Assembly (NCBI GenBank): GCA_963833125.1
Contig: CAWHWX010000019.1
Span: 1-64,000, forward strand
DNA: 64,000 nt
Direction of reading: 5' to 3'
DNA from: Candidatus Bathyarchaeota archaeon
Lineage (GTDB): Archaea; Thermoproteota; Bathyarchaeia; 40CM-2-53-6
Part shown: positions 1-64,000 of the stretch, one piece after another
Layout: each line of letters opens with the position of its first letter
Position numbering within the stretch: position 1 is the first letter of the stretch
Program-made: the position numbers and the translations under genes
Notes under the pieces: model-generated
Seen by the model: the letters and a program-made list of their open reading frames with translations, nothing else
The model's database searches: none
What the model was told of the DNA's origin: nothing

Positions 1-10
1 GGGTGGTTCT

Positions 11-877
11 ATGAAGCGAATTGTTTCGCGGAACGCGTTTGTGCGAATTATAAGACTCCATGAGTACGGACCATGCTATTTGCTTTCTGCCTTGGGTTGT
101 GCATTCGTAGCTAGATATCCGGTCGATAGCAGAATTTTGCCGGTACTCCTTTTCGTTGGAGTCTCCTCCGTTTTTGGTTTTGTGATTAACGATATTGCCG
201 ATGCAGAACTTGACAGAAGGGCCGGCAAGTTAAGGAACCCTGTGGCGTCGGGTGACTTGTCTGTGGTTGCGGCTTGGGAGCTCGTGGTTGTTCTTTTTGT
301 CGTGGCGATCTTATCCATCTATCTTCTGAGTTTTCTGAATAGGTTGCTCGGGATCCTGGTGATTATCGGGTGTGGTGGTTATTCTTTCGGTCTGAGGACA
401 AAGACTAGGCCTGTTCTTGATGTTGTCTGGCACGCTTTGGGGGGTGCCATATTTGGGGTAATGGCTTACTCGATTTATCGCCCGCTTGACTTTGTAGGAG
501 CAGGGTTGAGCATTACACTATTCCTGTTGTCCATGTTGGCCGAGCTTGTCAATGAGATTAGAGATTATGATTCCGATAGAGGCATGATTATGACAACCGT
601 GACGTGGGTTGGCAAGAAGAGGGCGCTTAAGGCATGTGTTGCGCTCCTTTTCTTGGCCCTGGCGTTATTTGTGAGTATTGTGTTAGTTGGTGGCCTGCCT
701 CCAATTCTCCTCCTCTTCTCGCCATCCATCATATTTTTTGTAACGCCCATCGTCAATGCTTTGCGGAATGAGCAAAAGGAGCAGGACCTGATGCCTGCGT
801 TCGTGAATAGGGGAACTATTATTGGGTTGCTCTTGCTCGTTACTTATCTCGCTGTCAAGATTACCGGTGCTGGCTAA
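11..877 (+). CDS. UbiA-family prenyltransferase
   Basis: Multi-TM protein with aspartate motifs INDIADAELD and NEIRDYDSD and NPVASG. Confidence 0.85.
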   Translation: MKRIVSRNAFVRIIRLHEYGPCYLLSALGCAFVARYPVDSRILPVLLFVGVSSVFGFVINDIADAELDRRAGKLRNPVASGDLSVVAAWELVVVLFVVAILSIYLLSFLNRLLGILVIIGCGGYSFGLRTKTRPVLDVVWHALGGAIFGVMAYSIYRPLDFVGAGLSITLFLLSMLAELVNEIRDYDSDRGMIMTTVTWVGKKRALKACVALLFLALALFVSIVLVGGLPPILLLFSPSIIFFVTPIVNALRNEQKEQDLMPAFVNRGTIIGLLLLVTYLAVKITGAG

Positions 878-1003
878 ACCAGCTAGTTGGTCGCTAGTCA
901 GGTGACACGTTCGTTCTGGCAGAAATAGCATGTGTTAAGAGAGCTGAGCGGTCATTTCCTAAGACTCAACTTGACTCTCGATTCCAACGCAAGAAACAAT
1001 CTA

Positions 1004-1630
1004 ATGCCCAATCGACAAATAGTTCTCTTTATTTCTTCATTTTCCTTGATTATGTTTCTGCTTATAGTTTTCCTAAAGAGTCATTTTGCTAGCATGGATG
1101 CGAACATAAACTCTTGGTCGGCATCAATTCAGTCCGTTTCATTTACAGAGATGGCCGAGATAATCCATTACAGCTTTGCCCCAACTCCCTCGTTTATAGC
1201 CTCGCTATTAGTAGCCGTATATCTTTTTTATAGAAAATGCAAGTACGAGGTTCTTTTGCTGATTGGAGCAATGGCTGCCAATGTAACACTGGTTGAAATA
1301 ATCAGGATACTGGTTCATTCTCCAAGACCTTTGAATGCCATCTTAACTATTCAGGGATCTTCATTTCCAAGCGGCCATGTTACAAACGTCGTAGTACTTT
1401 TCGGTCTGCTAACCTATTTTGCATGGAACCATTGGAAACGGTCAATTCTCAAAATATTGTGGAGTGTGTTTTCGGTTGTCATAGCAATTGTTGTAGGACT
1501 GGATAGAATCTATCTTAATGTTCATTGGTTCAGTGATGTTTTAGGCGCATACACATTGGGAATGTTCTTGCTTACTTTCTCAATATTGACATTTCAATAT
1601 CTCGTTCAAGTTAGGAAGAAGCTTGGTTGA
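1004..1630 (+). CDS. PAP2-family membrane phosphatase
   Basis: Motifs PRP, SFPSGH and RIYLNVHWFSDV; ATG at 1004 chosen as start. Confidence 0.9.
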   Translation: MPNRQIVLFISSFSLIMFLLIVFLKSHFASMDANINSWSASIQSVSFTEMAEIIHYSFAPTPSFIASLLVAVYLFYRKCKYEVLLLIGAMAANVTLVEIIRILVHSPRPLNAILTIQGSSFPSGHVTNVVVLFGLLTYFAWNHWKRSILKILWSVFSVVIAIVVGLDRIYLNVHWFSDVLGAYTLGMFLLTFSILTFQYLVQVRKKLG

Positions 1631-1705
1631 AAAAGTGCCTATTGCTTAATAGGATATTTGCTCTCAAGTGTTCGCTGATGTACTGTAGTGTTTCTGTGAA
1701 CTATC

Positions 1706-2683
1706 CTAGTCTCCGGTTTGCCGTACTTTCTTAGCAATAACGTTTAATGCTTTTGGCACAATTTTGACCTTTATTGGTGTTGTACCAATTATATCGCCAT
1801 CAACTTGAACTAGCAAGTCAGGCATGCTGTGCACGGATGCATCTTTTATTTGATAATATTCGTTTTGCTGGAACTTGTTCTCTTTTCCTATTGATGTTGA
1901 GAAAAGTAATGGTAGTAGTTTCCACCATTTTCTGTTAATTATTACTAAATCCAGAACGCCGTCTTGGGTGCTTGCTGCGTTTGCTATCTGATATCCGCCA
2001 CCAACAAATTTGGAGTTTGCGATCAACACAAAATACCCTATTGAATTCGTTGTATGTTCAATTCGAATCTCTTGCCATCTGCATGTAATGAGGTTGATTC
2101 CCATGATCGGCTCTGCAAAGATTCCCCATCTATTTCTGAATTCTGAAGTCGCATCTTTCATCAAAGCTGCATCAAAACCGACAGCTAAAACTATGGCATA
2201 AAATCTGGATTCTTCTCTCATTTCTACGAGACCGAGATCGATCTTTGTTTGTTTTCCTTCTGTGATTAGTTCTGCTGCTTCTTTAGGATTCATTGGTATG
2301 CCTAGCTCTAGAGCTAAGACATTGGATGTGCCAAAGGGAATGATTGCTAATGTTGTTCTTGAATTAGCTATGCCGTTAATCACTTCGTTTACTGTTCCGT
2401 CTCCCCCGGCTACAATCAGCAGATCGTATTGGTTTCTTGCATCCTCCGCTATATTCATTGCATGTTTTGGATATTTTGTAAATTCTATATCTAATTTTAT
2501 GTTTGCTCGCTCGCATTCTTCTGTTACTGCTTCTACAATATCCTCAACGTTTTTGCGGGGCGTGAATATCCCTTTCAATCTTGTTTTGAACAGTGTGAGA
2601 GTCAATTTTAGTATGGGCGGTAATGTTCTTCTCATTTGTCCCGCCTTTGGATTTATGATTAATTTCGCTCTCAAATGGGTCAT
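1706..2683 (-). CDS. Diacylglycerol kinase (YegS/DgkB-like) family lipid kinase
   Basis: IINPKAG, AGGDGTVNEV, IPFGTSNVLA, QVDGD motifs. Confidence 0.9.
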   Translation of the reverse strand: MTHLRAKLIINPKAGQMRRTLPPILKLTLTLFKTRLKGIFTPRKNVEDIVEAVTEECERANIKLDIEFTKYPKHAMNIAEDARNQYDLLIVAGGDGTVNEVINGIANSRTTLAIIPFGTSNVLALELGIPMNPKEAAELITEGKQTKIDLGLVEMREESRFYAIVLAVGFDAALMKDATSEFRNRWGIFAEPIMGINLITCRWQEIRIEHTTNSIGYFVLIANSKFVGGGYQIANAASTQDGVLDLVIINRKWWKLLPLLFSTSIGKENKFQQNEYYQIKDASVHSMPDLLVQVDGDIIGTTPIKVKIVPKALNVIAKKVRQTGD

Positions 2684-2841
2684 TCCCACAGCAGCCCCCA
2701 CGAAGTATCTTGGCGATAGTATTTTCCGCGGTTTAAGGGGGGTTGTGCCCACCACCCAGAAAAATAACGAATGATGCGGCACTACTTGTGCGAACGACAG
2801 AATTTGAACTGTTGGTCAAGCAGATACTAACCTGCAGTATT

Positions 2842-3315
2842 TCAGGTGACGCAGTTCAGAAGCTCGAATGTTTTCAGTCCCTTCGATTGTATGACGGTTA
2901 TCCACGGGTAGTGTGCCGAAACCTGTTTCAAAGCGCGTCTACCATCGTCAATGAAATAAACACGCAAAAGGTCTTGGTCAAATCCGTCATCTCGAGCTTT
3001 CTGTAGAATTCGAGATACCATTCTCACTTTGCTATGTAGCAAGGAAACACTTCCATATCGAAATAGAGGCAAGAGCCCAAATAGCTTGAGAACCATTAAC
3101 AGATTGCCGCCCCTCGCATTCCAACTTACAAACGCCAGCAAGTCCCCCTGATCGCTAAGGCTTTTCAGAGTTTCTCTGACCGTTGGGTATAGACGGATTC
3201 TTCTTCCCAGTAGATCAACAATCGAATCCTCTCCGGACCGTCTAGGAGCACCTACTAGATGGCTCGAGATCCCATCCCAAAGGGTTCTGTCACAATCAAG
3301 TATGAAGAGTTTCGT
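2842..3315 (-). CDS. HAD-superfamily, magnesium-dependent phosphatase-1-like protein (5' end probably frameshifted)
   Basis: In-frame extension upstream of ORF 2842..3141 reads KLFILDCDRTLWD...IRLYPTVRETL...VSWN...FIDD; no in-frame start codon found. Confidence 0.7.
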   Translation of the reverse strand, partial: TKLFILDCDRTLWDGISSHLVGAPRRSGEDSIVDLLGRRIRLYPTVRETLKSLSDQGDLLAFVSWNARGGNLLMVLKLFGLLPLFRYGSVSLLHSKVRMVSRILQKARDDGFDQDLLRVYFIDDGRRALKQVSAHYPWITVIQSKGLKTFELLNCVT

Positions 3316-3577
3316 TGTCGCTCTCCCCGATGATTTGTAATCACAGACTCAATAGGGTCCTTATGCTAAAGAGCATTCTGACCAAAGAGCACTTCGAATG
3401 GATAACGTTACCTTCACGGTTGATGAACGAAATTCTCTGGGCTGTTACCAATCGTTTGATACACAGAAAACCGTTCGGTTGATGAATACGGCTGTGAAAA
3501 TCTGGTTGATATCGACAGGCATGGAGAGGCATTGGGGAGTGAAATGCAGGTGAGTCTGGCTGCGCACTAAGTTGCTC

Positions 3578-4579
3578 TTAGTTGTCTACAGTCTTCGAAC
3601 GCTTTACGATCAAGATTACGAAAGCAAGAATAACCCCTAGAAGGATCGATTCGATGGGAAACCCAGGGATGCTCGTCAGCGGATTTCCTACACTACTTGA
3701 TGTCGTGCTCATAGAAGTCATGCTCGAAGCCGCAGTCACGTTTGCGGCCCTGAACGTTAAACTGGAATCGTTGAAGTAATCATGCTCAACATATCCATCA
3801 GTCCAGTTGCCGCCTGTTCCGATGCCTTTAGCAGCGACATTGTAAGTTGCCCCAGTCCAGATCCCATACATCGAATCATACTGCGGCATATCGGTTCCGG
3901 TACCTAGCGACCAGATTCCTTGACGGTTCCTGAATTGGCCGAGCGCAGGCCCGCTATAAGTTAGAACATATCCCTTCTCCGAAACTCCTTTCAAGATTAC
4001 TTGAGTAGTTGACACTGTAGCCTGCACATCGGAATCAAAGCATGTGGTATCATCGCTGTTCGGAGTACACCAAACATAGGTAGCTGTTTTCGATGTCGGT
4101 AATAACGAAGGGTCTTGCATAATCGTAGTATGATGGCCAACTCCGTAGGTGCTTGAGTTGCCATTTACAGTAAACTTCGTCAGTACAAGATTGCTAAGTG
4201 CAATCGTGTATTGTCTATCAACAGAATAGGAACCTTTGCTATTACGACAAGACCACTGGTCTGAGGCATTGCATACGAATGTTGAATCACTGTGTTGCAA
4301 TACTGTTATCGTATCGTTGCTCATATCTGTCACCACAAATCGAACCGTGTAGTTTTCTTTCTCAAGGAATGATCCCGCCATTGTACCAGTTCCCGATGCG
4401 GAAGTCTGGTCGTTTCCTTGAACTGACCACCAGTCGCCAACAGAAAGTTGAGGAGCTGCGTTGGCAGGAGGTATGTGATAGGCGAAGAGAGGTATCAAAA
4501 GTAGCAGTGCGACTTTGACGAAGGTAGATTTTTGTCGCATTTTTTCAGCCGTCAAAATCAAGGAGTGAGGCTTGTTCAT
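3578..4579 (-). CDS. Secreted/surface protein with C-terminal IPGF-TM-basic sorting signal
   Basis: N-terminal signal peptide, Ser/Thr-rich linker, SIPGFPIESILLGVILAFVILIVKRSK. Confidence 0.75.
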   Translation of the reverse strand: MNKPHSLILTAEKMRQKSTFVKVALLLLIPLFAYHIPPANAAPQLSVGDWWSVQGNDQTSASGTGTMAGSFLEKENYTVRFVVTDMSNDTITVLQHSDSTFVCNASDQWSCRNSKGSYSVDRQYTIALSNLVLTKFTVNGNSSTYGVGHHTTIMQDPSLLPTSKTATYVWCTPNSDDTTCFDSDVQATVSTTQVILKGVSEKGYVLTYSGPALGQFRNRQGIWSLGTGTDMPQYDSMYGIWTGATYNVAAKGIGTGGNWTDGYVEHDYFNDSSLTFRAANVTAASSMTSMSTTSSSVGNPLTSIPGFPIESILLGVILAFVILIVKRSKTVDN

Positions 4580-4720
4580 AAGACTTTGCTATCAAGTAAG
4601 CAACTCCACGTTACCTTTTCTCAGGTAACGCGTCATCTACGTTTGATACCGTTACTATTACCCACCAAACGACAACGAGGCGCTATTCTGGATAGTCATG
4701 TTGATTAGCGAACGAGATAG

Positions 4721-4951
4721 TTGGAACAATGCGTGATGAGTTTGAGCGGCAAAGATGAGAATGTCGAGGTCAAATTCTGCCCCAAATGCAATGGCCCCTT
4801 GAATGAGACAAGGCCGTATCATGCAATACCGAGGCTTCGAAGCGATCGTGGTGTCGACGTCACTGCTAGCCTTGCAATAGAGATTTTCGTGTGTATGAAA
4901 TGCCGTTACCTGGAATTCTACAGTGCGGAAAGACAGGACGCCGAAGAATAA
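4721..4951 (+). CDS. Small zinc-ribbon protein
   Basis: CPKC...CMKC, ending YLEFY. Confidence 0.6.
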   Translation: MEQCVMSLSGKDENVEVKFCPKCNGPLNETRPYHAIPRLRSDRGVDVTASLAIEIFVCMKCRYLEFYSAERQDAEE

Positions 4952-5060
4952 TTCTCAAACCTTGCAAACCTAGTATAAGCGTTGAGTAACTCCATCTCCC
5001 TCTCACAAAGATGTTTAGGATAAAATCTGCGCACACTCAGCGCGAAAGCGGGTGTGATAT

Positions 5061-5225
5061 TGGTGCGGGGAGTGGGATTCGAACCCACGAAGGCCTACGC
5101 CACGGGATAGCTCACCCGCGCGCAAAGCCTGCGCGTCCGTGAATCTTGAGTGTAGCGCGCGTGGCCAAGCGTAGGCATGAAAGGGCACGCGACCCGCCCA
5201 TTTGACCTGGCTCTGGTATCCCCGC
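5061..5225 (-). tRNA. tRNA-Leu(CAA) with two introns (30/31: 5152-5192, 41 nt; 37/38: 5109-5144, 36 nt), CCA encoded
   Basis: Acceptor stem GCGGGGA/TCCCCGC, T-loop GGTTCGAATCC, long variable arm; removing both inserts gives anticodon arm CGGGA-CTCAAGA-TCCCG; BHB-like motifs at both introns. Confidence 0.92.
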
Positions 5226-5383
5226 ACCATCGCCCTAAACGATTGGAATAGTGAATTAAGCTAATCGCCGCGTAAGCGAGCGATGCCTAACTATCGCGGA
5301 GGGGTGTTTCAAGTTAAGACAAGTGTACGAACGGGACCAGAGCGTACATATGCGGCCGTGAAATGAGCGGTGAATGAAGAGTC

Positions 5384-5728
5384 ATGGTGGCAAGGCGGTT
5401 TGAACCGTACCTTGCGGGGTCGGTCATGCTTCTGCTGGGCCTTATCCTGGTAGGGTACCTGGCGGGGCTGAGCTCACCGAAACAAATTCCTTCCCTATTC
5501 CTTGCCGGAGTGGGCGTAATATTTTGCCTGCTGGCCCTTTTCAAAGTTAAGACCGCCGCGAAGTATGAGATGTCAGCGAGGACAACCTTCGCGTACGGCC
5601 TGTTGTCACTCATCATTGGTGTGTTGTGGTTTTCGGTTTCCCTTGGACCCGAGATAACGGAATATTTGTTGGCGTTGTTGCTAGTCTTCTTCGGATTAGT
5701 GTTTCTCGCTTACACGAGGGTAAAGTAG
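5384..5728 (+). CDS. Small 4-TM membrane protein
   Basis: Four hydrophobic segments. Confidence 0.65.
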   Translation: MVARRFEPYLAGSVMLLLGLILVGYLAGLSSPKQIPSLFLAGVGVIFCLLALFKVKTAAKYEMSARTTFAYGLLSLIIGVLWFSVSLGPEITEYLLALLLVFFGLVFLAYTRVK

Positions 5729-5731
5729 TCT

Positions 5732-6720
5732 CTAGTCGGTTTTCGCACCGCAGTTTTGGCAGAACTTCGCCCCGGCAGGAATAACCGTATCACACTTTGG
5801 ACACTTTCTAACTGGCGCATTGGCTGGTGGCGCTGGGCTTGTGGTTATATTCTGTCCGCAGTTCGGGCAGAATTTGGAGGTTGAGGGTATGTGCGCTTGG
5901 CAGTTGGGGCAAACGATGAGTGCGACCGACATTCCCGCACCAGAAGGTGTTGTCTGGAATAATGGTGGGACGAGCACCATACCGGCGCCGAACGCAGCTC
6001 CTCCGCCCGTCGACTTTCCGAGGGACGCTGCCGCATCCTTTACCGTCTCCATCCTGATCACCTCATCCCCGATACGCCCCCTGATTTCAGCCAGAAGAGG
6101 CGGTCGCGGAATTCGGGTGTTGTATCTATGCCCTCAAACTTTAGGTCAATCATCTGAACTCCTAACCGCTTGAAGTAATCCGTTAGGTTAGCCTTGACTT
6201 GATTTGACGTATCATCTAATTTCCTGAAGACGGTCTGCAGATCATATTTTGAGAGTTCGTCGATCATCTTCTCGTTTATGAATCCGCGCAGAAAGTTGTT
6301 GACATCTGAACTTGAGTACGCGTTCTGGCCCCCAACTACCTCATTGACGAAGATTGAGGGGTCTTCAACTTTGAAATAGAACGAACCGAAAGTCAGTAAG
6401 GGTGCGAGTTCGGTGGTTTGCGCCCTGTTGCCGAATTTTCCAGCAAACTGCTTGTTTGAAACGAAAATAACATTTGCCTTGAAGGGCGTTTTCTGGTAAC
6501 CTGCAATCCTGGAGAGGACCGTGGTTATGAGCGGAAGGTTTAGGGTTGTGAGCGTGTGTCTGCCTGCGCCGAACGTGTCGTAACTTTTTCCATCTCTGAA
6601 GAACACGGCATTTTCGTACTCGTGGACTATGAGTTGTGCGCCCCACGTTATGTCTTCGTTGGGGTAGCGCCAAACAATATCCTCAGGACCAGCCCCGGTC
6701 CATTCAATAACTTGCGGCAT
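5732..6720 (-). CDS. SPFH/band-7 domain protein with C-terminal double zinc ribbon (frameshift near 6070)
   Basis: IVWRYP...AQLIVHEYENAVFFRDGK; C-terminal CPNC..CPNC and CPKC..CQNC in a second frame. Confidence 0.85.
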
Positions 6721-6724
6721 TCTC

Positions 6725-7261
6725 CTACACCTTCACTCCTTCGATTACTGCCTTACGTTGGTCAAAAGCTGATTCGAGGTTGCTGATTGAGTTATCCAAT
6801 TGTTGCTGCTCAGTTCTTGCGTTCTCAAGCTTCCCTTGGTTTAGGTCGGCTTTGAAGTTCGCTGTTAGTTCTCCAAGCTTCCGCACCGTATCCATCAGCT
6901 GCGTATCATAAGCGATCATGTTGTCAAGCTCATTTTCTTCAACCTTGATTGAGTCGAAGAAGCCGCTGTAGCCATACGAAGCCCGGTTGATTTTCTCAGC
7001 GACTCTATCCAATTTAGCAACGAGTCGGTTTACGGGTTCCATGAGTTCACTCACTTTCGAGTCGCTCAACGATTGGAAGCATGTCATTAGATCGTCGCGA
7101 GAATGTTCGAGTGTTTTGTATATGTAGTCTCGAACTATCCTGTCCGCTTCTCTTCTCTGCTCCCTGAGCTTGTACCCGCGAAAATCGGGTAAAATGAGCA
7201 TTAAGCGTTCTAGGGGCTTTTCACTTTCTTGAACTCTTTCGAGTGGAGGTTTCGCAGTCAA
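6725..7261 (-). CDS. Conserved helical hypothetical protein of the SPFH operon
   Basis: LPDFRGYKLREQRREADRIVR...YGYSGFFD; TTG at 7261 chosen as start. Confidence 0.7.
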   Translation of the reverse strand: MTAKPPLERVQESEKPLERLMLILPDFRGYKLREQRREADRIVRDYIYKTLEHSRDDLMTCFQSLSDSKVSELMEPVNRLVAKLDRVAEKINRASYGYSGFFDSIKVEENELDNMIAYDTQLMDTVRKLGELTANFKADLNQGKLENARTEQQQLDNSISNLESAFDQRKAVIEGVKV

Positions 7262-7317
7262 ATTCGTGAACCACATTAACGGGTCTCGGGCTGTCGCCTT
7301 TAAGGATTTGATGAGGG

Positions 7318-8073
7318 CTAGATGAGTTTGAAGTCCTCTCCAGGCATGTCGCCTTTGATGATCTCGCCGGAGGCTCCATCCCATATGACTTGGTACCGTT
7401 TGTCCTTGTATGCATATGTGAGAAACCATACTGGGGCGTGGAGATAGAACGTGCCTGACACGTCGAAGTTGGTCTTGATGTCTGTGATTTTATCAACCCT
7501 ATCCTTAGCGAGGTATTGGTGGAGGTTGCTAATTTCATCGCGGGCATGCTCGACGGCGTCCTCAGCGGTCAACTCGCTATTCAACACTTTCGCGTCCTTC
7601 TCGATCTTAGTCGCCTCGAAGGGAATCTTTCCATCCAACGAAAGGTGGTAGGAGCGGGTGGGGAAGTCTGTCTGCGTACGCGCAAGGACCATCCAGTCGT
7701 AGTGATTAGTGATGTCGCCTTCTTTCTCTTCGGGGGGCGAGATTCTTTCGAAGATTCCTTTGTAATGCGAAGTTGCTTCGCCGCTCACAACCCAGAACGG
7801 TAGGTAAACTAGGTTCTGTTCGATTAGGGAAGCTTTTTTGCTCAAATCTTTGGGTGCGACAAAGCTGTTCTTCATCCATCCCTTTATGGTATCAAAAACC
7901 TGGTCGGTCGGTAATGTGTTCAGGATGAGAGAATGTTCGAATTCAAACGCTTTTCCGGTCTCGACGACGCTTGTGAAGCCGCAATAACTGCATGTGATCA
8001 GTATTTCGCCGGGTTGGACCGGTAAGGGGGCTCCACAATGAGAGCAACTGATCTGGCTCGCAACTGCTACCAT
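7318..8073 (-). CDS. Zinc-ribbon protein of the SPFH operon
   Basis: CSHCGAPL...CSYCG, YLPFW and HAPVW motifs. Confidence 0.75.
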   Translation of the reverse strand: MVAVASQISCSHCGAPLPVQPGEILITCSYCGFTSVVETGKAFEFEHSLILNTLPTDQVFDTIKGWMKNSFVAPKDLSKKASLIEQNLVYLPFWVVSGEATSHYKGIFERISPPEEKEGDITNHYDWMVLARTQTDFPTRSYHLSLDGKIPFEATKIEKDAKVLNSELTAEDAVEHARDEISNLHQYLAKDRVDKITDIKTNFDVSGTFYLHAPVWFLTYAYKDKRYQVIWDGASGEIIKGDMPGEDFKLI

Positions 8074-8163
8074 GAAGCGCCCACTATGCGGAGAGCAAGG
8101 AGAGCTAGGCTTTAATGGGCTCGGTAGTTTAGGTGGTCAAGATTTCGGTAGGTCGAATCGGAA

Positions 8164-9235
8164 ATGGGTAATTTAGCTCAGTTGAAGGGTACGATGTTCT
8201 TCACGATCCTGATCACTCTCGTGATCTTCATTGGCTTCATAATTGTAGTCTCATTCTTCTTCAGCTACGCTACCGATCTTCAACTCGACCCCGTCTCAAT
8301 ACTAATCGGCGCTTTCATCCTCGCCATATTCTTCATGCTCATTCAATTCGCCATCAGCCCATCCATCGTAAAGTGGAGCACTAGACTCCGTTACCTACAA
8401 CCCGGTGAGAACGCCTGGCTCGAAGGTATGGTGGCGAAGCTAGCTCAGCAAGCGGGAGTCAAGGCGCCTCGCCTCGCAATCGTTCCGGACCGAACGCCAA
8501 ACGCATTCGTGTTCGGCAATTCCTCCAACAACATGACGCTCGCCGTAAACCAGGGCCTGCTTGATCAATTGAAGGAGGATGAGATTCAAGGTGTTCTTGG
8601 TCACGAGATCGGTCACATTCGCCACAAGGATTCAATTATTATGACATTCATGTCAGCCGTCCCGCTCATTGCTTTCGTAATTGTTCGAATGGCTTTCGGG
8701 TTCGGGTATGTTGGAGGTATGGGTGGAGGCCGAAGAGGTAGCAGAGACAACGGTGCAATCTACATCATACTCGCAGGAGTAATCGCGCTCACCGTCTATT
8801 TCGTTGCTCAACTGCTCGTACTCAGATTGAGCCGTTTGAGAGAAACATACGCAGACGCAGTTCTCAGCCTATCTTACAGCGGCTCCGAGAGAACTCGAAA
8901 GCGCATTGGCGCGAATAACATATGGGCTCTCGCTCAGCCCCGAAGAACCACATGGAGCCCGCGCACTCTACATCTCCGACCCAGCCCTCGCGAAACAAGA
9001 GATGAGTCAGGTCATGGAGCACGTCAACCAGTACGACCTAAACAAGGACGGGGTTTTGGATGAGCATGAACTTGAGCTGGCCATGGAACAGGAGGCAAAA
9101 TCAAGATGGGGCACCTTAAACCAAGCCTTCGCCACACATCCGCCCACCTACAAACGCCTACAATTACTCAGACAGATCGATCAAGAAATTCAGAGCCACG
9201 GAGCGCAAACAGCAAACATTTACGAACACGCCTGA
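8164..9235 (+). CDS. htpX: M48 zinc metalloprotease HtpX (frameshift near 8860)
   Basis: PNAF, HEIGH, LSRLRE, C-terminal THPP in a second frame. Confidence 0.9.
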
Positions 9236-9253
9236 GATCTGACCTTAGGTGAA

Positions 9254-9592
9254 TTGAGATTAGTGCTGTCACGCAAAAAGACCCAAGCCGAAGTATCCAA
9301 GCTAGGAAACTGGACGCTCAGACAAAGTGTCATTTCAAGAAAGTTTGTCTTCCCCAACTTTGCTCAGCGATGCGTTTCGTTAACCGAGTCGCTGAGGCTA
9401 GCGGAAGCCGCCAACCATCACCCAGACTTCACCATAAACTACAACAAGGTGAGACTTGCGCTCACGACTCACGATGAAGGCGGATTAACCATGAAGGATT
9501 TCAGATTAGCCAGTAGAATCAACAAACTCTCAAATGAACGTACGGAAGATTACAGAAGCTCGATTTCAATAAAGACTTTTTCAGGAGTTTGA
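9254..9592 (+). CDS. Pterin-4-alpha-carbinolamine dehydratase
   Basis: AEAANHHPD...[14 protein letters not shown]; probable compensating indels mid-gene. Confidence 0.85.
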
Positions 9593-9858
9593 ATTCGCAT
9601 CAGGCGTTTGAGAAAACGCTCGTTTGGGTCAACGTCGATCAGCCGCTTGTGGATCCGCATCTCCCAACTATCCCAGGTATGAGTGCCTTCGCCGCACGGG
9701 CTTTTTCTCGTTGGGACCCAGAGCCTTTTTGTCGGCAACGGGATCGGTCCGCGTAATTTCACACCAGTGCGGTCGGCGATCTTCATGATCTCGCCGCAGA
9801 TGCTGTTCAAGCCCTGGGGGTCAGTGCTTGACAGACGAATTCGTGCTTTGTTCGGCAA
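9550..9858 (-). CDS. rps10: 30S ribosomal protein uS10
   Basis: [29 protein letters not shown]. Confidence 0.97.
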
Positions 9859-10046
9859 AGTTCTTCGACCTATTCAGGTGTGAAACAAGCCCCTAGGCCT
9901 GCGTGGCGTTTAAAAAGAGTTCGGAGGCCATCAACGGATTTCTTCAGCGATTTTCCACTGCACACTAATTCGCATCTCAGTCAACTTTGTCCTGCGCATC
10001 TTAACATCTGTAAGATATTGTGTTTCTGTGAATCGATAAATGGTAG

Positions 10047-10063
10047 CCTCAGCTAAGCTGAGG
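10047..10063 (-). terminator. Hairpin downstream of tuf (possible terminator or processing signal)
   Basis: Perfect inverted repeat CCTCAGCT-A-AGCTGAGG. Confidence 0.3.
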
Positions 10064-10094
10064 AATCTGAAGAAAAGTTGAGGGGCTGAGAAGA

Positions 10095-11419
10095 TTACGC
10101 TTTCTTCTCAGATAGTTGGGCTTTTTCGGTAACCTGTTTAACTACACCGACGGCAACCGTGCTGCCCATGTCTCGTATCGCAAATCTTCCTAGCTGTGGA
10201 ATGTCTGAGTAGGCTTCGATGGCTAACGGGCGGAGGGGTCTGATCTTCACTAGGGCTGCATCCCCTGTCTTGAGGAAGTCCGGCTTCTCTTGAGTTACCT
10301 GGCCAGTTCGAGCATCCATCTTCGAAACGAGTTCGGTGAGGGTAGCCGAGGTCGTGGCCGTGTGTGCGTGGAGGACTGGTGTATAGCCAGCGGCTATTGC
10401 GGTTGGGTGGAAGACTACGATTATTTGCCCCAAGAATTCGGCCGCGACAGTTGGCGGGGTGTCTGTGTGCCCTGCCACATCGCCCCTATGGACGTCGGTC
10501 TTTGAGATGCCCCTTACGTTGAAGCCTATGTTGTCTCCCGGTAGGGCTTCCGGGATCTTAGTGTGGTGGGTTTCGATATCCTTGCATTCGCCTTTGGCGT
10601 TGGCAGGCATGAAGATGATGTTCTCACCCACCTTGAGAGTTCCAGTTTCTACTCGGCCGACTGGGACTGTGCCGATGCCCGTAATTGAGTAGACATCTTG
10701 GACTGGGACCGGAGGGGTTTGTCAGTTGGTTTAGGTGGTTCGGTGAAAGTGTTCAACACATCAAGTAGGGTTGGGCCCTTGTACCATGGCATCTTAGCAG
10801 AGGCTTTGATGAGATTGTCTCCTAACCAGCCCGATACCGGGACGAATTTGATCTTGGAAGTATCATATCCCACTACCTTCAGGAGCGCTTCCATTTCCTT
10901 CTGGCACTCCTTGTACCTCTCCTCCGAGTAATTGACAGTGGAGTCATCCATCTTGTTGACGGCGACAGCTATCTGTGCGACGCCTAGGGTTCTGGCCAAG
11001 TAGGCGTGTTCCCGAGTCTGTCCGCCAGGGCCGACACCAACTTCGAATTCTCCTTTCTTACCCGACACGACGAGTATGGCTGCGTCGGCTTGGCTGGTGC
11101 CTGTAATCATGTTCTTGATGAAGTCTCGGTGGCCTGGTGCATCGATGATTGTGAAGAACACCTTATCGGTTTCGAATTTCTCGAACCTTAGGTCGATCGT
11201 TACTCCACGTTCTCTTTCTTCCTTCAACGTGTCGAGAACGAATGCGTACTTGAAAGTCTCACCTTTTCCAAGCTTAGTTGACTCGTCTGCATACTTGGCG
11301 ATGGTCTTCTCGTCAACATTGCCCGTGTCGAACAGCAAGTGGCCTGTCATGGTGCTCTTTCCATGGTCGACGTGGCCTATGATGATCAGGTTAAGGTGTG
11401 GTTTCTTAGCTGAAGACAT
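10095..11419 (-). CDS. tuf: Translation elongation factor 1-alpha (1-nt frameshift near 10710)
   Basis: [30 protein letters not shown]; one G missing at KPLR(V)PVQD. Confidence 0.97.
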
Positions 11420-11895
11420 TCTTCATCTTTCCAACGATTTTGATTCGTTAGTCAACACCCAGTACCCAATATTTAAGGCTTAGAAAACCTAGAACACGAT
11501 AAAACGCTAGTATTTAGCAAAACCGAATTCTTTTGAGAAGTGGGAACTTCTTGATTATAGTTTACTTCGCAACAAATAACAATTCCCAGCCACCGGTCTT
11601 AGCCAACGTGTACTTGTAATGCCTCTTGTGCAACACGACACTTGTATCTTCTAAGAAGTTTCTTCAAGGTGATAGCACTTGGGATGCCTCCAGTCCGGTA
11701 TGATACTACAAGGGTACTGTTCTTGAACCTATCATACTGGAGACCCCAAAATTGAGGGGAGTTTTTCTTGCGTGTGGGTCCAGTGGTGCGAACTCCCGTA
11801 ACTTAAATCTCCAAAAGTCAATTTCAGCTGGAAGCTTCGACTGACACAGCGAAATTCACCAACACGTTTGTTACTGCCTATTCGGTCAACATTGC

Positions 11896-12099
11896 TTGGG
11901 TGTGATGCGATTGCCTGCGCAGCGAAATAGGAAACGCGACGGAAGAATTCCCAGAACCACTGTGAATATACCCAAATCGATGTACGAATTGATCAGAAAA
12001 GCGTTGGAAGCGAACTCCGGTGGCGGTTACGTATCCGTAGACGATTTCATCAGGGACGTGATACGCGAACGCCTCAGAAAACTCGGATACGACGTTTAG
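11896..12099 (+). CDS. Ribbon-helix-helix (CopG/Arc/MetJ) protein
   Basis: TTVNIPKSMYELI...GYVSVDDFIRDVIRE. Confidence 0.8.
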   Translation: MGVMRLPAQRNRKRDGRIPRTTVNIPKSMYELIRKALEANSGGGYVSVDDFIRDVIRERLRKLGYDV

Positions 12100-12161
12100 C
12101 ACTGAATGGTCCTCGAGGCATCCTGTGTTCTTGGAATTGCACGAGCCTTAGCATCTTTTGG

Positions 12162-12374
12162 GTGAACTACAAAATGAAGGAGAAATCAATCGGTGCCTTC
12201 GAAGCAACAAGTTACATACGAGAATTCGTGCATCAGCATAGGCACAAGCGGAAATTCGCATCGCTACTTGAACACGAACTCGCTGATATGATTAATGACA
12301 TTTCAGCGAGTGCAGCGGAGGAATTCAGGATCAGAACAATGCTCTCGGCAAAATCAGGGACAAAAGTTCGATAA
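12162..12374 (+). CDS. Hypothetical protein
   Basis: Short ORF after the RHH gene; no motif recognised. Confidence 0.35.
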   Translation: MNYKMKEKSIGAFEATSYIREFVHQHRHKRKFASLLEHELADMINDISASAAEEFRIRTMLSAKSGTKVR

Positions 12375-12522
12375 CGAAATAACCCTCTTTTCTTGGGTGG
12401 GAATGCGTCTCTTTCACGTGATCTAAAACTGGTTTGCAAAACGTTGATTGTAAGCGTGGGCCTAACGATTCAAAAAATGTACTCTGAAAGCAATCTCTAC
12501 CCTCACAATGAGGGTATTTCAC

Positions 12523-12732
12523 TCACGCCTTTTTGCTGCGATCCGCCAAAATCCACTGATTTTGTCTTCCAACCCTCTTCCCTTTGACTAGCCGTTCGGC
12601 TACGAGTTTGTAGAGTTGAAGCTGCGCTGTATTCCAAGATACTCCCAACTCTCTAGCAACCATCTCGGTAGTTACCGGCCAATCCTGTCTGGAAAGATAT
12701 TCCAACGTCTTCTTCGCTAGCTCTTTTGGCAA
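12523..12732 (-). CDS. Winged helix-turn-helix protein
   Basis: PVTTEMVARELGVSWNTAQLQLYKLV...VGRQNQW. Confidence 0.8.
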   Translation of the reverse strand: MPKELAKKTLEYLSRQDWPVTTEMVARELGVSWNTAQLQLYKLVAERLVKGKRVGRQNQWILADRSKKA

Positions 12733-12992
12733 GCTGTGACCTCTATGACATCTCCTATGACATATCCTACGGCACGGTTTAAATCTGCATTCTTGTAGAA
12801 ACTATGTTAGATCATAAGACTGAACATAGAAAGGGGCATTCGCATTCAGATAGGGAGATAGTAGCTCACACTCGTGAGTTCCCGGAAAAATTGGGGCGTA
12901 GCTGGCGTTGTCAGGGTGATGGCAACATAGCTTGACCCGCACATAGTCGCACGATTTCTCACCTTAAAGATTGGTTAGGAGCGCTGTCGGAA

Positions 12993-13361
12993 TTGCCTCG
13001 TTTCTGTTGCCTGATTCCGAAATGCGGAGTCGTGATTGAAGCGGATAATGAGAAGAACCTCCTCATCGCGGCCATGGCTCATTTCGATGCTGAACACAGC
13101 AACGGCGCTAGGTCTTCTGGTCAAGACACCGCCACGAATTTGCACCGAACGCAAAGAACAACACAAAGGTTAACGAACTTGCCCAGTCAAGGATCGCGAA
13201 GGAAAGAGAGAGTGGGTAAGGTGGCGATTCGCTTAGATTTGGAAGGCCACTTGGCACAGAAGTTCATTCTCGTGAAGAGAAAGAGAGGACTCAAGAACAA
13301 CTCAGAACTCGTAAGGGAGTTGATATCCGAGGCATATCAGACAGCTCAAGGCAATCCTTGA
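12993..13361 (+). CDS. DUF1059-like metal-binding domain followed by an RHH-like domain (possibly two genes)
   Basis: C..C-x-IEAD...AHFDAEH at the N-terminus; GKVAIRLDL...GLKNNSELVRELI at the C-terminus. Confidence 0.5.
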   Translation: MPRFCCLIPKCGVVIEADNEKNLLIAAMAHFDAEHSNGARSSGQDTATNLHRTQRTTQRLTNLPSQGSRRKERVGKVAIRLDLEGHLAQKFILVKRKRGLKNNSELVRELISEAYQTAQGNP

Positions 13362-13507
13362 AACATCGAGAATTAGACAGTCCCTTTTTGGGTGTGAAAA
13401 TTAGGGTATTTCTCGACGGCGAGAGAAAACAACAGTGGATTACGGTTGTGCGAAATGTCACGTCGAAAGTCTTAGATGGACAGAGGGTTATGTAAATAGG
13501 GTAATTC

Positions 13508-14013
13508 TTGACAATCGACATCACTGAATTACTCAGCATAGTCGGACTCTCTAGCATCGTAAGCATTCTTCTCAGCACTCTTGTAAATTGGCTTTCAGAG
13601 GAACACAAGTTCAAGCGGCTGAACAGAACATAACATACCTCAAAGAGAGGATAGACGGTTTCTATTCTCCGATGATATTCCATTTTGAGAACATGAGATC
13701 ATGGGCTGCTGCTTGGGGTCATCCTGTTGGGTACGTTTTTGCTGGAGAGACTTTGGCCGATAAACTAGAAGATATGAAAGGTCTGATGAGATCGGGTCTG
13801 CGTTTTGTCAGTCCAACCGTCGAGAGGTTGTGGTACGAGTGGCAACCTTACGCTGTCGCTGTCGTGGAAAGACGAAGGGGAAAAGATCTGTACCCGTCAT
13901 TTACTGACGACGACTTCCAGATTCGGTCAGCGAGATTACACGACGCACTCAAAGCTGATCGTGAGAAACTTACGGAAGCATACAAGAAAGTGTCGAAGAA
14001 TACCGAGTATTAG
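13508..14013 (+). CDS. Hypothetical protein with N-terminal membrane anchor (frameshift near 13620)
   Basis: TTG 13508 hydrophobic leader in one frame joins ORF 13588..14013. Confidence 0.55.
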
Positions 14014-14046
14014 CCAGCACCCTTCCTGAGCGGGAAGCGAAGGTAA

Positions 14047-14334
14047 ATGAGTTTCTGGACGTTTGGAAGCCTCCGTAATACGCTAATAGCGTCAGCCTAT
14101 CTCTTGTGGCTCATCATACCGGGAACAATCAACGTAATGTGCACCGTTCCCGGCTATTTTCCGATGCAGGGATATAATCCGCAAGCATGGGAAAGCAGAG
14201 CTTCTCCTTACTTTCCAGCTTGGTGTACCCCCTTCACCGTATCGGTAACCTCAATCAGCTTTTGTTTGTGGTTAGGCGTCACCTTCGTTCTCGCAGTGGT
14301 ACTGATCGCTACTCACATGAAGAGAAAGACTTGA
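14047..14334 (+). CDS. Small 2-TM membrane protein
   Basis: Two hydrophobic segments with a Cys pair flanking the loop. Confidence 0.55.
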   Translation: MSFWTFGSLRNTLIASAYLLWLIIPGTINVMCTVPGYFPMQGYNPQAWESRASPYFPAWCTPFTVSVTSISFCLWLGVTFVLAVVLIATHMKRKT

Positions 14335-14394
14335 AGCTCTGCCGAGCTCTACCCTGAGGAGTCAAGCATACCCTTTGTGATGAGATTCATTTCC

Positions 14395-14535
14395 TTAATT
14401 TTGCCGTTCCTCGATCACTAGACCGATTTGTGCTCTGCAGTGGGGGCATTTGACGGAACCTCGGTATGTTTTCTCAACGCTGAACTGTAATCCGCATGAC
14501 TCGCATGTGACGTAAAACGGCTGTGAGTCGCTCAA
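14395..14535 (-). CDS. 46-aa zinc-ribbon microprotein (not in the ORF track)
   Basis: Manual translation MSDSQPFYVTCESCGLQFSVEKTYRGSVKCPHCRAQIGLVIEERQN. Confidence 0.6.
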   Translation of the reverse strand: MSDSQPFYVTCESCGLQFSVEKTYRGSVKCPHCRAQIGLVIEERQN

Positions 14536-14686
14536 GCTATTCCTCACATTAGCGATTATCCCGGGTCACGTTTAACTGCTGACGATGTTTTACATACATT
14601 CACTGGCTAGCCAGGAATCAAAATCGGCTGAGAAAACAAGTGGCTTACCTTAATTCAGAATGCGAGTAGAGAGAGACGGAAGAACG

Positions 14687-15713
14687 CTAGCTAACCTGAG
14701 ATATGGCTATGCCTGAGTTCGTAATTGCCTGAACAATATCTGTTGGCACTTCGTTTTGGTTGTAGACGTAGACTGGATTCAGCAGTCCGAAGCCGCTTTC
14801 CTCGATGATTTGTTGGCCTTGAGGCGTGAAGAGAGCTTTCACGAATGCGGTTGCGATAGTTGGGTCAGGACTACTGATTGGAATAGTAACATCGTAAAGA
14901 ATGGGAGCGCCTTGAACAAGTTTCCCATTCACGGTCGCATTTACGGTGCTGTACCACTTTGCAAGCGTCAGGTTCGATAAGTCCACTTTCGAGCCTAAGT
15001 TGAGGTACTGGTAGTGGTGTGAGATTGCTTCGGATGAATAGGTCAACTCATAGTCTATAGCACCTGTTTCTAGTTGTGCATCAAGAATTGTTTCCGTAGG
15101 TACAATTACCAGTTGCTTCGCGGACGCTTTTGTCAGATATAGTTGGTCGTACAGGTAGGTTGAGTTTTGGTAGTAGGACAGTCCGGCGAGTTCAAGCATG
15201 AAAATTGCGTTTGATCCGCTTGGGTCAGTGTCCTTGTTTGAGGCTCCAATTATGACGCCTGGTCGTCGTTATGACCTGATACCAGTTGCCAGCGTTGATT
15301 TCGTTTGCGTATCGGCTGTGGTTTGTGTAGACTACGGACATGGCGTTTGAGGCAAAGATGATGTACCAAGAGGCGTGAGAAGGAACCAGTTGTTCTGGGA
15401 TGATGCGATAGTCTGCTGACGCGAATACGTTGAACGATTTGTTCAGTTGGGTGATTTCGTTGGCGGCTAGTCTGCTGCCTTCGAACGTGTAATCGTAGCT
15501 GAGGTCAGGGTATTGTTCCTTCAATATTTCCATTTCAATTCGATTGAATGGAACTTGAAGCGTGCCAGCCGCGTCAACGAGCAAGGTTCTAGAAGTAGGC
15601 TGATTGGTAACGCCAACATAGAACCCAGCAGTGTAACCGACAAACAACCCAAGAATTAGTAAGGCAATTATCAGGAGCCCACGGTATTTGGCTGAGAGTT
15701 GACTGACGTTCAT
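14687..15713 (-). CDS. wtpA: Tungstate/molybdate ABC substrate-binding protein, WtpA-like (frameshift near 15270)
   Basis: AAGTL..PF, GSRLAA, FASADY, DPSG, GAPILYDVTIP. Confidence 0.8.
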
Positions 15714-15750
15714 GTTTTCGCTTACGAAGTTTACACAGTGATAAGGCTTG

Positions 15751-15768
15751 GTAATCAGAAACGATTAC
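15751..15768. promoter_or_regulatory. Palindromic operator candidate between divergent wtpA and tfx
   Basis: GTAATC-AGAAAC-GATTAC. Confidence 0.45.
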
Positions 15769-15802
15769 ATTCTTCTCCAGAACCTGAGCTTGTGGATTTG
15801 CG

Positions 15803-16228
15803 TTGACCAGATTTAAAGCGCCAAGAACCACGCTAACCGCCAAACAGGTGGCAAGTTATTCGACTAAGAGCGATAGGACTAACACAGGCTCAGGTCGCTA
15901 AGAGACTTCAGACGAGCCGAGAGAACATAAGCATCATTGAACGCAGAGCGCATGAGAACCTGAGGTCAGCGAAGGCGGCACTGGAAGCATTCGAGCGATT
16001 ATCTGATTCTGGAACAAACGAGCTGATTGTACCGAGCGGGACGAAGCATCTTCGAAGCTACTTCTATGATTCTGCGAAGAGCAGACTCGTTAGGAATCAG
16101 GCCTAAATAGCGAGGATTCTATCTTGGCGTTCCTTCGAACCCGATGTAAAGGTAGGTTGCGCTTACACCATCTAACCTCGGTCATTCGAGTGCGGATTTC
16201 CAAAGAAGGCTCCGTAAGAATTGGCTGA
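15803..16228 (+). pseudogene. Tfx-family DNA-binding regulator, broken by several indels (not in the ORF track)
   Basis: Stitched frames read LTAKQ/WQVIRLRAIGLTQAQVAKRLQTSRENISIIERRAHENL...VPSGT/SIFEATSMILRRADSLGI...RVRISKEGSV. Confidence 0.75.
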
Positions 16229-17206
16229 CGAGCAGACGAAATGTTACAGCCCAATCAAACGACTTCAGCAGACGACAACGTTACGTTACCAGCAAAGACA
16301 TTTTTATCATGGGCTCGTTGGGGGTGGCTGAGGCATGCCTAGGCGGAACGTGGATGGAACTCAATTTGATGATGAGAATAATCGAGCTTCGAGAGGGTTC
16401 TCAAAAATATTAGCAGTTTCTTGTAAGAAATATCTTATCTCCATCCATTTCCCGTACCAATAGAAAAAGTGGCGGTCGGCTCAACGGTCGCAGTGCCCCC
16501 AAATCGACGCACCAATATTGCATTGGCGGCAGTTAGCTAAGGTATCAAACTTAACACCCAAGCGAATCCGAGGACACGGTGAACCAGAAAATGTTACCTA
16601 GTAATTCAAAGGCCTATGGATCCTCCTGGAGGCTGCTCGGGATGACGGGCAGAGGGCCTTAATCTTGGGCCCATCGGCGAAATGCCCAAAATAGGATAAG
16701 CCCAAGAAGAATCAACGCAGGCGCAAGTTCTAGCGAAAGAACAAGAGAATTACTGGGCCCAGGTGTTGGAATAGGGAGAATCGGAAATCCAGTCCCGATA
16801 AGAGAAATCGAACCTAGATACAAGTATCTCGCGTGATTCTATTTGGTAATTAACTACTTAAACTACCTACTTGAACTTCGGTTCTCAGGCTAGTCATCGG
16901 GGCAATACGGCATATCCTCTCCGACCGTTACAACGACGGTTACGGCGACAACTACAACCGGCTTCTTCACGAATAGCTCGACAAAGGCATCTACGGTTCC
17001 CGAAACGAGTTATACCGAATCTTTCCACAACCATGACAGTGCCAGCGGAATTCGGGAACAACAATAACGATGCCGAGGGAATCGAGATTGTACCTCATAT
17101 CATAGAAAGACTCCTCGGATCCTCCTCTAATCATCGCAATGAACGTGGATTCCGAATGTTAGATTGGTGACGAAGGTCTTAACGGATTCCTTGGTTGCCA
17201 GTCGGC

Positions 17207-17446
17207 TCATGTAATTACGCGAGTAAGATATGCTCCAACTATTTCCCAGGTTGCTGCAACCGCCAACAGGACCGTGACGATAATGTACAGACTCGCGGCA
17301 TCCATCCAAGCCATCTTAAACGCCGCGATTTTATTTCTAACCCGACATCTACGCGGATACGCCGTCGAGAGGCTAGTATTGATTCCAGCCGCAGCAGCAA
17401 ATACGAACGCACCCATTTCGAGGATCGCCGTACCCATCAAACCCAA
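17207..17446 (-). pseudogene. C-terminal fragment of a SpoIIM/DUF95-like membrane protein
   Basis: ILEMGAFVFAAAAG...LLAVAATWE; 5' part replaced by a transposase remnant. Confidence 0.5.
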
Positions 17447-17471
17447 GGAATCTCAAGGTCAGGCCGCGATG

Positions 17472-17812
17472 TTTCAGTTCAGCCTTTGAAAGCGCGTTTT
17501 ACCGCGAGAACAAGACTCTAGCGATTCAGCATGTTCGACATGTGAGAATGTCGGGCGATCTGAATAACAATAAGATGGAAAGAATGAACGGAGAACTAAG
17601 AGATCGTGGGGCGCGTAATGCGTACGCTTGAGAAGTCGGATACACCTATTCTTTCAGGCACGCAAATCTTCCATAATTACGTTAGACCGCACGATGCTCT
17701 AAACGGGAAAACGCCAGCCGAAGCCGCGGGGATTGAAATTCAAGGCGATAACAAATGGCTTACCTTAATTCAAAACACAAGTAACAAGAATACTGACACA
17801 AATAGCAAATAG
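17472..17812 (+). mobile_element. DDE transposase (IS6/IS1-like, rve-type) 3' remnant 1
   Basis: QHVRHVRMSGDLNNNKMERMNGELRDR/VMRTLEKSDTPIL...FHNYVRPHDALNGKTPAEAAGIEIQGDNKWLTLIQN. Confidence 0.85.
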
Positions 17813-17834
17813 TCAACTTAGCATCCGAAACCGT

Positions 17835-18287
17835 ATGAGACGCGAGACTTGGGCGGGTATCCGATCGGGCCTCATATCGGGGCTGCTCTTTCCACCACTA
17901 TGGATTCTTTTCGGAGTTGCTGATGTTGGCCCGCAAACCTTCCTTCTAACCATATCAACTATGCTTACTACTACGGGCATGGGCTCTATTCCGCTTGAAT
18001 TTCTCATTGTGGGGATGATTCTTGGTTTTGTAGCGTTCAGCCTCATTGGGGCAGGTTTAGGGGCTTGCTTTGGGGCAGTATTCGTCAAGGTTAGTAGCCG
18101 ATTGCCTTTTCGATCAACTTACTTGAAATCCTTGTTCTTTGGTCTTGTAATGTACGTTCTCTATTCCTTGCCACGGCTGATTGAATGGAGATATGTTGAT
18201 CCTGTCCTCTTCGGTGCGATTGTCGCTGACGCATTGATATTCGCTTATGCGTTCAACAGATGGGCAAACGGAGCTAAGATTTGGTAA
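17835..18287 (+). CDS. Membrane protein (cargo 1)
   Basis: 4 TM segments; the TAA stop lies inside the GGTAAC inverted repeat. Confidence 0.7.
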   Translation: MRRETWAGIRSGLISGLLFPPLWILFGVADVGPQTFLLTISTMLTTTGMGSIPLEFLIVGMILGFVAFSLIGAGLGACFGAVFVKVSSRLPFRSTYLKSLFFGLVMYVLYSLPRLIEWRYVDPVLFGAIVADALIFAYAFNRWANGAKIW

Positions 18288-18312
18288 CGGTACGTGAAAA
18301 AGGGGGAGCTTG

Positions 18313-18410
18313 ATTACACCTGCCGAAGCTGCTGGAATCAAGGTCGAGGGCGAAAATAAGTGGCTAACCCTAATACAGAATGCCAGCAAGAAACAGACGA
18401 TTCTAGTTGA
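18313..18410 (+). mobile_element. DDE transposase 3' remnant 2
   Basis: ITPAEAAGIKVEGENKWLTLIQNASKK. Confidence 0.8.
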
Positions 18411-18823
18411 CTAACCAATCGACTGGAGCTTCACTTAGTGAAACATCGATCAAGAAACGGCCACCTCTGATAACTGTTCTTGCGCTACTGTTCACCTTGG
18501 CAGGCATAGTTCTCATAACGGGTGGAACGATCATTCTTGTATCGGAATTTTTCAGGCCTGACCTTACCGCTGCGCCGTTTTCTTCGTTAATCCTATCTCC
18601 GCTCAGCGTGATTGAATTTGGTTATCCACTGGGAATCGTGGCGACGGCGTTAGGCTATGGGCTGCGACATTTGAAACGATGGAGCATTCCTCTCTTTGCT
18701 ATAGTAATTGTAATGCGGATCGTTATAGGTACGTCTTTGCACGGTTCCTTGTCTCTTCTCGACATCTTATGGTTCCTAATGCTAATGTACTTGCTAAAGC
18801 AGCGTGAGCTATTTCGAAGCTAA
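18407..18823 (+). CDS. Membrane protein (cargo 2)
   Basis: KRPPLITVLA...LGYGLRHLKRWS, 4 TM segments. Confidence 0.75.
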   Translation: MTNQSTGASLSETSIKKRPPLITVLALLFTLAGIVLITGGTIILVSEFFRPDLTAAPFSSLILSPLSVIEFGYPLGIVATALGYGLRHLKRWSIPLFAIVIVMRIVIGTSLHGSLSLLDILWFLMLMYLLKQRELFRS

Positions 18824-18907
18824 ATCGCAAAACACTTCCCTAGAGAAAGCGGTGGCATCGACCGAACGGTAACAGCCTAAGCTATCAACCGAAGACGTAC
18901 CGTTACC

Positions 18908-19085
18908 TCGAGGGATAAAGAAATCCGATAGTCCTCTCCTGACGGGTTATCAGATTTACCATAATTACGTGAGGCCTCACATGGCATTTGACGGGCAAAC
19001 ACCGAGCGAGAAGGCGGGAATATCAGTGAAAGGCAAGGACAAATGGATGACTCTGATACAGAATGCGAGCAAAAAGAAACTCTAA
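18908..19085 (+). mobile_element. DDE transposase 3' remnant 3
   Basis: RGIKKSDSPLLTGYQIYHNYVRPHMAFDGQTPSEKAGISVKGKDKWMTLIQNASKKKL*. Confidence 0.85.
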
Positions 19086-19534
19086 ACAAAAGTCTCAGAT
19101 AACGTGCCGACTATACCCTTCTTGCTTTCAATCTTTCCAATTTCTTGGCGATATGTTTCAAATTCAAAAGAGAAAGTTGAGCCCACTGCGACGGCTTCAG
19201 CGTGCATGATCGACAGTTGGCGATACTCCGTTTCCTGAGGCGTTAATGCGAAAGGCATCGGTTCCGCTCCCGGAAATGTTGAATGCATAGGGTACAGCTT
19301 ATCAGAGATTTTGAGAAAGACATTCGTTATCACAGTAGTTCTGTGTCCTTCGTTTGTGAATGCGAATCGTCCACTTGTACTTGTTTTGCTCTCTATGATT
19401 GTGTGTTGGATATCCCATACGAATGCGTGAACCTTTGCGCCTTTGATATGTTCGAAATAGAAGTTAATGATGGATAGAATGAGGGCGGCAACTGCAACGA
19501 AACCCAGAACAAAATCAGTTGTGATTTCGGCCAA
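19082..19534 (-). CDS. Membrane-anchored beta-rich hypothetical protein (cargo 3)
   Basis: N-terminal TM followed by FTNEGHRTTVITNV. Confidence 0.7.
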   Translation of the reverse strand: MAEITTDFVLGFVAVAALILSIINFYFEHIKGAKVHAFVWDIQHTIIESKTSTSGRFAFTNEGHRTTVITNVFLKISDKLYPMHSTFPGAEPMPFALTPQETEYRQLSIMHAEAVAVGSTFSFEFETYRQEIGKIESKKGIVGTLSETFV

Positions 19535-19584
19535 ATTCTACCCCAATAACGAGAACTATGGCATATCCCGCTAGTTAACAGCTT

Positions 19585-19794
19585 TCAGGGTATAACCGAT
19601 CCTTTTCGCCTGTGTCCGTAGCGAACATTACTTTTTGCGCAGAATAGGCAGGTTTCTAGCACTTCTTCCGAACCACCGAAAGGTATGATCTTAAGCTCGT
19701 CGTATACGCCGTGATACTTGTTGAACCCGAAAACCATCTGCTTACAGTTAGAACAGGTATCGTTCCAACCAATGACAGCATCTATGTCTGCCAA
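19585..19794 (-). CDS. Small CxxC-CxxC protein
   Basis: CSNC...CLFC. Confidence 0.5.
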   Translation of the reverse strand: MADIDAVIGWNDTCSNCKQMVFGFNKYHGVYDELKIIPFGGSEEVLETCLFCAKSNVRYGHRRKGSVIP

Positions 19795-20064
19795 AACAAC
19801 CTATGCGAATTTTCTCTCAGAAACCGTATAACGGTTGCCATTGGCTTATCACCCATTGGTTAGCAGCTCAGACGGGCTACGGCCGTCACCCGAAGTCTTA
19901 ACAGAGCCAAGTCCCGACGGTAACAGCCGAAAAAGAGTCCCGATAAGGTACCAGAACCGAACCATCTAATTACCTGCCAAACGTTCCCTTCAAAAGGCTT
20001 AGAACGGATTGAAGAACAAAAAACCGTCGAAAAGTTGGTCAAAGAAATTTGCGGTGAGTCGCGT

Positions 20065-20649
20065 TTAACGCGACGCTAGGGCTACTCGTTCCATCTCGTC
20101 GCGTTTCCGCACTGCGAAACTTCTATTGTCCCGTTGGGCGGCGTACACAAGTTCTTCAGCGAGACATTCGTCGATAGTCTTCGGGTTACTGTAAGCCCCC
20201 TTACGTGCGCCATCAGTCATGAAGCGCAATGCAATGTCGATTCTTCTCTGCGGGGCGATGTCAACTGAGATTGGGTAGACGATGCCACCGTAGGCGACAC
20301 GTGTAACGTCCTCCGCGGGAGCTGCATTTTCAACGGCTTTGACCAGGACCTCTATGGGGTTCCTGCCCGTTTTCAGGTTGATGATTTCCATAGCATTTCG
20401 CACTATTCCAATCGCCTTCGCCTTCTTACCTCCAACCCTTCCGGGGCGCATCATGTTGTCGACAAGGCGTTCCACAATGTTCAGCTGGGACTTGCGAAAT
20501 CGCTTATGTTCATGCCGTCCACCGCTATGAGGGTTAAGGATGGGTTTCGATGAAAGATATTTGTCCAGTCCGGGATCTGTGACCTCGATGCCTTCGGTAC
20601 CCCATTTCTCGAACACCTTGATCTCGGGCGGTTTCCTACTCATGAACAC
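20065..20649 (-). CDS. rps7: 30S ribosomal protein uS7
   Basis: IVERLV..M, NPIEVLVKAVENAAP, VDIAPQRRID. Confidence 0.97.
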   Translation of the reverse strand: MFMSRKPPEIKVFEKWGTEGIEVTDPGLDKYLSSKPILNPHSGGRHEHKRFRKSQLNIVERLVDNMMRPGRVGGKKAKAIGIVRNAMEIINLKTGRNPIEVLVKAVENAAPAEDVTRVAYGGIVYPISVDIAPQRRIDIALRFMTDGARKGAYSNPKTIDECLAEELVYAAQRDNRSFAVRKRDEMERVALASR

Positions 20650-20736
20650 AGACCTCTTCTACGCTGATTTTCGATAGGCTACCCGATTCGCCGTATTAAG
20701 CGTTAATATCGGGAAAAGCTGGCGAACCTTACGCCG

Positions 20737-21889
20737 TTACCGTTTACTTTGCACTGGATACAGGATTATCGATATCAAAATCAGTGTGTACATCCCACCG
20801 GCAAACCACGAGAATCCGTACCCGAATGATAGAACCAGTAGGGCGAATATTATCGGAGAGATAAATCCAGCTAACATCTGAATGGTGTTTACCCAGCTTA
20901 CCGCCAGGGATTCGTATTCGGCCGATGCCGCCATGCTATCACGCGCGGCCAAATATCCGACGGTGAATGCGCCACTGCCGAACCCACCAAGAATGCTTGA
21001 AGCTACCGCAAATGGTACTGTACCTATGGCATCTAGTGCTAATGCGGTTGCTAAAATTATTCCCAAAGATAAGAATAGCAACCGAGCGTTCTTGGTCCTG
21101 CTGTAGAGCATTCCGCATAGAGGAGAAATGACGATCGCACACAACGGGGTGAGGCTGCCGATGATGCCCGCGAAGCTTGGGCTGAGATGAAGCGACTGTT
21201 CAAGATAATAGACCATGAAGCTGCTAAGTAGAAACGTGCCTGATCCGAAACCGAACAATTCAAGTGAGATCAGATACCAACCATCGATTTGATAGAATCC
21301 TACGCAAATCATCCGCCTTAACCACGAAATCCGATCGCAACTCATCTTTTGGAACCTTCAGGAAGATGAGTAGGGCTCCCAAGAGACTCAGCGCGCCACT
21401 CATTATCAGGCTGAATCTCCAGCCACCCATCTCCGCTAGGACTGACCATGCGAAGAGGCCTAGTGTTCCTCCAACGTAGAAGGCACTCTGGAATGTGCCT
21501 ACCCCGAATCCCTGAGATTCGCGCCTAAAGGTTCGGGCAATCAATGTCACTCCTGGAGCAAAGAAAAAGGCGGAACCTACTCCAACTATGAACCTGAGGA
21601 TTACGAGTTGGTAGAAATCGGACGTGAGAGCTGTTGCCAGGATGGCGATCGATGCAATTAGCACGCCCAGGATCGCGGTGTTCTTTGCTCCGTACTTGGC
21701 TGCAATAATGCCGCCAGGGACTTGGAACAATCCGACGCCGATATAGAAACATGCGGCGACAACTCCCAGCCCTGAAACATTCAAGTTGAAATCATAAGCT
21801 ATGAACGCAAAGAGAGCCGCGATGTTATACCAGTTAACCGCGTAAATGGTTCGAGAGAAGAAAAGGGAAGTGTATGCGTCTGCGGTCAA
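20737..21889 (-). CDS. MFS transporter (frameshift near 21270)
   Basis: GGIIAAKYGAK motif A, LRFIVGVG; 12 TM over two frames. Confidence 0.85.
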
Positions 21890-22072
21890 TCAAACGCTTC
21901 AGCGTCGCCCAACTCGCAATGGCGAGCGCATCTGCAATTGAAACTAAAGAACACTCCTAACCGTTTTGCGGCTTGCGATCGTTCAGTACGCATTCGCGTT
22001 GATTGATCGGACAGGGTCATAGAAGACGCGGGGTTCGCAAGTCAGCCCATTGCAGATCAAGGCGATGGGGAG

Positions 22073-22882
22073 TTAGAACATCAGTTGGCCACCAGTCACG
22101 TTAATTGCCTGTCCGGTCATGTAATCCGCGTCGTGGCTGCATAGGAAAGCGACTGCGGTGGCTACATCTTCAGCGGTGGCCAATCGGCCTAACGGAACCT
22201 GGGCGATGTAACCTGCCTTTACTTTCTCGGGGGTGGTGCCCGAGAGTTGTGCTTCCCAGACCAATTCTCTCTCTTGCATGCTAGTTTGCACATAGCCGGG
22301 GCAGACGCAGTTCACGTTTATCCTGTGGGGTGCGAGTTCCAATGCAACCGCTTTCGTGAATCCTACGACCGCGAACTTCGAAGCGGTGTAGTGCGATAGG
22401 AAGGTGGCCGGCATCTTTCCGGCCATCGATGCTACGTTCACGATTTTTCTATTCTCACCTCGTGAAGCTGTTTTGAGCATTCTTCTTGCGACGGCTTGAG
22501 TTACTAAGAACACTCCTTTCGCATTCACGTCCATATTGAAATCCCAGTCCTTCTCCGTTAAGTCAACGAGTCTATTCATGGTTGAGACGCCAGCATTGTT
22601 AATCAGCAAGTCTATGGGCCCGGATGTTTTCCAGGCCTTCCCTACTGCTTCCTCAACCTCCCTGGCGTTCGTGACGTCAAGTTTGAAAGGTGTCGAAAAT
22701 CCCTTTGCCTTCGTGACTTCAGCGACTGTATTTTGTGCCCATTCAAAGTTAAGGTCCGTTACATTGACCTTGGCTCCTTCAGACCCGAGCCGCAAAGCAA
22801 TCGCACGGCCTATCCCGCTTCCAGCCCCAGTGACGAAAGCTATCTTTCCTTCAAATCGCAACGTGGCAACCTGCATTAGCAA
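22073..22882 (-). CDS. Short-chain dehydrogenase/reductase
   Basis: TGAGSGIG, NNAG, YTASK, PG. Confidence 0.92.
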   Translation of the reverse strand: MLMQVATLRFEGKIAFVTGAGSGIGRAIALRLGSEGAKVNVTDLNFEWAQNTVAEVTKAKGFSTPFKLDVTNAREVEEAVGKAWKTSGPIDLLINNAGVSTMNRLVDLTEKDWDFNMDVNAKGVFLVTQAVARRMLKTASRGENRKIVNVASMAGKMPATFLSHYTASKFAVVGFTKAVALELAPHRINVNCVCPGYVQTSMQERELVWEAQLSGTTPEKVKAGYIAQVPLGRLATAEDVATAVAFLCSHDADYMTGQAINVTGGQLMF

Positions 22883-22982
22883 TCAGTTTGCCGAGTAAAA
22901 TGCTCTTCTCTATCCCTATCTAGGAAGACACGGCAGCAAATTCCAGAAATCACAGCGAGAGTGTAAATAGACCAACCAAGCG

Positions 22983-24182
22983 ATGATCGATCGAGCGGGT
23001 TACTGGATATTGGTCGAGAATGCTGATCTGGTGATAGTGGGTGGTGGCTGCATAGGTTGCAGCACCGCTTTTCATGCCGCAAGATTAGACCGTAGCTTGA
23101 AAATAATTCTCCTCGAACGTCAACACGTTGCGTGGGGTACCACGGGCAGATCTACTGCTATTGTTCGCCAACATTACAGCAACCCGGAAACTGCCGGGAT
23201 GGCGTTGGAAAGTCTGAAGGTGTTCGAAAGTTTTCCGGAGGCTGTGGGAGGGGACGCTGGTTTCACGCGAACAGGCTTCACGTTGGCGGTTGGGAGTAAG
23301 GATGAGGGGGCTCTGCGGAGAAATGTGGAGATGCAGCGAAGGTTAGGCATCGAGACATCTGTACTCGAGCCTGGCGAGCTGAAGAAGCTTCAGCCAGATG
23401 TGAACGTTGAGGGATTAACAGCGGCTGCATACGAACCCCGTTCAGGATACGCAGATCCCGTAGCCACCACCCAATCTTTCAGTAAAGCAGCAGAAAAACT
23501 CGGCGTCAACATCCTAGAGCAAACAAAAGTCTTGGAAATCCTTGAATCGGGTGGTACGGTGAGGGGGGTCAGGACTGAGAAGGGTGAGATAGCGGCCAGC
23601 CGAGTCGTGAACACGGCAAACGTTTGGGCGAATCAGATCATGCCGGCGAACCACCCCAAGCTTCCGATCCGCGTTCTGAAGGAGCAGAGTTGCATCTTCC
23701 TCAAGCCTCCGGACTTGATTGGGAAGTTGACCGTTTGGGGTGACTTCACAAGCGGGTTCTACTTCTGCCCCAAAGGGCCAGAGAGGCTGCTTACCGGTTC
23801 CTTGGAATCGAACTTGCCGGAGGTTGCTGATCCCGACAACTGCGAAGGAGTTGATTACGAGACCGTTACAACTTACTCTGAAAAACTCGTAAACCGTTTA
23901 CCCGCCATGGCTCGTGGGCGATGGGAGAGAGGTTGGTCAGGCGCTTACGATGTGACTCCTGACTGGCATCCAATCCTTGACGAATCCTCAGAGGTCAAGG
24001 GATTGTACATTGCCGCTGGTTTCAGCGGTCACGGTTTCAAACTATCTCCCGCAGTAGGCAAACGCATGGCTCAATTTGCTCTGAGTGGCAACAAACCCGA
24101 AAGTCTGAGACCATTTTCCTCGAGCAGATTCTCTGAAGGGAATACACTAATCGGACAATACGAATCAAACATAATTGCATAG
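22983..24182 (+). CDS. FAD-dependent amine oxidoreductase (DadA/sarcosine oxidase beta-like)
   Basis: GGGCIG, TPDWHPI, GFSGHGFK. Confidence 0.88.
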   Translation: MIDRAGYWILVENADLVIVGGGCIGCSTAFHAARLDRSLKIILLERQHVAWGTTGRSTAIVRQHYSNPETAGMALESLKVFESFPEAVGGDAGFTRTGFTLAVGSKDEGALRRNVEMQRRLGIETSVLEPGELKKLQPDVNVEGLTAAAYEPRSGYADPVATTQSFSKAAEKLGVNILEQTKVLEILESGGTVRGVRTEKGEIAASRVVNTANVWANQIMPANHPKLPIRVLKEQSCIFLKPPDLIGKLTVWGDFTSGFYFCPKGPERLLTGSLESNLPEVADPDNCEGVDYETVTTYSEKLVNRLPAMARGRWERGWSGAYDVTPDWHPILDESSEVKGLYIAAGFSGHGFKLSPAVGKRMAQFALSGNKPESLRPFSSSRFSEGNTLIGQYESNIIA

Positions 24183-24231
24183 AACACTCTCGTCGGCAGT
24201 AGATTCGGTCTCAATTGGGTCCGGCTTGAAT

Positions 24232-24501
24232 TCACTTTCTCCGTTGTAGAATCAGGCCCGCTATGATAGACAGGTAACCGATCGTTCTCAACGGAATTAG
24301 AATTGTTTGAAGTCCGAGCCCCAAAATAGTTAGCGCGTATGAGAATGCGAAGATGCAGAAAGCGATCGCCACCCACAATACTAACGGGCCTTTCTTCTCC
24401 CTGTAGACAAAAATGCTGAGGAACAGTATACCGAGATCGAACAACAAGTTCAATACGATAACTGGATCTAGAACCAATTCAATCATCATGCGCCCTTTCA
24501 T
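24232..24501 (-). CDS. Small 3-TM membrane protein
   Basis: Three hydrophobic segments. Confidence 0.65.
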   Translation of the reverse strand: MKGRMMIELVLDPVIVLNLLFDLGILFLSIFVYREKKGPLVLWVAIAFCIFAFSYALTILGLGLQTILIPLRTIGYLSIIAGLILQRRK

Positions 24502-24763
24502 AACCGCGAAATGTTAAATCTTCCCACACATTTCCTGCCATAACTTCGTTGCATGTCTCTCAACCCCCATCTTTCTCGTCCTACCAGGAGCTTTCCGATC
24601 CGGAATTCTAGCAGTGGACTGCGGTGGCAGGAATAATTGCTCCCTATCGCCATCTCGCGGCCGACTGTTGCACGATGGATGGAATCCTGACTGGTAGCCA
24701 TCGCTTCAGGGTGCTCAATTTGGGTAACAACGATGCTGCGATACTTCATCATTGGAGAGGTAT

Positions 24764-25090
24764 GGCGGTGGCAGCATCCCCGTTGAATTGGTATTCTTCG
24801 CACCGGCGGTTTCCTCAGAATTTCCTAAACCCTGTGATCCCATCAGCGCCTGGGCGCTCGCCTTACGACTGCTCTCTTCCGAGCCTCATCGGGTTCGACG
24901 ATGAAGAAGTGGACCCTTCTCTTCAGAAGGGTTCCCAACTTACGCTGGCCCGGTGGGGCAGAATCTCATCGTTGACCCTGAAGGCTTACCGATGTCCAGA
25001 GCTACCTTTCCCCCGGGTTAACGGGTCCCCGCGTGTAGCCGATTTCGGGTCACAGGGAACGGCTGGCTCCCCGATCCTCCTACCACCGCC
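24764..25090 (-). ncRNA. ffs: Archaeal SRP (7S) RNA
   Basis: Terminal helix GGCGGTGG/CCACCGCC, Alu-domain CCCTGTGACCCGAAATCGG, helix 8 GGCTCGGAAGAGAGCAG, TTTATA box upstream. Confidence 0.92.
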
Positions 25091-25133
25091 AAATGAAACT
25101 CATCGTGGTTATCATATAAACGGCACTCGCAGC

Positions 25134-26072
25134 TCAAGGAGAGTACGCTACGTACGCCATTACCTGAAGCATAACGCATGCTTCACACAATTCGTGCGGA
25201 GTTGGATCTCCACATTTCTCGCACTCCTTCAGATCGGCCAGGGGTGCTTGGGCAACAAGTAGAGTTCGCAATCTCTCAGCTGACTTCTGAAGCGTAAACT
25301 TGCTGCCTGGATGTTTCAAATCCATCTGGTTCAGGAAACTGCGGATATCGTTCCTCAACGCCTCATGGCCATGGGGGCAAGTGATACTTTGAAACTCGGT
25401 TCCAGTCAAGTATGCGTAGAGTACGATTTCTTTCTCAGGTATCTCACCTAGCGGTTTGATGTGCGGCAGAAACTTGCCCCTAGGATCCCGTAGAACTGGG
25501 CCTGAGCGGACGATCCTTACCGGGTCGCCGTGCAACATATTCAGTAGAATCGTCTGAACCTCATCGTCTAGGTTGTGGGCGGTCGCTATCTTTGTCGCCC
25601 CAACCATCGTCGCCGCCCTGTTGATCGCCTTCCTGCGAAATACGCCGCAATATGAGCAAGGTGTCTGCCCTAACTTCATCCCAGCGATCTCGTCAGTAGT
25701 AATCCCGAACAGGTCGCGGTACGAAACAACCACCTGCCTTACTCCAAGCCTATCACAAGCCTTCCGCGCCAAGTCCAGCGCTTCATCCCTGTACCCATCA
25801 ATCCCCTCATCCACGCTAACCGCAGTTAGCTTAGTTCGCGGGAATCTTTCCTCAAGTTTTACAAGAAGATTCAGCAGCGTGAGGCTGTCCTTTCCGCCAG
25901 AAACTGCGACTGCAATGTGGTCGTTGTACTCCAGCATCTTGTGCCTGATAACGGTTTTGCGGAAGCGTTCCTCTATCGTTTCACGAAAGCACTTCGCACA
26001 GAATTTCACTCCTTCATGCTCGCGCACGTATACTGCTTGGCCTGGGCAGTAGGAACAAGTTGCGGCCGCCAT
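25134..26072 (-). CDS. TtuA/Ncs6-family tRNA 2-thiolation protein (TIGR00269-like)
   Basis: SGGKDS PP-loop, CSYCGVFRR, AHNLDDE, terminal zinc fingers. Confidence 0.92.
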   Translation of the reverse strand: MAAATCSYCPGQAVYVREHEGVKFCAKCFRETIEERFRKTVIRHKMLEYNDHIAVAVSGGKDSLTLLNLLVKLEERFPRTKLTAVSVDEGIDGYRDEALDLARKACDRLGVRQVVVSYRDLFGITTDEIAGMKLGQTPCSYCGVFRRKAINRAATMVGATKIATAHNLDDEVQTILLNMLHGDPVRIVRSGPVLRDPRGKFLPHIKPLGEIPEKEIVLYAYLTGTEFQSITCPHGHEALRNDIRSFLNQMDLKHPGSKFTLQKSAERLRTLLVAQAPLADLKECEKCGDPTPHELCEACVMLQVMAYVAYSP

Positions 26073-26077
26073 CGTAT

Positions 26078-27235
26078 TCAGTACCTTAGGAAGCCGAATC
26101 TAAGGAATGATATGATTAGATTCAGGGCCAGTAGAGCTATTGACGCAGCATACATGGTCATTCGAACTTCTTTGGCCCTCTTGATCCGGAGTGTATCCAA
26201 GATAACTTCTAGGTACTTGGCTCCGTCGAATGGGGGCATCGGTAGCATGTTGATGAAAGCAACGCTGATGAGGACGTTAGCGAGCCAGAACTCCGCTTCG
26301 CTGACGGTCTGGGGATAGCTTGATGAGAGAAAAGGTATCCTAGGAGCATAAGCGTCGCTTAGCCCAATCCCAATCAACGCGTGAGAGGAATTGCTCGGGT
26401 CCACAGTTGTCTTGACTAGAAACGTCCCTCGCTGAGTTCCAAGTGAAATCGCCTCCCCAGGGGTTACAGCGGCCATGTACCTCCGGAGGTCTGTGACGTT
26501 GGAAATTCTTGTGGAGTTTATACTCGTCACTGTATCACCAACATGGAGCCCCGAGCTGAACACGGGCAGGGTGGGCGAGATTGAATTTATGGTGACACCA
26601 CCATTGGTGTAGAACACCGCGGTCGTCGCAGCGAAGTTCGCGAGCAGAAACAGAAAAAGAACCCCAAGCACAGCGTTCGTGTAGGAGCCAGCGGCGAAGA
26701 CTCGAAGCTTGGAAACGTTCTTTGCCTGATTCAATTTTTCTTCTTCGGGTTCAACAAATCCCCCCATTACTACATGTGCAAAAATCAAGCCGGTAGACTT
26801 GAGCGGAATGTGATCGGCTAGGCTGGCGATTCCGTGTGATAATTCGTGGGATGCGAGGAGCACGGACAACGCCAGGGCTAGATACGGGAAGGTTTCGAAG
26901 GAAACGCCGACGCCCGGTATTGGTATGATTGGTTGAATGGGCCCGGCCTGTTGGGGCTTGATTATGAGGAATGTCAAATTCTTGCCGAGGAAATCGAATG
27001 CCATTATCATAAGTCCGGCCGCGGTAACGATACCGACGTTCCAAATCGTACGCCAAGCAGTAGGCCTGAACGCAGCGATTCTTTCAATCCATTTGTTCAA
27101 GCGAGCCGTTCGGTAAATTAGGTAGTAAGGCGGCCCTGAGATTCCAAATCTCTCCGCCCTGAAAGCCCACCATGCGATGCATATGACGGCCCAGACGGCA
27201 AGGTAGCTGACGAGAATAATTAGGGGTGAGGTCAA
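26078..27235 (-). CDS. Site-2 (M50) protease with PDZ domain
   Basis: HELSH, FAAG, NMLPMPPFDG. Confidence 0.9.
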   Translation of the reverse strand: MTSPLIILVSYLAVWAVICIAWWAFRAERFGISGPPYYLIYRTARLNKWIERIAAFRPTAWRTIWNVGIVTAAGLMIMAFDFLGKNLTFLIIKPQQAGPIQPIIPIPGVGVSFETFPYLALALSVLLASHELSHGIASLADHIPLKSTGLIFAHVVMGGFVEPEEEKLNQAKNVSKLRVFAAGSYTNAVLGVLFLFLLANFAATTAVFYTNGGVTINSISPTLPVFSSGLHVGDTVTSINSTRISNVTDLRRYMAAVTPGEAISLGTQRGTFLVKTTVDPSNSSHALIGIGLSDAYAPRIPFLSSSYPQTVSEAEFWLANVLISVAFINMLPMPPFDGAKYLEVILDTLRIKRAKEVRMTMYAASIALLALNLIISFLRFGFLRY

Positions 27236-27250
27236 TCTGGGTCTTCGGCA

Positions 27251-27832
27251 GTGAAATTAGGGTGTTCAACTAAAACATTGCTGGGACACAACATCGCTCG
27301 CGTTCTCGTATTGTCAACTTGTAGCAGCAGAGGGGAAACAGGAGTGATTGCGCGAGAGCTCGTGAAGAGAATGCTCGCAGCATGCGTGAACATACCCCCC
27401 GTGACATCGGTCTTTCGTTGGAATAATAAACTCCAGAACGAATCCGAGTGACTATTGATAATCAAGACGCGATCCGAATTATTTGCAAGACTCAAAGCAC
27501 GAATCTCAAAACTTAACCAAGCTCAGGCCCCAGAAATCGTCTCCCTGAAGATCAACGACGGCTTAACTTCTTACCTCAAATGGCTAGATAGTGAAACACA
27601 CGAGAGAATAATGCATTGCACCAAAAAAATCGGGGAATGCTTAATAGTTCGCCCAAATTATCCGGCGGCTCCGAGCCGGGACAAACAAGTGACCCCAGAA
27701 GAAGAGGACAAGGTCGTCGAAGCTCTGGAAGAGCTCCGCATAAACTACAACCTGAGACAGTGGCGAGTCTGTTCCCTAATCTGTGAATCACTGGCTGACA
27801 AATTCAAATCGATAGCCAACCGTGAAAAATAG
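27251..27832 (+). pseudogene. cutA: CutA divalent-cation tolerance protein with an in-frame TGA and a C-terminal extension
   Basis: LAACVNI..SVFRW..ESE*LLIIKT..PEIV..YLKWL; both ORF halves are in the same frame. Confidence 0.75.
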
Positions 27833-27858
27833 CATCGCTATTGTCCCGGGCATGACGT

Positions 27859-28131
27859 CTAGAGTTCTTTGAGCCTTCGATGAAACTCCATCAGAGCCTT
27901 GGTCTTTTCCTCAGCCTCGTTCAATGTGAATATTTTCATTCCGCGGTCGAAGCGATCGTACAAGAGTATCTTTTCTTTAATCAACGGCTCCACGATCCGT
28001 GCAACGGTGGAGGGTGAAAGGCCGAGAAAGTTAGCTAGGGTTGCTTGGTTGAAGACCCGCTGCATGCCGGAGTTATCTAAGAAGTACTCCAGCAGTTTTA
28101 CTTGTGCTTTCGATTGGAAGACGTCACTCAA
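27859..28131 (-). CDS. Winged-HTH transcriptional regulator
   Basis: NQATLANFLGLSPSTVARIVEPL. Confidence 0.75.
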   Translation of the reverse strand: MSDVFQSKAQVKLLEYFLDNSGMQRVFNQATLANFLGLSPSTVARIVEPLIKEKILLYDRFDRGMKIFTLNEAEEKTKALMEFHRRLKEL

Positions 28132-28151
28132 TTTTGACAGGGGAGAGCCAC

Positions 28152-28829
28152 CTACTTGTGGACGATCCGCGTCCCAATACTCTGTTTTCGTAATGCTTGA
28201 GTGATGTTTGATGTTTTTCTTCCGTCCACTATTACGGTCGAGAGTTTGGAGCGTTCGATTATCCGCAGTGCGAGGGGGTCCATTAGGTCGTATGCGCCTG
28301 CCATAACGCCTGTCTTTGAGAGGATTTCTGTGAGTTGGGTTGTAGAGACTCTTTCCAACTTCTTTGCATGCTTGTCCTTTCCAGGGTCGCTTGTGTACAC
28401 TCCATCGACGTCAGTGGCGTTCACGAAGAGTTCGGCTCCCACGGTTTCCGCGGCTATGGCGGCAACCGCGTTTGTCGAGTGTCCCGGTGTTAGGCCTCCC
28501 ATCGCCACGATTTTTCCGGATGCGAAGTAGTGCTTCAACTCGACTACGTCGACGGGGATCTCTGGGAATGCATTTTCTCCCAAGCCGTCAGCGAGGAGTC
28601 GTGCATTCAACCTGCTCACGAGGATTCCGAGTTGGTCGCACAAAGCCTCTGAAACGCCCATACTTCGAGCCGCCTTGATGTAGCTGCGTGCAGTCTCCCC
28701 ACCTCCTGTGACAACTACGAGATGGTGCTCCGCAGCTAACTTTCTCAGTAACCTGACGTATCCTGCGACTAGGGGCTTCTCCAACCCAGGTGGGAAGGCG
28801 AAACCACCCAGTTTGATGACCGCTTTCAA
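28152..28829 (-). CDS. pyrH: UMP kinase
   Basis: VIKLGG, VTGGGETAR, PGHST, VDGVY.SDP. Confidence 0.95.
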   Translation of the reverse strand: MKAVIKLGGFAFPPGLEKPLVAGYVRLLRKLAAEHHLVVVTGGGETARSYIKAARSMGVSEALCDQLGILVSRLNARLLADGLGENAFPEIPVDVVELKHYFASGKIVAMGGLTPGHSTNAVAAIAAETVGAELFVNATDVDGVYTSDPGKDKHAKKLERVSTTQLTEILSKTGVMAGAYDLMDPLALRIIERSKLSTVIVDGRKTSNITQALRKQSIGTRIVHK

Positions 28830-28944
28830 CGATCGTTCCCTGTCAGTAAGTGTTCTTGGGGGTGTTATTTGATTTCTCAAACCCCGACCCGTTGACCAAC
28901 GTATATAAAATCCGCAACGTATCGAGTCCCCAGTGTAATTTCCA

Positions 28945-30201
28945 ATGTCAGCTACCGCCGACTCAGTCTCACGATTTCGGCTCAAAAGGACATTGGAAAT
29001 GCTGGCATCCAAAGAAGGACGCGGTACAGAACTTATCACGCTTTACGTGCCTCCGGGGAGGAGGATTCACGAGGTGATGGCAAACCTGCGGGAGGAGTAC
29101 GGGACCGCCTCTAACATCAAATCCCGTACCACTAGAAAGAACGTTCAGGATGCTATTGATAGGACAACTCAACGGCTGAAATTATTCAAAGAACCTCCTA
29201 AGAATGGACTTGTGATTTTCTGCGGGGCCATTCCAAGGGATGGGGCCGGAACCGAGAAGATGGAAACCTACGTTCTAGAACCTCCTGAGCCAATAAATGT
29301 CTACTTCTATCGTTGCGACGCTAAATTTCACACCGAACCCTTGATAGCGATGGTTACAGAGCGCGACGCTTTCGGCGTTATAGTCATTGACTCCCAGGAG
29401 GCAACCGTAGGAATTGTGAGGGGTCAGAGGATGGAGGTTCTGCAAGAATTTACTTCCGGGATACCGGGAAAACACAGGGCCGGGGGCCAATCGGCAAGAC
29501 GATTCGAAAGAATCAGAGAACAAGCAATGAACGACTACTTCAGGCGAGTAGCATCACACTCCTACGAATCACTCAGCAAAGTCCAGGGGTTGAAAGGAAT
29601 AATTCTTGGAGGGCCTGGACCGACAAAATATGACTTCGAAGAAGGCGACTACCTGCAATACCAGCTCAAAGAGAAAATTCTGGCGACGATCGACACCTCC
29701 TACACCGGTGAGCAGGGTGTCGAAGAAATAATCAACAAAAGCCAAGAAATTCTCAAAGGCGTACGCTACTTAGAAGAGAAGAAGCTAGTACAGAAGTTCC
29801 TTTATGAGATCGGACACGAGACAGGTCTCGGCATCTACGGAGAAACCCCGGTTCGTAAATTCTTGAATTCAGGCATTGTTGACTTGCTTCTCGTATCAGA
29901 GAAGATGAATGTCCTACATGTCTTCACTAAGTGCAAGAACTGCAGCAACTTGGATGACTCGCTAATCCCACAAGCAAACCTGGTCAAGTTCGAACAAGAC
30001 CTAATGTCCACTCCTTGCAAGAAGTGCAATGCGACCGCTCTCTACGTTGAAAACTCGGTGGATCTAGTCGACGAGTTAATCGAGATCGCTGAGAAGCAGA
30101 GTGCAAAGATCGCAATAATCTCTACAGAGACAGATGAAGGGGTTATGTTGAAAGACTCATTTGGCGGAATTGCAGCAATCCTACGCTACAAGGCCTCCTA
30201 A
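28945..30201 (+). CDS. prf1: Peptide chain release factor aRF1
   Basis: TASNIKS, YRCD, GGQS motifs. Confidence 0.97.
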   Translation: MSATADSVSRFRLKRTLEMLASKEGRGTELITLYVPPGRRIHEVMANLREEYGTASNIKSRTTRKNVQDAIDRTTQRLKLFKEPPKNGLVIFCGAIPRDGAGTEKMETYVLEPPEPINVYFYRCDAKFHTEPLIAMVTERDAFGVIVIDSQEATVGIVRGQRMEVLQEFTSGIPGKHRAGGQSARRFERIREQAMNDYFRRVASHSYESLSKVQGLKGIILGGPGPTKYDFEEGDYLQYQLKEKILATIDTSYTGEQGVEEIINKSQEILKGVRYLEEKKLVQKFLYEIGHETGLGIYGETPVRKFLNSGIVDLLLVSEKMNVLHVFTKCKNCSNLDDSLIPQANLVKFEQDLMSTPCKKCNATALYVENSVDLVDELIEIAEKQSAKIAIISTETDEGVMLKDSFGGIAAILRYKAS

Positions 30202-30240
30202 ACGAATCAAGTGCCGAAACTGAGGACAGTCCTGTAGAAA

Positions 30241-30654
30241 CTACACTCGTCTGCCTCGTCGGCCGCCCGGCCTGCGGGTGCCATCATGGGGGATTGGAGT
30301 CACGTCCTCGATTCTCCCTATTCTGAATCCGGCGCGAGCGAGCATTCTGATAGCAGCTTGAGCTCCAGGTCCGGGGGTTCTAGCTTTGTGACCTCCAGGG
30401 GCTCTCACCCTAATGTGAAGTGAGGTTATGCCCCTATCCTTCGCTACCCTAGCGGCCGCACCAGCGGCCTGCATCGCAGCATATGGAGAACCCTGAAGTC
30501 GGTCGGCCTTAACATGCTGACCACCGGCGCTGCGAGAGATCGTTTCAGCACCGCTGAGGTCTGTGATGTGAACTAGTGTGTTGTTGAAGGATGAGTAGAT
30601 GTTTGCGATTCCCCAACGTTGAGGAGCCACCGCTTTCTTCTCTGACAATTGCAT
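30241..30654 (-). CDS. rps11: 30S ribosomal protein uS11
   Basis: [30 protein letters not shown]. Confidence 0.97.
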
Positions 30655-30773
30655 ACCCTCGCGAACACGTGAAAGAGGCCAGAGCGAATTCGCCGTATTT
30701 AACCTTCTTCACACATCAATTACTCGAAAGTAATTTGGATACACGACTTCCCTTCCACGTGGCTCGTGACTTG

Positions 30774-31262
30774 ATGAACGACGTTCACGTTAGGCGTGCA
30801 AGCCGATACGACCTAGAGTCCATATGTAAGATTGAGGACAGTTCGTTCTCGGACCCATATCCAAAGGCGTTAATGGTTCGTCTTCTTCGCGAACATCCGA
30901 AGGGATTCCTCGTAGCTGAGATTGGTTCAGGGGTAGTGGTGGGTTACTGCGTTTGTTCTACGCAGGGGAAGCTTGCCCATTTGATCTCTATCGGAGTTCT
31001 TCAGGAGTACAGAAGGAGGAAAGTCGCAACTTCCCTCATCCAAGAATTGCTCGTTCAGTTGGGTTCAAGAATTCGGGAGGTTTGGTTGGAAGTGAACACA
31101 GGCAATAAGGAAGCTGTCAAGTTCTATGAGGGGTTTGGCTTCAGGGGAATTATGATCATTGAGAATTATTATTCGGACGGCTCTCCTGCCCTGAGAATGC
31201 GCCTAGCCCTAAACAAGCCAGCCAAAGAGAGTGACATGGTCCCACGGAAGAGGGTTACATGA
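30774..31262 (+). CDS. rimI: RimI/Ard1-like N-acetyltransferase
   Basis: HLISIGV..YRRRKVA, LEV...N..A..FY, YYSDG. Confidence 0.88.
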   Translation: MNDVHVRRASRYDLESICKIEDSSFSDPYPKALMVRLLREHPKGFLVAEIGSGVVVGYCVCSTQGKLAHLISIGVLQEYRRRKVATSLIQELLVQLGSRIREVWLEVNTGNKEAVKFYEGFGFRGIMIIENYYSDGSPALRMRLALNKPAKESDMVPRKRVT

Positions 31263-31702
31263 AATGTCGTTTCTACCTTCTTGACCTGAGCGAAGGAGAA
31301 TGGGAAAAGAAACCCTGCGTTCGGCTTTGGGGCGTGGACGAACACGGACAGAGGGTCATGGTAATTGCAACGCAGATCTTACCATACTTCTACTTTCTAC
31401 CGAGAATTGGAATTGACCTAGATTCAATTCGTGACAGGTTGCTCGACAAGAAGAGCCGGTTTGCGGAAATCGTTGAGGTTGCGAGGGAATTGATTTCCCA
31501 GGGATGGCGTATTACACTCGGAGATAAGGTGGCCTATGTAATAGTGAAGGGGCCCGGTAAATTATTCCAGAAAGCTAAACCCTACAACCAAGTAAAGCCA
31601 GAAGAAGTGGACATAGAGTACTATCTGGAAAATCAAGTCAAGCCTGCTGCGATGCGGATCCTGGAGCGGTTCGGAGTCAAGGAAGAGCAGCTGCTGGCCT
31701 AG
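31259..31702 (+). pseudogene. Internally deleted family-B DNA polymerase (N-terminus fused in frame to C-terminal thumb)
   Basis: FYLLD..VRLWG..PYFY joined at IVEVAR to GDKVAYVIVKG...DIEYYLENQVKPAAMRIL. Confidence 0.8.
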
Positions 31703-32886
31703 ACAGTCGGAGGGCCAGCGACCTCTGGAAGGGTCATGATCTTAATTGAGGTTGGCCTTCGAGTCAGCTCAGCTATCCGATCCCCAACCACTACCTTCAC
31801 TCCACGCTCCTCAGCGAGGTCAAGAAGCCTCTGAGTAACTACGCCGTCAAAGACGATTGTATCCACCCCTTGATAGTCCCCAAGCTTCCCTGCGAGTTCA
31901 CTGACGGGCAACCGCGCAACCTCATGCGCAGTTCGCAGTCGAGAAGCATGCCCTCAAGTGTCCCCCTAAGTTCACGGGCCTTGTTTACTAAATCGGGTGA
32001 AAGCTGAACGGGGGGCGGCCGTGGGGCTTGGACCTGAACTGGTTCAGGCCTAGACATTGGCCTGCCGACCTCGATGGGCACCTTTTCACGGAGGCACTTC
32101 ATGATCTCCTTTGGAACTAGGTCTTCTACCTCTTTGCCCAAGGGCGCGCGAGCAACGTAGTCAACGGGGGCTACTTGCATTAGTTCCTTGAGAATTAGAT
32201 CGCCTCCTCTGTCTCCGTCAAGGAATGCTGTTGTCTCCTTGTTCTTGCTTAGTTCGATTATGGTCTTAGGAATCTTGGTCCCTTCTATCGCAACCGCGTT
32301 TCTAATTCCGCATCTCAGCAAGTTCACTATGTCCGCGCGACCTTCCACGAATATTACCGAAGCACTCGTGGCGACGTCAGGGCCCGCAGGGAGATGATCA
32401 GGTCCGTATTCGGCGACGTCGGATGAGCGAATTACGCCGGAGACATCCTTCACCATCTCATCGGTGCTGGGCGATTCCTCCACCACCCAGGTCCTCAGGA
32501 TGTCTTTGGCCTTGTCGAGGATTTGCTTTCGTTTGTCCTCTCTTATGTCAGCCACTTTTTCCAGAGTGACCTTGGCTAGGCATGGGCCGATTCGGTCAAC
32601 GCTCTGGACGGCGGCTGCTATGATTGCCGTCGAGGTCTTGTCCAAGCTCGACGGAATCGTGATTACTCCGAACGTCTTGTCCTGTTTAGAGTCTAATTGA
32701 ATTTCTATGCGTCCGATTCGACCGGATTTTTGAAGCTCGCAGTAGGTCCAGGTCCGGCCCAAACAATCCTTCCGTTTGACCGAAGATGGCGCCTATCACG
32801 TCAGGCTTTTCTACTACGCCCTCCACTTCGAAGCGGGCAACAATCATATACTTTGTCGTAGCTGCATATTGAGAATTTGATCCCAA
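31699..32886 (-). CDS. dnaG: Archaeal DnaG (exosome-associated primase-like protein), two frameshifts
   Basis: [40 protein letters not shown]. Confidence 0.95.
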
Positions 32887-33062
32887 TTAGGAATGAACCT
32901 CCTATTTTGCTCACGTTTGCATGATTTCGATACATGAGCATTCGACAAAGTACTTCAGAAGTTCCCAATATAAACTGTGTGCACTCAAATGATTCCAAAT
33001 CGAGACTAAGGAAACATCTTATTCTCACCTTGGTCCTCATCCAGGACCAGAGAGTCAAAATC

Positions 33063-34061
33063 ATGGCAAGAATCGGCATAAACGGGTTCGGCAGAATCGG
33101 CCGCTGTTTTTTCAGGGCCGCAACCGAAGCTGGCGTTGAAGTTGTCGCGGCAAACGATATAATGGATCCAAAGACCACCACGCACCTCCTGAAGTACGAC
33201 TCCGTCTTCGGAAAGTTCCAAAAAACCCTCACAGCACAGCCTGACGGATTCAAAGTTGATGGGAGGGAGGTCAAAATCCTCTCTGTGAAAGACCCCGGTG
33301 AGATCCCTTGGTCGAAGCACGGCGTAGACATCGTTGTCGAATCAACAGGACTATTTACCAACCGCGAAGCAGCGGCTAAACACATGAAAGGGGGAGCAAA
33401 GAAGGTCCTGATTTCTGCTCCTGCCAAGAGCCCCGACATTACTATCGTTCCAGGTGTGAACTTGGACAAATATGACTCGAAGAAACATGATGTCGTATCG
33501 TTGGCGTCTTGCACTACCAACTGCGTAACGCCCGTCGTCAAAGTTCTACATGATTCTTGTACCATCAAACACGGTTTCATGACGACTGCTCACGCATACA
33601 CTAGTGATCAACGCCTCCAAGACTCCCCGCACAGCGATCTTCGGAGGGCGAGAGCTGCTGCGCTCTCGATAATACCCACCTCTACTGGCGCAGCAATTGC
33701 AACTACCGAAGTAATCCCTGAACTGAAGGGAAAGGTGGACGGAGTCGCGCTGCGTGTCCCCGTCCCAGACGGTTCGATTGTCGATTTTGTGGCCGAAGTC
33801 GAACGTGACGTAACCGTTGACTATGTGAACAAAGCTTTCCAGACGGCTGCAAACGGGTCAATGCAGGCGATTCTCGAATACTCCGATGAACCCCTAGTCT
33901 CATCGGACATCGTAGGTAATCCACATTCCGCCGTATTCGACTCCCTCTCTACTATGGTGCTTGATAACAGGCTAGTCAAGGTATTCGCTTGGTATGACAA
34001 CGAGTGGGGATACTCAAACAGGTTAGTCGACATGGTTCGAACAATGGCTAAGTCTCTCTAA
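33063..34061 (+). CDS. gap: Class I (bacterial-type) glyceraldehyde-3-phosphate dehydrogenase
   Basis: INGFGRIGR, ASCTTNC, WYDNEWGYS. Confidence 0.96.
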   Translation: MARIGINGFGRIGRCFFRAATEAGVEVVAANDIMDPKTTTHLLKYDSVFGKFQKTLTAQPDGFKVDGREVKILSVKDPGEIPWSKHGVDIVVESTGLFTNREAAAKHMKGGAKKVLISAPAKSPDITIVPGVNLDKYDSKKHDVVSLASCTTNCVTPVVKVLHDSCTIKHGFMTTAHAYTSDQRLQDSPHSDLRRARAAALSIIPTSTGAAIATTEVIPELKGKVDGVALRVPVPDGSIVDFVAEVERDVTVDYVNKAFQTAANGSMQAILEYSDEPLVSSDIVGNPHSAVFDSLSTMVLDNRLVKVFAWYDNEWGYSNRLVDMVRTMAKSL

Positions 34062-34072
34062 CGACGCCTCAC

Positions 34073-34519
34073 CTACGAGTGTCGTCTCAGTTCTGGACCC
34101 GAGCGACGGTGGAATTGGACTTCAGCCTGGAGCCTTTCGTAAAGTCTCGGCAATTCCTCAATGCTTCTGAGTTCTGATCGAGTAAGGCCACGAAGTTCGC
34201 GCCACAACATTAGGTTTGCATGAATCTTTTGTGAGCTGAGGATGCGAGATAATCTGTTCGCTAAGAAGACTCCTTGGCGATCAAAGTCAGTCAAAACTAC
34301 TACGCGGTTCTCCCCGTAAAGTTGCTCGGCAAATCCGAGGGTGTTCTTCCGGCTGCTTTGTAGGCACAGAATCCTCCCCTCGATGCCCATCAGCCGAAGA
34401 GATTCTTTATCGCGAGGTCCCTCCACTACAATGATCGTGCCCCTCTCGGCTTCTTCCTGTACTCTTTCAATGAGTTTCTGAAGTCGTTCGAACCTAACTT
34501 CTGTTGGGGCACGCATCAC
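34073..34519 (-). CDS. Small TOPRIM-domain protein
   Basis: VVEGPRD and LTDFDRQG. Confidence 0.85.
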   Translation of the reverse strand: MMRAPTEVRFERLQKLIERVQEEAERGTIIVVEGPRDKESLRLMGIEGRILCLQSSRKNTLGFAEQLYGENRVVVLTDFDRQGVFLANRLSRILSSQKIHANLMLWRELRGLTRSELRSIEELPRLYERLQAEVQFHRRSGPELRRHS

Positions 34520-34525
34520 GTAATG

Positions 34526-35614
34526 TTACCTTGTTATTTCCATTTGTTCCATTTTTCGTAACAGTTCCGTGTGATCGTTGAACTCTTGTCTGACCGGTTC
34601 TAGGATCTTGATGAGGCCTTCAGCAACCGCGTTCTTGAGGTCCAGTGGATGAATTTTGCCCAGCCGGTACTCCTCTTCCAACTCTTTAGAATTAGCAAAA
34701 GAGAGTGGGCCACCGTATTTGCTCGGCCTGTCAACCATTACTGAGCCCGTCCAGGGGAAAATCACGTAACGGGTGATTTCGATGACTGGGTTGTTTTCAA
34801 CGTCTTTCTCAGGGCAGTAAGCAGAACGAACTTTCTTTCTGATAACGTCCGGCTCGTCGTGGACGATTACGCCACTTCCAGCAACGCTCTTTGACATTTT
34901 GGAGGTGATTTGGGCGTTGAGTTGCTTATCTTCGTCGAAGTTTGTTGTATCCATTCTCTTCATGCCCGCGAGGCCGGGTAGGAGGTGTGTGTGCAGGCTA
35001 GTTGGTTTATTCCATCCAAGCTTTTCACCGACATCCCTTGCCAGCGCGTGCGCCTTTCTCTGATCCATACCTGCGCAAGCAACATCTAACTTCATCTCGA
35101 AAATGTCCGCAACTTGCATGCAAGGGTAGAAGGCTGACGCAGCTTCTAGATCGGTAGCGTTCATTCCTCTGCCCATGATCGGGAGAGCTCGCCATATCCG
35201 GTTCACGCTCACCGACTTTCCAACCCTAATCACTCGTTCCCAGTACTCTTGCTTGGAGGTGAGCTCCGAGGCCCACAGGTACGTGGCTTTTGATGGTGGG
35301 ATGCCGAGGGCAGTGAAGCATTGCTTCAGATATTCCCCGCAGGTTTTGATGTTCTCCATACTGCCTCCGAGTTTGTTGTTAATCCATGAATGCCAGTCGG
35401 CTAGGAATACTATGTAGTCGAATCCGGCTTCGATCATGTCAATGATCTTTCTGCCACACACTAGGCCCATGCCAATGTGCATCATGCCGCTGGCTTCGAA
35501 CCCCCAGTATGCACGCGGTCGGGTCTTAGTCTCCAAGAGCGTTTTCATTTCTTCGCGCGTGATGACTTCTTCCGCGTTCCGGGTAACCAACTCGAGCCTT
35601 GATTCCGTATCCAC
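34526..35614 (-). CDS. tyrS: Tyrosine--tRNA ligase
   Basis: YWGFEASGMMHIG, GMDQRKAH, KMSKS, HPLDLK. Confidence 0.96.
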   Translation of the reverse strand: MDTESRLELVTRNAEEVITREEMKTLLETKTRPRAYWGFEASGMMHIGMGLVCGRKIIDMIEAGFDYIVFLADWHSWINNKLGGSMENIKTCGEYLKQCFTALGIPPSKATYLWASELTSKQEYWERVIRVGKSVSVNRIWRALPIMGRGMNATDLEAASAFYPCMQVADIFEMKLDVACAGMDQRKAHALARDVGEKLGWNKPTSLHTHLLPGLAGMKRMDTTNFDEDKQLNAQITSKMSKSVAGSGVIVHDEPDVIRKKVRSAYCPEKDVENNPVIEITRYVIFPWTGSVMVDRPSKYGGPLSFANSKELEEEYRLGKIHPLDLKNAVAEGLIKILEPVRQEFNDHTELLRKMEQMEITR

Positions 35615-35644
35615 TTTTCATTCTTCCTAGGAAAGGTACGCTTG

Positions 35645-35820
35645 TGTGAGCCTTCCTGTTTGCTTGTGTACTGATATTAGTTCGCTTGAGCGGATTCGCC
35701 GCAGGACTGAAATTTCGGACAAGCCGACTTTTCAGTCCTTGTCGCCCACGACACTAACACGCAAACTTCACTGGAGGGCTTCGCCCCACTCAGTTGGCTC
35801 TCTCGGAGGTGGGCAGGCTC
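35645..35820 (-). ncRNA. Candidate structured RNA in the pheT-tyrS spacer
   Basis: Nested helices with G-U pairs that form only on the minus strand (see findings). Confidence 0.5.
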
Positions 35821-37544
35821 TGGTGCCGCCGAGCGCTACTCAGTCGCAGCCTATACAAGCGGTCAATTTCAAGTTCCATGGCAGCTACGGGGTTCTGGAG
35901 TTTCCAGTTCTCGATGACTTGAGGGTGTACCTCTCCTATTATGCCAACCTCCTCGTCTCCGATATGAATGCTCCCGATTCTTCCCTCCAAGAAACTCGGG
36001 TGCTCGATCTGTGTAACTGTGAATTCCAACCCTAGATTTGTCATGAGGGGCTCGAGGTATGATTTCATCTCTGTGAAGTTAGCCTTTGAGTGTGCTGAGA
36101 CACAGACGATTTCTCGTATGTCCTTCGTTCGTGTCGGAAGCGTGGCGTCCCAGTCGACGTAGTCGCCTACCTCAAACAGTTTTTGTGGGTATTCGACGTG
36201 TGTGTTGTTCGATAGGAAGTCCATTAGGCTAGGCAGTAGCCAGGAGCGAAGGCAAGTTAAGGTTGTTACTTTCGGGTTCGCGATCTCCACGGCCATGCCA
36301 GGCTGTCGGTTCATCTTCTCAAACAGTTTCTCCGGACTCGTCATCATGAAGCTTAGCACTTCCTGAAAGCCAAGCCCTACAGCAAGCTCCCTGACGGTGT
36401 CTGAGAATTCTTCGAGCGGGGATAGGCCACCTATGGTGACATCAGATGGCCATCTAGGTTCGATCCTGTTAATTCCATAGGCAATCGCAATGTCCTCGAT
36501 CACGTCCACCGGATGCAGGATGTCAAGTCGATAACAGGGCACTCGAACATTCAAGCTCTTACCTGACCCCGCATTCACGTCGAATCTTGCTCGTCGAAGC
36601 AGCTTCACAATTTCCGTTCGGCCCAAATCCAACCCAATAATGCTCTTCACTTCCTCCTGAGGCAATCTAACATGTCGCTCGCTGAAATCAGGCGTAGTCA
36701 CGTGGCGAGTCTTGCCATAGGGATAATGTACAACAGCCGAGTTGATTTCGGCTCCACGGTCGGCAAGGCATGTTGTCAGGATGGTTAGGGCGCTCGATAC
36801 AGTTTCCTCGGATGTTCCAGTGATCTCGACAAGAATGTTCCTTGTATCTGGTGTTATTCGGCCGAGGTCGTTAGAGTTGATGATGGGTGGGAATGAGAGC
36901 ACTTTGTTCTTCGCTTCTAGAATTATGGGAACCTTAGGATACTGCTTGACTATTCCTCCGTACTCTATCCCTTTGGGATGCTGCTCTAGGATTTCGCGGA
37001 GTGAGAGAGGATGATCCCATTCAAGAGGAACGAACTTCACGTCGTCGAGTCCCACTGCGCCGTACCGGAGTGGTGGCGTGATTAGATCGAAGTCATAGAA
37101 ACCGATTGATGATCTCTTGCGGTTTCTACCGTACGTTTTGTCGAGTTTCTCTTGGATTTGTACGAGTCCGCGAATGATCGCATCGTTGATCTTGATGTTT
37201 CGGGCTACTGCGCAGCAGATGAACGGCCTTATCTTAGCAAGCTCCTTTTCCACAGAGATTTCAACTGCAGTTTTCCTGGCGGAGTATTTCTTGATCCCAA
37301 CCTCTAATCCCTGGTAGCCTCTCAATGCTCGGGCTATCCCTTCTGAGCTCCATGTGTCCGGCCGGTTGGTATCCTTGTTCTCCAACTGAAGTTCGGAATC
37401 ATCGGAGACTTGCTCAGTTTCGCTTGAGCCTGAGAGCTCGCATTTGACAGAGTAAAGTAATTCGTCCAGTTGACTTCGTTTCCGGGGGAGTTTCTGGCCA
37501 TAGAGTTGTTCTAGGTCATCTAGTCTTGTGAGAATTGTTACCAT
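35790..37544 (-). CDS. pheT: Phenylalanine--tRNA ligase beta subunit
   Basis: NRPD, SFPPIINS, RLDILHPVDVIEDIAIAYG. Confidence 0.96.
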   Translation of the reverse strand: MVTILTRLDDLEQLYGQKLPRKRSQLDELLYSVKCELSGSSETEQVSDDSELQLENKDTNRPDTWSSEGIARALRGYQGLEVGIKKYSARKTAVEISVEKELAKIRPFICCAVARNIKINDAIIRGLVQIQEKLDKTYGRNRKRSSIGFYDFDLITPPLRYGAVGLDDVKFVPLEWDHPLSLREILEQHPKGIEYGGIVKQYPKVPIILEAKNKVLSFPPIINSNDLGRITPDTRNILVEITGTSEETVSSALTILTTCLADRGAEINSAVVHYPYGKTRHVTTPDFSERHVRLPQEEVKSIIGLDLGRTEIVKLLRRARFDVNAGSGKSLNVRVPCYRLDILHPVDVIEDIAIAYGINRIEPRWPSDVTIGGLSPLEEFSDTVRELAVGLGFQEVLSFMMTSPEKLFEKMNRQPGMAVEIANPKVTTLTCLRSWLLPSLMDFLSNNTHVEYPQKLFEVGDYVDWDATLPTRTKDIREIVCVSAHSKANFTEMKSYLEPLMTNLGLEFTVTQIEHPSFLEGRIGSIHIGDEEVGIIGEVHPQVIENWKLQNPVAAMELEIDRLYRLRLSSARRHQSLPTSERAN

Positions 37545-37545
37545 T

Positions 37546-39063
37546 TCATGGCACCTTCTGCTTTCGGAGCCAGTCGAGGTCTTGGGCGAATAGCAGGCGT
37601 ATGTCTTCGATTCCCTCCCGCATCATATACAGCCTGTCGGCTCCTATACCCCAAGCGAGTACTGGGACGTTAATGCCCAATGGCCGAGTGACTTCTGGTC
37701 GAAAGATTCCAGATCCACCGAACTCAAGCCATCCGTAGCCTTTCTTGTATGCCTGCAGTTCTATGCTGGGTTCGGTGAAGGGGAAGTAGTCGGGCCTGAA
37801 CCTAACCTTCTCGGCCCCAGCGATGTCGATCGCGAAGCGTTCGAGCACCCCAAGGAGGTCTCTGAGCGTGAGCCCAGCACCTACGACGATTCCTTCCACC
37901 TGGTTGAACTCTGTAAGGTGTGTCCGGTCCACTTGATCTGGCCTAAAGCACCTGGCCACGGAGAAGTATTTTCCGGGTATTTTCAATTCTTTACTTACTA
38001 GTGTGCGCACGCTCTCGGCGGTGCCTTGGCTTCTGAGAATGAGTTTCAGAGCTTCCTCTCGAGAGTAGGAATATCGCCACCCGGTTGAGCCTGTTTTCCA
38101 GCCGTTTTCGTGTGTCTTCGCGACTGGTTCCATGAACGCGGCGTCGTCAGCCAACTCGCCTTTTTGATCGGTTTTGATGAAGTATATGTCGTGGATTTCT
38201 CGTGCTGGATGATCTTGGGGCATGAAGAGTGCGTCGCAATTGAAGAACATGAGTTCAACTGTGGGCCCAATCATTTCCTTGAAGCCCAGGTTGACTAGTT
38301 TCTTTTTCAGATCGTCAAGGAACCGCCGATATGGCTGCCTCTTCCCTGGCCAAGATGGGGTTACGGGAGCGGCGATGTTGTACTTTCTGAATGTGACCTT
38401 CTTCCATTGTTGTGACGTGAGTAGATCGGGTGTAAGGTCGCTCACTTCCATCGGAACATCGACGCCTTCCTCGACCGCCCTCCAGCCCTGTGGAGAGAGC
38501 TCGATGTAACGCTTTGTGCGTTTTCTGGTTTCCAGAAGTTTACGTCGCTTGAGTGTTTCAACCTCTTTTCTTAAATTGGAAGGCAATTCTTCTAGTGACA
38601 TTTCAGTTTTCGCGGATAGGGCATCAAGCAGGCTTTCGGCATCGGTCTTATCCGGAATTCCTCTAGCGCGAAGTACAACCTTCTGGAGTTCGGAAGTAAC
38701 TTCGCACCACCTCGCCACCTTAATCCATCCCAGAGCGACGGACGCCATGGCTGGTTGAATTCCGGCGCGTCTTGAGGCCTGTTCAAGTGTAGCCTCGCCT
38801 CCTAACTCCAGCACTGCTTGGACGAGTCTCCGTTCGGGTAAGCCGAGTTTGGCATATTCTGCCCCTTCAGCAGTAAGTTTGAGTAGGATTTGTTCAGCCT
38901 CACGAACGTGTACGAGCTGCTTTTCCTGCAGCATTGAGAGAGCTCGAGTTGCCGCAGCACTTTCCTGGTGAGAGCTCATCACTAATTCTTCGAAGGAGCA
39001 ATTGCCTCCTGAGGACTGCAGAGCTTTCAGCACTGCCGCCTCGTTTTCACGCAGCTGAATCAA
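37546..39063 (-). CDS. pheS: Phenylalanine--tRNA ligase alpha subunit
   Basis: PQDHPAREIHD, THLTEFNQVEG, YFPFTEPS. Confidence 0.96.
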   Translation of the reverse strand: MIQLRENEAAVLKALQSSGGNCSFEELVMSSHQESAAATRALSMLQEKQLVHVREAEQILLKLTAEGAEYAKLGLPERRLVQAVLELGGEATLEQASRRAGIQPAMASVALGWIKVARWCEVTSELQKVVLRARGIPDKTDAESLLDALSAKTEMSLEELPSNLRKEVETLKRRKLLETRKRTKRYIELSPQGWRAVEEGVDVPMEVSDLTPDLLTSQQWKKVTFRKYNIAAPVTPSWPGKRQPYRRFLDDLKKKLVNLGFKEMIGPTVELMFFNCDALFMPQDHPAREIHDIYFIKTDQKGELADDAAFMEPVAKTHENGWKTGSTGWRYSYSREEALKLILRSQGTAESVRTLVSKELKIPGKYFSVARCFRPDQVDRTHLTEFNQVEGIVVGAGLTLRDLLGVLERFAIDIAGAEKVRFRPDYFPFTEPSIELQAYKKGYGWLEFGGSGIFRPEVTRPLGINVPVLAWGIGADRLYMMREGIEDIRLLFAQDLDWLRKQKVP

Positions 39064-39241
39064 GAAAGGTCCCCCTTTCGGGATATTGCATCCGAGTGGG
39101 GTTGTACTTATCACTGATATGCTATAGGCCGCGATTTGGGATAGGCCGTTGCCTGAAAAGGTAGTCGCCTGCAATCATGGCTTCGACCTTGATGTTTGCT
39201 GGTAGCTTCGTGGGTGTATATTAGACTGCCTAGATTTTCTT

Positions 39242-40387
39242 CTAGACGTCCTTTGGATTGAACAGGTATTCCTCGAACCTATCCTTCGCTTTCTCGCGCT
39301 TCTCTTGATGCTCTACAAGGAATTTCTTCACACGGGGCGCTAGGGTTTGCTTGCATTCCCCGCACATGATATTTCCAGCTAGGCAATTGTATCGTAGATC
39401 CTCGATTTCCTTCTGATCCATGAAGAGGAAGTAGTCGTATGCGAAAACCGAGCAGATATCGGGATTCGCTCCTAGTCGACGTTGTTCCTCAATAGTGCTT
39501 CTCCCCCCAGTGAACGCTCCCATAATCTTCTTTTCTGCTACTTCGGGCGAATCTACGGTGAAGATCGATGTTTCCGGCTCGGATGCAGACATCTTGCCGC
39601 CCCTTCCTAGCCCAGGCATGAATCTGCAGTGGATTTGAGCTGGTTTATAGTAGCCTAGCTTTGGTGCGACATCGCGGGTTACTCGCCAGTATGGGTCTTG
39701 GTCTATTGCGGCGGGGATTAAGCAAGGGACATTTTTCCCGGTCAAGTAGGACTCGAGGAATGCGGGCACTGCTTGAATGGCGGGGTAAAAGAGCATGCCA
39801 ATGTTTGTGCTGTCCTGGAAGCCGAAAACTGCGCGGACCGTTGAGTAAGTCATGCGTTTGGCGATCTGGATTGCTAGGTGGTATAGGGAATCGATGTTCT
39901 TCGTATCCATGATGATCTTCGTTTTTTTGGGATCAAATCCCAGTGCGATGATGTCTAGTGAATTTTCGTAGGCCCATTTCTGGGGGTCCTCAATCGAGAA
40001 TTCGTCGTGGTAAAGGAATTTTTCGTCATCGGTCATTTGAAAGTACAATTTAGCGCCGAATTTGTCTTGCAGATACTTCGTGAAGATCCATGGAGCGAGA
40101 TGGCCAATGTGAACGGGCCCAGATGGACCTCTACCCGTGTAGAGGACGAACTTTTCGCCCGCCTCATATCGTTGAAGAATCCAATCCATGTCTCGATGCG
40201 AAAAGAATATGCGCCGTTCCAGTTGAGGGTGTAGTGTCCCTGTGAATTTCTTGATCCGGTCGAGTAATTCCGGCGTTAGAGGTTGTGTTCCGAAATCTCT
40301 GATGAGCTTGTCGTAATCGATTTTGCCTCGTACTTCCCAGGGCGTTACGACCATTTCTTCGTTGTTGGTTGACAAGATTTGATTCAC
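39242..40387 (-). CDS. trpS: Tryptophan--tRNA ligase
   Basis: VTPWEV, YTGRGPS..HIGH, IDQDPY, KMSAS. Confidence 0.97.
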   Translation of the reverse strand: MNQILSTNNEEMVVTPWEVRGKIDYDKLIRDFGTQPLTPELLDRIKKFTGTLHPQLERRIFFSHRDMDWILQRYEAGEKFVLYTGRGPSGPVHIGHLAPWIFTKYLQDKFGAKLYFQMTDDEKFLYHDEFSIEDPQKWAYENSLDIIALGFDPKKTKIIMDTKNIDSLYHLAIQIAKRMTYSTVRAVFGFQDSTNIGMLFYPAIQAVPAFLESYLTGKNVPCLIPAAIDQDPYWRVTRDVAPKLGYYKPAQIHCRFMPGLGRGGKMSASEPETSIFTVDSPEVAEKKIMGAFTGGRSTIEEQRRLGANPDICSVFAYDYFLFMDQKEIEDLRYNCLAGNIMCGECKQTLAPRVKKFLVEHQEKREKAKDRFEEYLFNPKDV

Positions 40388-40494
40388 CGACTTGGGGGAT
40401 GGTTCCCAAGTGTTTTCTTGAGATTCATACTGGCTCTGAATCCTAAATAGATGGCTAGAGAAATGGTCGTTGTCTAAAGAAGGTTTAGCCCAAT

Positions 40495-41388
40495 TTGAGT
40501 CAAGAGCTGGAGAAATTCGTTGAATCAGGAAAGATTCTCGCCCGAGTTCGGGGTTATGTCAAGGGGATGGAGGTTCGGGGGAGAAGAGTTTTGGATGTTT
40601 GCGAGGAAGTTGAGGGAAAGATTAGAGAGTTTGGTGGTAGACCAGCTTTTCCGTGCAACGTTGGAATCAATGAGGTTGCCGCACATTATACCAGTCCCTG
40701 GGACGACGTAAGTGTTGTTCCTGACGGTTCTATTGTCAAGGTTGACTTCGGGGTCGAGCTAGACGGCTTCGCGACTGACACTGCGATTCCCATCTCGCTT
40801 AACCCCGCTTACGATTCCATGATCATTGCAGCAGAAGCCGCGTTGCAAGAAGCTGTGTCAGCCGTAGCGCCTGGCCGCAAGCTCTCGGATGTTGGCGGAG
40901 TAGTAGAACGTTGCATCGAACGATATGGCTTCAAGCCGATTAGGAATCTTACTGGACATAAAATAGACCGTTACAACTTGCACGCAGGTAAGTCTGTTCC
41001 GAATGTGTCGGGAATTGAGAGCGGACGATTTGAAGTTGGAGAGGTTTACGCAGTGGAGCCCTTCGTAACCCTTCGAAGTGCTGAGGGAGCGGTAACGGAT
41101 GGCGACGCAGCATACATTTACAGACTTGTCAAAACAAAAGGCGCCAAGTCGAAGGAAGCCATTCAACTTGCTGATTATGTTAAGCAGACGTACAAGACTC
41201 TGCCCTTCGCCTCTCGTTGGATTCACAATTCATGGCGTCAAGGCGAATTCGCTGCCTTCGGAGAGTTGGTTTCTCAGCGATGCGTTGTGGGGTACCCCGT
41301 CCTCGTGGAGGCGAGTGGTCAGCCAATCGCCCAAGCAGAACATACTATCGTAGTTACAGAAGGCGGCTGCAGAATTCTGACGGGTTAA
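40495..41388 (+). CDS. map: Type II methionine aminopeptidase
   Basis: AFP..N..AAHY, KVDFG...DTA, NLTGH, EPF, EHT. Confidence 0.95.
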   Translation: MSQELEKFVESGKILARVRGYVKGMEVRGRRVLDVCEEVEGKIREFGGRPAFPCNVGINEVAAHYTSPWDDVSVVPDGSIVKVDFGVELDGFATDTAIPISLNPAYDSMIIAAEAALQEAVSAVAPGRKLSDVGGVVERCIERYGFKPIRNLTGHKIDRYNLHAGKSVPNVSGIESGRFEVGEVYAVEPFVTLRSAEGAVTDGDAAYIYRLVKTKGAKSKEAIQLADYVKQTYKTLPFASRWIHNSWRQGEFAAFGELVSQRCVVGYPVLVEASGQPIAQAEHTIVVTEGGCRILTG

Positions 41389-41777
41389 TCCTTCTTGTGC
41401 TTGATATCTTCTGCGTAGATTACGTCGACCTGCATCTTGCCCTTACATTGTTGGCATTGGCCAACTTCCTTGGAGACGTAGTCTCCTGTGCTGAAAGTTC
41501 GGATCACTTTGAATCCGCAGCCGGCGCAGATTACTTGACTGAGTACTTTCGCGGCTATGTGTTGTAGGTATACCATTCGTTGGCGCATTCGTGTGATGGA
41601 GGAGATTGCGAGTACTGTTCCCACCGATGCCATGAGGCCGTAGACTATGAACTGAGTGTATTGACCGGCTTGATAGTTGTTCAGTGCTTGAATCATTGCG
41701 AACATGGATATTGCTAGGATGACGAGCGAAAACGCGATCATGAGGTAACCCCAGATTGCTGGTGATTTCGTACTCAA
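41385..41777 (-). CDS. Membrane protein with C-terminal zinc ribbon
   Basis: 2 TM then CAGC...GDYV...CQQC. Confidence 0.75.
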   Translation of the reverse strand: MSTKSPAIWGYLMIAFSLVILAISMFAMIQALNNYQAGQYTQFIVYGLMASVGTVLAISSITRMRQRMVYLQHIAAKVLSQVICAGCGFKVIRTFSTGDYVSKEVGQCQQCKGKMQVDVIYAEDIKHKKD

Positions 41778-41787
41778 TTCTAATCGC

Positions 41788-42927
41788 CTATGGCGCTATT
41801 CCTGCGGTATTGCCAATACCTGCGATTATGACTAGTTCGCCCTCTTTGGTTGTTTCGAGGATTAGCTGTTTGATCTTCTCGATGACGGGGTCAACGGCGT
41901 CTGCGATCTCTTTCTTCATCGTGGTGACTGCTTCGAGGATGCTTTGTTTTATGACGATGGCGTAGACGGGTACGTTGAATTTCGTTGCTTCCTCTTCGAT
42001 CTTGAATCTTTCAGTTCCGATTCCGCCGATTGCGGCGCCGATTCCTTCGGCCACTTCGCCTGTCTTCTCTCCCTCAAGTTTGAGGGCTGCATCTACCATT
42101 ATTATCATGGAAGCCTTTCCGTTATTCTCTTCGAGTACTTGACGAATTGCGTCCCCTGGTTTGCCTACGTTGCCCCCCGGTCCCTCGGCTTTCAAGGTGA
42201 TTACTCTTCTTCCCTCCAATGTCGTCTCTGCGGCGACCATGTCCTTCGGAACTTTTCTGCTCTCGTGGCCGCGCATTAGTCTGTTAGCAACAAGTGGGCC
42301 GGCGCCGTCGCCTATGGGGTGGCCTTCAGCGAAAGCCTTCGATGCCCCCGTATAGGCTTCAGCCTCCTGCATGATTAGGGGAAGGAAGGCTTGAAGTTGA
42401 AATATGACCAGAATGCTGAAAGTTTTCTTACCGAGCAAGTACAAGTGCCGGACGATCTTGAACATGTAGTTTAGAGCCCAAGTGGCTTCGACAAGGTTCT
42501 CGAGATTGTTTACTTGGGTAGGGTTAGCCTCTGGCGCGATTCTCGCCACGTCTGACTTGAATTTCGCTTCCCTAACGTCAAGAAGATGGTCGAACTTGTT
42601 GACGATGCCTGCCGGGTCCATGCTGACGGGTTCAATGAGAAATTGTTCAAGTAACGTGTTTAACTTCGGCGTCGGATCATCCTTCGCTTTGCCTACGTCT
42701 CGAAGGGTCCTTACAGTAAGTGATTTGGCGTCGTTCTTCATGTTCTCAAGTTTTCTTACAGCGCCATCTATCTGCATGAGTGCCAATCGACTTTGAATTT
42801 GCTGTCCGAATAAGAACAGGGCAATGAACGAACCAACCCAAATTATGTTGATTAGGTTAGTGAATATGTTCTGGCCGAATAAGCCGGGACCGTTTTCTAG
42901 GACAATGCTGACAAGTGAAGGAAGCAA
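41788..42927 (-). CDS. DUF1512-family protein
   Basis: PIGDGAGP, KAEGPG, VDAALKLEGE, GIGNT. Confidence 0.85.
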   Translation of the reverse strand: MLPSLVSIVLENGPGLFGQNIFTNLINIIWVGSFIALFLFGQQIQSRLALMQIDGAVRKLENMKNDAKSLTVRTLRDVGKAKDDPTPKLNTLLEQFLIEPVSMDPAGIVNKFDHLLDVREAKFKSDVARIAPEANPTQVNNLENLVEATWALNYMFKIVRHLYLLGKKTFSILVIFQLQAFLPLIMQEAEAYTGASKAFAEGHPIGDGAGPLVANRLMRGHESRKVPKDMVAAETTLEGRRVITLKAEGPGGNVGKPGDAIRQVLEENNGKASMIIMVDAALKLEGEKTGEVAEGIGAAIGGIGTERFKIEEEATKFNVPVYAIVIKQSILEAVTTMKKEIADAVDPVIEKIKQLILETTKEGELVIIAGIGNTAGIAP

Positions 42928-43021
42928 TAAGATTCCTCTGAATTCCTTTTGATACCGCGGGCTGGCACGTTATAAACATTCATTCAATTGACTACACGTC
43001 AATCAACCAAGTCACAAAAAT

Positions 43022-43187
43022 GGAGTCGGCAGCGGTCCGGGACTCGCGTGGCCTTTCGGAACACACTACTACCCGAATCGCCTGAGAGATTCACTTCCGT
43101 GTTTCCGGTACGAGTCTGCGCCCATTTAGCTGCCCGCACTTTCGGAATGGGAACGGGTCCTAGCCCTCAGCTATGGCCGCCAACTCC
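43022..43187 (-). rRNA. rrf: 5S rRNA with a 39-nt insertion (43102-43140), candidate BHB intron
   Basis: GGCGGCCATAGC...CCCGTTCCCATTCCGAA[insert]CACGGAAGTGAA...AGTAGTG..GAAA..GCGAG..CGCTGCC; terminal helix GGAGTTGGCGGC/GCTGCCGACTCC. Confidence 0.92.
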
Positions 43188-43247
43188 AACAGACGCACTG
43201 TCCAGCGAATAATTAAACGTAGAGCCCGCCACAATTACTGCCTTCGT

Positions 43248-44417
43248 GTGGAATGTAGCTTGAGAGGGGCGGCCATAATTGGGGTTGGGACGACGTCAAT
43301 TACCGCAGGTTCTGGCAGAAGCCTAACGGAACTGTTCGTTGATGCCGCGAAGCAAGCTATCGACGAGGCAGGAATTGACAAAATTGACTCGATATACGTT
43401 GGAAATATGATGTCCGGTTTCTTACAGAACCAAGAACACCTCGGCGCATTGATGGCCACGGCGCTCGGCAGAGAGGGGGTGCCGACCTACAAGGTCGAAG
43501 GCGCTTGTGCCTCTGGCGGGGTCGCCACAAACGCAGCCGTAAAGGGATTACTTTCCGGACTAGAGGATGTCGTGCTAGTCGGTGCCGTTGAGAAGATGTC
43601 TGGTTATACTACCCCGGAGGTGACGGCAGGGTTGATGATGGCTGAGGATAGAGTCAAGGTTGCTTCAACTGGTGTCACGTTCGTTGGCCTCAACGCCATG
43701 ATCGCCAGACAATATATGCACAAGTACGAGGTCTCCCACGAGGCGATAGCTGAATTCCCGGTCTTATGTCACCAGAATGCATTGGACAACCCGAAAGCGC
43801 AATTTCGAAAGAAGATAGGCGTCCAGGATGTTTTGCAGTCTCCCTTAGTCGCAGATCCGCTCAGGCTTCTAGACTGCTCTGGCATAGGGGACGGGGCTGC
43901 AGCCCTTCTCCTAGCCCCAATGGAGGTGGCCAAGAAATACACGGATTCGCCCGTAGAGATAGCCGCGTCAGCAGTATCAAGTGATACGCTGAGCCTCTAC
44001 CAAAGGCCCGAGATTACCACTTTCGAAGCTTCCAGGAAAGCTTCAGATCGCGCATACAAAATGGCCGGTGTCCAACCCGAAGACGTTGACCTGCTTGAGG
44101 TTCACGATGCATTCTCCATCCTGGGTATTATGGCGCTGGAGGATCTCGGCTTCGCGGCGAAAGGTTCAGGGGCTAAGCTTCTGGAGGAAGGTGAATGTTT
44201 CCGAGACGCTCGGCTTCCAACAAACAGCTTCGGCGGACTCAAGGCCAGAGGCCACCCAGTCGGAGCAAGCGGGGTCTTCCAAGTTGCGGAGCTAGCCCTT
44301 CAACTCAAGAACGAGGCTGGGAAGTGTCAAGTGTCTGGCGCGGAAATCGGTCTTGCACAGAGTGTTGGTGGAATCGGCAGCACAGTCACAGCTCATATTC
44401 TTCGCAGGATGGATTAG
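43248..44417 (+). CDS. Thiolase (acetyl-CoA acetyltransferase family)
   Basis: EGACASG, EVHDAF, GGLKARGHPVGASG. Confidence 0.93.
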   Translation: MECSLRGAAIIGVGTTSITAGSGRSLTELFVDAAKQAIDEAGIDKIDSIYVGNMMSGFLQNQEHLGALMATALGREGVPTYKVEGACASGGVATNAAVKGLLSGLEDVVLVGAVEKMSGYTTPEVTAGLMMAEDRVKVASTGVTFVGLNAMIARQYMHKYEVSHEAIAEFPVLCHQNALDNPKAQFRKKIGVQDVLQSPLVADPLRLLDCSGIGDGAAALLLAPMEVAKKYTDSPVEIAASAVSSDTLSLYQRPEITTFEASRKASDRAYKMAGVQPEDVDLLEVHDAFSILGIMALEDLGFAAKGSGAKLLEEGECFRDARLPTNSFGGLKARGHPVGASGVFQVAELALQLKNEAGKCQVSGAEIGLAQSVGGIGSTVTAHILRRMD

Positions 44418-44420
44418 TAA

Positions 44421-44753
44421 ATGTCGGCGCACCCATTACAGATCGTTTCATACGTTTGCCAGAAATGCGGCTGGGCAGATTTCTATCCCGCTGAAACTTG
44501 CCCACGTTGTTCTAATAACACAAACCAGACAGCATTTCCCGGCGTAGGGAAAGTCGTAACTTTTACCGCAATAAGATATCCTCCAAAAGGATTCGAGAAT
44601 CAAGCCCCTTACGTAGTGGCAATTATTGACATAGAGGGTGGACCAAGAGTTATCGGCCGCCTTTCTAACTCCAGTGACTCGGTTAAGATCGGTGCCGCCG
44701 TGGTATTGAAATCAAGAAAGGAAAGTGTTCTGGAATTCCAGCTTTCATCCTAA
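44421..44753 (+). CDS. DUF35 zinc-ribbon/OB-fold thiolase partner
   Basis: CQKCG...CPRC, GKVVTFT, PYVVAII; directly after the thiolase. Confidence 0.9.
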   Translation: MSAHPLQIVSYVCQKCGWADFYPAETCPRCSNNTNQTAFPGVGKVVTFTAIRYPPKGFENQAPYVVAIIDIEGGPRVIGRLSNSSDSVKIGAAVVLKSRKESVLEFQLSS

Positions 44754-44757
44754 GCTG

Positions 44758-44820
44758 TAGTACTATTAGTATTATCAGTATGATTAATGTTGTTAGTGGT
44801 GTTAGTATTGTTAGTATTAT
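44758..44820. repeat. Seven degenerate tandem 9-mers, consensus TAGTATTRT
   Basis: tagtactat tagtattat cagtatgat taatgttgt tagtggtgt tagtattgt tagtattat. Confidence 0.8.
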
Positions 44821-44995
44821 ATTCGAAGCGTAACGGTGGTCGACAGGACGCAAGACCTAGAAGGGTTGGTCAAGAAACTTGGTCAAACCTGAGTGATGCT
44901 TTGCTTATCGGTTGTCACCTCATTTGGGAGAGTTAATAGGGTTAGGAAACGGTTAAGGACGACCGAGGTTCGAGTTATTTCTCGGTGCCGCATCG

Positions 44996-45391
44996 ATGCC
45001 GAGAACAACACAAGACGAGCTGATTCGGATTGACCCAGAGGAAGTCTTCAAAATGAATCCGGCAATCAGGTGGGTTGGCCTCACATCTGAGTTTGGTGCA
45101 CCGATCTTTACGAAGATGCGTGAGGGCGTCATTAGCTTAACACCTGAAGAATTGGACAGAACCCAGCTAGCTCACACACCTTACTTGATGATGAGCATAC
45201 CACAAGAGCTGGAGCCATGGTACGGTAAGGTTAAGGGAGTTGTTACATATCACGACAAACTGGCGAACTTGTTTGTGCAGCTCAGGGACCGCACGTTTCT
45301 CGTTTTAGCATTTGAAGGGTCCACGCCCTCCGATACCATTAGGTCTGTGAATAATGCGATCCTTTCGAAGTGGGGACGCCAAGCCGACTGA
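44996..45391 (+). CDS. Roadblock/longin-like small protein (DUF6659-like)
   Basis: IRWVGL...MREGVISL...YGKVKGVVTYHDK pattern. Confidence 0.6.
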   Translation: MPRTTQDELIRIDPEEVFKMNPAIRWVGLTSEFGAPIFTKMREGVISLTPEELDRTQLAHTPYLMMSIPQELEPWYGKVKGVVTYHDKLANLFVQLRDRTFLVLAFEGSTPSDTIRSVNNAILSKWGRQAD

Positions 45392-45458
45392 GAAGAACCA
45401 GTCGCGCCACTTTTGCCACTGCCTCACTGAAGGTCTTGGGGAGTTGAGGGATAACTGA

Positions 45459-46979
45459 TTGGCAGAGACATCATTCGAGTTTAACGAAGCGACTATCGAT
45501 CAGCTTCAGGATGAGATGCGATCAGGACGTCAGACAGCTCGTTCCATCGCGGAGCACTATTTGGACCGAATCGAGCAGCTGAACCGGCAAGGGCCGTGTT
45601 TGAGGGCGGTGGTTGAACTCAACCCTGACGCCTTAACAATCGCCGACGAGCTCGACCGCGAAACGGAAGCAGAATGGGTTTCGTGGTCCGCTGCATGGCA
45701 TTCCAGTATTGCTCAAAGACAGTATTGATACCGCGGATCGAATGGCGACGACTGCCGGATCGTTGGCGTTAGAAGGATCGACCGCATCGAAAGATGCCTT
45801 CCTAGTGCAGCGTCTGCGAACTGCGGGAGCAGTTATTCTTGGAAAGGCGAATTTGAGCGAGTGGGCAAACTTTCGATCCACTCACTCTGTGAGCGGGTGG
45901 AGCGCCAGGGGCGGGCAAACCCGTAATCCTTACGCGTTGGATCGAAACCCATGCGGCTCCAGTTCAGGTTCGGCGGTTGCAGTGGCCGCTAACCTATGCG
46001 CTTTAGCGGTCGGTACAGAAACTGATGGGTCAATAACTTGTCCTTCTGCCGTTAACGGAATTGTTGGCATCAAGCCTACTCTAGGGTTGGTTAGCCGAAA
46101 TGGTGTCGTACCAATCGCCCACAGCCAAGATACGCCTGGACCAATGGCTCGAACAGTCCGCAACGCGACTTTGCTATTGAATGTGATCGCGGGAGCAGAC
46201 CCAGCTGACCCTTCGACAATGAATCACTCCGCCTTCGAGTTAGACTATACGAAATGTCTCAATCCTAATGGGCTTCGAGGAGCGCGGCTTGGGATTGCGA
46301 GACAGTACTTCGGTTCGAATGCTTCAGTTGATAGACTAATTGACAACTGCATTACGGAAATGAAGCGGCAGGGAGCCGAAATAATCGATCCCGTGGAATT
46401 TGCTTCGTTCAAGCAGTACGACGATTCTGAACTCGAAGTCCTCCTCTATGAGTTCAAGCACGATCTCAACCTGTACCTCAAAACACGCGGAAACTCAGTT
46501 GCTGTCAAGTCTCTCGCAGACATCATAGCATTCAACGAGGAACGGCGGAGTGAGGAGATGCCTTACTTCGAACAGGAAATCATGTTAAAAGCAGAGGCGA
46601 AAGGACCGCTAACAGACGAGCAATATAGAGAGGCATTGGCCAAGAACCATCGCCTCTCTCGTGCGGAAGGAATCGATGCGGTTATCGCCAAGGATAAGCT
46701 GGACGCCATAGTGGCCCCCACAACCGGCCCCGCTTGGTTACTGACTGGATAACCGGAGACCATGAAAGTGGAAGCTGTTCAACACCGGCTGCCGTAGCAG
46801 GGTACCCTCACATCTCGGTGCCAGCTGGTCTCGTTCACGGGTTACCCGTTGGAATTTCCTTCTTCGGTCCAGCATGGAGCGAACCAACCCTCCTTAGAAT
46901 CGCATACGCCTTCGAGCAAACTACCAAGGCGCGACGGCCACCAAATTTCTTGCCAACCACAGATCCCAACCTCCCGTAG
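45459..46979 (+). CDS. Amidase signature family enzyme (two frameshifts)
   Basis: LKDSI, GKANLSEWANF, CGSSSGS, GTETDGSITCP, GYPHISVP. Confidence 0.92.
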
Positions 46980-47027
46980 CCCGGGAAGCACTTAGAAATT
47001 CTCGCTGAATAGCCACTCAATCGTGCC

Positions 47028-47888
47028 TTAGTTTGTTCCTTTTGCAGGTGCAATTTCGAACCTACAGAACGGCGCACCTTGTACAACGCATTGAGTTTCA
47101 ACGGCCTCTACCTTCTTGTCGAACACTTCTGAGAACAACCCCGCTATGTCTCCTCGGACGTATTGGCTGTACGGTTCTCCACCTTCGCCTCGATGCATTA
47201 TGCACTCAAAGTTCTCAAAAGCTTGAACAACTGCAAGTCCCGTGATCGAAATCTACCTCCATGAGTTTGAAGATTCCCCAACCTCCTGCGGCATACATGT
47301 TCATCATGTTAGGGAGCTGATCTCTGATGCTGTCCTTACCGATAGTTTCCAAGAAAGATTTGGTGGACGACTGACCACCTGCTCGACCCATCTGATGTAA
47401 CAGCACCTTCCCCAAGGAACCATCTACGCCGAAAATTTCACGAGGCCGAGAGAACACTGAGCCTATAGTGTCCAGTCTGAATATTATCGCACGATTCTTT
47501 CCCAACATGAGAGGATGGTGTAGAGTGTCTACAATCACGCCGTTCAGCCCATCTTGAGTTTGGACTTTCTTTACAACCGGGAGCGACTTCAATTCTTGAC
47601 CGAGTTGAGCCGTAGATGCATCCGATTGGCTTAGGTCCGCAAGAAACTCCAGCGTGCAAACTCGTGAAAGCCAGAGCGAATATTCGCCTTGTGTTTCGCA
47701 AGAATATCAGCCACTTCCCTAAGCATGCCTGGCTTGTCGCTTGTGAATTCAATGCTGAATTCCGCGAGACGAACATTAGCAGCCTCAACCTCAGCAACAA
47801 ACGCACGCTTAGGAGAGTATTCTGGGGTCTGGTCGGATTTAGGAGGATTTTCTTTAGTCTTGGCAGCGGTCATACCTTGCGCCAGCAT
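47028..47888 (-). CDS. ACT + V4R domain protein (frameshifted)
   Basis: DKPGMLREVA..LAKHKANI (ACT); GWG, ENFEC, VETQC...FCRFEI (V4R). Confidence 0.8.
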
Positions 47889-48243
47889 TTAGCGGAACTT
47901 GGCATTCAGCTCCCTTTCTTCACTACGTTTTGCTCTTTTCACGAGATAACCTGTGGTTTGCCTATTTACTATAACGTTGCGTTACGCGTCCCACCTTTCT
48001 GCCGTGATGGGAACAGCAAGTGGATCTATTTGAGCAACTTCATTTTGTGGGATAACTGTGGGGGTTCAAAATCTGAACTAATGTAACGGTGGGCGGCGGG
48101 GCCGCACACTCAAGAATTAGATGCATCGTAAACTAATGTCTTGACGAGACACTTTGAGTAAGTGGGCCCAATTCCTTGGGCAAGAAGATTGACCGATTCC
48201 AACCGAGTTCTTTGGTCAATGCTGGTTGACTGACAAAATGTTG

Positions 48244-49743
48244 TTACGGTCTGTGTGTACGCCGTCCAATTATGTAGGCTGGTACAATCGCCGCAATTGC
48301 AACCATTAGGGCGAGGATGAGGTATGTTTGGGTTGGATTGAGTTCGGACACTGCCGTCGTTGTTGTGGTCGTTTCTGGTGCTGGGCCAACGAAGTTTGCG
48401 GGTTCGATTAGGGTGGGTTGAGGTGCTTGGTTGAAGTCGAATGAGTTCATCATATCGTTCGCCTTCACGTCCCTCACGCCTAGGCTTGGGAGGTTGAAGT
48501 TATCCTCCGCGAGCCTCAGAAGCGAGGCGAATTCGTATTGCGTGTGGTCAATGTAGCCCTGTTTCGCCCATGGCGAGATGACTAGGGTTGGGACTCGGAA
48601 GCCTTCGCCGTAGGCATCGACCTGAGGTGGAGGAACATTGTCGTAGAACCCTCCGTAGTCGTCCCACGTTATGATGATCGCTGACGACTGCCAGTACTGG
48701 CTCTGCATTACCTGGTTCACCAAATAGGAGACATAGTCCATTCCACAGTCGCTCCGTGCTGGTGGGTGTTCGCTGGGCGATTGGCCTTTGCAGGCCGCCG
48801 GGTAAGTGGGGGGGACCCAGCCGCCGGGTATTATCCATGAAACAGCGGGCAACTGCCCGTTCGCTATGGCGGAGATGAAATTGGGTGTGTTCTTGACATG
48901 GTCGCTTAGCTGGCTTGGACTGTTCTGGAAGTATGTGAAAAGCGGTAGTACGTCCCAGATGTTCGGTTGTAATGGTCTACGGTTTCCGTCGTACCATGCC
49001 CAAGACACGTTTGCGTTGCTCATCTCTTGGGCAAGCGTCGACCAGTCCAACGAAACGCTTTGCCAGTTGAGGTTCGCGTTCGGGTTGTCGATTATTCCGC
49101 CGTTGAGAATCCATGGGTAGGTGAGGTTGGTGGGTCCGTTTGTACCTGAAGCGATGTATAGGTGGTTCGGGAAGCTCGGGCCCATTAGTGAGGAGAAGAA
49201 GTTATCGTCGATAACATACTGGTTCGCGTAATCCCAGTAGTATGGGATGTCGCTTCGATCATAATATCCCATTGTCAAAATACTTCCCTCCGCGGCGACG
49301 AACCCATCCATCTTGCCATCATCATATGCCTCGTGCGCCACATGCCACGCATGACTTAGATCCCCTCCAATCGACTCGTCGCTCAAATGGTATGGAGTCG
49401 TGTTTTGGACCTGTTGTAAATCGTCGGGGTCAGCGACACCCGGCGGGAGCTCATCACCTACAATCATGATGGGTCGGGAAACATCCAAGTGAAATGGTTT
49501 CACGTATCCTAAGCTAGTCTGGTTCGGGTTGAACGGAATACTCACGCCCATCGGCAGCCCGTTCACGCCGGGATACGTACCGAAGTAATTGTCAAAGGAA
49601 TGATTCTCCTGCACGATGAAGATGAGATGCTGGATCTTCGAACCCGATCCGTTAGCGGGACCGGGCGCTATAAGAGGCAGTGTCATTCCGCCAACAAGCA
49701 TGACGATCATCGCGAGCGGGATGATCGCGTAAACAAACTTCAT
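48244..49743 (-). CDS. Secreted, membrane-anchored phosphoesterase (phospholipase C/acid phosphatase family)
   Basis: [37 protein letters not shown]. Confidence 0.92.
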
Positions 49744-49852
49744 TTACGCTCACCAGATTTGGAGCAATCGATGATTTGAGCCGTAATTAAAGCATCGTGG
49801 ACGATTCGTCTAGCTTTCCGACAGAGCGTGCGTGTGAGACAGTCAAGCATAA

Positions 49853-51443
49853 ATGCGGAATAACTTTGTTTACATCGTGGCATCATTGGCGTCAGCTTCC
49901 TACGATGCAATCGTGATAGGCGCGGGCCATAACGGCCTCGTTGCTGCGAATTATCTTGCGAGAAACGGTTTCCGAGTCATCGTCCTAGAGAAGAGACACG
50001 TTCCAGGCGGAGCCTGTGTAACAGAAGAAGTTTGGCCTGGGTTCAAGATAAGCAGACTATCGTACGCTTACAGTCTCTTCAGAAGCGAGATTGTGAATGA
50101 TTTACAACTCGAACGGCATGGGTTCAGCATTGTCTCCCCAGCGATCGATGTCTTTGTCCCGTTCGGAGACGGAAGACATCTGAGTCTCTACAGTGACTCT
50201 GGGAAGACTAAGAAAGAGATCGAGAAATTCTCGGCAAAAGACGGGAAAGGGTACGAAAACTACGTCAAGTTCTGGAACGAGGTTCGGATGCTCTTTGGTG
50301 CAATTGGGATGAGTGCGCCACCCCCGCTGAAGGACATAGCGACGTTGCTCGAGGATCCATCGTCTACGGATTTCATCAAGAAAGTTATCTTCTACAGCGT
50401 CCGCGACCTTCTAGACGAATTCTTTGAAGATGATCACGTTAAGGCTGCATTCATGGCGAGAGGCCTCATCGGCACCTTCGCTAGCCCAAGCACGCCCGGA
50501 ACTGCATACGTACTCGGACATCACGTGATCGGGGAGGCGGCAGGAGAACAAGGGGTTTGGGGATATGTCCGTGGCGGTATGGGTGGTTTAGCTGAAGCAT
50601 TGGTCAAAGCGTTGAAGGAAGCGGGTGGCAACGTGATGCTTGGCGCTCCAGTCTCTAAAATTTCCGTAAAGGACTCTGCCGTAACCGGTGTAGTTCTCGG
50701 CGATGGAAAAGTCATTGAATCAAAAATCGTGCTTTCAAATGCGGACCCGAAACAGACAATGCTGAAGCTCTTGGGGAGAGAGCATCTAGAGAGTGGATTG
50801 GCGGAGCGACTATCTTCTCTCAAGGATGAAGGGTGCGTGTTGAAGTTGAACGCAATCCTAACCGGGTTACCGCGGTACAAGGACTACCCAACACCCACTG
50901 GACCGCACTTGGAGGGCATAACAGGGATAGGGCCGTCTCCGGATTACTTTGAGAGAGCATACTTCGACGCATTGATGGGAAGATATTCCGAGAAGCCATT
51001 GCTCAGATGTGTATACCACACTGTAACCGACCCGACGCTTGCCCCGAAGGGTTACCATACATTATCGGTTTTTGCACAATTCTTCCCGTATCACTTGCGT
51101 AGTGGCAATTGGGATGAGATGAAGGAAGGAGCCGCTAAGGTAGTCTTCGAGACAATGGAGGAATTCGCGCCAGGCTTTCGAAAACTCGTCTATAAGTACG
51201 AAGTGATAACGCCATTAGACATGGAGCGGGAGTTCTCGCTGCCAAAAGGGAACATCTTCCACGCCGGAAATAATTCCCTCCCAGATGCTGTCGTTCAGAC
51301 CAACTCCCGAACTCTCAGGGTATAAGACGCCGATCGGAGGTCTCTATTTGTGTGGCTCAGGAAGCCACCCAGGCGGTGGAGTTACGGGTGCGCCTGGCTA
51401 CAATGCGGCGCACTTAGTCATCAAACAGCATGAAAATGCTTGA
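49853..51443 (+). CDS. Phytoene dehydrogenase-like FAD oxidoreductase (frameshift near 51265)
   Basis: [38 protein letters not shown]. Confidence 0.88.
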
Positions 51444-51472
51444 CGGTTTCCGGCGGTTCAGTTTCATCGGGT

Positions 51473-51658
51473 GGTAACGTCAACTTGTCGGTTGCTGCTG
51501 CAAACCGCTTCGTATGGGGGGATCGAGGCGTAGAATGAGGCGAGGGGTATCTTCGTTTGGCACCGTTTGGCACCACCCCTCGAGGGGTGGATCCACCCCA
51601 CCTAATTCCGCACAGAAAACAAGAGGAACCGCTTAACAACCGTTAACTGGACGTTACC
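51473..51658. mobile_element. 186-bp MITE
   Basis: 22-bp imperfect TIRs (GGTAACGTCAACTTGTCGGTTG / GGTAACGTCCAGTTAACGGTTG, 18/22) flanked by 8-bp direct repeat CATCGGGT (51465-51472, 51659-51666). Confidence 0.88.
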
Positions 51659-51709
51659 CATCGGGTGGTTAGTGTTAAATACTAATGAGCCATCGTTACC
51701 TCCTTTTTC

Positions 51710-53308
51710 ATGGCCCAAAAAGTATTCCTGCGGGACGCTACTGGCCTTGTCCGAGAGTTCGGTTTCCTTGACACCGTTTGGATTAACCTAGCCCTCGTCG
51801 GCGTCTTCTTCTCGTTAGTTTATGTTGCATCAACCGCCCCATTGATCGGAGGCGACCCCCTTAGCGGCGGGTTGATCGCGCTCGTGGGAATGTTCTTCGT
51901 AGGCCTAGCATTCTCAATCGTCTCCATTCTCACACCACGTACAGCTGGTGACTACGTTTTCACAAGCCGATATTTCCACCCAGCTATCGGTTTCGTGGGG
52001 AATGCCGGGTATTTCGTCGCAACCGTTCCCCTCTTTATGGGAATCACGATTACGACGTTGGAGTCATTTGGATTAAGTGCATTGTTCGCTTATCTTGGAT
52101 TCGCCACGAATAACCCAGGATACCTGAGTCTTGCAACCACTCTAGGGCAACCATTTTACACTCTTGTCGTTGGCGGCGGGCTAACCGTCCTCGCTGGGCT
52201 TCTGCCCTTATTCGGATACCGCTTTTTCAAAGTTCTAGGAAAAATCATCGTACCGCTAATTCTCATCGCAGTCGCCGTAATGTTCATCGTGCTCGGTACG
52301 ACTCCGCAGGCAGTTGCGTTGAGTCGGCTCAACACATTTTCGGGAAACGCTACGCTAGTCCAGTCGGTTAACAGTTGGGGGGCCTCAAATAATAGTCCCG
52401 CGCCTGCCGCAAGCTGGGGCAATACACTGGCGCTTAACGCCGTGTACGTAGTCGGGTTTTCTTACATTATCTCCGCAATTTACGTTGCAGGTGAAGTTCG
52501 CCAAGTCAAGAAGACGATGCCTCTCGCAATAATTACAACTCTGATCATAACTTTCATCATCTTTGCTGGCGCCACCATTCTTAGCTATCAAGCATTCGGC
52601 TACAATTTTCTATCCAACCTTTACGACCTCTCGATAAACTTTGTAGCCCCACCGTTCCCAGTCATTCCTTACCTTGATTTCCTGGCAGCCGCTATTAGCA
52701 ACAATATTTGGCTCGGAAGTTTCATAATTATTGTAGCAACCATCCAGCTCTGGTGGTATCAAGTAAACGCTGTCTTCATCGGTGGCAGGCTCTTCCTCTC
52801 ATATTCTATGGACCGCATCTTGCCTGCAGAATTTGGTGAAGTGAGTTCTAGGTTCCACGCCCCAATCAAACCAATGATCGCGTCGTTAATCATCGGCTTA
52901 TTTGCGGGAGTTCTCTTCGTTCTACCCACGACAGCTGGTATCGCATTTCTCATGTCCGGAGCAGCCGTAGCGATCATACTTCTCTTCCCGATACTTGTCG
53001 TCGGGCTTGCTCTTCTTGTCTACAGGTTTAGGAGAGCTGCCGATTACAAAGCCTCTCCGATTGCAAAATCTTACCTCGGCGGCCCAGTGTATCTGTTAAC
53101 TGCGGTAGTTGTGGTCATTTACTCAATCTACACATTCTACCAGTACATCAGTGTCCCAGCTATCTTCGGGTTTGCAGGTAACCTTGGCTTAGAAGTCATA
53201 TTCGTCCCGATCATCTTACTTTTCGTAATCTACTACGCCTCGTACTTCATCAACAAGAGTAGAGGAGTCGATTTCGCGAACATCTTCCGCCAAATACCAC
53301 CGGAATAA
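51710..53308 (+). CDS. APC-family amino acid/polyamine permease
   Basis: FLRDATGLVRE, PRTAGDY, AGEV, C-terminal QIPPE; about 12 TM. Confidence 0.9.
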   Translation: MAQKVFLRDATGLVREFGFLDTVWINLALVGVFFSLVYVASTAPLIGGDPLSGGLIALVGMFFVGLAFSIVSILTPRTAGDYVFTSRYFHPAIGFVGNAGYFVATVPLFMGITITTLESFGLSALFAYLGFATNNPGYLSLATTLGQPFYTLVVGGGLTVLAGLLPLFGYRFFKVLGKIIVPLILIAVAVMFIVLGTTPQAVALSRLNTFSGNATLVQSVNSWGASNNSPAPAASWGNTLALNAVYVVGFSYIISAIYVAGEVRQVKKTMPLAIITTLIITFIIFAGATILSYQAFGYNFLSNLYDLSINFVAPPFPVIPYLDFLAAAISNNIWLGSFIIIVATIQLWWYQVNAVFIGGRLFLSYSMDRILPAEFGEVSSRFHAPIKPMIASLIIGLFAGVLFVLPTTAGIAFLMSGAAVAIILLFPILVVGLALLVYRFRRAADYKASPIAKSYLGGPVYLLTAVVVVIYSIYTFYQYISVPAIFGFAGNLGLEVIFVPIILLFVIYYASYFINKSRGVDFANIFRQIPPE

Positions 53309-53398
53309 ACCCCTCTAACCATTCAATCCCGCCAACCACATCGTCAGGCCGGCGTACGACCTAGCCTGTCAATTCGATCTTCTTCAACCGGTTTGAAG

Positions 53399-54232
53399 TC
53401 ATACGGAAACGGTTGATCGCTTCTCAGCGAGAGCTGAATAGAGCCTTGGGGCCCTATCTCGGAAGTAGGGTAGCTTAGTTCTCCTAAGATTCTTGAGGCT
53501 GGGAAGATCCAGCTCTGCCTGGACCAGACCCTCTGATTCACTCATCCTTGCAAGAGGCTGACAGGTCGGAGAGACGATCTGGCTCTGGCCGAAGAACACG
53601 AGCTTGCCCTCGCGTCCTACCCGGTTGGAATGGCAAGCAAAAACGGAGTTTTCTCCAGCGCGACTTCTAACATATGTGTCAACCATCACTTGCATGGGCT
53701 TCATCTGCGCGGAAGAATAGAAGAGGATATCCGCGCCCCCCAGCGCCATTATCCGTGCCGGCTCAGGAAACTCTAGGTCATAGCAAATTCCAAGACCTAT
53801 CCTACCAAACCTCGTCCGGAAGACCGGGAACGAATTTCCGGGCGTGAAGTACTTTTGCTCGTTGGCCCACAAGTGGACTTTTCTATAAACGCCGGCAACA
53901 TCGCCTTGCGGGTCGATAAGGACTGAGGAGTCGTAAATCCTATCGCTCATTGAGTCGAGTTCGTCAATTCCGCAGATTAAGTAGAAGCCATGCTCGCTCG
54001 CCATGCGCCCGAGCGCATCGGACGACGGTCCCGGGATCGTCTCCGCAAGTTTTCGCCACGAGCGGTTCAGTGCGTAACCTGTGGTGGCAAGCTCCGGAAA
54101 GCAAACCAGATCCGCTTCGCGCCGCCGGCGCGGTTTGCGAGAGATTTGATTTTGTTGAGATTGCGTTTGACGTTGCCTAACGTACAATTCATTTGCGCCA
54201 CGGCGACGGTAGGGTTCATGAAATTTGCCCAC
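53399..54232 (-). CDS. Carbon-nitrogen hydrolase (nitrilase superfamily)
   Basis: FPEL, YRKVHL, GICYD triad; N-terminus has compensating indels. Confidence 0.9.
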   Translation of the reverse strand: MGKFHEPYRRRGANELYVRQRQTQSQQNQISRKPRRRREADLVCFPELATTGYALNRSWRKLAETIPGPSSDALGRMASEHGFYLICGIDELDSMSDRIYDSSVLIDPQGDVAGVYRKVHLWANEQKYFTPGNSFPVFRTRFGRIGLGICYDLEFPEPARIMALGGADILFYSSAQMKPMQVMVDTYVRSRAGENSVFACHSNRVGREGKLVFFGQSQIVSPTCQPLARMSESEGLVQAELDLPSLKNLRRTKLPYFRDRAPRLYSALAEKRSTVSV

Positions 54233-54255
54233 GTGGATGATGATTTATTGGGGAA

Positions 54256-55196
54256 TTATTGTTTAGCTTTCGCGACGACGGATGAAAGTTCGTACAACAG
54301 GTTGGAGCCCAAGAGTGCAGTTACCTCAGCGTTGTCGTAAGGAGGAGAGATTTCTACCACATCAAATCCAATCAGGTTGATGCCGACAAGGCCCCGGACC
54401 AAGTCGAGGATCTCTCGGCTTGTGAAGCCACCAACTTCGGGTGTGCCGGTACCTGGGGCGAACGCTGGATCCACACCGTCTATGTCCAACGAAACATAGG
54501 AAACGCCACGTGCTAGTGCTTTGGTTCGCTTCAGGGTCTCTTCAACGCCGAGCCGGGTAAACTCCTTCATCGTTATGACCGAGAATCCCATCTTGCTCAA
54601 GTCAGTCAAATCTGAACTCTCATACACTGAGCCTCTTAATCCGATGTGGGCTGATCGTGCCGGATCGATCAGCTTCTCCTCTAACGCTCGCTTGAATGTC
54701 GTTCCGTGATTGTATTTTCGCCCAAAGTAACTGTCCCAGCAATCAGAGTGTGCGTCAAAGTGAATCAGCGACAGCCCTGGGCCGTGGACTTTGGCAGCTG
54801 CACGAAGGATTGCGGAGTGTTATCGAATGGTCGCCGCCGCAGACAGCTGGAATAACTCCTCCTGCGAAGAGCGTTCCTGTGGTATGTTCAATTTTCTCGA
54901 ATGTATCTTCGATATAGCCCGGTACGACGTTCACGTCTCCGAAATCTACCATGCCGAGAACCTGAAACGGCTTGATGTCCAAAACCGGATTGTAGGGACG
55001 CAACAACCGGGACGCCTCCCGCACGGCTCTTGGACCAAACCGGACCAGGTCGAAAAGTTGTCCCATCGTCGAAGGGTATTCCAAGGAAGGCTGCTTTCAC
55101 TCCATCCAGCAACTGTGTTGTTGGAAGGCGTGCGAAGGTAGTTACCTGAGAGAACCTCGGCGACTTAAGGGAGTCAATCTGTTCGCCCGGTTTCAA
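54256..55196 (-). CDS. speB: Agmatinase/ureohydrolase (frameshifted)
   Basis: GIPFD, GGDHSI, DAHSD, SLDIDGVDPAFAPGTGTP. Confidence 0.9.
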
Positions 55197-55446
55197 GGCA
55201 ATCGCCCTGCCCGGTTAAGCGGGAATTGCGCTTATGATTTTCGGTCCGATCAAACCCATCATGTAGAGGGTTTACGGGTCGTTCAATAGAAATCGGGGGC
55301 CTGATTCACAACGAGGGGAGAGTTTTGCTTATTCGAGTGACGGGGAGGTTCTAAGCGTTGACCAATGGACGTATCATCCATCTTCCTTTTATGCCAGTAA
55401 TCTCCGAGCGCCTTCTACGAATGGAGCGACTTCGTCAAGTAAGGAA

Positions 55447-56250
55447 TTGCGGTTGAACAATCGATCGAGGATACTCTTAGGCCTACTATTGGTTACAGTG
55501 TGCTTCATGGCGTTGAGTACGCTGGTCCAGTTTGGTAGGGCCCAAACTATCACTACCACTACTACAACTGAGACAGATACCAGTGTCGAAACGAGCATAG
55601 TCACGATTCCGGTAACAACAATCATACCTGTGACTTCGACGACCGTTGAAACCCAGACAGCGGAGAGCACAGCTACTACCGTCGAGACGACGGTTGTGAC
55701 GACTCTTGTGACCAACACGGCGGGCACCGTGACAGCGACGGTAACGAACACAGCAACTGACACGACAACCGTTCCCTCGACTACGACAATAACGAGTATT
55801 GTACTCGCAGTCGACGGGACTCAAACTGCAACCACCACCGTAACGTATCCGGTCTATCAGACCTACACGACGTATTACACGAGCCACTATCACAACGATT
55901 ATTCTAACTACTATTCTAACAATTGTTATACGAGCTATTACGCTTACAACTGTTATTCAAACTACTACAACCCTCCATACAATCCTCCCTATCAAAATCC
56001 GCCTTATCAGCCCCCTTACGCCGTTACAGTTCAAGTTACCCAAACAAACTATGTAGCGCAACCTCTTCAGACGTGGCAAACGCAGTTCTTGACTCAGACC
56101 CAGTATGTGACAGGGTATGTCACTTCGACCGTGAACCAGTTAGAAACACAACCGGTCACTGATCCGATCGCGGTTGTAGGCCTCATAGCTGTCGGCGTAG
56201 TGGCTGCGCTTGTAGCGGTTCTGGCCAGCCGGGTATTCAAGAGACCCTAG
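55447..56250 (+). CDS. Membrane-anchored Thr-rich protein with a Tyr/Asn/Pro-rich segment
   Basis: Signal peptide, Thr repeats, YNPPYNPPYQNPPYQPPY, C-terminal TM. Confidence 0.75.
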   Translation: MRLNNRSRILLGLLLVTVCFMALSTLVQFGRAQTITTTTTTETDTSVETSIVTIPVTTIIPVTSTTVETQTAESTATTVETTVVTTLVTNTAGTVTATVTNTATDTTTVPSTTTITSIVLAVDGTQTATTTVTYPVYQTYTTYYTSHYHNDYSNYYSNNCYTSYYAYNCYSNYYNPPYNPPYQNPPYQPPYAVTVQVTQTNYVAQPLQTWQTQFLTQTQYVTGYVTSTVNQLETQPVTDPIAVVGLIAVGVVAALVAVLASRVFKRP

Positions 56251-56318
56251 CCAGTTACACGTACAATTTGTTCCTGGCCGTCTAGAAGACTACGTGGCTC
56301 ATTTGATTTCTTGAGAAA

Positions 56319-56960
56319 TCAATAGGCGCGCGGGACCTGATAATAGCCAGTTGGCCTTCGTGAATATACGATAAGTCCAACTGTGACAATAATGACCGTC
56401 GCCAGTATGGCAGCGATTGCAACATAGGCGAAGATGAAGCCACGCCGGCCGTATGTTCCCTGTGTTCCGGGGGCGAATTGATCGGACGGTGGTTGGGTGA
56501 GTGTTGTCGTAATCACTTCTACTGTTCCGCTGTTTACTTGGAAGGCTTCGCCAGCGGTGGTTAGCTGGTTGTTGGCTTGGTTGCTGAAGATTGTTACGGC
56601 GATTTGTACCCAATGACCTTGGATTGAAGCTGGTAAGTTGAAACCTAATTGTCCTGTGAACGTGTATCCTCCATTGACGGATGTGAGGATCGTATTCACT
56701 GAATCGGCGGCAGTATTCGTGTTCAGGTCATAGGCGTTAGCGCTGGCGTAGAGTTGGTTGCCGTAGGGAGTTGAGCAGGTTGCAGAGAGGGGCACGATAA
56801 CGGTTACGATTGTGTTAGCGTAAACCGAAGGTATGATCGGATATCCCAGCTGCGCCGAACATGTATCGGCGTAAACAAAACTGGATCCGACCATTGCAAC
56901 TGCTAACGAGAGCGTTAGAAACGTTAGCAAATATCCACGCATATTCACAGAGATCCGCAC
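56319..56960 (-). CDS. Secreted beta-rich protein with C-terminal TM anchor
   Basis: Signal peptide, Cys pair, C-terminal TM plus RR. Confidence 0.7.
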   Translation of the reverse strand: MRISVNMRGYLLTFLTLSLAVAMVGSSFVYADTCSAQLGYPIIPSVYANTIVTVIVPLSATCSTPYGNQLYASANAYDLNTNTAADSVNTILTSVNGGYTFTGQLGFNLPASIQGHWVQIAVTIFSNQANNQLTTAGEAFQVNSGTVEVITTTLTQPPSDQFAPGTQGTYGRRGFIFAYVAIAAILATVIIVTVGLIVYSRRPTGYYQVPRAY

Positions 56961-57174
56961 GCAATACCTTAGCGGACATATTCGGCGTAGGGCCCGTTAT
57001 TAACAGATTGAATGATTCGTCTATTTAAGAAGACCAAACTACGCGTCGTACACTTGGAGTTTTCACACGTTCACCCATGGTGTACGGAGAATTCTACTTC
57101 CCAGTCGAAGTTTCTACCGGGTGTAAATAGACTTAACAACCCTTCTCGGAAACGAGACGGTAGGCGATTAAATA

Positions 57175-57936
57175 TTGAGTGAAAACGATCAGCCGAACGA
57201 GTCCAATCCAAAACAATCCAAGCAACCCAACCAACAAAATCAACCTGGGCAAACAACTAAGGGAGGACGTAGTTCCGCCGGGACTGCAGGCATCATCGGT
57301 CTAGTGTTAGTTGCAATCCTGGCCTTAGGATTTGCAGGATACACAGCGATGAACCCGCACGTAAACACTGTAACCCAACAGCAATTCCTTACGAACACCC
57401 AGAGCGTTTACAGCACCCAAATCCAAACCGTAACCAGCGTAATGCAAGTCACCCAAGCAGTTACGGTCACAAACGCTGCGACTTCCCCAAACGGTCAAGG
57501 GGTAAGTTCAGGGTACTACCAGTACTGCTCGTCGTATGGATGCATGTACTCTCCAGGGCCAGGCTACAACACCTATAACCCGAATAATCCGCCTAACCCG
57601 TGGTACCCGGGCTACTACAACGGCGCGTACTACGGTTACTGGAATGGCAACTTCGTTCCACCATGCCAGGCTGGTGGTTCCAATAATACGGTCACGTGCT
57701 CTGGATATCTATTCCAAGCACAGAACGGATGCACGGTGCTAGTGATCCCCGTAGCCAACGCCTACTACGCGGAAAGTTACACCTACCAGTACTATACTCT
57801 GCACAATCTGCCATCAAGTGCTCCAAGCAACGGGTCATGGATCAGCGTGACCGGCCAGCTATACCAAGGCTCCAACACGAGTTCCAGCGGCGCCTCATGT
57901 CCGGGTAATTACATCAACGTCAGCTCAATTTCCTAG
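57175..57936 (+). CDS. Membrane-anchored protein with Thr-rich, Tyr/Gly/Asn-rich and Cys-containing domains
   Basis: N-terminal TM, low-complexity middle, several Cys. Confidence 0.7.
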   Translation: MSENDQPNESNPKQSKQPNQQNQPGQTTKGGRSSAGTAGIIGLVLVAILALGFAGYTAMNPHVNTVTQQQFLTNTQSVYSTQIQTVTSVMQVTQAVTVTNAATSPNGQGVSSGYYQYCSSYGCMYSPGPGYNTYNPNNPPNPWYPGYYNGAYYGYWNGNFVPPCQAGGSNNTVTCSGYLFQAQNGCTVLVIPVANAYYAESYTYQYYTLHNLPSSAPSNGSWISVTGQLYQGSNTSSSGASCPGNYINVSSIS

Positions 57937-58022
57937 ACAAAACGCGAAAGTCCCAACCTGTTCTCAGGGGTTGTAAGACCCTTGAACAGTTCTTTTTCCT
58001 TCTTCCATGAGAATGGGTTCAT

Positions 58023-58805
58023 CTAAAGTAGCCTGACTAAGAACCACGCAGCTATGATTAGTCCCACGGCAATTATGAACACCTGAAGGTAGCTCTGCTC
58101 GATGTGCTTAGCTGAACGCGCACCCACAAAGCCGCCAATTATCGCACCGGCAGCCATGAGGAGGGCGAGCGGCCAAACAACCAACCCCTTCAACGCAAAG
58201 AAGACGAATGCTGTTACATTAGTAATGGCCGCAAGAGTTGTCTTCATTGCGTTCATCACATGAACGTCGCGCAGCCCCATCACGCTAAGTGAACCTAACA
58301 TCAGTATTCCGATTCCGGCCCCGAAATACCCGCCGTAAACTGCTACGAAAAATTGGAAGAAGAATCCCCAAACTCTGCCCGACCTTGTAACGGTATCCTC
58401 AGTGGTCTTCATTGCTAATTTTCGTGAAATGAAATTGCGGGCGGCGAACAGAAATGTGGCGAATAAAATGAGGAATGGAACGACCAGTTTGAAAAGACTT
58501 TCAGGCGTGACCACTAAGACTACTGCACCCAGGAGACCGCCGATGAAGCTGGGGACGATCAAAAGAGTGAGCAGAGTTCGGTTTACGTGTGTAAACTTTC
58601 TATAACCTATCGCACTGCTCAGCGAGCCCGGCCAGAGGGCAGCAGTACTCGTGGCATTGGAGATAATCTCAGGTTCCCCGAACGCGACGAGAGAAGGAAA
58701 TGAGATTAAAGTGCCTCCGCCAGCCACAGAGTTAATCGCTCCAGCTACCAGCGCCGAAAGAAACAGGCCGGCTAACCCGAATATGTCGATCATAGAGTGA
58801 CCCAC
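58023..58805 (-). CDS. TauE/SafE sulfite-exporter family protein
   Basis: NSVAGGGTLISFP, YGGYFGAGIG. Confidence 0.9.
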   Translation of the reverse strand: MGHSMIDIFGLAGLFLSALVAGAINSVAGGGTLISFPSLVAFGEPEIISNATSTAALWPGSLSSAIGYRKFTHVNRTLLTLLIVPSFIGGLLGAVVLVVTPESLFKLVVPFLILFATFLFAARNFISRKLAMKTTEDTVTRSGRVWGFFFQFFVAVYGGYFGAGIGILMLGSLSVMGLRDVHVMNAMKTTLAAITNVTAFVFFALKGLVVWPLALLMAAGAIIGGFVGARSAKHIEQSYLQVFIIAVGLIIAAWFLVRLL

Positions 58806-58916
58806 TCAAGAATGCAAATAAGTTTGACAGGTGGGTATCTGTCCTAGAACTTACCTTTCTTATCATGACTAGCATGCCGAGAAACTAATTTAGACCAGTA
58901 TCACTGAAGCGCTCAC

Positions 58917-59738
58917 GTGCGAGCGAATAATAGGACTGGATGTGTGACTTTCGATCTTTGGGAGACGCTAATTTTCGATGAACCGGACCGAGACGAGGCC
59001 CGAGGACGAGAGAGATACGAAGGTCTTCAACGTGAACTCGCGAATCGCGGAATTGATTTACCTATGGAGGGATTCAAGCGAGGGTACGACGAGAGTGCAA
59101 CTAAACTGCAAGATGTCTGGATACGAAACGAAGAGGTACCGATTCCAGACCAGATCCGCATGATAATCGAATTAGCCGCAGGACAGCCAGTTAATGTGAA
59201 TTCTGAATGGATGCCGCTTCTCGAGAAAGCGTATGTTGACCCAATTCTTGTGACTCCGCCAAAATTGAACGCTGAGGCACCAAGCGTTCTCGGTGAGCTG
59301 CGAAGCCGAGGTTACAAGATTGGGCTTATCAGCAATACGGGTCGAAGCCCAGGAGAAGCACTCCGCAAACTACTGCAAACTTATGGCGTCCTGAAATTCT
59401 TCGATGCTACTGTTTTCTCGAATGAGTTAAACTGGCGCAAGCCGGACCAAAGGATCTTCAATGAAGCCGCTAGGTTGCTAGGTACGTACCTGGGAAACAT
59501 CGTTCATGTTGGGGACGATCCCACAACTGACGTTGCAGGAGCTAAGCATGCGGGAATGCATGCAATTCTCTTAGACCAAGATACAGAGGATGTTTCGATG
59601 TGGAAGCCTGACTCATTATTCGCCTTAGCGAGGAAGGCTAGACGGTATGGCGATTCAAATGTGAAACCCGATTTTCGCATCAAGTCGTTAACTGAGTCGG
59701 TTGGCTTCATCGACTCATTGTTTATGAGAACAGGATAG
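58917..59738 (+). CDS. HAD-superfamily hydrolase
   Basis: FDLWETL, ISNT, KPD, HVGDD...D. Confidence 0.88.
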   Translation: MRANNRTGCVTFDLWETLIFDEPDRDEARGRERYEGLQRELANRGIDLPMEGFKRGYDESATKLQDVWIRNEEVPIPDQIRMIIELAAGQPVNVNSEWMPLLEKAYVDPILVTPPKLNAEAPSVLGELRSRGYKIGLISNTGRSPGEALRKLLQTYGVLKFFDATVFSNELNWRKPDQRIFNEAARLLGTYLGNIVHVGDDPTTDVAGAKHAGMHAILLDQDTEDVSMWKPDSLFALARKARRYGDSNVKPDFRIKSLTESVGFIDSLFMRTG

Positions 59739-59751
59739 ATTTTCGATACTA

Positions 59752-60802
59752 TCAGTTGGAAAGAGTTTCGGGAGGTGAGGGGACTGCCGGGTAATTCGGC
59801 GGCCAAGTATGCGCGTTTCCAGCATCAAGTTCTTTGAGTGCTCCCTCAATTTCATTCCTCCTCGGCTCCAACCATGGCGCAAGCCGGGGATTCGTCGGCG
59901 CTATATCCGGGACCCTTGGTTGCGATTTCAAGAAGATTTCCATCCGGATCACGGAAGTATAGGGATTTGAACTAGAAGCGGTCAATTACGCTGGAGTTAT
60001 GAACGTTCAACGTATTCATTCGTCGAAGTATTCTCTGCTGGGCTGCCTCGTCCTCCACACACATCGCTATGTGATGTACACTGCCGATTCCCACCCCACC
60101 CAGCGGGGCCTTGGGGATGCGAGGTAGCGAAGAAAAATCAGGTCGATTCTCGTTATCAACGCCGATTATGGCTGTATCCTTCTGGTCTGGGTTAGGACGT
60201 TCGAAGGAACTCTGCAGGCCTAGCAATCGGTCGAGGATCCGAACTGTTCCCTCCGAGTTTAATGTTACGGGACTGACGTGATCAAATGAGATCAGCTTCA
60301 TGTCAGATCCGATATCTCGCCAGCAATTGGGGCTTCCCGGTTTAGTTCATGCATGTAGTCGGGAGTGACGTGTTCATCATTTGGTTTCTAATTTCAACCA
60401 TAACTCCATCCGGATCCTTCAGATAGAGGGAGATGCGCCTATCTCAATGAACGGGCCGGTAACAGACAACCTTGTGAAAGTAGTCACCAGGCCCTCCATT
60501 TCGGCAGCACCTCCAATGTCGCAACGGCGTAGGAGAGGTGATGTGGAGAAGTGAGGCCTGGAACGCCCTTCGGCAAGCCAGGCCATTCGAAGAATGTTAT
60601 CGCACTGCCCGTCTCAGCCCTATCGTTCGCGTAGAATAGATGCCTATGGAAAATGTCGTCTTGGTTTACAGTAAGCTTTACTCGTCGTAAGCCGAGAATC
60701 TTCGGTGTAGAACCTACGGTTGATTTCTTCGTTTGAGGTTACGAGGGTAATGTGGTGAAGACCTTGAACGACACCTTCGAGGTCAGATTGTATCGCCGTC
60801 AT
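59752..60802 (-). CDS. VOC/glyoxalase-family ring-cleaving dioxygenase-like protein (several frameshifts)
   Basis: GLHHITLVT, VKLTVNQDD, TFFEWP, GSVHHIA. Confidence 0.8.
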
Positions 60803-61008
60803 TTCAGTTGCTTATAATTTGTTTCCAGACTAGTTACGGATAGCTTTGAAGGCTTCAACGGCGAGTCGTTTTCTATAAGTCCACTGCGCTCGTCACATGA
60901 AGATTGTAGGTTCGGAAATGCCGCCGTCCATCGAACTGTCTCTGTACTATTCGCGACGGGGCCAACGTAGATTTATGTTCCCATAGCAACGTATTCCGCC
61001 GACGAGTT

Positions 61009-61500
61009 TTGTCTGCAACTTCGGAACCGGAATTTCCACCTGGACCCTTCACGATCGGTGTGGGTGGCGTCATAATCGATGGCGACAAGGTCCTTCTGGT
61101 TAAGCTAACGTACGGTCATATGGGATGGATTCTTCCGGGCGGCTACGTGAAATCGACCGAGACCATAGGCCAGGCGGTTAAGCGGGAGGTGCGAGAAGAA
61201 ACGGGGCTTGACGTTGAACCCCTCAAACTGATATCAGTTAGGAGTAGGGCGGAGGGCGGAAAGTGTGACGTTTACATGCCATTTCTTGTGAGGGTTTTGG
61301 GTGGGAAAATGAAGCCGGATAAGGCGGAGATCTCAGATCTTAGATACTTCACATTAGAAGAGATGGAAGCAAGATCAGACGTACCAAAGCTCAACACCTG
61401 GATTGTCAGACAGCGCGTTGAAGCCAAATATGTCTGGATTCTCACTTTCAAACGACAGGCCGAACCCCTCACAGCCCTACGAACTATGGCTCTAACTCAA
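61009..61500 (+). CDS. NUDIX hydrolase (3' end frameshifted, end approximate)
   Basis: LPGGYVKSTETIGQAVKREVREETGL Nudix box. Confidence 0.88.
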
Positions 61501-61516
61501 AGGAATCGTGGCTCGA

Positions 61517-62480
61517 ATGAAGAAAATAGCCGTTGTTACAACCGGTGGAGATGCGCCGGGTATGAATGCTGCCATTAGAGGCGTTGTCCGTCTCGCCTGC
61601 TCACAGAAGTATCAAGTCCTAGGTTTCAGGAGAGGCTGGGAAGGCTTGATTACAAATACGTTCATCCAATTGACGCCGCGCACCGTTAGCGGAGTTCTGC
61701 AGTTAGGTGGAACAATGCTGTATACGTCCAGATCGTTGGAATTCCAGAAAGAAGAAGGGATCACGAAGGCAGCGGAAACTCTTGCGTCGAGTAACATCGA
61801 TGGACTCGTTGTGATCGGTGGGAACGGGTCTTTCAACGGCGCCCTTGAGCTTAGCGCACACACTGATGCAATGATCGTTGGAATCCCAGCCTCAATCGAC
61901 AACGACGTCTTTGGAACAGAGGAAACCATAGGTTTTGACACGGCCGCAAACACGGCAGTCGCCGAAATCGATAAGATCCGAGATACGGCGGTTTCCCTTG
62001 AGAGAGTTTTCATGATTGAAGTGATGGGGCGAAAAAGTGGTTTTCTCGCCGTTGGAGATCGGCCTCACTGTTGGCGCTGAGATAATTTTAGTTCCAGAAG
62101 TGAAATATCAAAACGAGAAACTTTTCGAGACCGTAAGAGAAAGCGTGGCCAAAGGAAAGAAGTCAGGTTTGATAGTGGCGGCGGAAGGAATAGGAGACAC
62201 TCGTCTTCTCACGGAAGAGATTCAGCGAAACACAAAGGCAGTTGTCAGATTGAGCATTATAGGCTATGCCCAAAGAGGCGGCAGTCCCACGGCGAGGAGC
62301 AGACTCTTGGCGAGCTTGTTCGCACATAAGGCGATCCAGCTATTGTCACAGGACGAAGGTAGCAGAGTAGTCGGATTGCAAGATGGCAAGATTGGAAGTA
62401 TCGAGCTTCAGAAATCTTGTAATACGCAGAAGGTTTTGGATCTAGATCTACTTAGACTGGCTAATCTACTTGCGACATGA
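61517..62480 (+). CDS. pfkA: PfkA-family 6-phosphofructokinase, ATP-type signature (frameshift near 62050)
   Basis: TTGGDAPGMNA, IGGNGS, PASIDND, EVMGR, GYAQRGG. Confidence 0.93.
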
Positions 62481-62553
62481 AAACACTACAACGTCTGCGC
62501 GTGGGGATCATGATACGAAAGCGAAGCTATGTCAAGCATGGAGACAATGAACC

Positions 62554-63490
62554 TTGGATATGAGCGTCAAGCTGGTCCGAAGTTCCAAGAATCCCGTCAT
62601 TGAACCAAGACCCCAGATAGCATGGGAAGTCGGGGGCACCTTCAACCCCGGAGCCGCAAAAAACGGTGAGGTCATTCACATACTGTACAGGGCGGTCAAC
62701 GAACACAACATTTCATCGCTTGGCCACGCAACAACGGCAGATGGCGAAACGATCGTGGACCGATCTCCGGGACCTGTCCTCGCTCCGGTTGGCTCTTGGG
62801 AAGTACTGGGTTGTGAAGACCCGCGTATAACGGCATTCCATGGTGGGTTCTACGTTTTCTATACGGCGTACTCCCCGCGGGGTCCACGAGTCGCTCTGGC
62901 CTCGACTACTGATTTCATGAATTATGAACGCTACGGAGTAGTAGGACCGGATTACGACGACAAGGACGCCGCCCTCTTTCCTGAGCTCATTGGCGGAAAA
63001 TTCGCCGTCGTGCACAGAATAGCGCCAAACATCGAAGTGGCTTTTTTTCATAGTATAAAGCGGATGGAGAAGGTATCGCAGAACCCATACTCGAAGAACT
63101 ATCTCAAACGCATAGAAACAAACATTATCATGAAACCAAAGTGGAAATGGGAAGAACAGAAGGTTGGAATAGGCCCACCCCCGATCCGAACCAGCGTCGG
63201 ATGGGTAGTCATCTATCACGGTGTTGATTCCAATACTGTATATCGTGCAGGTGCAGCCCTCCTTGATCTTGAAAACCCGCGACGAGTGATCGCACGAATT
63301 TCCAGAACCCATCCTTGAACCGGAAGAAACCTTCGAAAAGGTCGGGGTGGTACCTAATGTTGTGTTCCCAGAAGGAGCAGTCTTGGTAAAGGATGAACTC
63401 AAGATACTCTACGGCGGAGCAGACAGAGTCTGTTGTGTCGCGAGCATGCCGATGAAATTGCTGATAGAAGCCTTAGAAAGCTGCAGTTAG
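62554..63490 (+). CDS. GH130-like glycosidase/mannoside phosphorylase (frameshift near 63305)
   Basis: FNPGA, LYRA, GCEDPR, KDAALFP, YHGV, VPNVVFP, YGGAD. Confidence 0.88.
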
Positions 63491-63503
63491 GATTAGTCAC
63501 ACC

Positions 63504-64000
63504 ATGAGTCGGATGAATTCCTTATCACGAAAGAGAATCATCATCTTTGACCTTGACGGTACTCTGACGAAGAGCAAGTCAGACATCGATCATGAAATGG
63601 CTTCGTTGATTTGCGAACTGCTCGGGCTAAAGTACGTTGCAATTACCTCAGGGTGTTCTTTTCAACAGTTCAAAAGCCAATTCCTGAGTGGATTGCCAAA
63701 GAAAACGAACTTACGCAACTTACTTCTGTTTCCGACCTCTTCGTCCAGCGGTTACTATTATGACAGCAAACGACGTCGTTTCTTTCAGGCCTACACCAAT
63801 CTCCTTTCCGAACGGGATGGTCAAGAAAATACTGCGAGCTTTCACAAAGGTCTTCGAGGAAATCGGCTATTCACAACCGGTAAAGACGTACGGACCAGTT
63901 TTCGAGAACAGGGGAAGCCAAGTTACTTTTTCCGCCTTGGGTCAGAAGGCTCCTTTGCGGCTGAAACGCAAATGGGATCCAAATCAACAGAAGCGGCTGC
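63504..64000 (+). CDS. HAD-IIB phosphomannomutase-like protein (partial, runs off the window)
   Basis: IFDLDGTLTKSK, ITSG, ENRGSQVTFSALGQ.AP. Confidence 0.8.
   Translation, partial: MSRMNSLSRKRIIIFDLDGTLTKSKSDIDHEMASLICELLGLKYVAITSGCSFQQFKSQFLSGLPKKTNLRNLLLFPTSSSSGYYYDSKRRRFFQAYTNLLSERDGQENTASFHKGLRGNRLFTTGKDVRTSFREQGKPSYFFRLGSEGSFAAETQMGSKSTEAA

What the first reader, a model, noticed from the sequence alone, without database searches (positions are those of the whole stretch)
43102..43140. Candidate BHB intron in the 5S rRNA gene
Seen (minus strand): ...CCCAUUCCGAA|AGUGCGGGCAGCUAAAUGGGCGCAGACUCGUACCGGAAA|CACGGAAG.... Exon UCCG pairs with insert CGGA (4-bp central helix), flanked by 3-nt bulges AA|A and AA|C. 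The inner helix GUGCGGG/CUCGUAC has 7 pairs including 2 G-U; the outer helix is imperfect. Cutting after the second base of each bulge, the EndA rule, removes exactly 39 nt and restores the conserved loop C sequence CCCAUUCCGAACACGGAAG. Established: archaeal BHB introns occur in tRNAs, 16S/23S rRNAs and cbf5 pre-mRNA, and loop C binds uL5, so it is unlikely to tolerate a retained insert. I know of retained 5S insertions elsewhere in the molecule but not of a spliced 5S intron. Inference: this lineage splices its 5S rRNA with the tRNA endonuclease/RtcB system.
Basis: partly seen in the sequence, partly recalled or inferred. Interest (0 to 1): 0.92.

Follow-up and report, generated by a model that had tools for sequence, protein, structure and literature searches.

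The report
Spliced archaeal intron in 5S rRNA
The only 5S ribosomal RNA gene of this soil/peat archaeon is interrupted by a 39-base intron of the archaeal bulge-helix-bulge type that public RNA data show cut out and closed into a circle, which appears to be the first intron described in a 5S rRNA gene.

Summary
Window 43024-43184 (minus strand) is a 5S rRNA gene with a 39-nt insert (43102-43140) in loop C, and it is the only 5S match in the genome.

- A 4-bp helix UCCG/CGGA.
- 3-nt bulges AA|A and AA|C.
- A 7-bp inner helix.
- An imperfect outer helix.

- **Relatives.** They carry inserts of 17 to 410 nt at exactly this site. The bulges and central helix are conserved and the inner helices covary.
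- **RNA.** A peat metatranscriptome holds a 69-nt closed-cycle contig, which is the 39-nt intron joined end to end with 0 differences. It also holds an abundant 5S contig that skips exactly 43102-43140.
- **Enzymes.** The genome encodes two EndA paralogs and RtcB.
- **Origin.** In relatives the full-length 410-nt intron encodes a single-motif LAGLIDADG homing endonuclease under purifying selection. The window's intron looks like an ORF-less remnant of it.
- **Second site.** A second BHB insertion site, 10 nt upstream, occurs in other lineages of the phylum.

I found no paper describing a 5S rRNA intron. EndA cleavage and exon ligation in this organism remain inferred.

The parts
43024..43184 (-). 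5S rRNA gene (161 nt with intron; 122 nt spliced). It is the only 5S match in the 39-contig genome and is not linked to the 16S-23S operon.
   Evidence: RF00001 at 62.3 bits, model positions 1-120. The 16S and 23S genes lie on another contig.
43141..43184 (-). 5' exon (44 nt), ending ...CCCAUUCCGAA
   Evidence: The joint in the RNA contig runs from 43101 to 43141.
43102..43140 (-). 39-nt BHB intron (AGUGCGGG...CUCGUACCGGAAA), without an ORF
   Evidence: It is skipped exactly in X16 record 5 and circular in X16 record 6. There is no second copy in the genome.
43024..43101 (-). 3' exon (78 nt), beginning CACGGAAGUGAA
43143..43146 (-). H: exon strand (UCCG) of the 4-bp central helix
   Evidence: It pairs 4 of 4 with 43104-43107. 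Across 20 sequences this helix is 98.8% paired, with one compensatory C-G to U-A change.
43140..43142 (-). 5' bulge AA|A; the 5' splice site lies between 43141 and 43140
   Evidence: AA|A in 23 and AA|U in 1 of the 24 distinct site-1 inserts.
43133..43139 (-). Inner helix, 5' strand (GUGCGGG)
   Evidence: 7 pairs with 43108-43114. All 7 aligned pairs show changes on both sides across relatives.
43108..43114 (-). Inner helix, 3' strand (CUCGUAC)
   Evidence: Identical to the 3' end of the 410-nt endonuclease-bearing introns.
43104..43107 (-). H': intron strand (CGGA) of the central helix
43101..43103 (-). 3' bulge AA|C; the 3' splice site lies between 43102 and 43101
   Evidence: A-N|C in 24 of 24 distinct site-1 inserts.
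43147..43150 (-). Outer helix, 5' strand (CCAU), pairing with ACGG at 43097-43100 with one A.C mismatch
   Evidence: the pair at alignment columns 4-80 is G-C in 7 sequences and unpaired in 13, G000 among the 13.
43208..43217 (-). TTTAATTATT, a TATA-box-like element centred about 28 nt upstream of the 5S 5' end (inference from position)
   Evidence: Read directly. No tool test was run.
43016..43020 (-). TTTTT run 4 nt after the 5S 3' end, a likely archaeal terminator (inference)
   Evidence: Read directly.

Best explanation
The 39 nt at 43102-43140 are an archaeal bulge-helix-bulge (BHB) intron in loop C of the sole 5S rRNA gene of a Bathyarchaeia genome.

**Proposed mechanism.**
1. In the primary transcript the exon sequence UCCG pairs with the intron's CGGA instead of lying in loop C. 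This builds a 4-bp helix flanked by two 3-nt bulges.
2. The splicing endonuclease EndA cuts after the second base of each bulge. This genome has two EndA paralogs, as in the heterotetrameric type that accepts relaxed motifs.
3. RtcB joins the exons to give a normal 122-nt 5S rRNA and closes the intron into a 39-nt circle.

**Origin.** The intron is a shrunken, ORF-less descendant of a 410-nt mobile intron that in related species encodes a single-motif LAGLIDADG homing endonuclease. That enzyme's likely target is the nearly palindromic intronless site TTCCGAA^CACGGAA.

**Shown here:** the gene, the motif, its conservation and covariation, the circular intron RNA, an intronless-form RNA, the enzyme genes, and the endonuclease family.

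**Inferred:** which enzymes act, exon ligation in this strain, homing activity, and descent by deletion.
For: **1. Anatomy.** See the observation check.

**2. Comparative evidence at this site.**
- In 41 genomes of the same order, 32 have a 5S match, 34 matches in all. Of these, 24 are 121-122 nt and 10 are 139-188 nt. All 10 long ones have the insert after ...CGAA.
- Over all loci in hand, parsed 24 distinct intron-bearing genes of 17-410 nt. Searches added 3 more.
- Among the 24, H/H' pairs 4 of 4 in 23, B1 is AA|A in 23 and AA|U in 1, and B2 is A-N|C in 24.

**3. Covariation** on 20 short introns with the named structure.
- 87.3% of cells are paired, against 30-44% with partners slid by 1-3 columns.
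- 8 of 15 pairs show changes on both sides (1 of 500 shuffles reach this).
- The covariation score is 0.215 (0 of 500 shuffles reach this).
- All 7 inner-helix pairs show double changes.
- G161 has exon UUCG with intron CGAA, a compensatory change across the exon-intron helix.

**4. RNA evidence** from peat metatranscriptome X16.
- Record 6 is 69 nt at depth 3.9 with 0 differences. It reads AA + the whole intron + the first 28 nt of the intron again.
- 69 = 39 + 30, which is what a k = 31 assembler prints for a closed 39-nt cycle. Reads must therefore cross the intron's 3'-to-5' junction.
- Record 5 is 139 nt at depth 470 with sequencing adapters at both ends. It covers 43025-43101 and 43141-43179 and skips exactly the 39 nt.
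- No X16 contig crosses an exon-intron border.

**5. DNA presence.** A wetland DNA contig (X1) holds the intron with 0 differences inside it.

**6. Enzymes and intron load.**
- Two PF01974 EndA genes are present (frames of 185 and 190 aa). Only the first shows the Tyr/His/Lys pattern by eye.
- One RtcB gene is present.
- 14 of 19 tRNA matches are 90 nt or longer, so BHB splicing is heavily used here.

**7. Intron family.**
- Three 410-nt introns carry 142-aa ORFs matching Pfam LAGLIDADG_3 for the two tested, E 7e-13 and 1e-11.
- dN/dS is 0.09-0.13 among the three.
- A deletion series of 330, 248, 56, 36 and 26 nt keeps the ends.
- The window's intron shares AGUGCGGG (against AGUACGAG) at the 5' end and the last 15 nt with L086.
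Against: - **Spliced contig not strain-specific.** The abundant spliced-form contig in X16 differs from the window at 43042 (A>G). It equals the 5S of intronless relatives such as G019, so exon ligation in this strain is not proven.
- **An unspliced RNA-library contig exists.** Soil RNA run X7 holds a 218-nt contig at depth 2.7 that keeps the insert and runs 51 nt past the 3' end. It has 2 substitutions and 1 deletion in the intron loop. It could be a precursor, DNA carry-over, or a retained insert in a relative.
- **Data type.** All four runs are assembled contigs, not reads. The circle has a depth of only 3.9, contigs drop rare forms, and nothing can be quantified.
- **Motif not fully canonical.** The outer helix has an A.C mismatch, and the minimum-energy fold does not draw a clean second bulge.
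- **Folding energy is unremarkable.** z = -0.67 and -0.24.
- **Completeness.** The genome is 87.8% complete, so an unassembled second 5S copy cannot be excluded.
- **No biochemistry.**
Confidence: 0.9

Rival explanations
1. Retained expansion segment. The 39 nt stay in the mature 5S rRNA as an extra hairpin on loop C, as in the enlarged 5S rRNAs of Halococcus and some Clostridia.
For: Retained 5S insertions exist, some of them in loop C (Stepanov & Fox 2021, PMC7812874; abstract and passages read). RNA run X7 holds a low-depth contig that keeps the insert. The insert is a self-contained hairpin.
Against: - A retained hairpin has no need for an intron segment that pairs with exon UCCG, nor for two 3-nt bulges kept in all 24 distinct inserts while length ranges from 17 to 410 nt.
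- A retained segment would not appear as a closed 39-nt circle in RNA.
- Some inserts carry a 142-aa endonuclease ORF.
- The X7 contig runs 51 nt beyond the mature 3' end, as a precursor or DNA would.
Confidence: 0.04
2. Excised but not religated. EndA removes the insert and the 5S rRNA works as two pieces (44 + 78 nt) held by base pairing, like fragmented bacterial 23S rRNA after removal of intervening sequences.
For: The spliced-form contig may stem from intronless relatives, so ligation of these exons is not shown directly.
Against: The intron itself is ligated into a circle, so the ligase acts on this substrate's ends. RtcB is present. In all known BHB introns both products are joined (established knowledge, recalled).
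Confidence: 0.04
3. Artefact or dead gene. The insert is an assembly error, or this 5S copy is a pseudogene and the working copy is missing from the 87.8%-complete assembly.
For: The genome is incomplete, in 39 contigs.
Against: - An independent wetland DNA contig holds the same insert with 0 differences.
- Twenty-six other distinct 5S genes carry inserts at this site.
- Each of the 10 intron-bearing genomes has this as its only 5S match, including genomes 96-98% complete.
- The exons are intact and identical to a relative's working-length gene.
- The intron RNA is present in a metatranscriptome.
Confidence: 0.02

Closest known systems
Archaeal BHB introns of 16S and 23S rRNA genes in Thermoproteales/Desulfurococcales, some encoding LAGLIDADG homing endonucleases (I-DmoI, I-PorI, I-Tsp061I)
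   Same: - A BHB motif at the exon-intron borders.
- Sporadic presence at fixed sites in conserved rRNA.
- Wide length range, with ORF-bearing and ORF-less forms.
- A circular excised intron.
- A LAGLIDADG ORF.

The best solved-structure matches of the ORF, all weak, are 2dch ('putative homing endonuclease'), I-MsoI and I-DmoI. Jay & Inskeep 2015 (PMC4496867) was seen only as a listing and abstract start. The enzyme and host names are recalled.
   Different: - The host gene is 5S rRNA, for which I found no intron report.
- The endonuclease has a single LAGLIDADG motif (142 aa, presumably a homodimer) rather than the double-motif monomers, which I recall for the named enzymes.
- Its reading frame runs 11 codons into the 3' exon.
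- The lineage is mesophilic soil and peat Bathyarchaeia.
BHB introns of archaeal pre-tRNAs (canonical 37/38 and non-canonical positions)
   Same: The same motif geometry: exon strand of the central helix, 3-nt bulge, inner helix, intron strand, 3-nt bulge. The same presumed enzymes. Mini-intron sizes of 17-40 nt. The genome is rich in tRNA introns.
   Different: The host RNA and site differ. The central helix is made with loop C of 5S instead of the anticodon loop.
Retained expansion segments of prokaryotic 5S rRNA (Halococcus morrhuae, Thermoanaerobacterales; Stepanov & Fox 2021, PMC7812874)
   Same: Extra sequence inside a 5S gene, partly in the helix III / loop C region. Such genes are overlooked by annotation.
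   Different: Those are kept in the mature RNA where tested, and the paper's text does not contain the term 'bulge-helix-bulge' or 'splicing'. The only archaeal order named in its abstract is 'Halobacterales'. Here the insert has a BHB and is found as a circle. The authors themselves note that untested inserts might be excised.
BHB motifs in 16S/23S processing stems and the Cbf5 pre-mRNA intron
   Same: EndA/RtcB acting outside tRNA; circular products.
   Different: Those are processing of flanks or an mRNA intron. Papers seen here state that 5S rRNA is not processed by this route (PMC12918454, passage read).

Membership tests
Archaeal bulge-helix-bulge (BHB) intron | Two 3-nt bulges on opposite strands separated by a 4-bp helix, with splice sites after the second bulge base | tested here: met
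   UCCG/CGGA pairs 4 of 4, with bulges AA|A and AA|C. The helix is 98.8% paired across 20 sequences. The RNA joint at 43101/43141 fits, with a 2-nt slide ambiguity.
Archaeal bulge-helix-bulge (BHB) intron | Flanking helices on both sides (strict hBHBh' form) | tested here: inconclusive
   The inner helix has 7 bp. The outer helix has 3 of 4 pairs with an A.C mismatch in the window, and is perfect in the 7 of 20 sequences that have CCCGU. This fits the relaxed forms accepted by two-subunit EndA (recalled knowledge).
Archaeal bulge-helix-bulge (BHB) intron | Excised intron is ligated to a circle | tested here: met
   X16 record 6: a 69-nt closed-cycle contig of the 39-nt intron with 0 differences, in an RNA library. 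These are contigs, at depth 3.9.
Archaeal bulge-helix-bulge (BHB) intron | Exons are joined to give the functional RNA | tested here: inconclusive
   A joined form at depth 470 skips exactly 39 nt. It has one exon difference from the window and matches intronless relatives.
Archaeal bulge-helix-bulge (BHB) intron | Cleavage by EndA and ligation by RtcB | not testable with these tools
   The genes are present: two PF01974 matches (84.1 and 52.3 bits) and one PF01139 match (574 bits). No assay was possible.
Archaeal bulge-helix-bulge (BHB) intron | Sporadic presence at a fixed site, variable length and sequence, precise restoration of the host RNA | tested here: met
   In the order sample of 105 genomes, 24 have the intron junction and 58 the intronless junction. 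There are 27 distinct inserts of 17-410 nt. Removal restores the 122-nt 5S.
Mobile intron with LAGLIDADG homing endonuclease gene | Intron-encoded LAGLIDADG ORF | tested here: not met
   The window's 39-nt intron has no ORF. Relatives' 410-nt introns do, matching PF14528 at E 7e-13 and 1e-11. The window's intron is filed as a derivative, not as a mobile member.
Mobile intron with LAGLIDADG homing endonuclease gene | Endonuclease cuts the intronless allele and drives homing | not testable with these tools
   Indirect evidence only:
- dN/dS of 0.09-0.13.
- A 10-of-14 palindromic target with the insertion at its centre.
- Intronless alleles with identical exons in the same genus.
Retained 5S rRNA expansion segment | Insert present in mature 5S rRNA | tested here: not met
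   In X16 the insert is seen only as a circle and the abundant 5S form lacks it. The one insert-bearing RNA-library contig (X7, depth 2.7) overruns the gene's 3' end by 51 nt. This is contig data, so the result is not final.

The most novel reading that the evidence does not exclude
5S rRNA introns are not a one-off but an overlooked, active system.

- A homing-endonuclease-driven BHB intron is currently spreading among soil Bathyarchaeia.
- Its endonuclease is translated either from the unspliced 5S precursor, where the ORF ends in the 3' exon, or from the circular intron, where circularisation supplies a stop 6 codons after the junction in 2 of 3 intact copies.
- On this reading an rRNA precursor or its circular intron would double as an mRNA.
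- ORF-less mini-introns persist at two fixed loop-C / helix-III sites across several lineages of the phylum because BHB splicing has become a folding or quality-control step in 5S maturation.
Probability: 0.2. Interest if true: 0.85.

Novelty: new variant of a known kind. Interest (0 to 1): 0.78.

Why it matters
Archaeal BHB introns were known in tRNA, 16S and 23S rRNA and one mRNA. In the papers I could search, 5S rRNA is treated as free of introns and outside the EndA pathway.

- **A new EndA/RtcB substrate.** 5S joins the substrates of this pathway, with comparative support and RNA-level support from public metatranscriptome contigs.
- **Effect on annotation.** 5S genes with longer introns escape standard annotation. 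The Rfam model at its gathering score missed all 4 genes with introns of 248-410 nt among the 15 loci scanned. The endonuclease ORF is called as a 142-aa protein whose tail is really 5S exon in 36 of 41 clusters.
- **A natural series.** The intron runs from a full mobile form down to a 17-nt remnant at a single site.
- **A new endonuclease.** It is a compact homodimer-type LAGLIDADG enzyme with a short, highly conserved rDNA target.
- **Wider occurrence.** The same kind of intron at a second 5S site in other lineages suggests the phenomenon is widespread in the phylum.

Tried and rejected
- **Folding energy as a test.** The z-scores are not significant, so energy alone neither supports nor rejects the motif. 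I relied on comparative and RNA evidence.
- **ARAGORN with intron mode on the genome.** It gave 31 tRNAs with implausible introns of up to 1218 nt. I dropped it as unreliable and used the Rfam tRNA model instead.
- **Second copy of the intron in the genome (blastn-short).** Only 12-13-nt chance matches turned up, so there is no sign of the mini-intron elsewhere.
- **Rfam scan of 15 archaeal-titled loci at the gathering score.** It found 11 of 15 5S genes and missed the 4 with introns of 248-410 nt. Those were recovered by regular expressions. Counts from RF00001 searches therefore undercount long introns.
- **Pattern surveys.** They only see genes with the exon motif of this order. Both patterns hit nothing in the 296 genomes of other orders, which says nothing about those orders. 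They also miss G161, whose H' is CGAA.
- **Uninformative runs.** X17 held only an intronless relative's form (11 differences, reaching 42905). X7 held an unspliced low-depth contig. Parts without cover in any run are not evidence.
- **Solved-structure search with the endonuclease.** Only weak matches came back (best E 0.023), so the family call rests on Pfam.
- **Literature.** Five searches found no report of a 5S intron. led to Stepanov & Fox 2021.
- **Not done.** I did not predict a structure for the endonuclease. I did not identify the other lineages (families f42, f49, f64, f29, f16), which are unnamed handles. I did not examine the roughly 70 extra nt of the 16S and 23S genes.
Full report
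**What is there**

The window holds an archaeal SRP RNA and one 5S rRNA gene. The 5S match runs from 43184 to 43024 on the minus strand and covers the whole Rfam model, at 62.3 bits against a gathering score of 38. It has one insertion of about 40 nt in loop C.

It is the only 5S match in the 3.07-Mb, 39-contig genome, which is 87.8% complete. The 16S and 23S genes lie together on another contig, so this 5S gene stands alone.

Read directly, a TTTAATTATT element lies about 28 nt upstream of the 5' end and a T5 run follows the 3' end. This fits an independent archaeal transcription unit, by inference.

**The motif**

| Element | Sequence | Result |
|---|---|---|
| Central helix | exon UCCG / intron CGGA | 4 of 4 pairs |
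| 5' bulge | AA\|A | 3 nt |
| 3' bulge | AA\|C | 3 nt |
| Inner helix | GUGCGGG / CUCGUAC | 7 pairs, 2 of them G-U |
| Outer helix | CCAU / ACGG | 3 of 4 pairs, one A.C mismatch |

Cutting after the second base of each bulge removes 43102-43140. That leaves a 122-nt 5S whose exons are identical to the intronless gene of a species of the same genus, G016.

Only 15 of 20000 shuffles of the insert gave a full central helix plus 3 or more inner pairs.

Against the motif, folding energy is not better than shuffled sequence (z = -0.67 and -0.24). The minimum-energy fold draws a 5-bp helix, one AAA bulge and an asymmetric internal loop rather than a textbook second bulge.

**Relatives**

In 41 genomes of the same order (G000 included), 32 have a 5S match, 34 matches in all. 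Of these, 24 are 121-122 nt long and 10 are 139-188 nt. All 10 long ones have their extra sequence at the same place, after ...CGAA. Each of those 10 genomes has only that one 5S match.

A scan of one genome per species for the 3' junction motif gave 90 stretches. Twenty of them parse as 5S genes with an insert at this site; the other 70 did not parse as 5S. Eighteen of the 20 are titled Candidatus Bathyarchaeota, Bathyarchaeia or 'archaeon', which names the lineage. Two are titled as Acidobacteria-type MAGs.

After collapsing identical sequences I hold 24 distinct intron-bearing and 20 distinct intronless 5S genes. Three further site-1 cases were found later: G161, G051 and G531.

Among the 24:
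- Insert lengths are 17, 19, 20 (four genes), 26 (two), 28 (two), 35 (three), 36, 39 (two), 56, 66, 91, 248, 330 and 410 (three) nt.
- The central helix pairs 4 of 4 in 23. The exception is L102, with 3 of 4.
- The 5' bulge is AA|A in 23 and AA|U in 1.
- The 3' bulge is A-N|C in all 24.
- The inner helix differs in sequence from group to group.

On an alignment of 20 short introns, the named structure gave these counts:

| Measure | Observed | Control |
|---|---|---|
| Cells paired | 87.3% | 30-44% with partners slid 1-3 columns |
| Pairs with changes on both sides | 8 of 15 | reached by 1 of 500 shuffles |
| Covariation score | 0.215 | reached by 0 of 500 shuffles |
| Inner-helix pairs with double changes | 7 of 7 | not applicable |

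One genome (G161) has exon UUCG with intron CGAA. That is a compensatory change across the exon-intron helix.

The shuffles ignore relatedness, so these figures overstate independence. The slid controls do not suffer from that.

**Frequency**

In a sample of 401 genomes of the class, the intron junction pattern hits 24 genomes and the intronless pattern hits 58. All hits lie within the 105 sampled genomes of G000's order. One genome, 52% complete, has both.

The patterns cannot see other orders, because the exon motif differs there.

**RNA evidence**

I laid four runs on window 42900-43300. All four are assembled contigs.

- **X16, peat metatranscriptome, spliced form.** Record 5 is a 139-nt contig at depth 470 with sequencing adapters at both ends. 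It covers 43025-43101 and 43141-43179, a joint that 'skips 39' exactly at the predicted borders.
- **X16, circle.** Record 6 is a 69-nt contig at depth 3.9 with no difference from the window.
  - It reads AA, then the whole intron, then the first 28 nt of the intron again.
  - Its first 30 letters equal its last 30.
  - 69 = 39 + 30, the printout of a closed 39-nt cycle in a k = 31 graph.
  - The library must therefore contain reads crossing from the intron's 3' end to its 5' end. This is the signature of the circular intron that BHB splicing produces.
  - A linear excised intron, a retained insert or contaminating DNA would not give this.
- **X16, borders.** No X16 contig crosses an exon-intron border.
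- **X1, wetland DNA.** A contig holds the intron with no difference inside it, so the insert is real DNA outside this assembly.

Three points count against, or limit, this evidence:
- The spliced contig has one exon difference from the window (43042 A>G). It is identical to intronless relatives, so it does not prove exon ligation in this strain.
- Soil RNA run X7 has a 218-nt contig at depth 2.7 that keeps the insert and overruns the 3' end by 51 nt. It has three small changes in the intron loop. It may be a precursor or DNA of a relative.
- Contigs give neither amounts nor absence.

**Enzymes**

The genome has two PF01974 (EndA) genes, in open frames of 185 and 190 aa. By eye, only the first keeps the Tyr/His/Lys pattern. 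It also has one RtcB gene.

Two EndA paralogs are the make-up of the heterotetrameric enzyme of Crenarchaeota, which accepts relaxed motifs. This point is recalled knowledge and an inference here.

Fourteen of 19 tRNA matches are 90 nt or longer, so this organism splices many BHB introns.

**Origin of the intron**

Three relatives carry a 410-nt intron at the same site with a 142-aa ORF.
- The two ORFs tested match Pfam LAGLIDADG_3, E 7e-13 and 1e-11, with a single motif GFVDGEG.
- The three ORFs are 69-74% identical in protein, with dN/dS of 0.09-0.13, so they are under selection.
- The frame starts at intron base 18 and runs 11 codons into the 3' exon. Read on the circle instead, it stops 6 codons after the junction in 2 of 3 copies.

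Introns of 330 nt (frameshifted), 248 nt (in-frame loss of the motif), 56, 36 and 26 nt align as nested deletions that keep both ends. The window's 39-nt intron shares the 5' AGUGCGGG (against AGUACGAG) and the last 15 nt with one full-length copy, L086. Its two A-to-G changes turn A-U pairs into G-U pairs, which keeps the helix. I read it as an ORF-less remnant, by inference.

The intronless site is TTCCG-AA^CA-CGGAA. It is 10 of 14 palindromic, with the insertion point at the centre. That suits a homodimeric LAGLIDADG enzyme (inference).

The protein family has 41 clusters in the large protein collection. Thirty-six end in the exon-encoded tail. Their names, where given, are 'hypothetical protein', 'LAGLIDADG family homing endonuclease' or 'intein/homing endonuclease'.

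**Beyond this order**

RF00001 searches of 151 genomes of the class and 151 of the phylum found further long 5S genes.
- **Site 1 elsewhere.** G051, in another order, and G531, in another family of the phylum, have 32- and 18-nt inserts at the same site, with the same bulges.
- **A second site.** Eleven fetched genes have 17-33-nt inserts 10 nt upstream: three of family f29, six of ten long ones in f42, and two of f49.
  - The site lies between Rfam model positions 34 and 35.
  - The layout is CCGU AC|A, an inner helix of 3-7 bp, GCGG or GCGA, then A-A/G|C.
  - The central helix pairs 4 of 4 in 9 genes and 3 of 4 in 2, and there is no outer helix.
  - I have no RNA data for this site.

**Comparison with what is known**

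This works like the BHB introns of archaeal 16S and 23S rRNA genes, some of which carry LAGLIDADG endonucleases, and like tRNA introns. The differences are the host gene, the single-motif enzyme that reads into the exon, and the mesophilic lineage.

It is not like the retained 5S expansion segments surveyed by Stepanov & Fox 2021 (PMC7812874; abstract and passages read). The only archaeal order named in that abstract is 'Halobacterales'. The text does not contain 'bulge-helix-bulge' or 'splicing', and the authors note that untested inserts might be excised.

A 2026 paper states that 5S rRNAs, unlike 16S and 23S, are not processed through excision and circularisation (PMC12918454, passage read). 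A study of CPR bacteria found no insertion of 100 bp or more in any 5S gene (PMC11270868, passage read).

Searches for '5S rRNA intron' and six phrase variants returned 0 papers. Three broader searches returned nothing on point by title and abstract. The library lacks most subscription journals, and supplements were closed.

**Verdict**

- My confidence that this is a genuine, spliced BHB intron is 0.9.
- The remaining doubt concerns exon ligation in this strain and the use of contig rather than read data.
- It is a new variant of a known kind: a known splicing system and a known type of mobile intron in a host gene not previously reported to have introns, with hints that the phenomenon is widespread.

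Noticed in passing
L152-L154 (G102, G082, G132), L159-L164 (G434, G469, G497, G462, G483, G525), L167-L168 (G413, G490): A second 5S insertion site lies 10 nt upstream of the window's, between Rfam model positions 34 and 35. It carries 17-33-nt inserts with a BHB-like motif (CCGU AC|A ... GCGG/GCGA A-A/G|C) in three other families of the phylum. In family f42, 10 of 12 genomes with a match have a long 5S. No RNA data were available.
   Followed up: partly
L086:315-743, L097:6555-6983, L136 (410-nt introns); L077, L046 (330 and 248 nt): The full-length form of the intron encodes a 142-aa single-motif LAGLIDADG endonuclease whose last 11 codons are 5S exon. Gene callers report it as a free-standing protein: 41 clusters, 36 of them with the exon-encoded tail. 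Two clusters (P0006, P0007) are extended at the N-terminus (161 and 164 aa).
   Followed up: partly
L105, L112 (named records of the genome-contig scan): Two contigs from MAGs titled as Acidobacteria-type bacteria (Candidatus Acidoferrum sp.; Candidatus Acidiferrales bacterium) carry a bathyarchaeal 5S gene with the intron. The records may be mislabelled or the bins mixed.
   Followed up: no
G333:C59:14942-14961 and G333:C47:581-599: One genome, 52% complete, holds both an intron-bearing and an intronless 5S junction on different contigs. It may be a mixed bin or two alleles.
   Followed up: no
window 24766-25088 (-): Archaeal SRP RNA (RF01857, 149.6 bits). ARAGORN finds no tRNA gene in the 64-kb window.
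   Followed up: no
G000 whole genome: Only 19 tRNA covariance-model matches were found in a 3.07-Mb genome, and 14 of them are 90-152 nt long. tRNA genes here seem heavily interrupted, and many are probably missed.
   Followed up: no
G000:C12:52720-54269 and 54445-57498: The 16S (1550 nt against a 1478-position model) and 23S (3054 nt against 2987) genes are each about 70 nt longer than the models. I did not check whether these are mini-introns or expansions.
   Followed up: no
L102:3505-3618: A divergent 'uncultured archaeon' 5S gene has a 91-nt A+T-rich insert at site 1. Its inner helix reads 9 consecutive pairs, a mismatch, then 3 more, but only 3 of 4 central pairs form (exon CCCG).
   Followed up: no
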